From NCBI GenBank assembly GCA_003160755.1, contig QEXZ01000002.1, forward strand, positions 1 through 41,992: a stretch of DNA of 41,992 bases. The letters are read 5' to 3'. The notes under the pieces are model-generated. The model saw only the letters and a list, made by a program, of their open reading frames with translations, was not told the DNA's origin and did no database searches. Source of the DNA: Methanomicrobiales archaeon (lineage in GTDB: Archaea > Halobacteriota > Syntropharchaeia > Alkanophagales > Methanospirareceae). This document shows, one piece after another, positions 1 through 41,992 of this stretch; within the stretch, counting starts at the first letter, position 1; the number at the start of each line of letters is the position of its first letter. The position numbers and the translations under genes are program-made.

Positions 1-1
1 A

Positions 2-127
2 TTTGTTGCTATTTTACTCTTACTCTTGTCAAGCACCTTTTGGATAGCAATTCTAACTGTAGTTATTTTTGCACTTATTGGTTTTTCGATGATGGTGGGC
101 TTGATAACAAAATTATTTGGGAAATGA
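2..127 (+). CDS. 3' end of a hydrophobic membrane protein (partial, runs off the window start)
   Basis: Frame 2 is open from the window edge and reads FVAILLLLLSSTFWIAILTVVIFALIGFSMMVGLITKLFGK*. Its stop overlaps the next ATG as ATGA at 124-127, a coupling-type overlap. Confidence 0.3.
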   Translation, partial: FVAILLLLLSSTFWIAILTVVIFALIGFSMMVGLITKLFGK

Positions 128-505
128 AAAAGAAGCAAATACAAGGACTTGATTTAGTTTTAGTAGCAGTAAGTTTGGCTTTGGTAGTTGCCCTCATAGG
201 GGCAGTGGGCTACATTGTTTTTCTATCCTAATGCAGCTAATGTGGGAGATCCCGGTGTTGTAATCACGGGAACTATTAAAAATGAGTACGATAGGGATTA
301 TTACATATGCATTGCTGCACATGCTTTTAATTCGGAAGGGGAGCAGATTGGACACAGTATTGATCCATGTCCTGTGTGTGGCATGATTGCACCTTATGTT
401 AAGTGCGGCCAAACAGGTAATTTCGAGTTGCACTTGAAGTATAGAGAGGATATTGAGCGTATTGAGCTTTTTGTCGGATGTGTGAGTGAAATACCACCAC
501 CATAG
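124..505 (+). pseudogene. TM-anchored secreted/extracytoplasmic protein split by a +1 frameshift at a T5 run (218-222)
   Basis: MKKKQIQGLDLVLVAVSLALVVALIGAVGYIVF (signal anchor) stops at 229-231. The +1 frame continues directly as YPNAANVGDPGVVITGTIKNEYD... to 505. Removing one T from the T5 run fuses the two ORFs. Confidence 0.35.
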
Positions 506-548
506 GTAGGAAATTGGCCATTCTAAAAGAAAGGAGGGATAATAAATT

Positions 549-848
549 ATGGTGGGAAAATGGAAAGTAGGTGCAATAACAGGAGCAGTGTGGGGGTTAA
601 TAAGCCTTGTCACCCTTTCAGGAGGGATTTGGCTTAATCCACTGATAAAATATACTTTTGGTTTGCCTACCACGCTTACATTTCATATCGTTAATTGGCT
701 TAATTTTATAATAGTGCCAATTATTGGTATATGGTTTAGTTACATTGTACTTTTCTTGTTAGCGCTTAACTATGGCGCTATAATCGTTGTAGGAATTATG
801 TATTTGACTGGCAAGGTTCGAGCCAAACAGAAAATCATCAAATTTTAG
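549..848 (+). CDS. small integral membrane protein (3 predicted TM helices), unknown function
   Basis: A strong SD-like AAAGGAGGG lies 8-10 nt upstream of the ATG. The sequence is hydrophobic throughout. Confidence 0.5.
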   Translation: MVGKWKVGAITGAVWGLISLVTLSGGIWLNPLIKYTFGLPTTLTFHIVNWLNFIIVPIIGIWFSYIVLFLLALNYGAIIVVGIMYLTGKVRAKQKIIKF

Positions 849-1802
849 CAGTGTATGCCATGTTTCCTTACATTCGCAATCTATCTCCGTGAGGCGTTCT
901 AACACGTTCAAGTTCTGCGTTATGTTGAACTCTTTTATCGCCTCTGTTATTTCCATGTCGCACTTACCACAATTGTGCGGTCCGCGGATATGACCCGCAC
1001 CCACGGGGTCAGACGTCACCACGACATTTTCACCACGTTTTTTTATCTCTTTTACTGTCTCGACAGCACTCCAGAGCCACGGTGGTCTATAATACCTTCT
1101 TTTCCATAAACCTTCTAAGTGCGTGTGTTTTTGTATATTGCATAGGTTCAGGGAGATAGAGGAACTATAAGGAGCGGCGAGTGCAGCGGATTTTATAATG
1201 TCTTCTATCGCCTTTTTCTCGGATACAAAAGGAGGTTTAAGCAAAAGATACGTCTTTACCGTTGCTTCGCATTCGTTCACGATTTTCGCTGCTGTTTTAT
1301 AATCGGCGAATGAGAAACCCTTGTTTATGTATTTCGACCTGATAAAATCATCCGCGGTTTCTAACCCGATAGCAAGTTCGAGATGCTCAACGATTTTCAA
1401 ATCCGCGATTCTCTCCTCGTTTATAAACTCGGGTCTCGTCTCTACTATCAGTTTCTTTATCGCTTGCCTGTTGTTCACCAGCTCGGCTATCGCGATTCTC
1501 GTTCCGCTTGAAATCTCTCGTTCGTCGAGGAAGCTGCCGGAAGTGAAAATCTTGAGTATAAAATCTTCTTCCGGGCTGGTTCTTAATGCTCGTTCAAGTT
1601 GAGCCCGGATGTCTGCCTGTGTTACGTCTGCGGATTCGTGCCAGTAGCCGCACATCGTGCATTTTCGCCACTGACAGCCTACAGTCCGCAGTATGACGGT
1701 CAGGCATTTTATCGGTTTTTGCTCTTCGGTGAAGAAGTCGTAATCGAGCCAAGAAGCTACTGGGTGGGTTTTTTTGTTCTTTGGTGTGGTCATGGTTTTC
1801 AT
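759..1802 (-). CDS. radical SAM protein, archaeosine-biosynthesis RaSEA-like (TIGR01210-type)
   Basis: It has the cluster motif LRTVGCQWRKCTMCGYW and an Elp3-like core. Length is 347 aa, typical for this archaeal family. Confidence 0.7.
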   Translation of the reverse strand: MKTMTTPKNKKTHPVASWLDYDFFTEEQKPIKCLTVILRTVGCQWRKCTMCGYWHESADVTQADIRAQLERALRTSPEEDFILKIFTSGSFLDEREISSGTRIAIAELVNNRQAIKKLIVETRPEFINEERIADLKIVEHLELAIGLETADDFIRSKYINKGFSFADYKTAAKIVNECEATVKTYLLLKPPFVSEKKAIEDIIKSAALAAPYSSSISLNLCNIQKHTHLEGLWKRRYYRPPWLWSAVETVKEIKKRGENVVVTSDPVGAGHIRGPHNCGKCDMEITEAIKEFNITQNLNVLERLTEIDCECKETWHTLLKFDDFLFGSNLASQIHNSYNDYSAIVKR

Positions 1803-1839
1803 TGTGATAATTGCCCGGGGATAAGATAATAAAAAATCC

Positions 1840-2367
1840 CTATCTCATTTCTGTTTCTTCATCCACCTTCCGCTCGTACGTCTGAACAAGCATCCCCTTG
1901 CTTTGCTCCCAGGGTTCGCCCGTCTTGTAAAAATTGAACTTCTCCATTGCTCGCTCACAGGGTTCATTACCCGCCAGGATATTTACGTAATTCACCTTAC
2001 ACTTATTCGCTTTTGCAAACGCATAGAACTGCGCATACATTGCCGATGCAACACCCTGGTCACTGTATTCCGGTAGAACCGCCTGCTGCTCGCCGAAACA
2101 ACCTCTTCCTGTTATGGATGCTTTGTACACACCCACCAATTTACCGTTTATGCGAACACCGAAGAAGAAATGGCCGGAGTCCATCTCTTTCTTTATTTCA
2201 TCCTCGCTCATCGCACGCATCTCTCGCCATTCCTTCGGATACACATAAGCCTTTGGCCATACTTCCTTATAGAGGGCGGAGATGTCCTTCGCTTCTTCTT
2301 TACGTAGCAGTAGTACACGATGTTTTCCTGCCTTGTTTTCGTCGTCTATAATACACACCTTCGTCAT
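1840..2367 (-). CDS. GNAT family N-acetyltransferase
   Basis: GNAT-like core: FGVRINGKLVGVY...EQQAVLPEYSDQGVASAMYAQFYAFAK. Length is 175 aa. Confidence 0.7.
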   Translation of the reverse strand: MTKVCIIDDENKAGKHRVLLLRKEEAKDISALYKEVWPKAYVYPKEWREMRAMSEDEIKKEMDSGHFFFGVRINGKLVGVYKASITGRGCFGEQQAVLPEYSDQGVASAMYAQFYAFAKANKCKVNYVNILAGNEPCERAMEKFNFYKTGEPWEQSKGMLVQTYERKVDEETEMR

Positions 2368-2456
2368 CTTCGTTATTCCTCTATTATAAACTTAAGGGAT
2401 TTCTCTCTTTAAATCTTTTTTGATTTTTGTTTGTTGTTCTCGAAATTCAAACTTTC

Positions 2457-2626
2457 TTGTTGTATATAAAGTATAACTTCCTCTTATTTAAGACACGGAT
2501 TTATACGGATTTATTTTAGTCTAACCGTGTTGATTCTTATCATCTGTGTTAATTAAGCCCTTTCCGGGCTTGCGGGAATGTGGGCAGAGCCCACAAGCGT
2601 TAATCTGTGTCCATAATTTATTTTTT
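2457..2626 (+). mobile_element. MITE-like AT-rich element, copy 1 (carries a nested GC-hairpin insertion)
   Basis: TTGTTGTATATAAAGTATAACTTCC..TTTAAGACACGGATTTATACGGATTT ... CATCTGTGTTAAT[44-bp insert]GCGTTAATCTGTGTCCATAATTTATTTT. Confidence 0.7.
2554..2597 (-). repeat. GC-rich double-hairpin element, copy A
   Basis: The reverse complement reads CTTGTGGGCTCTGCCCACATTCCCGCAAGCCCGGAAAGGGCTTA. Confidence 0.75.
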
Positions 2627-3145
2627 CTTGTTCAAAGAAAGGTTGTCCATGAACCTTTTCTGCATCTCTACCACTTCACTACTGTTCGTTGCCTTGGAAT
2701 AAGCAATTAACCGGTCCTCATTCAATCTCAGAAATACATCGCCCCACTTGAACCCGCGCAGTATAAATTGCGATTGCTCGTGCTCGCCGAGAATGAACAA
2801 AGCAGCAGCGAGCGCCTCCGCCGAACTCAAAATAAACGGTCTGCCGTAGTTCGTCGGGTTCGCTGCTATTAAGTAGGGCAATGCTCGCTTTTTCCTCTTC
2901 AGCTTTCTCAAAGCATCCTCAAAAGTGGCTATTTTAGACCATGAGCAATCAAAAACGGTTATGCTGCTTGCTGATTTTCTATCTGCAGGAGAGAGTGCCT
3001 GTTCCGCAATAGGAACCAACAAGATCGTTTTATACGGTATTTTTCGCATCACATTAACCGATTTTATCAGGCCTGCTCGTGCTAATTTTCTCGCTGTGCA
3101 TTTCTTCGGGTCGCACTGCCCTGCATCGTATGCGTATAACTGCAT
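2618..3145 (-). CDS. tsr3: 16S rRNA aminocarboxypropyltransferase Tsr3 (DUF367)
   Basis: The N-terminus MQLYAYDAGQCDPKKCTARKLARAGL and the later DCSW...LPYLIAANPTNYGRP are characteristic Tsr3 signatures. Confidence 0.85.
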   Translation of the reverse strand: MQLYAYDAGQCDPKKCTARKLARAGLIKSVNVMRKIPYKTILLVPIAEQALSPADRKSASSITVFDCSWSKIATFEDALRKLKRKKRALPYLIAANPTNYGRPFILSSAEALAAALFILGEHEQSQFILRGFKWGDVFLRLNEDRLIAYSKATNSSEVVEMQKRFMDNLSLNKKK

Positions 3146-3282
3146 TTTACTTGTTTCGCTTCTCCTATAACCACAAGATCACGCAGATTTTTACACAAAC
3201 TTTCTTTTGAAAGAAAGTTTGATCAACGGAACATCTTAGAGGCGTTGTTCTTTTCCGTAAACGCTTTTTCTAAAAGGGTTTA

Positions 3283-4164
3283 TTAGTAAAGGTTTTTGCT
3301 TTCAAAAAAGTTTTGCAATAACAAAGGGATTTTTTTCTTTAGCCCCTGCACTATCTCCTCAGACATGAACGGTGGCACCAGAACTTCTTTAATTGGTTTT
3401 ATCAATTCCACAATTCTGGAAGTTGCGAGTTCTTCCTGCGAATATGTAGAAGCTGAGAGTTGAACCGCTGTTAGATACTTCTCCGGGTCGTATACCGAGA
3501 TATGCCCTGGTTTAACACCAATAACAATGTCCAAATCTTTTAGCCCCTTCCAAGGCAAAGCTATATCGCTATAACTCTCAATGACCAAACAATCATATTG
3601 TTTGTTCATCTCTTTATATACCAACTCAACTGCGAGGTCGTAATATTCCTCTGTTAGCTTATTTAATCTATTTAAATCCCTGACATGGTAAATACTGGAT
3701 GCTTTGGCACGTAGTTTCTCAAAAAGAGCATCGTCACATCTATACTCAACTGGCAGTGCTTCGTTCTCAACCACCAGATTCTTTGCTCCTTCTTTAAACC
3801 ACAGCGTGACACGGTCGAAGATAAAATAAGGAATTTGCGTGACCGGGTCGATGTGCTGAGGTTCTGCCCACAACCTGTGGATAGGGTTGATAAATTCTTC
3901 CATTATGGCACCTGCATCGGGACCAAAAGCCGAAGCAGATTTTAAATGTTTTGCATCCTTCCCGTAGAGTCGTCCATGCGATAAAGCCTCCTGCACCACA
4001 TCGTAATCATACCACACACTGTTGCCAGCCCGTGGTTTAAATCCACATGCATTAAACCCCTTCTCCCTTAAGTAAGCTAGTAACGCCTGTGCAAGAGTCG
4101 TCTTACCTGCGTCCTTCTCTTTCAACCCTACAATCAAAATCTTCAATCTTTCTTTCTTTGTCAT
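3283..4164 (-). CDS. BioD/CobQ-like P-loop NTPase, function unknown
   Basis: N-terminal P-loop ILIVGLKEKDAGKTTLAQALLAYLREKGFNACGFKP. The rest is not recognisable. Confidence 0.5.
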   Translation of the reverse strand: MTKKERLKILIVGLKEKDAGKTTLAQALLAYLREKGFNACGFKPRAGNSVWYDYDVVQEALSHGRLYGKDAKHLKSASAFGPDAGAIMEEFINPIHRLWAEPQHIDPVTQIPYFIFDRVTLWFKEGAKNLVVENEALPVEYRCDDALFEKLRAKASSIYHVRDLNRLNKLTEEYYDLAVELVYKEMNKQYDCLVIESYSDIALPWKGLKDLDIVIGVKPGHISVYDPEKYLTAVQLSASTYSQEELATSRIVELIKPIKEVLVPPFMSEEIVQGLKKKIPLLLQNFFESKNLY

Positions 4165-4245
4165 CTCAGCGCTCTCCGCGTTCTCGGCGGTAAGTAAAAA
4201 GAAAACATTTTTCTTTTAGCACAAACCTTTCTTTAGAAAAGAAAG

Positions 4246-4311
4246 CTTTACCAAAGAAACTAATTTTTTCTTTTAGCACAGGTTTTCTTTTTGCTAAAAA
4301 GAAAAAGTGTT
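4246..4311 (+). repeat. AT-rich palindromic repeat (TTTACCAAAGAAA..TTTTCTTTTAGCACAGGTTTTCTTTTT..AAAAAGAAAAAGTGTT), copy 1, abutting the OCD-family ATG
   Basis: It aligns over ~70 bp with 34440-34516. A half-copy lies at 4205-4240. Confidence 0.7.
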
Positions 4312-5286
4312 ATGAAAAAGATAACTGAGCTGGATGCGTTTCTCGTAACAAACGAAGAACTAAAAGAGACGATAGAGAGTATAGGATGGAAAGCATTCAT
4401 TGCTGAGATAAGAAGAGGGTTTGAACAAAGTTCTTCTGGGCAGACCATTGTGCCTGAAAAGGTGTACATTGATACGGGCGTGTCGGACATGAGATGTATG
4501 CCTGCGTATTTGCCGGAATACAATCGCAATTATTGCGGTGTGAAGATTGTCATCACTGCGCCGGGGAACAAAAAACTCGGTTTGCCAATGGTATTGGGTG
4601 AATATTTACTCCGGAATGCGGAAACACAGCAATTGGTGGCGATAATGCAGGCGGAGGAGATGACCGCGTATAGAACCGGCGCCGCTACTGGTGTCGCTAC
4701 CGAAACGTTATCGAGGACAGATAGCAAAACGCTGGGCATAATAGGAACAGGAAAACAAGCTCCTTACCAGGCTGAGGCAATACTGGCTGTACGGCCTTCT
4801 ATTGACACGATAAAGGCATATGATGTCACCGAACAACAAGCGAGGGATTTTAAAAAGCAATATGAACCCGAGTGGGGTGTTGACATAGCAGTTGTCGGTC
4901 TGGAAGAGACGGTGGATTCTGACATAGTCACAACCGTAACCCCGGCCACGGAACCTTTCATTTCTGCTGAACTGATAAAGCAGGGGGTACATCTTAACGG
5001 AGTTGGTGCCGACTCGAAAACGAAGATAGAATTCGCACCTGAAGTGCTGAAAAAATCAAGCAGGATATTCATTGATGATTTATCGCAGTGCATACATTCG
5101 GGGGAGATATACAGGGGACTGGAAAAAGGAATAGTGGGGAAAGGGGATTTGATTCCTCTGGGTGACGTATTGCTCGGTAAAGCAAAGGGCAGGACGAGCG
5201 AGGAGGATATAACGTTCTTCAAATCAACTGGCGTCGCCTTTGAGGATTTGATTACTGCGATATTGGTTTTTGAGAGGCTAATTTGA
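4312..5286 (+). CDS. ornithine cyclodeaminase/mu-crystallin family protein (archaeal alanine dehydrogenase-like)
   Basis: Rossmann motif LGIIGTGKQAPYQAEA, plus TAYRTGAATGVAT and NGVGADSKTKIE. I chose the ATG at 4312 rather than the TTG at 4291. Confidence 0.8.
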   Translation: MKKITELDAFLVTNEELKETIESIGWKAFIAEIRRGFEQSSSGQTIVPEKVYIDTGVSDMRCMPAYLPEYNRNYCGVKIVITAPGNKKLGLPMVLGEYLLRNAETQQLVAIMQAEEMTAYRTGAATGVATETLSRTDSKTLGIIGTGKQAPYQAEAILAVRPSIDTIKAYDVTEQQARDFKKQYEPEWGVDIAVVGLEETVDSDIVTTVTPATEPFISAELIKQGVHLNGVGADSKTKIEFAPEVLKKSSRIFIDDLSQCIHSGEIYRGLEKGIVGKGDLIPLGDVLLGKAKGRTSEEDITFFKSTGVAFEDLITAILVFERLI

Positions 5287-5344
5287 CAATGTCACATTTT
5301 AATTTTAACTAACTCCTTATCTTCATTTTTATGAGGTAAAAAGG

Positions 5345-6319
5345 ATGCAAATTGAAATTCTCGGCACGGAGTCGTTGGGCGTTCGCGGTCTGAGCTGTGT
5401 GGTCGAACTCAAAGCACGGAAGATAGTCATTGACCCCGGGGTAGCATTGGGCTACAACCGCCATGGATTGCTCCCCCACCCTTTGCAGGTAGCGGCTGGC
5501 GAGTCAGTGCGTCATAAAATCCTGTCTGAATTGGAAGACGCTACTGATGTCGTGTTCAGCCATTTACATGGCGACCACGTGCCCTTAGTAGATGCCAATC
5601 CGTTTCAGATGCCGGCGCAAAAAGTGGCTGCTTTATCCCGGGCACGGCCACAAACAGGAACACAAAAAATCCGGTTCTGGGTTAAAGGTCCTCGTGGACT
5701 TTCTCGAAACATGCTGAATCGGTTGCAGTCGTTACGCATTGCTCTGGATAACGACCTGCCGAATGCCGAAGGGCAGAACGATGGCCCGTTAAGTTTCTCG
5801 CTACCCGTTCCGCATGGAGAGCGAGACAAACGCGGCGGCACGGTGATGATGACAAGGATAGAAGAGGGAAAAGAAGTATTTGTGCACGCTTCTGACATCC
5901 AACTGCTTGATGAGGCGACGGTGCCCCGAATCCTGAACTGGCAGCCAACGATTGTGCTGGCTTCCGGTCCACCTCTCTACTTACCGCATCTTTCACAGAG
6001 GCAGCGTGAAACCGCCTGGCGTAATGCCGTGCGGCTTGCTCAAGGGGTTGACACTTTAATCCTTGACCATCATCTGATGCGTTCCAAAGCAGGAAGTCGG
6101 TGGCTGGATAAGTTGTCGGTATCTGTATCATCCACGACGGGGCACAAGGTCGTATGTGCTGCGGATTTTTTGGGTCGGCATCGGACTCTGCTCGAAGCGT
6201 GGCGACAGCGTTTGTATGCGGAGATGTCAGTACCGAGAGGGTGGCATGACGCTTACGCTCGTGGCGAGGTTGACACCCGTCCATACCGGGATTGGATAAG
6301 GAGGGTGGAAAGGTGGTGA
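5345..6319 (+). CDS. metallo-beta-lactamase-fold hydrolase (COG2248/UPF0282-like)
   Basis: N-terminus ILGTESLGVRGLSCVVE...IVIDPGV and the HxHxDH motif SHLHGDH. It is visibly more GC-rich than its neighbours. Confidence 0.65.
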   Translation: MQIEILGTESLGVRGLSCVVELKARKIVIDPGVALGYNRHGLLPHPLQVAAGESVRHKILSELEDATDVVFSHLHGDHVPLVDANPFQMPAQKVAALSRARPQTGTQKIRFWVKGPRGLSRNMLNRLQSLRIALDNDLPNAEGQNDGPLSFSLPVPHGERDKRGGTVMMTRIEEGKEVFVHASDIQLLDEATVPRILNWQPTIVLASGPPLYLPHLSQRQRETAWRNAVRLAQGVDTLILDHHLMRSKAGSRWLDKLSVSVSSTTGHKVVCAADFLGRHRTLLEAWRQRLYAEMSVPRGWHDAYARGEVDTRPYRDWIRRVERW

Positions 6320-6339
6320 ATGCAAATATTTTTTGAAAT

Positions 6340-6405
6340 AAGTCCGCGTAAATCAGTGTAAATCCGTGTCTCAAATAGAAGGAGGGCATACATAATATAC
6401 AATAA
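6340..6405 (-). mobile_element. MITE-like element, copy 2 (one arm only, truncated next to the MBL gene)
   Basis: AAGTCCGCGTAAATCAGTGTAAATCCGTGTCTCAAATAGAAGGAGGGCATACATAATATACAAT. Confidence 0.6.
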
Positions 6406-6437
6406 AAAATCTAAAATAATCGTTTTATAATTTAATC

Positions 6438-7307
6438 ATGCTCTGGTTCATATTCGCATTTTTAACGGCACTCTTCGAGGCAACGAAAGACGTCCTCAGC
6501 AAGAAAAGCCTGAAAGACATTGACGAATACGTGGTTGCATGGTCATTACCGTTCTTTGCGCTGCCATTTCTGTTACCCATACTGCTTTTTACTGAAATCC
6601 CGCCTCTCGGCGAGCGGTTCTGGCTGGCATTGGTCACTGGCGGCACGCTATATGCCTTTACACTTGTTCTGTACATGAAAGCCATCAAAACATCTGATTT
6701 GTCCATAACTGTTCCGATGCTTACATTTACGCCTCTATTTCTTTTAATAACCTCGCCTTTAATGGTTGGAGAATTCCCCGGTATTTTTGGACTTATTGGC
6801 ATTTTCCTGATTGTTACGGGTTCGTATCTGCTGAACATAAATAAAAAGTTTCATGGATATGGATACTTTGCCCCATTTAAAGCACTGCTAAAAGAAAAAG
6901 GTCCAAGACTTATGCTGGTAGTGGCATTCATCTGGAGTATAACCGCTAACATTGACAAGATTGGACTGCAAAATTCGTCTCCTCTCTTTTGGGTAATCGC
7001 CGTAGATACCTACGTTGCACTACTTATGTTACCGCTGTGTACGTTCAGAGGGAACAGGAAAACAGCCCAGATACGTGCTAATTGGCGTGCTTTGCTTAAA
7101 CTCGGGCTGTTCGGAGGCTTGACTGCCGTATGTCAGATGACCGCAATCAGTTTAACCCTCGTAGCATACGTCATATCAATAAAAAGAACGAGTGCAATCG
7201 GCGGCGTTCTCTTTGGATACCTGATATTTAAAGAGAAGGGTATAAGAGCGCGATTAGTGGGTGCAATCGTGATGGTTTTTGGTGTTTTATTTATAACGCT
7301 GTTTTAG
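6438..7307 (+). CDS. EamA/DMT-family transporter
   Basis: About 10 hydrophobic segments in two-fold EamA-like repeat organisation. Length is 289 aa. Confidence 0.85.
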   Translation: MLWFIFAFLTALFEATKDVLSKKSLKDIDEYVVAWSLPFFALPFLLPILLFTEIPPLGERFWLALVTGGTLYAFTLVLYMKAIKTSDLSITVPMLTFTPLFLLITSPLMVGEFPGIFGLIGIFLIVTGSYLLNINKKFHGYGYFAPFKALLKEKGPRLMLVVAFIWSITANIDKIGLQNSSPLFWVIAVDTYVALLMLPLCTFRGNRKTAQIRANWRALLKLGLFGGLTAVCQMTAISLTLVAYVISIKRTSAIGGVLFGYLIFKEKGIRARLVGAIVMVFGVLFITLF

Positions 7308-7332
7308 TATTTAAAAGCAAGAGGTATCCACC

Positions 7333-8376
7333 ATGTTCCGTCCAAATTTTACTATTACTAACAAAATCCTCAACCACATAGCAGATATTTCTGCTTCTCG
7401 TGAGGTCATACTTAACGCACCGCTGCTCCCTAAATGGGAAGTCAAACTGAGAAAAGAAGCAATTCTAAAAATGACGCACCATTCTACGAGTATCGAAGGG
7501 AACAGACTCACAATGGAAGAGGTTAATAGGCTGCTCCGGGGTGAAGACATAGCGGCATGGGAAAAGGACAAAAAGGAAGTCCTGGGCTATGTGAAGGTTC
7601 TGGAATACATAGACAAGTTAGGAGAGAAGGGCGTTGATAAGATTACTGAAGACATAATCCTGGAAATACACAGGCTAAATACCCGGGGGATTCTTACGGA
7701 TTCAGAAGCTGGACACTATCGAAAAGTGGAGGTAGCGGTGGTTAACGGTCTGGGAAGAGTAACCTTTCAACCACCAAAAGCATCGCAAGTGCCCGCTTTA
7801 ATGCACGATTTTGTTGCATGGCTAAACAGTAAAGAAGCAAAAGAATTATACACGGTTTTGATGAGCGGGATTGCACATTACGAATTCGTTCGGATACACC
7901 CATTTGTAGATGGTAATGGCAGGACCGCGCGGGCACTGGCAACGTTGATTCTATACCTCCACGGTTTTGACACGAAACGTTTTTTTGCGTTGGATGATTA
8001 TTATAATGAAGAACGCAGCAGATACTACGCAGCTCTGCAAACCGTTGACCCACAAACAATAAATAGCACACAATGGTTAGAATATTTTATGGAAGGCGTC
8101 GCAGTAAGTATGGGTCGTGTGAAACAAGCGATTTTAGACCTGAGTCTGGATCGACTGCTAAAAGAAGAACGAGGACAAATATACTTAAACGACAGACAGA
8201 TGAAGATTCTCAAGTATCTTCAGACTAATCCGAGAATTACTATCAGTGAGATACAGAAAATGTTCGATAAAAAAGTTAGTAGGGACACTGCGAACCGAGA
8301 CCTCAAACCACTGTTAGAAAATAAATTGGTGAAAAGGATGGGTAAAGGGAGGGGGATATACTATGAACTGGCATAA
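7333..8376 (+). CDS. fic: Fic family protein (AMPylase-type) with C-terminal winged-helix domain
   Basis: Canonical Fic motif HPFVDGNGRTARA. The N-terminal TxxSxxIEGN region is HHSTSIEGN. The C-terminal part looks like a wHTH (ILKYLQTNPRITISEIQ). Confidence 0.9.
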   Translation: MFRPNFTITNKILNHIADISASREVILNAPLLPKWEVKLRKEAILKMTHHSTSIEGNRLTMEEVNRLLRGEDIAAWEKDKKEVLGYVKVLEYIDKLGEKGVDKITEDIILEIHRLNTRGILTDSEAGHYRKVEVAVVNGLGRVTFQPPKASQVPALMHDFVAWLNSKEAKELYTVLMSGIAHYEFVRIHPFVDGNGRTARALATLILYLHGFDTKRFFALDDYYNEERSRYYAALQTVDPQTINSTQWLEYFMEGVAVSMGRVKQAILDLSLDRLLKEERGQIYLNDRQMKILKYLQTNPRITISEIQKMFDKKVSRDTANRDLKPLLENKLVKRMGKGRGIYYELA

Positions 8377-8449
8377 TGTAAACAATCGTCAGATTATCGT
8401 CAGATTATCGTCAGGGGGTAAAAACAGATAATAGGATAGGTAGAAGGAC

Positions 8450-8577
8450 AAAAAAATAAATTATAGACACTGATTAACACAGACAGATGATAAAAATCAA
8501 CAATCTTTAACTTAAATACGTCCGCGTAAATCCGCGTAAATCTGTGTCTTAAATAGAAGGAAGTTATTATACAACAA
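8450..8577 (-). mobile_element. MITE-like element, copy 3 (ends 2 nt before the cobA ATG)
   Basis: AAATAAATTATAGACACTGATTAACACAGACAGATG ... CCGCGTAAATCCGCGTAAATCTGTGTCTTAAATAGAAGGAAGTTATTATACAACAA. Confidence 0.7.
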
Positions 8578-8579
8578 AA

Positions 8580-9326
8580 ATGGGAAAAGTATATCTCGTG
8601 GGTGCAGGACCGGGGGACCCGGAACTGATAAGTTTGAAGGCATATCGGCTTATACAAGAAGCTGACGTGGTATTAGTTGACAATTTGGTTTTCGGCGTGA
8701 AGAAGCTGATTCCCGAAGGTAAGAAGGTCATTGACATCGGAAAAACGGCAAAGGAGCATAAACTTTCGCAGGATGGGATAAACATGCTCATGGTTGACCT
8801 ATCGGAACAATACGATAAGGTAGTGCGATTGAAAGGTGGAGACCCCTATATTTTCGGTAGAGGTGGCGAAGAGGCGGTGTTTCTCAGAGAGCATGGTGTT
8901 GATTTTGATGTGGTGCCCGGGATAACATCGGCGGTTGCCGCACCTGCTTATTTTTCCATTCCGCTTACATACCGCGGCATTTCTTCTGCTGTTACGGTAA
9001 TTACGGGACACGAAATGGAAGAGAAAGAAGAAATTGATAGCATCAACTGGGAAGCGATTGCGAATTTGACGGGCACGCTCGTCATTCTGATGGGTGTAGG
9101 AAATCTTGCTAAAAATGTAGACAACCTTTTGAAACATGGACTGCGTGCCGAAACGCCTGTTGCGGTGATTGAAAAAGGGTTTACTGAAGATGCGAGGATT
9201 GTGGTTGGAACGCTGGGGAACATCGTGGAAGTAGCAGCGAAAGAAAAAGTGAAGCCGCCGGCGGTGATTGTAGTTGGCGATGTGGTTAATGTGCGGGAGA
9301 AGTTGATTCTACACCCGGAGAAGTGA
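8580..9326 (+). CDS. cobA: uroporphyrinogen-III C-methyltransferase (SUMT)
   Basis: VYLVGAGPGDPELISLKA, VVRLKGGDPYIFGRGGEE, VPGITSAVAAPAY. Confidence 0.9.
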   Translation: MGKVYLVGAGPGDPELISLKAYRLIQEADVVLVDNLVFGVKKLIPEGKKVIDIGKTAKEHKLSQDGINMLMVDLSEQYDKVVRLKGGDPYIFGRGGEEAVFLREHGVDFDVVPGITSAVAAPAYFSIPLTYRGISSAVTVITGHEMEEKEEIDSINWEAIANLTGTLVILMGVGNLAKNVDNLLKHGLRAETPVAVIEKGFTEDARIVVGTLGNIVEVAAKEKVKPPAVIVVGDVVNVREKLILHPEK

Positions 9327-9734
9327 AAAAACATATTGCTCGAAGTTCCGATCGAAAGAAAAGGCATTTTTTACCCCAAACTCTTCCATCAAAGCAAAGC
9401 TCGTGCAATCCGTGAAACTATATCTTTTATCTTTATGCTTCTTAAATACTACCCATGCCTTCTCTTCGACTTCTGCGGAAATCCTCACAACATTCACTAT
9501 CCTAGATTTTCTTATCCGCTCACCAAAATCTATCGCTTGACTATGCCCCAACTGCATCATTATAAGCGTTAATGTTTCGTCAAGGATGTAATCAGAGGTG
9601 TAAAGCCTTCTAATTTGAAGCTTGCCATTCCTGATAGCTCGCCGGATCTTAATCGCCTCTTCATGGCTTGCATCATCCGAGTCATCCAAAGCGTAGAAAG
9701 CACTCGTATCCACAAAGCTAATAGAGATATTCAT
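9309..9734 (-). CDS. vapC: PIN-domain toxin VapC
   Basis: FVDTSAFYAL near the N-terminus, SFTDCTSFALM, and a C-terminal AFSFDRNF. Its 3' end overlaps the cobA 3' end by 18 nt. Confidence 0.85.
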   Translation of the reverse strand: MNISISFVDTSAFYALDDSDDASHEEAIKIRRAIRNGKLQIRRLYTSDYILDETLTLIMMQLGHSQAIDFGERIRKSRIVNVVRISAEVEEKAWVVFKKHKDKRYSFTDCTSFALMEEFGVKNAFSFDRNFEQYVFSLLRV

Positions 9735-9939
9735 CGTGCCTCTTGCTCACGTCCTTTTTCCCACTTCTTGCCGACCTCTCTAAAAAAAATGTGTCCTTAG
9801 AAGAAACTTTCGCTCTCTGGCCTAAAGTGTCGATAATTACTTCTCTGATTCCCTGCTCTATGCTCTTACCCTCTTTTTTCAGCCATTCTTTCAAAAGAGT
9901 ATACTCTTCCTCCTCCAATTTGGTCTGAACAACTTTCAT
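9718..9939 (-). CDS. vapB: VapB-type antitoxin (73 aa)
   Basis: The ATG at 9939 gives MKVVQTKLEEEEYTLLKEWLKKEGKSIEQGIREVI..., which looks RHH/CopG-like. It overlaps the vapC start by 17 nt. The longer 241-aa ORF in the track is a spurious upstream extension antisense to hemD. Confidence 0.6.
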   Translation of the reverse strand: MKVVQTKLEEEEYTLLKEWLKKEGKSIEQGIREVIIDTLGQRAKVSSKDTFFLERSARSGKKDVSKRHDEYLY

Positions 9940-10006
9940 GATTCTTACTAATACAAAATACAATTCTAAATTATATAAAATTATATTTAAAAAAGAGGCA
10001 TCCAAA

Positions 10007-10792
10007 ATGAAAAAGAAAATAGTAGCCTTTCGACCTGAGAACGTGCTTAAACGGTCAAAAGAAAAAGCGGATAGATACGGTTTTGATTTCTTCGGCTTTA
10101 CCCTGTTTGAACTGGTAGATAGAAAAGAGGCATTGAAGGAGGTAGAGGACGTTTTTAATGAGCGCGTGGACATAGTCGTCTTCACAAGTCTAAACGGCGT
10201 AAAGAAATCGTTCGGCATCTGCGAAGGTGAATTTGACTTGAAAGCGAAGCTTTTGGACGCGGCTATCGAAATATGCGCTATTGGTCCGGTTACGGGTTCG
10301 GAACTCGAGAAACATGGTGTGCGGGTTGACTTTATGCCGGAACAATACAGCGCAAAAGGGCTTATGGAGCTAATGGATAAGAGAGGAGATGCAGAAAATA
10401 AAAAAATCGTTTTCCTGAGGAGTGCCGAAGGTGGTCGGGACATTCTGGACTTCTTACGTCAAAAAGGTGCTTTCGTGAAGGACATCCAGATATATAAAGT
10501 AGAGATAAAGGATACCGAAGAAGAGAAAGAGCTGTTTTCGGAGTTCGTAGCCTATGACCCTGATTATATTATATTCACGAGTTCTTTAACGTTTAAAACG
10601 TTTTTGGGGCTTGCCAAAGAATTTGGAATGAAAGAAAATATCTTTGAGGTTTTAGAACACGCTAAAATCGCCGCTATTGGTGATTTGACTGCTGAAACCA
10701 TTTGCGAAGCAGGCATGAAAGTGGATCTGGTTGCGGGGAAAAGCACTTTTGAAGACGTTCTGAAAGAGATAAAGAGTAAAACTTTTTCCTAA
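10007..10792 (+). CDS. hemD: uroporphyrinogen-III synthase
   Basis: HemD-like two-lobe pattern: VVFTSLNGV ... IIFTSSLTFKTF ... AIGDLTAE. I chose the ATG at 10007 (MKKKIVAFRPE). Confidence 0.75.
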   Translation: MKKKIVAFRPENVLKRSKEKADRYGFDFFGFTLFELVDRKEALKEVEDVFNERVDIVVFTSLNGVKKSFGICEGEFDLKAKLLDAAIEICAIGPVTGSELEKHGVRVDFMPEQYSAKGLMELMDKRGDAENKKIVFLRSAEGGRDILDFLRQKGAFVKDIQIYKVEIKDTEEEKELFSEFVAYDPDYIIFTSSLTFKTFLGLAKEFGMKENIFEVLEHAKIAAIGDLTAETICEAGMKVDLVAGKSTFEDVLKEIKSKTFS

Positions 10793-10817
10793 AAAGTTTT
10801 ATTTTTTGCGGGATTGC

Positions 10818-11210
10818 CTATTCCTTCCTTTTTACCATTACGCATACATCATGCACTACTTTTATGTTATTTTGCATGCAAAAATTTATTGCGTGCTCGG
10901 ATTTTGAACCGGGCTGCACCCATACCCTCTCTATTCCTAACTCTTTGCATTCCTCAACTGTCTTTTCCATTACGCTTGGTGGGACTACGGTATCAACGAC
11001 ATCAGGTTTTTCAGGCAGTTCGCTTAACGAATGATAGCATCGGTCACCTAAGACTTCGTCAATATTCGGATTCACGGCGTAAACTACATAACCTGCTTCT
11101 TTCAGGTCTTTATATACCTGATGCCCGTACTTCGCAGGGTTTCTCGAAACGCCGACGACTGCAAAAATGTTCTCTTTCTGCAGAAAGTCATTTAGCGGGT
11201 TGATGTTCAT
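10818..11210 (-). CDS. CoA-binding domain protein (YccU/YneT-like)
   Basis: IFAVVGVSRNPAKYGHQVYKDLKEAGYVVYAVNPN...VDTVVPP. Start taken at MNINPL (11210). The upstream part of the track ORF has no support. Confidence 0.8.
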   Translation of the reverse strand: MNINPLNDFLQKENIFAVVGVSRNPAKYGHQVYKDLKEAGYVVYAVNPNIDEVLGDRCYHSLSELPEKPDVVDTVVPPSVMEKTVEECKELGIERVWVQPGSKSEHAINFCMQNNIKVVHDVCVMVKRKE

Positions 11211-11554
11211 TTTATACGCTTTATTATTGTCTTTCTTCAGTAAAAGTTTAATGCCCCAGAGGCCAATTACGTATAACATGTTGCGTTGAACGAAGCTTTT
11301 TCCGAAGGAAAAAATTTGGGTGGAGAAAACTGTAAGGTTTCGAAAACGCGTAAGCCCAGTTAAATTCTCCAACTGAAGTGAGGACGAGGTTAGTGCAACG
11401 TCCCGAAGGGAAACCGAAGAGTTTTTTGTCACAGGAAAGCGGATTGGCACCGTATCTTTTGCTTGCTTTATTAATATGACAAATCTGCGAAGCGGACTAA
11501 AAATTTAAGGGGCGTATTTAGTAAATTTTATATTATCCTAAAAATATCTTTTTT

Positions 11555-12505
11555 ATGTGGGTGTATCATATGAGCAACACTATGCATTTAAGAAGGTTTA
11601 TAGAAAACAACCCTTATAATGACAAGGCCAAAAAAAGACTTATTGAAATTGGGTCTATCGAAGACCTAGAATGGTTGCACAACCGATATCCTTTCAATGA
11701 AAAGATAAAGGAAGGTCTCATACAGAAAAGTAACGCTCATGCATTAAGAAGGTTTATTAAAAACAACCCTTATAACGGCAAGGCCAAAAAAAGACTTATT
11801 GAAATTGGGTCTATCGAAGACCTAGAATGGTTGCACAACCGATATCCTTTCAATGAAGAGATAAAGGAAGGTCTCATACAGAAAAGTAACGCTCATGCAT
11901 TAAGAAGGTTTATAGAAAACAACCCTTATAACGGCAAGGCCAAAAAAAGACTTATTGAAATTGGGTCTATAGAAGACCTAGAATGGTTGCACAACCGATA
12001 TCCTTTCAATGAAAAGATAAAGGATGCTATAATTTCATATGAGCCAAATAAAAAAGTGATACCGCTAAAAATACAAAATAAGTCTTTAAGTAAAAATTTC
12101 GATGTTTTTATTTGCCATGCAAGCGAAGACAAAGAGTCTTTTGTTAAACCATTAGCGAAGGCTCTTAAAGAGGCGGGGGTTAAAGTGTGGTATGATGACT
12201 TTGTATTAGAGTGGGGAGATAGCTTAAGAGGTTCAATCGACAAAGGATTGGTAAATTCTAGATATGGTATCGTAATATTTTCTAAGGCTTTTTTAAACAA
12301 GAAAAAGACATGGACAAAGCATGAACTGGATGGATTGTTCGCTGAAGAGATTAAAGGTAAAAGGGTTATTTTGCCAATATGGCACGATATATCACGAGAT
12401 GATCTGTTAGAGTATAGTCCTTCATTTGCAGATAGACTAGCAAAAACATCTGATTCAATCGATGACATAGTTAACGACGTTAAGAATCTTCTTGGAAAAG
12501 AATAG
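11555..12505 (+). CDS. TIR-domain protein with three N-terminal 52-aa tandem repeats
   Basis: The C-terminal half carries FDVFICHASEDKESFVKPLAKALKEAGVKVWYDDFVLEWGDSLRGSIDKGLVNSRYGIVIFSKAFL..WTKHELDGL, a bacterial TIR_2-type signature. An AT-rich TATA-like box (taaattttatatta) lies about 25 nt upstream of the ATG. Confidence 0.85.
   Translation: MWVYHMSNTMHLRRFIENNPYNDKAKKRLIEIGSIEDLEWLHNRYPFNEKIKEGLIQKSNAHALRRFIKNNPYNGKAKKRLIEIGSIEDLEWLHNRYPFNEEIKEGLIQKSNAHALRRFIENNPYNGKAKKRLIEIGSIEDLEWLHNRYPFNEKIKDAIISYEPNKKVIPLKIQNKSLSKNFDVFICHASEDKESFVKPLAKALKEAGVKVWYDDFVLEWGDSLRGSIDKGLVNSRYGIVIFSKAFLNKKKTWTKHELDGLFAEEIKGKRVILPIWHDISRDDLLEYSPSFADRLAKTSDSIDDIVNDVKNLLGKE
11588..12024. repeat. 2.8 copies of a 156-bp near-identical in-frame tandem repeat inside the TIR gene
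   Basis: TTAAGAAGGTTTAT... recurs at 11588, 11744 and 11900 with an exact 156-nt offset. Only a handful of substitutions separate the copies. Confidence 0.9.
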
Positions 12506-12883
12506 TTTATCTTTATAGAAAAAAATAAAGTTTTTCAACAAATATCCCCCCATAATAATTGCCCCACTCCGTTTTTAAGCAAGCAAAAATGTGTCCGAGT
12601 GTTAGCGCAAACTCCTGATTTCTAAACAAAGGCGCCAATTAAAAGGAAGTGGTAGTAGCGTTAGCGCGAGCGGTTTTAGGTGACAAAAATTGGATTTAAT
12701 GTCCCCGGCATAAAAGAAGTTTTTGCGGAGCAAAAATTTGGGTGAGCGAGAGCGGACCTTTTATGCTGTGTTGTCCGAAGTTGCATCCTATTCCCCCATT
12801 GCCAATTCTCTTAAGATTTCCCTATATTCTATTTTCTCACCTAAATTTGTTTTTGTGTTTTTGTTTATTAAAAACATCCCCAG

Positions 12884-14014
12884 TTATTTCACAACCCCCC
12901 CTTCATATATCACCGCCGCTATATCGTTTCGTGTCGCTCTTCTCACCACACCTCTTATTGAGTTCCTCACGTTTCTCATATTTGGTGTATCGTTTCTAAT
13001 CACCACTAAATTCGCCGTTTTTCCTTCCTCTATCGAACCCACGAATTTGTCTTCTTTCAGCACCTTTGCGGAATCAAGCGTGCACATCTTCAGCACTTTC
13101 CGTTCATCAAGCTTACGAAAAATCTTGGAAATGAATTCCATTTCAGAGAACATGTCAGGTGAGTTGAGCATTACGTTATCCGTGCCAACACCCACCGTTA
13201 ATCCTGATTCGAGCATCTGACGTAAAGGCGGCAGCCCCATCCCGGTCACCAGGTTAGAGCGAATGCAAACGACAGCCGCTATGTTTTTGTCCTGCATCTT
13301 CTCGAAATCTTGCTGCGATGCTTTTGTAAGGTGTACGATGAAATCAGGTTCAAGCTCTATCGCACCTTTTACATCTTCTGCATTTCGTTCACCCGCGTGA
13401 AGTGCGAACATTTTCCCCCTTGTTTTTGTCTCCGCCGCTAAACGTCTCATGTCTTCCCACGGGTAGTCCGCTACACTGCTCATGCCTATTCCGTCCGCCG
13501 ATTCAAAAATTCGTAATTCGTAATTCGTAATTCGTAATTCGTCCGTTTCCGTTCCCGCTTCTGGTCTGCCAAATATTTTCATATCCAATTTCTCTCGACA
13601 TTCCGCCGAATCGAAAGCTTCTTTTAGTGCTTTAATACCCAAAACACCGCCTTCTCGGAAATCTGCAAACAGTCCTGTTCCCGTAGCAAAAATGTCCTCA
13701 ATGCTGTCCTTCATCGAAGAAACAAGCTCGTTATGTGATGTTTCAGCTAATATTTTGTGTTTATAGCCCCCAGGACCCACTAACCGGTCCAGCGGCATAA
13801 AATCGGGCTCTTTTGCTGCTGAATCGCCGATGTGCGTATGTGCATTGACGAAAGAGGGAATTACAATACCCGTCACATCCGCTTCTATCTCCCCCCCTTC
13901 GCCAATTTCTTTTATTTTGCCTCCTTCGATTACCACATACCCCGTCCTATCCTCAAAGTCATCGCCATATACAATTGTTCCTGAAACGATTAGCTGGCTC
14001 TTTTGTTTCGCCAT
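12884..14014 (-). CDS. amidohydrolase-family protein (COG0402-type chlorohydrolase/deaminase-like)
   Basis: Metal motif FVNAHTHIGDS, plus HAGE, HLT and GVGTDNV. Confidence 0.8.
   Translation of the reverse strand: MAKQKSQLIVSGTIVYGDDFEDRTGYVVIEGGKIKEIGEGGEIEADVTGIVIPSFVNAHTHIGDSAAKEPDFMPLDRLVGPGGYKHKILAETSHNELVSSMKDSIEDIFATGTGLFADFREGGVLGIKALKEAFDSAECREKLDMKIFGRPEAGTETDELRITNYELRIFESADGIGMSSVADYPWEDMRRLAAETKTRGKMFALHAGERNAEDVKGAIELEPDFIVHLTKASQQDFEKMQDKNIAAVVCIRSNLVTGMGLPPLRQMLESGLTVGVGTDNVMLNSPDMFSEMEFISKIFRKLDERKVLKMCTLDSAKVLKEDKFVGSIEEGKTANLVVIRNDTPNMRNVRNSIRGVVRRATRNDIAAVIYEGGVVK
13508..13542. repeat. (AATTCGT)x5 perfect heptanucleotide microsatellite inside the amidohydrolase CDS
   Basis: Read directly from the sequence. 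It is translated on the minus strand as DELRITNYELRIF. Confidence 0.95.
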
Positions 14015-14018
14015 TCAC

Positions 14019-14663
14019 TCATCCAATAAGAATAAGCTCCTTCGCTTTCATGACGGCATCAACGGCGTCTTTACCATAGGCATCGGCACCGATTTCGTCT
14101 GCATAATCTTCGCTTACCGCACCACCACCAACCATTATCTTTACCTCCAGACCTTCTTCCCTGAAATACTGTATGACCTCTGCCATGTATTCACGTGTCG
14201 TCGTGAGTAATGCGGACATTGCAACAATGTCGGCTTCCGTTTCCGCGACTGCTTCTGCATATTTGCTCTTTTCAACCTCGGTTCCCAGGTCAATGACCTC
14301 AAAACCCTCAGCAGATAGCATTATACTGACTATCTCTTTGCCTATATCGTGCACGTCCCCTTTGACAGTCCCAATAACGATTTTTCCTATCTTGTCCCGC
14401 TGCTCTTTTACGCCCTCTTTTAGCTCCTCTTGCAACAGCGGCTGCTTGAGTAGCTGCAGTAGCTTCTTTGCATTCCAGCCCGAAACCATCAGCTCGGCGT
14501 CGAAATATATCTCCTTGTATCCCCGCCCTATTTCCTTCAGGCCTTCGGTCATTTCTTCTGTGATTTCATACGCTTTCCTTCCTGCGTTCAGCCGCTCCTC
14601 ACAGAATGCTTCTATTTTCTGCTTCTTTACATCAAGCAACGAGTCAAGTATTGAATATTCCAT
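14019..14663 (-). CDS. B12-binding corrinoid protein (methyltransferase-cognate type)
   Basis: DxHxxG motif GDVHDIGKEIV followed by SALLTTT and GGA. An N-terminal helical cap domain is present. I chose the ATG at 14663 (MEYSIL). Confidence 0.8.
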   Translation of the reverse strand: MEYSILDSLLDVKKQKIEAFCEERLNAGRKAYEITEEMTEGLKEIGRGYKEIYFDAELMVSGWNAKKLLQLLKQPLLQEELKEGVKEQRDKIGKIVIGTVKGDVHDIGKEIVSIMLSAEGFEVIDLGTEVEKSKYAEAVAETEADIVAMSALLTTTREYMAEVIQYFREEGLEVKIMVGGGAVSEDYADEIGADAYGKDAVDAVMKAKELILIG

Positions 14664-14707
14664 TGGTAGAATAAAAATCCAAAAACCCAAAAGAAAGGTT
14701 TGTTTAG

Positions 14708-14755
14708 ACTGGGGCTCTGCCCCAGTAACCCTGCAAGCCCAGCAGGGGCTTATTT
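14708..14755 (+). repeat. GC-rich double-hairpin element, copy B
   Basis: ACTGGGGCTCTGCCCCAGTAACCCTGCAAGCCCAGCAGGGGCTTATTTT. Confidence 0.75.
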
Positions 14756-14774
14756 TGAGTTTAGTACTTAGTAT

Positions 14775-15047
14775 TTATTCTCCTGAAGTTGCATATATTT
14801 CATAGGGCATTATCCTCTTGTTCGCCTTCTTCTTCCCTCTTAACTTACTCACGAGGTCGGCGGCTTTCTCCTTCTTCTCCCGTTTCTTCAACCGTTCCAT
14901 CAGGTTCGTCATCTCTTTCTCCTTTCCCGCGCCGCCGTATTCCTTCTGTTCCGCTTTTAAGTACCCGTCGTCCTCATCTATTTCTTCTAGTTCCTCTTCT
15001 TCACCTTCCTCTTCCATTCCTTCAAAAACCAATGCGTTTTCGTCCAC
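14775..15047 (-). CDS. small, strongly charged (E/D- and K-rich) Pup/UBact-like candidate modifier ending in -SGE
   Basis: 80-90 aa, starting at GTG 15047 or ATG 15017. It has an acidic N-terminal half (EEEGEEEELEEIDEDDG), a Lys-rich C-terminal half, and the terminal ...PYEIYATSGE*. It sits directly downstream of the two PafA/Dop-like genes on the same strand. Confidence 0.55.
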   Translation of the reverse strand: MDENALVFEGMEEEGEEEELEEIDEDDGYLKAEQKEYGGAGKEKEMTNLMERLKKREKKEKAADLVSKLRGKKKANKRIMPYEIYATSGE

Positions 15048-15129
15048 CTTAACTCAACCCCCTAACACTTTTTTGCTTCGTAAAACCCTTTACTAAACTA
15101 TCTTCTCTTTATAATAAAATCTTCCACTA

Positions 15130-16710
15130 CTAAAAGATTACCTTATCGGGATACAACTCCTTTGCAGCGGATAGAACATCCTCTATTTGCTTTCCCTCCA
15201 CCATTTTCGTCCCTATCTCTTCCTTATTCAGCATAAACGGCTCATCTAGCATTATTTTCGCCTCATCAAGCACCATCGTCGACCAGCTGACACTTCGCAC
15301 ATGCGAGCCATACCTTCTCAACATTTCAACCTTGAAAAAGTCCCGTGTCTGTTCGGGTGCATTACGCAATGCGTATTTCACCCTATCCGATAAAGCCCCC
15401 CAATCAACTTCTGGCAATGCTCGCTTTGCGAATGCCCGCGACTCCTTCGGATTGTAAAGGCAACTGCCTTTCAGGCTGTCTTCGTCATCCTGAATGTCGT
15501 ACAGCGCACTTTCGTCCACCAGTGCGTATTGGTTACAGACGCTTATTCCTTCAGCAGCATTTTTTGGCTCATAATTCACAAGCAATGCCAATTTCGTCAC
15601 CCAATCAATCCCATCCACGTATTTTTCGAGCTGTCGCGCTTCTAAGTCCTCTATCACTCCTTTTAAGCCTTTTCTCCCTATTTCAGCCCATTTTTGGTCT
15701 TCTTTTTCCTCCCCCATCTCTTCATACATCGCCTCTATCCGTTCGTGATAAAACCGGAGAATGGAAACGGCATCCGTGGACTCGCCGCTCTTCAACTTTA
15801 ACTTCCACTCGCATTCTTGTGTATCTGCTGATATCTTTTTGAACGTTCTCACAGGGTCTTCTATCTCTGGAGCATCGTTCAGAAACCCCAATTCAAATGC
15901 ACTGATTACCATCGCCTGTGCAATGTCACGTAAGAAAATCGCGTATTCCGAACGAAGCGCTTCGTAATGTATGTCGTGCAGTCGCCAGTATTGACGTGCA
16001 GCATGCGGCTGGTCTCGCGTGTTCAGAATACCTCTGCCCGCTGTGGTCGAAAGAGAGGAGGGATGAACAACAAACATCGCTCTTGGCGAAATAACAAACT
16101 TCACTCCTTCTTTACCTATGGTATCTCCGGAAACAACGTCTCCTGCCCCGGTGAACAGTATTCTTGTAACCATCCAGGGTATTAGCGCCTTCTCTACACG
16201 ACTCCAATCCCTGCATACTGCCCTTTTTGTTAGTATATTCCCATGTGTAGCGTACGTATTGGTCTTTACTCTTTTCGCACCTGCACTGCCAGCACCAGCA
16301 CCAGCGACCGCACCAGAGCGACTGAAGAAATTCGCAACATTATTCTTATGGACGACAACTTTTTTCTTTAACGCCAGACTCGCCTCTTTTGACCCCATAA
16401 AAGCATATATCTCGGATGCTTTGTCGTATGCCACGGCATCAAAAGGGTTGTTGTAAGAAGGTGTTGATATTTCAAGATGCCCCATATCGTTATAAATCCG
16501 GCAGCCGTTTTCACCAAACGAAGAAGCTATTTTCGATTCATGCGCCTCTTGCGATACCTCGGTAGCGGTGTCCCAGTTCACATCGCGTGAAAATTTTCTT
16601 CGTTTTAAACCTTGAATCGCAGCGTTAACGAGCAAAGACGGGTTTAAACTTACTTTTATACTCAACGGATATTCCTGCTCTATCCCTCTTATCCTATTTT
16701 CCGTTTTCAT
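15130..16710 (-). CDS. PafA/Dop (Pup ligase/deamidase) family protein, paralog 2 (526 aa)
   Basis: RIRGIEQEYPL; NGCRIYNDMGHLEISTP; HKNNV...THGNI; LIPWMVTRILFTGAG; GILNTRDQPHA..YWRLHD; IDWVTKL; APEQTRDFF. These are collinear with the actinobacterial PafA/Dop signatures as I recall them. Confidence 0.8.
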   Translation of the reverse strand: MKTENRIRGIEQEYPLSIKVSLNPSLLVNAAIQGLKRRKFSRDVNWDTATEVSQEAHESKIASSFGENGCRIYNDMGHLEISTPSYNNPFDAVAYDKASEIYAFMGSKEASLALKKKVVVHKNNVANFFSRSGAVAGAGAGSAGAKRVKTNTYATHGNILTKRAVCRDWSRVEKALIPWMVTRILFTGAGDVVSGDTIGKEGVKFVISPRAMFVVHPSSLSTTAGRGILNTRDQPHAARQYWRLHDIHYEALRSEYAIFLRDIAQAMVISAFELGFLNDAPEIEDPVRTFKKISADTQECEWKLKLKSGESTDAVSILRFYHERIEAMYEEMGEEKEDQKWAEIGRKGLKGVIEDLEARQLEKYVDGIDWVTKLALLVNYEPKNAAEGISVCNQYALVDESALYDIQDDEDSLKGSCLYNPKESRAFAKRALPEVDWGALSDRVKYALRNAPEQTRDFFKVEMLRRYGSHVRSVSWSTMVLDEAKIMLDEPFMLNKEEIGTKMVEGKQIEDVLSAAKELYPDKVIF

Positions 16711-16716
16711 TAACCA

Positions 16717-24751: not shown

Positions 24752-25069
24752 ACAAACTTATTTAGGAACTTTGAAAATATGAACATCCGAAAATTTGCAT
24801 GCTCACTTTCCTTAGAGATTCTTGTGAGGTAGAGCCCATATCCCATCCTCTTGGCTTCATCACCGCCTGTTTTCGGCACACTCATATCCCCTTCGCTTTT
24901 CACCCTCATCGCTTTTTAGGTAAAAAGTAGGGAAGGGTAAATCGTTAAATCCAACAAGGGAGATAATCTCGAGTGGAAGTCTTACCAAAAACCTTAAATA
25001 CCCTCTTGACAATTTACTTTACATAGAACTCACGGAGGCACCCCGAGGAGCGCTATATAAGTACATCGT

Positions 25070-25321
25070 ATGAACATGAAAAAAGAAGAGCTTATACACC
25101 TACATATGTTATTAGCGCGGTTGAAGAAGTATTGTGAGGAAAATAGGTTGGACTGTGATTTCACGAAGTATAACGAGCTGGGTATCTCCCCTTTCCAGGT
25201 GCACCGAAGCAAAGAAGAGCACAAGCAGGCGATTTTCGTTCTTGGGACCGAACTTGTCTCGATGACGGCGAAGACCCGTTTCTCGGAGAATAAAGAAACT
25301 TTAGAGAGGATGCAAGAATAA
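25070..25321 (+). CDS. small archaeal protein, UPF0058-like
   Basis: The N-terminal KEELIHLHMLLARLKKYCEE pattern recalls the UPF0058 family. This is from memory only. Confidence 0.45.
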   Translation: MNMKKEELIHLHMLLARLKKYCEENRLDCDFTKYNELGISPFQVHRSKEEHKQAIFVLGTELVSMTAKTRFSENKETLERMQE

Positions 25322-25447
25322 GGCAGGCTGTTCAGCTTAGCAGAACACGCTTCCATACGAAGAAAATAACACTCTTCGGTTGCAAATTTGTTAATAAATA
25401 AGGAGTATTTTAACGTTTGTGTTCCCAATACCTGTCGTAGAAACAAA

Positions 25448-26164
25448 TTAGTTCAATATCTTTATATGCTCATAAACTAAGTCTGGTAAGAAACCAGCAA
25501 TTTCCTTGTACTTTTGCTCACATCTTTTCAACCCAGTTTCTATTCGCTTGCGCTCATTGATTTGGGACTTTAGTTCCACTCCTTTTCTGAATAATGCCCC
25601 CTCCACCTGCTTTCGCTCGTTGATTTCTTGCTCCAGTTCCAGATTTTTTTTGACTATTTTGGCATATAGTCCGGCATTTTCAAGTACTGCTGCGGCTTGG
25701 CTTGCAGCTATGGTTAAGAAGGCTATCTCGATTTCTGTGAATTCATGGGGATTTGCCATGTAGATGTTCAGCAGACCTATAATCTCGCCCTTTCGTTTCA
25801 TTGGCATAAATATCTGCGCCGAGATGCCTAACTCACGACCAAGGTCCATCCAGGGTTTATCTCGAGGCTCCTTGAAGACATTAGGCACCAGATAATAACG
25901 CCCGGTCTTCAAAGCCACTCCAGATGGGCTTGTAGTGAGGGGCACTCCCTTGCTGTAAACTCTTTCGATATAATCGTCTGGAAGACCAAAAGTAGCAACC
26001 ATCACAAGTTCATCGGTCTCCTCATCGATGAGCATAATAGACCCCGAATGTGCGCCCATCGCATTCCCCACACGATTAAGAATCTCGTTAAGTATTTGTT
26101 TATGGTCTCTCTTCAGGTCTATTTTCGAAATACTCAACAGTGCTTTTAACTTTAGATTTGTCAT
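25448..26164 (-). CDS. GAF-domain protein with coiled coil, ending at the start of a PAS-like segment (probably a truncated sensor)
   Basis: GAF core GSIMLIDEETDELVMVATFGLP...GLLNIYMANPHEFTEIEIAFLTIAASQAAAVLENAGLY. Duplicated ELEQEINERKQVE/ELKSQINERKRIE linkers follow, then YKEIAGFLPDLVYE and stop. Confidence 0.7.
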   Translation of the reverse strand: MTNLKLKALLSISKIDLKRDHKQILNEILNRVGNAMGAHSGSIMLIDEETDELVMVATFGLPDDYIERVYSKGVPLTTSPSGVALKTGRYYLVPNVFKEPRDKPWMDLGRELGISAQIFMPMKRKGEIIGLLNIYMANPHEFTEIEIAFLTIAASQAAAVLENAGLYAKIVKKNLELEQEINERKQVEGALFRKGVELKSQINERKRIETGLKRCEQKYKEIAGFLPDLVYEHIKILN

Positions 26165-26412
26165 TTTGTGTACACTGTTGTATAGTTTATAATTATAGGT
26201 ATATAAATAAGTTGTGTTTTTTTTCACCCAAATTTCATACTTTTTAAGTTTATGCCCTACGGTTTATACAACAATACTCAAATAGCAACTTCCTCTCGGA
26301 TTCAATGACGTTTTTTTAAAAAAAAATCGAAAGGTTTTTATATCATGAAGCTTACCATATCGTAAAATGAAAGAAGGGATGTTTGAGGATAGAAGGGAGG
26401 TGAAGGGGATAC

Positions 26413-27504
26413 ATGTTTGAGAAGGTCTTTACACCATTGGAAGTTAGAGGCGTAACAATTCCTAACAGGATTGTTTTTCCCGCATTTCAAACGAATTACG
26501 CAACCAGGGATGGATTTGTTACTGAGAGGGTAATGAAATTTTATCGAAACATTGCTAAAGGTGGAGCCGGGCTTACCATTGTTGGGTGTATAGCCGTTTC
26601 TAAGGATGGCGCGGGAGCTACCAATGTCCTACAACTAACCGATGAGCGGCACGTGGATGGCTTAAAGAAGCTCTTTAAAGAGATTAAATCTTATGGCACC
26701 GTTGCAGGAGCTCAACTGATACATTTCGGAAGGCAGACAAGTTCGAGTATAACCGGGCATCCGCTGGTTGCACCTTCGGCAATCCCATGTCCAGTGATGA
26801 AGGAAACGCCCCGAGAGCTGAGTGAAGAAGAGATCTGTCGAATTGAAGATGACTTCACTAATGCTGCTCTGCGTGCCAAAAATGCTGGTGCTGACATGGT
26901 GGAACTCCATGCCGCCTTTGGTTACCTGATAAGTGGGTTTCTATCAGCATACTCTAACAAGAGAACAGACAAATACGGGGGAAACCTGGAGAACAGAACC
27001 AGGTTCTTAAAAGAAATAATTGAAAAAGTGCGTAGCAAGCTTCAGGGCACTCTAATTGGCTGTCGTATAAGCGCCGAAGAATTCGTGGATGGAGGCTTGA
27101 CCCTCGAAGAATCTAAAAAGATTGTGCCGATGCTTGCGGACATGGGCATAGACGTAATCAGCGTTGGGGCAGGTGTATATCAAAGCATGAACAAAATGGC
27201 ACCCACCAAAGAGATGGGAGAAGGACCGTATGTTTATCTCGCTGCGGGAATAAAAGAAGTTGTTGATGTCCCTGTAATCTGCGCTGGAAACATCCTTAAC
27301 CTGAGATTTGCTCAAAAAATCATTGCTGAGGGGAAAGCAGACCTGGTGGCAATGGGCAGAGCCCAGGTAGCCGACCCACAAATCGTTAATAAATCCAAAA
27401 ATGGACTTCTGAACTCAATCGTCGAATGTGATTTGTGCAACAGATGCATGTACTGGGTAACCGGCGAACCCGCTATGTCATGTCCAAAAAATCCAAACCT
27501 TTGA
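26413..27504 (+). CDS. Old Yellow Enzyme family NADH:flavin oxidoreductase with C-terminal Cys cluster
   Basis: FPAFQTNY, AQLIHFGRQ, VELHAAFGYLISGFLS..SNKRTDKYGG, and a C-terminal CDLCNRC...C. Confidence 0.85.
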   Translation: MFEKVFTPLEVRGVTIPNRIVFPAFQTNYATRDGFVTERVMKFYRNIAKGGAGLTIVGCIAVSKDGAGATNVLQLTDERHVDGLKKLFKEIKSYGTVAGAQLIHFGRQTSSSITGHPLVAPSAIPCPVMKETPRELSEEEICRIEDDFTNAALRAKNAGADMVELHAAFGYLISGFLSAYSNKRTDKYGGNLENRTRFLKEIIEKVRSKLQGTLIGCRISAEEFVDGGLTLEESKKIVPMLADMGIDVISVGAGVYQSMNKMAPTKEMGEGPYVYLAAGIKEVVDVPVICAGNILNLRFAQKIIAEGKADLVAMGRAQVADPQIVNKSKNGLLNSIVECDLCNRCMYWVTGEPAMSCPKNPNL

Positions 27505-27605
27505 ATATATAAATACTGAAACATTTTCAAGTAGAACTTGTATATAACCCATTAAATTATAGAATGCACGGTGGAAGTTATCCCTGCGAATGTGCGTCAA
27601 TATAT

Positions 27606-28829
27606 CTACTCGATCTGAACGTCGGGGCTTTCTTCAGGATTGCTTTCGGAAATCATTTCCAGGATTTGAGTCGCCACAGGCGGACATCCCGCTACAAAAA
27701 CACCCTGCTTTTTATGTTGTGCAGTGCAGTTACCGATGCAGAGCGTACCGCGTGGGACAGACTGATGTCCCTTCCCGATTGCAATGGTGACATTCTCCTG
27801 TCCTGGGAAGGAGTCGAGCACCTGCTTCCTATGCCGTTTCAAGAGCATCAAAACTGTGGACTGGCAGGCACTGCATGAGTTTTCATCAAGAAGGGTGATA
27901 CCCGGGAACTGTATAGATAAGTTGTCGGGAGGGGGCTCAAAAGGAGAGATAAAATCGTGCCACATATCTGGATTCACCTGTATCCTTGAGATATCAATCA
28001 CGCCGTATCCTCGTTCAGCGCAAATACGCAGGTGTGGCACATCCTCTGCATTCAGCCCCATTAGTGAGCAGGCAACGGCATCCACTGCGAATGGATCAAG
28101 CCCTGCCACAACCAGATCAAGTTTCTTAGCCTGCCCGGCGCTTGGCCCCATCCCTTCCATTCCAGTAGTGCCATCAATGATTGATAGATGAGGACGAAGA
28201 ACTGAGGACATATCAGCAATGGCGATATTAAGAGTTTTGTCGTCCATATCCTCAATTTGAGGTAGCATGTGAAGATCAACCTTTGTGCGGCGCCACAGAC
28301 ATCCTTTCATATTTTTTACCGCCAGCGTGACAACTGTGTGCATGTGCGTTTTCATGACAGGGATTGAAACGACAACGTCGTACTCGACCACTTCAGGGCA
28401 CACCTCAAGCGACTGTATTGCAACGCCGTCTTCGACAAGCACATGAACGGGCTGCCGGGCGTCCATATCAATCAACGGACAGTTGCGCTCACGGGCCACA
28501 GACGCAATACCCGTTGCTTCGAATGCCTCCATTGTTTTGACTCCTGTTATTGGACTCTCACCAACAGCGACACTTGCTTCTGCCTCGAGAAATACGTCAA
28601 TTGCCGCAGCCACAACTTGAGGGTTGGTTGTGATTCCCGATTCGGCAGTAGCAATTCGCCCTGCATTAGGCTTTAAAAGAACACGCTTGCCTTTGACCGC
28701 AGCAGCGAGGTTGATTTGTGAGAGAACCTCTCTCGTGTTATCATATGCACTTCCTCCCGCAGCGACATGGACATGAGGATTAGACCTGTCATCGCTAAAA
28801 GGAGTTGGATGCAGTAAGGTCATATTCAT
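27606..28829 (-). CDS. DUF362-domain protein with C-terminal Cys-rich region
   Basis: VLLKPNAG, VMKTHMHT and IDGTTGMEGMGPS are DUF362-like. I chose the ATG at 28829 (MNMTLL). GC looks higher than the window average. Confidence 0.65.
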   Translation of the reverse strand: MNMTLLHPTPFSDDRSNPHVHVAAGGSAYDNTREVLSQINLAAAVKGKRVLLKPNAGRIATAESGITTNPQVVAAAIDVFLEAEASVAVGESPITGVKTMEAFEATGIASVARERNCPLIDMDARQPVHVLVEDGVAIQSLEVCPEVVEYDVVVSIPVMKTHMHTVVTLAVKNMKGCLWRRTKVDLHMLPQIEDMDDKTLNIAIADMSSVLRPHLSIIDGTTGMEGMGPSAGQAKKLDLVVAGLDPFAVDAVACSLMGLNAEDVPHLRICAERGYGVIDISRIQVNPDMWHDFISPFEPPPDNLSIQFPGITLLDENSCSACQSTVLMLLKRHRKQVLDSFPGQENVTIAIGKGHQSVPRGTLCIGNCTAQHKKQGVFVAGCPPVATQILEMISESNPEESPDVQIE

Positions 28830-28833
28830 CTGA

Positions 28834-29442
28834 TCAGCACCCCCCGTCGTCTTCAGCGTCTGCCAGCATTTCAAATACCTGACGAGCTATGGCGTACGAA
28901 CCAAGCATCCGTATGGTGTTCTCTTTTCCGATCTCAGACAGCGCTCCCATGATATGGTGTTTCTCTTGATAATATCGTGCTTGCTTTCCCGGAAGCGCGT
29001 AATACGGTGTTAGTAATTTATCTTCTACATCCGAAGTAATTCCTTCGTTTTCCTTAAGACGGTTCCATAGTTCTTTTGGAGTGGGCAATCTGGCAAGTTT
29101 CCTTTCCAGTCCTGTGATATAGTCATGTTCAATTATTCCATGTCCATTCGTTGAGTAAGCAAACTTAAGTCCGAGGATCTCAGCATATTCTTTTGCCTGC
29201 TGTAGTCCATCTCCGGGATCTTTGTATGCAGCTTTAGCCTCAATAACCGCGATTGGGACGTTTCTAGATATTCTGAGGATATAATCGGCTCTTTTAGTTT
29301 TTCTCCTTTGTACTTTATCCCCTAGTACAACAATCTTACCGTCAGTAAAGGTCTTTTGTTCGCTAATTTGGTCATCTGACCACTCTGCTTCATATAATTT
29401 TGGTAGCACGTACCTACGACAAGTATCGGCTTCTGTTATCAT
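28834..29442 (-). pseudogene. hsdR: type I restriction enzyme R subunit, N-terminal nuclease domain only (truncated hsdR)
   Basis: MITEADTCRRYVLPKLYEAEW, RADYIL, IAVIEAKA, GLQQAKEYA, and ARYYQ (start of helicase motif Q). Unrelated sequence follows for ~40 aa and then a stop. No helicase domain is present. Confidence 0.7.
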
Positions 29443-29650
29443 TTATAAGCCTCTATTGCTTATGCATAAGACATAAAGCTTGCGGGAATATATATAACTT
29501 CGCACTATTTCAATTATTTCTTCGTGCAATTGACCGAATTATTTTACCTCCGACACTGAATTATTTTAAAGTTTCAATTTCGTGCTTTATTTGCACATTT
29601 AGCTTAACGTTCTCTGTAATTCCGTGTAATCTCGTGGTTATAAAAACGAA

Positions 29651-29770
29651 CTACTCAAACCCACTCCCTGCCTTCCACTCTCCAAAAACGTTTCCGCTAC
29701 CCCACGCCCAAGTTCTCTTCCCATTTTCTCGTGCCTTACGTACCGTACCACTTCGTGTAATTCTCGAGAT
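29651..29770 (-). pseudogene. decayed sppA remnant (3' end joined to an internal fragment)
   Basis: 29651-29718 is ~90% identical by eye to 30541-30608, the 3' end of sppA. 29719-29770 matches sppA-internal 31116-31165. Confidence 0.6.
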
Positions 29771-29804
29771 TTATCCCAGAAATAAAAAAAATAGAATTCT
29801 CATA

Positions 29805-30251
29805 CTAACTCCCTGTCATCTTTATCTTTTCTTTTACCTTTTCAAACTCTTCAAGCAAATAATAAGCTTCAACTCCGAACTTTCTTGCACTTTCAACCTG
29901 GATTTTATCATTTGAGACCAAATGGGCACTCCCGATTTTAGTGGCAGCTATATAAAATGTATCAATTGCCCTTGAGCCGGTCTCAAAGGCTATCGAAAAA
30001 GAGAGTCTCTCTACTTCTTTTGTTTTGATGAATTCAAGCTTCTCGACAATGGATTCATACAATATAGTAGCCTCATCCTTTTCCATCCTTCTAACAAGCT
30101 GCCCAATCAGCTCTATTTTAAATATTTCTGGTTCCACAATTAGAACGTCTTTCTCCTCTATAAGTCTAAATAAGATTCTGGCTTTCTCATGCCTTTTTTG
30201 GTCATATTTGAAGAGCTCATCAAGAAAAACAGAAGTGTCAACAACAATCAC
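29805..30251 (-). CDS. vapC: PIN-domain toxin VapC
   Basis: [11 protein letters not shown], an acidic residue in [14 protein letters not shown]-like [10 protein letters not shown], and VSND. Confidence 0.85.
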
Positions 30252-30430
30252 CTTCTCTCCTCCAAGAACTCTTTTAGAACATCTTTGTCCACTTTTCTGC
30301 TGAATTTCTCGAGTATATCTGCTATTCCTTTAGTTTTCACTACTACAATCGCTTTAGAGCCTTCTTTAAGACTAACCACCTTTAGGGGTTTAAAAACACC
30401 TTTCTCATACACCACCTCTACCTCCTCCAT
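30248..30430 (-). CDS. AF2212/DUF104-type antitoxin
   Basis: [28 protein letters not shown] is the typical DUF104 pattern. It has a 4-nt overlap with vapC. Confidence 0.7.
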
Positions 30431-30536
30431 GTTCGCTCACCTGATAATATCTTAATAGTTTTAATTAAATATAAATATCGGCGTGTTGACAAATCTCGTA
30501 TCGATCGCTTTTATTTCCGCTATCTCTGGCTCCATG

Positions 30537-31487
30537 TTAGCCACTCAAGCCCACCCCCTGCCTTCCATTCTCCAAAAACGTTTCCGCTATTCCACGCCCA
30601 AGTTCCCTCGCAAATACGCCGAAGAACGACTCAAAAGCTGATTTTCTTCCATATTCAACCACGCTTGGCTTACCTTCGATTCCTGCCAGTTCCGCTGCGA
30701 GGTCAACAGCATCCTGAAAAGTACCCAGCTCATCTACCAACCCCATCTCCTTTGCCTGCCTGCCGGTGAGGATTCTGCCATCAGCAAGCTCCAAGACCTC
30801 GCTCTCGTTCATCTGCCTTCCTTCCGCTACTGCTTGAACAAACTGAATATAAATGTCATCAATCATTTCCTGAAGTATTTGCCGCTCTTCCGCGGTCATA
30901 TTTCTAAGCGGCGACCCGATGTCTTTATATTTACCGCTCTTAATGACATTAGCCCGTATCCCATACCGCTCAAGCAGTTCAGAGTACTGCAACTGGGAAA
31001 AGATAACACCAATGCTCCCTGTTATTGTTCCGGGATTCGCAACTATTTTGTCTGCTGCACAGGCAACGTAATACCCGCCAGAAGTGGCTACATCGCTCAT
31101 CGAAGCCACTACTATCTTACCATTCTCTCGTGCCTTACATACCTCCGCGTGTAATTCTTGCGATGCCGCAGCACTTCCACCAGGGCTATTTATCCTGAGT
31201 ATAATCGCCCCTACAGAGGGGTCTTCGCCTGCACGCTTTATCTGCCTTGCAATATCGTCTGCACCTGATGCTAATCCAAATATCCCAAAGCCACCGCTAC
31301 CACCCACGATTGCACCTTCAATATTGATTATTGCTATTTTATCGCCGCCTACACCTATGCCACCACTATCAAACGGACCTTTCGCTATGATGGCAATTCC
31401 GAACACCACGGAAATCAAACAAAAACCTAATAGGAGTAAGGCAATGACCTTTCTTTTGTTTTCCATTACCGCTTTAATGCTCTCCAT
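30537..31487 (-). CDS. sppA: signal peptide peptidase SppA (36K type, S49)
   Basis: An N-terminal TM segment, then INSPGGSA, ATSGGYYVA and GSIGV. Confidence 0.9.
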   Translation of the reverse strand: MESIKAVMENKRKVIALLLLGFCLISVVFGIAIIAKGPFDSGGIGVGGDKIAIINIEGAIVGGSGGFGIFGLASGADDIARQIKRAGEDPSVGAIILRINSPGGSAAASQELHAEVCKARENGKIVVASMSDVATSGGYYVACAADKIVANPGTITGSIGVIFSQLQYSELLERYGIRANVIKSGKYKDIGSPLRNMTAEERQILQEMIDDIYIQFVQAVAEGRQMNESEVLELADGRILTGRQAKEMGLVDELGTFQDAVDLAAELAGIEGKPSVVEYGRKSAFESFFGVFARELGRGIAETFLENGRQGVGLSG

Positions 31488-31500
31488 TTAAATCCCCCAT

Positions 31501-32106
31501 TTATAGCATTGAAATCAAAAAAATACCCACGATTATAAGTATAAATGCCAGCACTATAAGAACCACAAATGGTAGAACGAGAGTTGCAATTGCCCTACCC
31601 GTGGAGAATTTATGTGCCTCCCTAATTGCGAGAACGTCCAGTATTAAAACCCAGATCGCCAAAATGCCTCCCAAACCGATAGCTATGAATGCCCCGGTTA
31701 AACCACCAGAAAGAATGGCGATTAAACCAATTGGAGCTTGGAATATGTTTGGAAGCGTAGCAAAACCCAGTAGAACCAGCATTTCTGTGAAAGCACCCTT
31801 TCCTCCCAGAATCTTTGCTACTACGTGAAGTATGCCTGCGATAACGACCCAGAGAATAAATCCAAAAACTACGCTTATGGTCATGGATGCACTCGGCGAA
31901 AACATCATCTCTTCAAAACCCGGAAACTCTGCAAACATGGACATGAACACGCTTTGCGTTAATATGCTCCCTGCTCCGCTGCAAATGCATGCAATTAGAA
32001 CTACGATAGCTGCGATAGTCACCGATGTTCTCTCTTCCAACATTCGCCTGAACGTAGAAGCCGGGCTGAACAAAGTCCCAAAAATATTTTCTAACAAATC
32101 AGTCAT
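31501..32106 (-). CDS. Yip1-domain membrane protein
   Basis: N-terminus LFSPASTFRRM followed by five TM segments. Confidence 0.7.
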   Translation of the reverse strand: MTDLLENIFGTLFSPASTFRRMLEERTSVTIAAIVVLIACICSGAGSILTQSVFMSMFAEFPGFEEMMFSPSASMTISVVFGFILWVVIAGILHVVAKILGGKGAFTEMLVLLGFATLPNIFQAPIGLIAILSGGLTGAFIAIGLGGILAIWVLILDVLAIREAHKFSTGRAIATLVLPFVVLIVLAFILIIVGIFLISML

Positions 32107-32299
32107 TTATTTCATCTCCTTGTTTTTTAGCATATTCATCTTTTAGCGCCTTAACCATCTCCTCATTTGCCTCAATTATAAACGAACCGATATAACCGCA
32201 GTTCTTACAATGGTACACGAAACCAATCTTTCCTCCAACTTCGTAATATAGCTTTGCGCTACCACAAATAGGACAAACTTTTGTCGTCTTTTCTTTCAT
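32099..32299 (-). CDS. small zinc-ribbon protein
   Basis: CPICGS...CKNCGY. The ATG at 32299 overlaps the upstream stop as ATGA. Confidence 0.6.
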   Translation of the reverse strand: MKEKTTKVCPICGSAKLYYEVGGKIGFVYHCKNCGYIGSFIIEANEEMVKALKDEYAKKQGDEIND

Positions 32300-32856
32300 T
32301 TCTTCGCCATATCGCACAAGTATTTAACCATGCAGGCGTGTTCAATCGAGCTGAGAATAACAAAAGCTTCGTCTACCGTGGCACCACGTGCAAACGTGCC
32401 GTGACCCTGAACGACAAGCCCCTTATGGTCACGAAGCGCCTGAGCTGCATTTCTCGCTAATTCTTCCGAGCCGATACCACCTGTCACCACCGGTATTTCA
32501 TGCAGAAAATAGATGCTTTCTGAATCTTCAGGCACTATCTGCATCTGCTCGCCGGGTTTGCAAAGCATAGACATCACCACTGCGTACTTTGAATGCCCGT
32601 GTAAAACGGCAAGAGCAGAAGTCGCCTTGTAAATCGCTCGATGGACGTTTACTTCTGACGATGCAATCACATCAAGCTCATCCGGCGATGTAGGGTCTAT
32701 TGGAACCGTGACAATCTGTCCTTCAAGTTCGTCAAGCATACTTCCTGTGGTGCTGATAAGCATCTGATCTCCAACTCGCTTGCTGACATTCCCGAAATGC
32801 GAATGTGCAAGCCCTGCATCAACTATCTTCCGCCCGTATTTTATTAGTTCTTGCAT
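32296..32856 (-). CDS. class II aldolase/adducin-family protein
   Basis: SHFGNVS, STTGSML, VLHGHSKYAV, VQGHGTFARG. Confidence 0.8.
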   Translation of the reverse strand: MQELIKYGRKIVDAGLAHSHFGNVSKRVGDQMLISTTGSMLDELEGQIVTVPIDPTSPDELDVIASSEVNVHRAIYKATSALAVLHGHSKYAVVMSMLCKPGEQMQIVPEDSESIYFLHEIPVVTGGIGSEELARNAAQALRDHKGLVVQGHGTFARGATVDEAFVILSSIEHACMVKYLCDMAKK

Positions 32857-32905
32857 TTCGTTATGTAAATATTATATATAGTACGATAAAGTATCGAAAA
32901 ACATT

Positions 32906-34318
32906 TTAATGTATCGTTGTTTTCATCAGCCCGCTTATGTAAATCCTTGCCCATGAGAATGCCACTGCGGTACCAATAGTATTTGCTACAACTAATCCCC
33001 ACCAGACCCCTACTAATTCCAATTCGAGATTGAAAGCGAATACGGCTGCGAGCAATGGTGTCAAAACGAGCGTTCGTAAAACGGTGACAAGCAGTGCTGG
33101 TATCCCTCTTCCCGCTCCTTGAAAAAGCGAAGAAGAGAGCATGCCAAATGATATTGTTGGGTAGAATAGACAGATTATCCGGAGAAAAAGTGTCAGACCA
33201 AGAGCTATATGTGCTGCACCTTCGGCTTGTGTAAACACCGCGGCTATCTGAGGTGCGAAAATGAAGGTTGCCACTGCTATGGCAGTCTCTATCATGAGAC
33301 CAATCTTTATAGCATAGATGTGCGCAATACTTACCTTTCTAAAGGAGCGTGCGCCAAAAGCAGCCCCAGTTACCGAGACAACGGCAGTAGCGATACCCAT
33401 CGTCGGCATGACCGCTATACTTGCCACCCGCCACCCCGCAGAATAAATTGCTACGCCATCTGTGCCACCCACCATTACTATTATGACGTTCATCACAAGC
33501 ATGGTGAATGACATGGAAAGCATCATCACTGAAGATGGCAGACCAACTCTGAAGATGTCCATAACAATGTCCTTATTGCATTTGAAATCGCTGAATGAGA
33601 ACGATACGTAGGTATCTTTTTTGAACAGAAGCCAGTTTAGCATGATAATGGATGAGACGCCCAACGATATGAGCGTAGCCCAAGCAGCGCCTGCAATACC
33701 CAGACCAAAGGTGTAGATAAAAACCGGGTCCAATACGATATTCAGACCTGCACCCAGTGCCATAGCATACATGGCTCGCCTGGCATCTCCTTCACCCCGC
33801 AGTATTGCATTCGCGATGTTAGTGAAAAATATAAGAATACTGCCGGCAAAGATAACCTGGCCATAAGCTACAGCCATACCTACGGTCTTACCCGCGCCTA
33901 TCGAAGCAAATATCTCGTGAGCAAAAGCGAAAAGCGGTATGGTAAAAACAGCCGTTGTTAACAGCATTATCATGATTGCATGAACCGCTACGTTGTCTGC
34001 GCCACTCTTATCGCGAGCACCGAGCCTGCGGGATATAGCCGACCCTGCACCTACGCCCAATCCGTTGGACAGTGCCATAGCCAGGAAGAAAAAGGGGAAG
34101 ACGAAACCAATCGCAGCGAGTGCGTCAGCACCAAGACCCGAAACCCAAATTGCATCTGCAAGATTATAGATTGCTTGCACGGACATAGCCGCGATCATTG
34201 GTAATGATAGTTTGATAATGGCTTTTTTAGGGTCGCCAAGTAATGTCTCCACGCCCTTCGTTTCCTTCTTCTGCGATAATGCATCAGAAGTGCCCTTTTT
34301 TGATAATTTGTTATTCAC
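32906..34318 (-). CDS. MATE family efflux transporter
   Basis: 12-TM profile. N-terminus LSLPMIAAMSVQAIYNLADAIWVSGLG. Confidence 0.9.
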   Translation of the reverse strand: MNNKLSKKGTSDALSQKKETKGVETLLGDPKKAIIKLSLPMIAAMSVQAIYNLADAIWVSGLGADALAAIGFVFPFFFLAMALSNGLGVGAGSAISRRLGARDKSGADNVAVHAIMIMLLTTAVFTIPLFAFAHEIFASIGAGKTVGMAVAYGQVIFAGSILIFFTNIANAILRGEGDARRAMYAMALGAGLNIVLDPVFIYTFGLGIAGAAWATLISLGVSSIIMLNWLLFKKDTYVSFSFSDFKCNKDIVMDIFRVGLPSSVMMLSMSFTMLVMNVIIVMVGGTDGVAIYSAGWRVASIAVMPTMGIATAVVSVTGAAFGARSFRKVSIAHIYAIKIGLMIETAIAVATFIFAPQIAAVFTQAEGAAHIALGLTLFLRIICLFYPTISFGMLSSSLFQGAGRGIPALLVTVLRTLVLTPLLAAVFAFNLELELVGVWWGLVVANTIGTAVAFSWARIYISGLMKTTIH

Positions 34319-34377
34319 GTGAGTATCCCCTTGTATTTATAGTCATTCCGAAAAGTATTAACCACCAGATTACACAT

Positions 34378-34420
34378 CGTGGGCTCTGCCCACGTCCCGC
34401 AAACCCTGAAAGGGTTTATT
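34378..34420 (+). repeat. GC-rich double-hairpin element, copy C
   Basis: CGTGGGCTCTGCCCACGTCCCGCAAACCCTGAAAGGGTTTATT. Confidence 0.75.
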
Positions 34421-34439
34421 TCACGAGATTATTTATTAA

Positions 34440-34516
34440 TTTACCAAAGAAAACTTTTTTTGTTTTTTCTTTTAGCACAGGTTTTCTTTTTTTTTAAAAA
34501 AAAAAGAAAAAGTGTT
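34440..34516 (+). repeat. AT-rich palindromic repeat, copy 2
   Basis: Same motif as 4246-4311. Confidence 0.7.
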
Positions 34517-34582
34517 GTGTTAATCGTGTGGAATCTTGTGGTTCATTATTTGCAATTTATTACTGGAATGACTATAACAAAA

Positions 34583-34716
34583 ACAAAATAAATTATAGAC
34601 ACAGATTAACACAGATGAAAAGAGCAACGCCGTTAGCCCAGCTCAACAAATAAAAGAAAAAATCCGTGTAAATCCGTGTCTTAAACAGAAGGAAGTTATA
34701 CTTTATATACAACAAG
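34583..34716 (-). mobile_element. MITE-like element, copy 4
   Basis: GACACAGATTAACACAGATG (34598-34617) and AAATCCGTGTAAATCCGTGTC (34660-34680) form imperfect inverted repeats. The element ends ...GAAGGAAGTTATACTTTATATACAACAAG. Confidence 0.7.
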
Positions 34717-34858
34717 CAATGAAACCGCGGCAATAGCCCCTAAAAGCACGGTCATAGTCTCAGTATGGTCGCTTCGCTAATACGAGTTTAAATGTTAAAA
34801 ATATGCTGGGAACATTATATAAAAATCAAGAGCATAGGTTGTAATAAAGGAGAAGAAT

Positions 34859-35161
34859 ATGGAACTGATCAAAGAAATGGAAAGGTATTTGCCTATTTCC
34901 GTTTATCCGTCTAAAGAACTTGCTCAACTCTTTCGTAAACAAGGGAAAGATATTAGCATGGATACGGAATTAAAGATAACCAAAGTGTTTGACTCCGGAG
35001 ATATGGGTGGTATAGTTTGCACTATACTTGAAGAGAACAAAGAAGCAGTTATTGTTTCATTAGCCCATCTCCGTGTACAGCCCACTCATCCTTTAAGTGA
35101 TAAAATATTGGCTTACCAAAGACGAAGAATGAAAAGTATCTCAAGGTCAAGAAGACGTTGA
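34859..35161 (+). CDS. hypothetical protein (100 aa, basic C-terminal tail)
   Basis: A good SD (AAAGGAG) lies 7 nt upstream. No family recognised. Confidence 0.45.
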   Translation: MELIKEMERYLPISVYPSKELAQLFRKQGKDISMDTELKITKVFDSGDMGGIVCTILEENKEAVIVSLAHLRVQPTHPLSDKILAYQRRRMKSISRSRRR

Positions 35162-35556
35162 ATGTAATGAGCATTAATTGATAGTCCACTGTTGATTATG
35201 TTATCAAACATATCGAAAACAAACAGTACAGTACCCTTTACAAAAGAACCCTTCTCCACACTTCTTTTTACCTTCAATAAGGTAGTTTTTTTAATAAGGT
35301 GTTTTTGTATCCCTTCATTCATAACTCTTATCACACCCCTTCCCCTTTCATTTTCATCGCTTTTTTCGGACATGAAGTAGGGAAGGATAAAACGATAAAT
35401 CAACGGTGACAGCATGGATAAAAAGAAGGTGTTAATATTGGGGTTTGCTTTGGTGCTTCTGTTCTTTTTGTTGAGATTTTGAATTGTGAGGTAGCCTCTT
35501 AAGAGACTGTCCCATAATGGGACAGCCTCCAAACCACAATTATCCGGCGTAAAAAA

Positions 35557-36441
35557 TTACTTCTCTATCGGAACAATCCTCTTTTTATCACCCTCCTTTA
35601 GCATATCGAGAATGTTAATCAGCTTTGACTGATCCGATACGACTATCTTTGTATTATCCTGCAAAGATGCCTGAGTCACCTCAAGCTGTTTCAAAACCTG
35701 AGCGTTCCCAATGAAGAACTCCTCTGCCGCTCTTGAGACTTTTTCAATCGCCTTCGCTTCTCCATCCGCTCGCAGTATTGCCGACTCTCGAGCACCTTCT
35801 GCCGTCAGTATCGCATTTTTCTTATCACCTTCCGCCTCAAGTATCTGCTTCTCTTTGTATGCCTCTGCACTCAAAATAGTTGCTCTCTTCTCCCTCTCTG
35901 CCTTCATCTGCTTGCTCATTGCATCTGCGATATCTTGTGGTGGGTCAATCTTCTGAACCTCTACCCGAACCACCTTTACACCCCATTTATCGGTTGCCTC
36001 GTCCAGTGTATCACGAAGCGCGGTATTGATTTTATCCCTTGCGGTAAGCGTCTGGTCGAGCGTCATGTCACCGATGAGGTTTCTCAGGTTCGTCTGCGCC
36101 AATTTGCTTATTGCAAACCTGAAGTTTGCGATCTCATATCTAATCGCCTTTGGGTCTGTCACAACGTAGTAGATGACCGCATCAACGGTTACTGCTACGT
36201 TATCCTTTGTAATAACCGCCTGAGGTGCGATGTCAATGACCGTCTCACGCATGTCTATCCGTTCTGCAATATTATCAACAAAAGGCACGATGAACCTCAA
36301 GCCCGGGTCCAAAGTCTCCTTATATTGCCCAAATCTTTCCACAATACCCTTCTCAGACTGTCTCACGGTAGTCACTGACTTCAGCAACGTAACTACTGCA
36401 ATAACGAAAAGGATTATACCTATTGCAAGTCCTATTTCCAT
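35557..36441 (-). CDS. SPFH/band-7 (stomatin-like) protein
   Basis: An N-terminal TM segment, then VRQSEKGIVERFGQY and a coiled-coil tail. Confidence 0.9.
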   Translation of the reverse strand: MEIGLAIGIILFVIAVVTLLKSVTTVRQSEKGIVERFGQYKETLDPGLRFIVPFVDNIAERIDMRETVIDIAPQAVITKDNVAVTVDAVIYYVVTDPKAIRYEIANFRFAISKLAQTNLRNLIGDMTLDQTLTARDKINTALRDTLDEATDKWGVKVVRVEVQKIDPPQDIADAMSKQMKAEREKRATILSAEAYKEKQILEAEGDKKNAILTAEGARESAILRADGEAKAIEKVSRAAEEFFIGNAQVLKQLEVTQASLQDNTKIVVSDQSKLINILDMLKEGDKKRIVPIEK

Positions 36442-36447
36442 TTTTTT

Positions 36448-36906
36448 TTATCCCCCTCTTTTTTTTACGATTAACGTGACTCCCGTCACATCAACCACAG
36501 TAATATCTTCTCCTTCTTCTATATTAATTCCTTCCTCAGATCTCGCCCGCCATTCCTCGTTTCCTATCTTTACCAGACCACTCGTATCTTTGCCAATACT
36601 GCTTTTGACGGTTCCAGTCTTACCGATTATCGCATCAACGTTCGTCTTTGTATCGCCCACTTTCATCTTCGCCTTAACGTATTTCCTTCCAATGCCCACG
36701 TACAGCGCGCAGAAGGCACTTGCACAGATAGCTGTTAAAAGCCACGAATCGGCAAAACTTGTCAGGAGACCACCCAATATTAGCGCAGAGCCAAGCATCA
36801 CAAGATCAAAACCGGTCTCCACTCCTATAAACAACTCTAAAAGAATCATCAGAAGTCCCACAACCACAAATGCAGCCCATAACCACGTATCAAGAAGTTC
36901 TATCAT
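36448..36906 (-). CDS. NfeD-family membrane protein (stomatin partner)
   Basis: TM segments plus a C-terminal OB-like domain (GKTGTV...GLVKIGNEEWRARS). It sits directly upstream of the SPFH gene. Confidence 0.8.
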   Translation of the reverse strand: MIELLDTWLWAAFVVVGLLMILLELFIGVETGFDLVMLGSALILGGLLTSFADSWLLTAICASAFCALYVGIGRKYVKAKMKVGDTKTNVDAIIGKTGTVKSSIGKDTSGLVKIGNEEWRARSEEGINIEEGEDITVVDVTGVTLIVKKRGG

Positions 36907-37009
36907 TTGTTTCTCGGTTATCCTTAATTTTTATTCTGATGAGTTTCAATATTATATGTTCATCATAGGGTATATAAAAGCTTTTCTTCTATTTGGCATT
37001 AGGATTAGA

Positions 37010-37639
37010 TCACAGTATATTCAAGACCGCTTCAACGTTATCAAAGACGAAATCAGGCTTTTCCTTTTCCAGTTCCTCCTTTGTGTACAGCCCGGTTGTT
37101 AAGCCAATTGTTTTCACGCCAGCCCTTCGTCCCTGGACTATATCGGGTGGTGTATCGCCACAATAGAACGCCTGAGCCGTTGAAGACTTGAGCAGTTCTA
37201 TCGCTTTGAGTAACGGTTCAGGGTCGGGTCTCGCTCTTTTGGTGTCCTCCGCAGTGAGCAAAAGGTCATTCGGGAACTGAAAAAGCCGTATCGCTGCTTC
37301 TGCTGATTCCCTATCCTTTGTTGTCACGATTGCTATTTTTATTCCTTTTTCTCGTAGCAGTTCAAGCGTCCTTTTCGCTTTCGGAAGTTCTTTTATCATC
37401 GGTTTGAATTTACCCCTCATAAGGCTGAGGAAGACCGAATCGAACTTAGCCGGGTCTCTATCCGGGTATAAAATCTTGAAAGAGATGAGACTTGGCAAAT
37501 AGATTATTTCCTTTATCTCTTTATCTGCGGGAACTCTCAAACCCATTATCCTCGCTGCTTCCTTGACCGAACTCAAAATCGCTGCGGACGAGTCAATTAA
37601 CGTGCCATCCATGTCAAAAAGACCTGTGTCGATTGTCAT
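37010..37639 (-). CDS. HAD-superfamily hydrolase (phosphoglycolate phosphatase-like)
   Basis: FDMDGTLIDS, VTTK, GDTPPDI. ATGA overlap with the AOR stop. Confidence 0.85.
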   Translation of the reverse strand: MTIDTGLFDMDGTLIDSSAAILSSVKEAARIMGLRVPADKEIKEIIYLPSLISFKILYPDRDPAKFDSVFLSLMRGKFKPMIKELPKAKRTLELLREKGIKIAIVTTKDRESAEAAIRLFQFPNDLLLTAEDTKRARPDPEPLLKAIELLKSSTAQAFYCGDTPPDIVQGRRAGVKTIGLTTGLYTKEELEKEKPDFVFDNVEAVLNIL

Positions 37640-39417
37640 TTTTTTCTCCTTATCCTCAACCTCTCCAATTTGCCTTCCGCAGGCACGCCATTTTCATCCC
37701 AGCCACGCATACGATAATATTCGTCGAGCGTCTTTAAAAACTCTTCTTTATCTATTACTCTTCCATTTACCTTCTCCTCAAAGAACCTATCAGGCAAAAT
37801 ATCATCCTCTTTACCAAACCCTTCCCTTACATTATACAGCCGTTCCACGTTCCATATCCGCTCGCCAGCGAGCATCAAATCCTCTGACGTATAGTCCACA
37901 CCCGTAACGGCACTCAATATGTTTGCATATTCCTCCTCACCCGCGCCGAGGAATGCGAATTTGCACACTACGAGCGAATCAACCGCAGCAAACCTGTCCT
38001 GGAATATTTTTGTATGCCCGGCTTTTCCCGCAAGTGTGTAAGGGTCAATCGCCTTTGGTTTTCGCAGTATCTCCGGTGCGACAAGATAAGCCCTTGTATG
38101 GCATCCACCGCGATTGGAAGTGGCGTAGCTGAACCCCAGCCCTTTTACACCTCGCGGGTCATAAGAAGGCAGAGAAAGCCCCTTTACCTGAATCGCCGTC
38201 TCCGGACGTCCTTCTGATGCTGCAAAGGAGCTCACACCCCTGCCAAGCTCTTCTCCAACGCCTTGTTTATCTCCTACCATCCTCGTCAAGTTTACAAGCT
38301 CATCAGGCGAGATACCTTTGTCGCGTAACTCCGAATAACAGCCCAGAACACCCGCTACTGAAATCGTATCCACGCCGTAATCGTTACAGAGCCGGTTCGC
38401 TTCTACAACCGCCTCATAATCAGGATTTTGAATGTTTGCACCCATTAAACCAACTGTTTCGTATTCCGGCAGTTCTCCATCCATTTTGTCCTCTCTTTTA
38501 CATGCAATTGGACAGGAATAACATGCACGCCTTTTTGGTGCTCGCTCTTTTTCTATGGTCTTTGCAAAAAAGGGTTTCAGATTGAAATCAGGCTCAGGCT
38601 CTGCCGTCCTGAAATTTGCTATCGGAAGCACGTTCATCCAGCTCGTTATCTTTACCAAAAACGGCGTTCCGAAAACCGACAAACCTTTGCTTATCGTCGG
38701 GCATGCAATCAGCAGCCGGTTAATCGCTTTCTTTTGCTTTGAAAATTCCGCTCTATCAGAGATTGCCACTTTTCCCGTGCCCTTCACCACGATTGCCTTC
38801 AGGTTCTTCGAGCCCATTACCGCACCCACGCCGCCGCGTCCAAAAGCGTGTGTCGCATCCGAAATGATAGAAGCCAGCGGCACAAGTTTCTCGCCTGCTC
38901 TGCCGATACAAGCAACGCTACCGTTGCTGCTGCCGCTGCCCTTTTGTTTTAAAAATCCCGTGGTCGCTTTTACGTTCTCGCCCCACAGCGTCTCTGCGGA
39001 TTTTAGCTCCACGCGGTCATCTTCTATTTCTATAAATACCGGGTCTGGTGATTTGCCTGTAATAATTATCGCATCGTATCCCGCTTTTTTCATCGCGGGA
39101 CCAAACGAGCCACCGCAGTTAGAGTCGAATATCGTGCCCGTCAACGGCGATTTTGTGGACAGTGAAACCCTGCCCGAGGAGGGTGTTGTGGTGCCTGTTA
39201 ACGGACCTGCAGCGAATACAAGCAGGTTAGCGGGTGCGAGCGCTTCAACACGTCCCGCATCATACAACATCTTCGCTCCGAGCCCCCGACCGCCGAGATA
39301 ATCATTAAGTAAAGACTGTTCAGGTACGAAGCGGTCTATTCGTCTTTCGGATTCGGAAAGGTCTATTCTGAGGATTTTCTTTTTCCAGCCGTATGCCGTG
39401 GCTGCGTTCATGTTCAC
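37636..39417 (-). CDS. aor: aldehyde:ferredoxin oxidoreductase (tungstopterin AOR family)
   Basis: N-terminus ILRIDLS...YLGGRGLG, cluster cysteines CYSCPIACKR, and GGCHTRAY. Confidence 0.9.
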   Translation of the reverse strand: MNMNAATAYGWKKKILRIDLSESERRIDRFVPEQSLLNDYLGGRGLGAKMLYDAGRVEALAPANLLVFAAGPLTGTTTPSSGRVSLSTKSPLTGTIFDSNCGGSFGPAMKKAGYDAIIITGKSPDPVFIEIEDDRVELKSAETLWGENVKATTGFLKQKGSGSSNGSVACIGRAGEKLVPLASIISDATHAFGRGGVGAVMGSKNLKAIVVKGTGKVAISDRAEFSKQKKAINRLLIACPTISKGLSVFGTPFLVKITSWMNVLPIANFRTAEPEPDFNLKPFFAKTIEKERAPKRRACYSCPIACKREDKMDGELPEYETVGLMGANIQNPDYEAVVEANRLCNDYGVDTISVAGVLGCYSELRDKGISPDELVNLTRMVGDKQGVGEELGRGVSSFAASEGRPETAIQVKGLSLPSYDPRGVKGLGFSYATSNRGGCHTRAYLVAPEILRKPKAIDPYTLAGKAGHTKIFQDRFAAVDSLVVCKFAFLGAGEEEYANILSAVTGVDYTSEDLMLAGERIWNVERLYNVREGFGKEDDILPDRFFEEKVNGRVIDKEEFLKTLDEYYRMRGWDENGVPAEGKLERLRIRRKK

Positions 39418-39475
39418 TTTTTAAAATGATATTATTTGGTGAAAAATAGTATAAATCCACGTCTAAATAATTATC

Positions 39476-39820
39476 ATGTCAGAGCAGATAAGAGTGGAGA
39501 AGCGGGAATCAAAACGCCCTTTTATAGCAAAGGATGGTTCTGAGATACGGGAATTATACAAATCCGCGAGGATGAGTTTGGCAGAAGCCACGGTTTATCA
39601 GGAAACGAAACGCCATTTTCACATGACTGCTGAGGAAATATACCACATTCTGGAGGGCAAGGGGATTATGGAAATAGAAGGCAAGTCCAAAGAGGTTTAT
39701 GTGGGCGATACGGTGGTTATACTTCCTGAAGAGAAGCACCGGATTTTCACAGATAAAAAAGTACGATTCTTGTGTTTCTGCTCGCCACCCTATTCTGATG
39801 CGGACACCGTTCTGGAATAA
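39476..39820 (+). CDS. cupin-domain protein
   Basis: HFHMTAEEIYHILEGKGIMEIEG...GDTVVILPEEKHRI. Confidence 0.7.
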   Translation: MSEQIRVEKRESKRPFIAKDGSEIRELYKSARMSLAEATVYQETKRHFHMTAEEIYHILEGKGIMEIEGKSKEVYVGDTVVILPEEKHRIFTDKKVRFLCFCSPPYSDADTVLE

Positions 39821-39826
39821 TCTTAA

Positions 39827-40126
39827 ATGACGAGATTCAGATACATTAAGCATGGCGTTAAACGAAAGCACGGAATTATAGAGGGCATTCTGCCCCTTTT
39901 GGAACAAATCTCTGAGATAGAAGGAGTGGAAAAGATTATACCTGCTTTGATATCGTATTCTCATTCAAGAGGCACACGGCATCCAGAACTGAGATTTCAA
40001 AGAGAGACTCCTTCTGGATTCAAGCTATTGGCTCACAGCAAAAGAAGCATTCAGGAAATATTTGTCGTAGTTGAGTGGTCAAAAAAGGAAGAAGTCAAAG
40101 ATAAATTACTAAAGGATTTTTTCTAA
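39827..40126 (+). CDS. hypothetical protein (99 aa)
   Basis: The ORF starts 7 nt after the cupin gene, suggesting coupling. No family recognised. Confidence 0.45.
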   Translation: MTRFRYIKHGVKRKHGIIEGILPLLEQISEIEGVEKIIPALISYSHSRGTRHPELRFQRETPSGFKLLAHSKRSIQEIFVVVEWSKKEEVKDKLLKDFF

Positions 40127-40837
40127 AAAGAAAAAGTGTATCAAGTTCAACTCATATCTCATATTTCCCGGGTCATATCTGAACACGCCCTCCGCAATTA
40201 TTTTATCTCCTTTTTGTAACGCGGAGATGGGAATAGAGTCATCGTCAGACTTTGCTCGTGCCTCTGTTTCTGCTTCCACCGTCACCCTCAGCAGATGTTT
40301 ACCGTGCTCATCAGCAAGATAAAAAACGTGTTTATACACGTTATCTGCGTAGCCCACAACGCTCACTCTTTCTCCTTTATAGTCCTCAGGATGCATCGCT
40401 ATCTGCGATACGAAAGCAATATTCTCGTTTTCATTTTCATTTTCGGCACTCAACTTTTTTATTGCATTCCCGTGCCCCCCGTGGACTACGAGTTCAGGTC
40501 TGCCTTTGTATGTCTTCACCCTGCCTTCTACCTCTACCACATCTCCATAGCTCAGGTTCAATTTCCCCGCGCTCTTGTCTGACGTGTCAACAAATATCAG
40601 CAGCTCTGTTTTGTTCCCTTTTAGCGTGATGACAGCCCCGTAGTCTGTGACACTGAAGCTGGTGATAATGCCACTTGTACGTATAAGTTCGCCTTCATGG
40701 TCTCCGGCTCCTGCTCTGCATGCAACTTCTTCCAGCGGCACGTAAGGAGGCTCTACAAAAGAAGTTAAAGATAACCCATATAAAATACCAACGCCTAACA
40801 AAGAGAAAACGATCACGGCTTTTCCTATGTTATCCAT
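40109..40837 (-). CDS. membrane-anchored protein with two OB-fold-like domains
   Basis: An N-terminal TM segment. Two segments resemble tRNA_anti-type OB folds (IRTSGIITSFSVTDYGAVITLKG; RVSVVGYADNVYKHVFYLADEHG). Confidence 0.55.
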   Translation of the reverse strand: MDNIGKAVIVFSLLGVGILYGLSLTSFVEPPYVPLEEVACRAGAGDHEGELIRTSGIITSFSVTDYGAVITLKGNKTELLIFVDTSDKSAGKLNLSYGDVVEVEGRVKTYKGRPELVVHGGHGNAIKKLSAENENENENIAFVSQIAMHPEDYKGERVSVVGYADNVYKHVFYLADEHGKHLLRVTVEAETEARAKSDDDSIPISALQKGDKIIAEGVFRYDPGNMRYELNLIHFFFLEKIL

Positions 40838-40856
40838 AACAATCTACGTTTTTCCT

Positions 40857-40998
40857 CGTTGTATATAATGTATAGCTTCCGTATATTTAAGACACAGATT
40901 TACACTGATTTACGCAGATTTATTTACGTTGAACACTGTTAATTTTTATCATCTGTGTTAATCTGCGTTAATCTGTGTCAACAATTTAGTTTTTTTTT
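40857..40998 (+). mobile_element. MITE-like element, copy 5 (starts 20 nt from the OB-fold gene ATG)
   Basis: CGTTGTATATAATGTATAGCTTCCGTATATTTAAGACACAGATTTACACTGATTTACGCAGATTT...CATCTGTGTTAATCTGCGTTAATCTGTGTCAACAATTTAG. Confidence 0.7.
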
Positions 40999-41027
40999 AT
41001 CCTACCTAACTATACAAATAACATACT

Positions 41028-41888
41028 ATGCTCGAACTGATAAGACAATTTGTCAACACGTACTACATCCACCCTATAACCCATGACACAGGCTACAACC
41101 CGGTAAACACGCTAACGTGGGCTTTATTACTGGCTTTGTGCCTGTTTTTGACCTTAAAATTACTAAAGAAGCTCGATGTAGAGATAAACAAACCTTTTAT
41201 CGCTGCTGTATCGCCTTACATCTTTGTTGGTGCGAGCCTGAGGGTAATGGAAGATGCGGAATTATTTTCGCCTCCCCTGAGCTACCTGCTGATAACACCG
41301 TTAATTTATTTTCTTCTGTTCTTTTGCTGCGTTGCCATACTTACAATATCGGTAAAGTTGTCCCTGGCGAACGGTACAGGTGTGAGGTGTGAGGTTTCAG
41401 GTTTGTGGTGTTTGGCGACTTTTGGTCTGGTGGGGATGATTTGGCTCTTCGTAAACCTGACAATTCTATTAAGGAACGAAGAAATAATTTTACCCTGGGT
41501 TCTCTTTGCCGTCATTGGCATTTCAGGCATAATATTGCTCGTGATATATACAATTGGAGCGAAATTCGGCATCGCATTTCTAACAGAGAAGCTGAACATC
41601 GCCGTTTTAGCTGCTCATCTGCTCGATGCTTCTTCATCGTATATTGGTATTGATAAACTGGGTTACAGTGGAAAGCACGTGATAGAAGGCATTATAGTAA
41701 AGTACACGGGTTCCGCAGCCGGAATGTTTCCGCTCAAGCTCGTAATACTAATCCCCGTGTTATACTTATTGGATACGCAATTTGACGAGAAAGAAAGAGA
41801 ACTGAAGAATCTCGTTCTGTTGGCTCTGCTTGTCATTGGTCTCGCACCTGCCGTTAGGAATACGCTCAGGATGATTTTAGGTGTTTAG
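41028..41888 (+). CDS. DUF63-family archaeal membrane protein
   Basis: N-terminus YYIHPITHDTGYNPVNTLTWALLL and a multi-TM profile. The family assignment is from memory. Confidence 0.55.
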   Translation: MLELIRQFVNTYYIHPITHDTGYNPVNTLTWALLLALCLFLTLKLLKKLDVEINKPFIAAVSPYIFVGASLRVMEDAELFSPPLSYLLITPLIYFLLFFCCVAILTISVKLSLANGTGVRCEVSGLWCLATFGLVGMIWLFVNLTILLRNEEIILPWVLFAVIGISGIILLVIYTIGAKFGIAFLTEKLNIAVLAAHLLDASSSYIGIDKLGYSGKHVIEGIIVKYTGSAAGMFPLKLVILIPVLYLLDTQFDEKERELKNLVLLALLVIGLAPAVRNTLRMILGV

Positions 41889-41958
41889 CTGCGATGAAAG
41901 TATGAGTTGTCATAAACTTAAATATACTTGACATAAAATAAATAGCGGTGATGTAAAG

Positions 41959-41992
41959 ATGGAATATGAAATCGTTGGCGACAATCTCCAGA
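41959..41992 (+). CDS. 5' end of a gene (MEYEIVGDNLQ...), possibly AIM24/TIGR00266-like
   Basis: The ATG is preceded by GGTGAT 6 nt upstream. Only 11 codons are visible. Confidence 0.3.
   Translation, partial: MEYEIVGDNLQ

Follow-up and report, generated by a model that had tools for sequence, protein, structure and literature searches.

A candidate Pup-type protein modifier encoded beside paired Pup-ligase paralogues in ANME-1-group archaea

Pupylation has been regarded as a bacterial invention, and the lineages named in the literature covered here are bacterial only. In actinobacteria the genes are ordered mpa-dop-pup, and the Pup sequence in the binding-helix region is acidic. UBact is a small Pup-like protein of several Gram-negative phyla which is encoded next to PafA/Dop homologues and in which a basic stretch leads into the C-terminal R-(S/T)-G-(E/Q). 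A further G-E end is found in LysW, a small acidic carrier of archaea and Thermus in which the Glu side chain is ligated to an amine in an ATP-dependent manner; it has a zinc-ribbon globular domain, is served by the ATP-grasp ligases LysX/ArgX and belongs to lysine/arginine biosynthesis operons.

In the account given by Iyer et al. 2008 (PMC2588565), Pup is a protein of 50-90 residues with a G[EQ] C-terminus, where a bihelical conserved core is followed by an extended C-terminal tail of 6-7 residues and the rest is disordered. Its gene adjoins one for a PafA-family protein, of which two paralogues are often present, and proteasome subunits are located in the neighbourhood in most lineages (PMC2588565). 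Pup has been proposed to descend from peptides of ribosomal origin that amidoligases of the glutamine-synthetase fold modified (PMC3511204, citing Iyer 2009). Archaea use SAMPs, Urm1 and ubiquitin-like proteins as lysine-conjugated tags, some of which are proteasome-linked (PMC4569737, PMC2948915).

Here we describe a small open reading frame (ORF), with its neighbours, in a window which is the whole stretch of 41,992 nucleotides of contig QEXZ01000002.1 that was analysed. No description of an archaeal Pup or UBact system was found in the literature searched, which covered journals other than those on subscription.

The small gene, its signals and its conserved tail

The small ORF is located at 14775..15047 on the minus strand and encodes a candidate Pup-like modifier of 90 residues from a GTG start, an assignment based on homologues, selection and position in the cassette. 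Its sequence, the GTG at 15047, the Ser-Gly-Glu C-terminus and the 82-nt gap (15048..15129, minus strand) were all found as given in the original prediction. The protein contains 21 Glu, 14 Lys, 5 Asp and 4 Arg, and no Cys anywhere in its sequence. Net charge was observed to be -16 over residues 1-40 and +8 over residues 41-90, in line with the 14 Lys, the acidic N-terminal half and the basic C-terminal half noted earlier.

The intergenic gap contains both of the signals that had been proposed. The TATA-like element, TTTTATTATAAAG, is present on the minus strand at 15107-15119 rather than at about 15100-15112, while the GGGGG run at 15058-15062, 10-15 nt 5' of the GTG, forms part of a Shine-Dalgarno-like AGGGGGT (15057-15063). 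Comparable motifs were seen in orthologous loci. For example, a BRE/TATA-like GGAAAA(T/G)ATAAATA is recurrent in the gap of many of them, and from this recurrence the separate promoter suggested for the small ORF appears plausible. The start had been left ambiguous between GTG 15047 and ATG 15017; the former is favoured because a GTG preceded by AGGGGGTTGAG recurs across many orthologous loci. A bacterial promoter scan, which is not applicable to archaea, found nothing. On the 3' side of the stop codon, hairpins followed by a T-rich run at 14680..14762 (minus strand; RNA fold -33.2 kcal/mol, z -2.9) form the probable end of the transcription unit, and terminator-like stems are also found on the plus strand downstream of the small ORF. 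The genes beyond it vary from locus to locus; in the window, an amidohydrolase gene is located two genes 3' of the small ORF.

Homologues of the small ORF fall into 70 clusters with a median length of 88 residues (range 52-124, truncated and over-extended gene calls included). As anticipated, a small ORF is conserved 3' of archaeal PafA/Dop-like genes, and was found in 46 of the 54 ANME-1-type loci with enough downstream sequence to be evaluated. It was missing from the whole fetched stretch of 8 loci with at least 500 nt 3' of the last ligase-like gene, and a scan of these 8 loci for any G(E/Q)-ending ORF gave no credible candidate. Lineages without the adjacent small gene include Alkanophaga and the 'AMOR' MAGs. 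Over the last 48 codons (43 distinct nucleotide versions), pN/pS was about 0.10 and diversity was 0.109, 0.086 and 0.366 at codon positions 1, 2 and 3 respectively. The corresponding values for the last 12 codons were 0.019, 0.004 and 0.473, with variation almost only at third positions. The 90-residue ORF is therefore real, and strong purifying selection acts on its last 48 codons. No known family was matched in Pfam, NCBIfam or the PDB, where only chance-level hits were obtained, and a profile of the 50 conserved residues gave 4 matches among 1.84 billion representative proteins, all of them family members. One database source names one homologue 'ribosomal protein L4'.

Residues 1-40 (14928..15047, minus strand) form the acidic half, which is variable in the alignment and predicted to be disordered. 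They are followed by a conserved Lys/Arg-rich helix at residues 41-77 (14817..14927, minus strand), with the aligned sequence ...KEMxxIMERLKxREKKEKAADLVSKLxGKKKxNK and an AlphaFold2 pLDDT of 75-82. The AlphaFold2 monomer (pTM 0.26; residues 1-38 with pLDDT below 50) contains this helix, a break at residues 78-80 and a short helix at residues 81-88, and no globular fold was seen in the model of the 90-residue protein. Only two hydrophobic patches are present, M46/L49/M50/L53 and L65/V66/L69, both of them short. The model fits the earlier description of a disordered protein with no hydrophobic core. A single amphipathic helix was not supported, the hydrophobic moment of residues 44-72 being no higher than that of shuffled sequences.

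The C-terminal tail IMPYEIYATSGE (14778..14813, minus strand) is nearly invariant as judged from codon diversity and cluster endings, and its family form is IMPYEIYAT(S/A)G(E/Q). The clusters end in YATSGE (64), YATAGE (4) or YATSGQ (2), and 2 are truncated; 68 clusters thus have a terminal Glu and 2 a terminal Gln. In one locus (L040) the last codon is CAG, for Gln. The proposed check on the last residues and the amphipathic segment before them thus had a divided outcome, where both stretches proved nearly invariant but the amphipathicity did not exceed that of shuffles. As expected for a modifier, variation at the terminal residue is restricted to Glu and, occasionally, Gln.

The cassette and its enzymes

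In the ANME-1 group the cassette has the order AAA ATPase, paralogue A, paralogue B and small ORF, the last being the final gene. The same gene order is kept across loci, with the two PF03136 genes in tandem. The divergent neighbour, which is conserved, encodes an AbrB/MazE-type protein with a PhoU domain (20229..21395, plus strand) and is likewise found in loci L001-L004, where the product has 341-344 residues; the true start of the gene in the window is probably 3' of 20229. This protein is a possible regulator of the cassette. Neither the window nor the cassettes that were fetched contain 20S proteasome genes; an AAA ATPase alone is present.

Paralogue A (585 residues; 16717..18474, minus strand) matches PF03136 with E=2.8e-57 and shows PafA-like loop spacing. 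The Dop-like paralogue B (526 residues; 15130..16710, minus strand; PF03136 E=3e-66) lies directly 5' of the small ORF. Among solved structures the two are best matched by Dop and PafA. Of the two ligase-like proteins, paralogue A lacks the catalytic Asp. This residue, located in a loop of the beta-sheet cradle, is D57 in PafA and D94 in Dop (PMC3511204, PMC8599861), and Cys73 (codon 18256-18258) is found in its place in paralogue A. The segment RIYICTGGHLE was aligned with RLYLDVGSHPE of 4b0t, and 4bjr has Asn where 4b0t has Asp. The Cys is invariant in the loci and in homologues that are 40-100% identical. Besides the catalytic Asp, several residues common to Dop and PafA were found to be missing in a residue audit of paralogue A. 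This protein could act as an amidase or ligase that depends on the Cys, or serve as a partner without catalytic activity.

Paralogue B keeps the Asp (Asp75, in RIYNDMGHLE) with Dop-like spacing. In the residue audit it also keeps the nucleotide-pocket His and most of the conserved Arg/His residues, with Gly in place of the Glu of HENY. With the Asp and most of the conserved residues kept, paralogue B is probably an active enzyme. It scores 199 bits against the NCBIfam Dop model, for which the equivalog cut-off is 492, versus 149 bits against PafA, and matches Dop 4b0r in the PDB with E=4e-36. The Dop-loop comprises 40-65 residues ahead of strand beta2 (PMC8599861), and the segment ahead of beta2 in paralogue B falls about 17 residues short of its counterpart in Acidothermus Dop.

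The AAA+ ATPase (18576..20207, minus strand; PF00004 E=2e-34) has the coiled-coil/OB N-domain that characterises the proteasomal AAA ATPases PAN, ARC and Mpa. The profile of this domain matches PAN 6he8 (E=3e-4) and the PAN N-domain construct 2wg5 (E=4.5e-3), both matches spanning the ...RSPPLxxGxV junction. A Pfam search with the N-domain gave nothing useful, and its AlphaFold2 model was set aside (five fragment homologues only, pLDDT 42). The whole protein is matched below cut-offs by the PAN and pup_AAA models, the latter aligned over its whole length (model positions 12-457). Its true form is probably 543 residues, starting at MEEMEGDY, and orthologues have 543-549 residues. The ATPase ends in ...EETGMHF in the window, and by locus the C-termini are ...TGMHF (41), ...TGMHY (9) and ...TGMHL (1), with His as the penultimate residue. 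The HbYX motif is [LVIMGAPFYW][FY]x at the C-terminal end (PMC3493965), and this canonical proteasome-docking tail is absent from the ATPase C-termini of these loci.

Two further kinds of archaeal locus were informative. On a more distant archaeal contig (L067), where paralogue A is about 50% identical, the cassette is kept and a 73-residue ORF that ends in IMPYEIHAKSGE begins directly after the ligase stop codon. In Bathyarchaeia, two Pup_ligase paralogues are followed by a basic peptide of 37-40 residues with the pattern ...LFPSFKKR.LK....I.KEH..VVAPPG(E/Q), the start codon of which overlaps or shortly follows the ligase stop codon. The last residue is E in 5 and Q in 4 of these peptides, and such E/Q alternation at the terminal residue is a signature of Pup-type tags. 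There is no ATPase adjoining the Bathyarchaeia cassette, which has a conserved divergent amidohydrolase as neighbour. An hhalign comparison of the ANME-1 family with the Bathyarchaeia peptide was negative; judged from sequence, the two are unrelated, yet they occupy the same position and share the G(E/Q) end. This second lineage strengthens the reading of the small ORF as an archaeal analogue of Pup and UBact.

A proposed Pup-type modifier and the competing explanations

We consider the 90-residue protein to be, with a probability of about 0.68, a so far undescribed Pup-type protein modifier of ANME-1-group archaea. The terminal Glu (Gln in rare orthologues) would be the conjugation residue. 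The helix and tail would dock in the groove of a PafA/Dop-family carboxylate-amine ligase of glutamine-synthetase fold and place this Glu in the active site, where its carboxylate would be activated with ATP as an acyl-phosphate and then joined to an amine, most likely that of a lysine on the target protein. A Dop-like activity would deamidate the Gln-ending orthologues beforehand and would also cleave conjugates. Tag recognition and unfolding of the marked protein would fall to the coiled-coil/OB AAA ATPase of the cassette. The protein might then be passed on to a 20S proteasome, which is the weakest step. Conjugation, the roles of both enzymes and the proteasome link are what we infer from the comparison with characterised systems. 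A more far-reaching proposal is doubtful, namely that archaea have Pup-like systems of their own with at least two modifier families unrelated to Pup and UBact (about 85 residues in ANME-1 and 37-40 residues in Bathyarchaeia) and that the invariant Cys of the PafA-like paralogue forms a thioester with the tag Glu. If true, two kinds of chemistry would meet on the glutamine-synthetase fold of the Cys paralogue, the acyl-phosphate route of Pup ligases and the thioester route of ubiquitin enzymes.

The protein could instead serve small-molecule chemistry, as a carrier or as a precursor peptide. One enzyme would ligate its Glu to the amine of a metabolite, be it an amino acid, a polyamine or a cofactor precursor, and the other enzyme would release it, much as in LysW or amidoligase-modified ribosomal peptides. 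Amidoligases of the glutamine-synthetase fold do use small amines as well as proteins, LysW itself ends in Gly-Glu and is used through the gamma-carboxylate, and the proposed origin of Pup from amidoligase-modified ribosomal peptides (PMC3511204) points the same way. The Bathyarchaeia system also suits a carrier, as its peptide has just 37-40 residues, no adjacent ATPase and a conserved divergent amidohydrolase beside it, and so does the amidohydrolase two genes 3' of the small ORF in the window. However, the genes 3' of the small ORF differ by locus and include no conserved biosynthetic ones, and the PAN-like coiled-coil/OB unfoldase is always present in the ANME-1-type cassette, which argues for a protein substrate. 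A carrier would have no obvious use for the long, disordered and acidic N-terminus, and the protein has neither Cys nor a LysW-like zinc-ribbon. We therefore regard this explanation as unlikely.

It is also rather improbable that the protein acts as a regulator, pseudo-substrate, inhibitor or adaptor which binds the ATPase or the ligase-like proteins non-covalently, with the tail as a docking peptide rather than a conjugation site. The tail and helix are indeed conserved in the manner of a binding epitope, and the coupled or adjacent expression would suit a stoichiometric partner. Both active sites are non-canonical, with paralogue A lacking the catalytic Asp, and the pair could lack catalysis in part or altogether. 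Against this, paralogue B keeps the Asp, the nucleotide-pocket His and most of the conserved Arg/His residues, and the last residue alternates between Glu and Gln with fixed neighbours in two unrelated peptide families, a pattern that is predicted for a substrate of deamidation and ligation and is difficult to reconcile with docking alone. An unrelated small basic protein, nucleic-acid-binding or ribosome-associated, that lies beside the cassette by chance is very improbable even though the Lys-rich helix resembles nucleic-acid-binding segments and one homologue carries the L4 label, since the position after paralogue B is strict even at about 50% identity of paralogue A and no known family was matched, and a spurious ORF is ruled out because selection acts at the protein level.

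A Pup-type modifier in these hosts would have several implications. Protein turnover is barely known in ANME-1 methane oxidisers and Bathyarchaeia, both of them uncultured groups of environmental importance. With Cys for Asp, one paralogue amounts to a natural experiment on how the PafA/Dop fold achieves catalysis, and the four-gene cassette is small enough for reconstitution in E. coli. If the proposal is true, the origin of PafA/Dop-type tagging and the number of tag inventions are reopened.

Comparison with described systems

The likeness to LysW lies in the small size, the G-E end and, for the archaeal protein as a proposal, the ATP-dependent ligation of the terminal Glu through its side chain to an amine. 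Unlike LysW, the archaeal protein has no Cys and no zinc-ribbon, and its neighbours are PF03136 ligases of glutamine-synthetase fold instead of ATP-grasp enzymes, with no biosynthetic genes conserved nearby.

The C-terminus had been described as closer to that of UBact. The S-G-E ending is indeed common to UBact and the archaeal tail ...ATSGE, but no sequence relation to either UBact or Pup was detectable, and Thr precedes the (S/T)G(E/Q) in the archaeal tail whereas UBact has Arg. The archaeal protein also differs from UBact in its length, acidic N-terminal half and archaeal host, and in having no proteasome genes in its cluster. Among 36 family members, no match at E<=10 was obtained to UBact (NCBIfam NF033388) or to Pup (Pfam Pup/TIGR03687) in Pfam and NCBIfam. 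Both models were among those searched, as a UBact sequence scored 81.5 bits and M. tuberculosis Pup 74.7 bits. With hhalign, for which these two sequences, validated against their NCBIfam models, served as references, the probability was 0.4% for UBact and 0.3% for Pup, and the family alignment profile matched no Pup chain in the PDB. The search of 1.84 billion representative proteins found the family alone, and at the sensitivity of that search nothing connects it to Pup or UBact. Since similarity to the two is undetectable, the archaeal protein is an analogue and not a member of either family, and the archaeal modifiers share with them only the G(E/Q) end.

In its organisation the archaeal system resembles that of Pup. 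The archaeal protein is small and largely disordered by prediction, with a helical C-terminal half, a short tail and a G-E/G-Q end. A PafA/Dop-family gene is directly adjacent, and the cluster includes a second paralogue of that family as well as a coiled-coil/OB AAA ATPase. The order ATPase ... Dop-like ... small gene mirrors the actinobacterial mpa-dop-pup. Of the features listed by Iyer et al. 2008, the length, the G[EQ] end and the adjacency to PafA-family genes with two paralogues are all seen in the archaeal protein, whereas the proteasome neighbourhood is not seen in its cassette. The tail ends in T-S-G-E as opposed to the G-G-E/Q of Pup, and the helix is strongly basic where that of Pup is acidic, which demands another mode of docking. 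The cluster, in an archaeal host, lacks 20S genes, one paralogue has Cys for the catalytic Asp, and the ATPase tail is neither HbYX nor GQYL-like.

SAMPs, Urm1 and related tags have a beta-grasp fold, a Gly-Gly end, E1-type adenylation and a thioester. In contrast, the archaeal protein has no predicted fold, a G-E end and PafA/Dop-type ligases. If working, an archaeal Pup-like system would be a second tagging route, mechanistically unrelated to the beta-grasp SAMP/Urm1/ubiquitin-like one.

Coding constraint and expression of the small ORF

The small ORF (14775..15047, minus strand) encodes 90 amino acids from a GTG start and its sequence is exactly the one originally proposed. It contains 14 Lys, in agreement with the earlier count, together with 4 Arg, 21 Glu and 5 Asp, and the described division into an acidic N-terminal half and a basic C-terminal half was recovered as a net charge of -16 over residues 1-40 and +8 over residues 41-90. 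A search of 5.8 billion proteins gave 70 homologous clusters, mostly of 80-100 aa and all annotated as hypothetical, whose named sources are Methanophagales, Methanospirareceae and 'Methanosarcinales' or 'Methanomicrobia' metagenome-assembled genomes. The acidic half was found to be variable between homologues and the C-terminal 48 residues to be highly conserved (...KEMxxIMERLKxREKKEKAADLVSKLxGKKKxNKKIMPYEIYATSGE). Among 43 distinct nucleotide versions, diversity at codon positions 1/2/3 was 0.109/0.086/0.366 over the last 48 codons and 0.019/0.004/0.473 over the last 12, with a pN/pS of ~0.10. These values rule out a chance ORF and indicate that conservation in the tail acts on the protein sequence; the small ORF is a real gene and its tail is under extreme constraint. 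When tail endings were tallied over 72 clusters, YATSGE was observed in 64, YATAGE in four and YATSGQ in two, the remaining two being truncated. In one fetched locus (L040) the last codon is CAG.

The 82-nt gap upstream of the small ORF contains TTTTATTATAAAG at 15107-15119, and AGGGGGT is located 10-16 nt ahead of the GTG. Orthologous gaps often contain BRE/TATA-like motifs of the GGAAAA(T/G)ATAAATA type and, within the clade of the window, AGGGGGTTGAG recurrently precedes GTG, which together support the GTG start and a dedicated promoter. The hint of a separate promoter in the original prediction is thereby strengthened, and of the two starts it had left in question (GTG 15047 or ATG 15017) the GTG is favoured. 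In L067, a more distant archaeal contig, and in Bathyarchaeia, the small gene instead directly adjoins or overlaps the ligase gene. The stop codon is followed by stable hairpins (z -2.9) and a T-rich run.

AlphaFold2 with the family alignment gave no fold for the small protein (pTM 0.26). Residues 1-38 have pLDDT below 50, followed by a helix at 41-77 (pLDDT 75-82), a break at 78-80 and a short helix at 81-88. The model is in line with the disorder first suggested from composition and suits a protein that, like Pup, is mostly disordered and would acquire its fold when bound. A globally amphipathic helix was not supported by a computed test.

The conserved cassette and its enzymes

Upstream of the small ORF on the minus strand are paralogue B (526 aa, 15130-16710; PF03136 E=3e-66), paralogue A (585 aa, 16717-18474; PF03136 E=2.8e-57), both of the Pup_ligase family, and an AAA ATPase (18576-20423 as called). 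In loci fetched via distant homologues the recurring order is AAA ATPase, Pup_ligase of ~585 aa, Pup_ligase of ~525-570 aa and small ORF, with a divergently transcribed AbrB/MazE-PhoU gene upstream. Genes beyond the small ORF vary from locus to locus and therefore it is the last gene of the unit. Relatives of the 526-aa ligase are encoded at 61 genome loci, nearly all from ANME-1-group archaea, the closest being that of ANME-1 cluster archaeon GoMg1 (L010; ligase 96% identical), which places the window itself in ANME-1 (Methanophagales). In the comparison of archaeal PafA/Dop-like loci that the original prediction had proposed, 46 loci have the small ORF after the ligase. Another eight end too soon downstream of the ligase to judge. 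As a caveat, eight that extend 500 nt or more past the ligase lack the ORF in the whole fetched stretch; loci without it include both Alkanophaga loci (L052, L055). L067 keeps the cassette, with a paralogue A ~50% identical to the window's, and a 73-aa ORF ending ...SIMPYEIHAKSGE begins right after the ligase stop codon. The small ORF is thus in fixed company with a coiled-coil/OB ATPase and two proteins of the PafA/Dop family.

The divergent gene in the window (20229-21395, plus strand) encodes an AbrB/MazE-type DNA-binding domain fused to PhoU domains; its position is conserved in L001-L004 and the product may regulate the cassette. Three ANME-1-type cassettes (L024, L033, L058; ligase 70-79% identical) come from bins labelled Nitrosotalea, Desulfobacteria and Bathyarchaeia, and are probably mis-binned contigs, not real occurrences. 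A short dispersed repeat was noticed in the window (~2460-2630, 8451-8483, 34585-34710 and 40885-40994) and at contig ends elsewhere in ANME-1 (L009, L036), where in L036 it occupies the expected small-ORF position; the element may be mobile or prone to recombination and thereby interrupt assemblies. Elsewhere in the window, a TIR-domain protein (11555-12505, plus strand), which may be of defence type, has an N-terminal half of three tandem 52-aa repeats (RRFIENNPYN.KAKKRLIEIGSIEDLEWLHNRYPFNE.IK...). A Fic-type protein (7333-8376, plus strand; motif HPFVDGNGRTAR) and, by appearance, a PIN/VapC-type protein (9309-9734, minus strand) were read from translation only.

ATPase orthologues are 543-549 aa long, so the window ATPase probably starts at the ATG at 20207. 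Its N-domain profile matches the PAN coiled-coil/OB domain (6he8, E=3e-4; 2wg5, E=4.5e-3), the matches extending across the ...RSPPLxxGxV junction, and NCBIfam pup_AAA aligns over nearly the whole protein with a score below cut-off. Conservation of the C-terminus ...E(E/D)TGMH(F/Y) (18576-18600, minus strand) extends over 51 orthologues. Its penultimate residue is His, so this tail departs from the HbYX pattern applied to proteasomal ATPases of archaea (PMC3493965) and is not a canonical motif of that kind; no 20S genes were found within the window. It is reasonable to infer that the ATPase recognises and unfolds tagged proteins; no direct feature speaks for delivery to a proteasome.

For both paralogues, Dop structures are better matches than PafA structures. 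For the PafA/Dop fold, an Asp has been proposed to act as catalytic base or nucleophile (PMC3511204; PMC8599861). Paralogue B keeps it (Asp75) in RIYNDMGHLE with Dop-like spacing, along with most residues common to Dop and PafA, among them the His of the nucleotide pocket (Dop H231). It carries HGNI in place of the HENY of Dop/PafA (Glu to Gly) and Ser at Dop E104, both changes being conserved in orthologues. Paralogue A has PafA-like spacing and the motif RIYICTGGHLE, in which Cys73 (codon 18256-18258, minus strand) is located at the PafA D57/Dop D94 position, Asp in 4b0t and Asn in 4bjr. This Cys is invariant in ~55 loci and in ~100 homologues down to 40% identity, the Bathyarchaeia orthologue having His, and several residues common to Dop/PafA are lost (Dop N143, Y152, R221, N225, H231 and Y237). 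As paralogue A is without the proposed catalytic Asp, which enzyme ligates and which cleaves is not readable from sequence. Paralogue B is the more canonical enzyme, and paralogue A would be either a variant that depends on its Cys or a partner without catalytic activity. In public annotation both are already called 'Pup--protein ligase' or 'PafA2 family protein'. A related ~490-aa subfamily (L066, 7001-8488; motif ICxSLPE) lacks the His of HPE and the Asp and is flanked by glycoside-hydrolase-57 genes; its surroundings contain neither a second paralogue nor an ATPase nor a small ORF ending in G(E/Q).

A parallel cassette in Bathyarchaeia

Nine loci, three from Bathyarchaeia genomes and six from metagenomes (L062, L063, L065, L069-L074), encode ligases with 36-38% identity to the window's. 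In all nine, tandem Pup_ligase paralogues are followed by a 37-40-aa ORF (L065 9590-9703), whose start codon overlaps the ligase stop codon or comes shortly after; in L065 both codons lie within GTGA. The peptide, which appears unannotated, reads ...LFPSFKKR.LK....I.KEH..VVAPPG(E/Q), with Glu as the last residue in five loci and Gln in four. A divergent Amidohydro_3 gene also belongs to this cassette, and no ATPase is adjacent at these loci. The ANME-1 and Bathyarchaeia peptides have no detectable similarity, and thus two unrelated small basic peptides occupy the same position beside the same enzyme pair. In both families the last residue alternates between Glu and Gln while neighbouring residues are fixed, as has been described for Pup, in which deamidation of the terminal Gln yields a ligation-competent Glu (PMC2588565; PMC3511204).

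Interpretation and relation to Pup and UBact

A Pup-type modifier is the best-supported reading of the small protein (probability about 0.68). By analogy with Pup, it would dock in the ligase groove, where the terminal Glu would be activated as an acyl-phosphate and joined by an isopeptide bond to protein lysines. The tag might also be deamidated and deconjugated, and tagged proteins would be unfolded by the cassette ATPase. The protein is unlikely to serve small-molecule ligation as a carrier or precursor peptide, and a role as non-covalent regulator or adaptor has a similarly low probability. That the protein is an unrelated basic protein or a spurious ORF is very improbable.

Models of both families are present in the library, a Pup sequence scoring 74.7 bits against TIGR03687 and a UBact sequence 81.5 bits against NF033388. 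Thirty-six members of the archaeal family gave no match to TIGR03687, NF033388 or Pfam Pup even at E<=10, the family profile matched no Pup chain in the PDB, and hhalign probabilities against Pup and UBact were below 1%. A profile of the conserved 50 residues returned only four matches from 1.84 billion representatives, all of them family members. The closeness to UBact suggested in the original prediction lies in the S-G-E ending only; the modifier candidate is therefore an analogue of Pup and UBact without demonstrable homology.

The literature searched, which included few subscription journals, contained no account of a Pup or UBact system in archaea, and an earlier one may exist. The foundational Pup survey deals with bacterial lineages only (PMC2588565), and a 2025 review does not discuss Pup distribution beyond mycobacteria. 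The small protein resembles Pup and UBact in context, size, disorder and C-terminus but has no detectable sequence similarity to them. The enzymology, if the analogy holds, would be that already known for Pup; what is new is the host from another domain of life, modifier families apparently unrelated to Pup and UBact, and one paralogue with an unusual Cys substitution.
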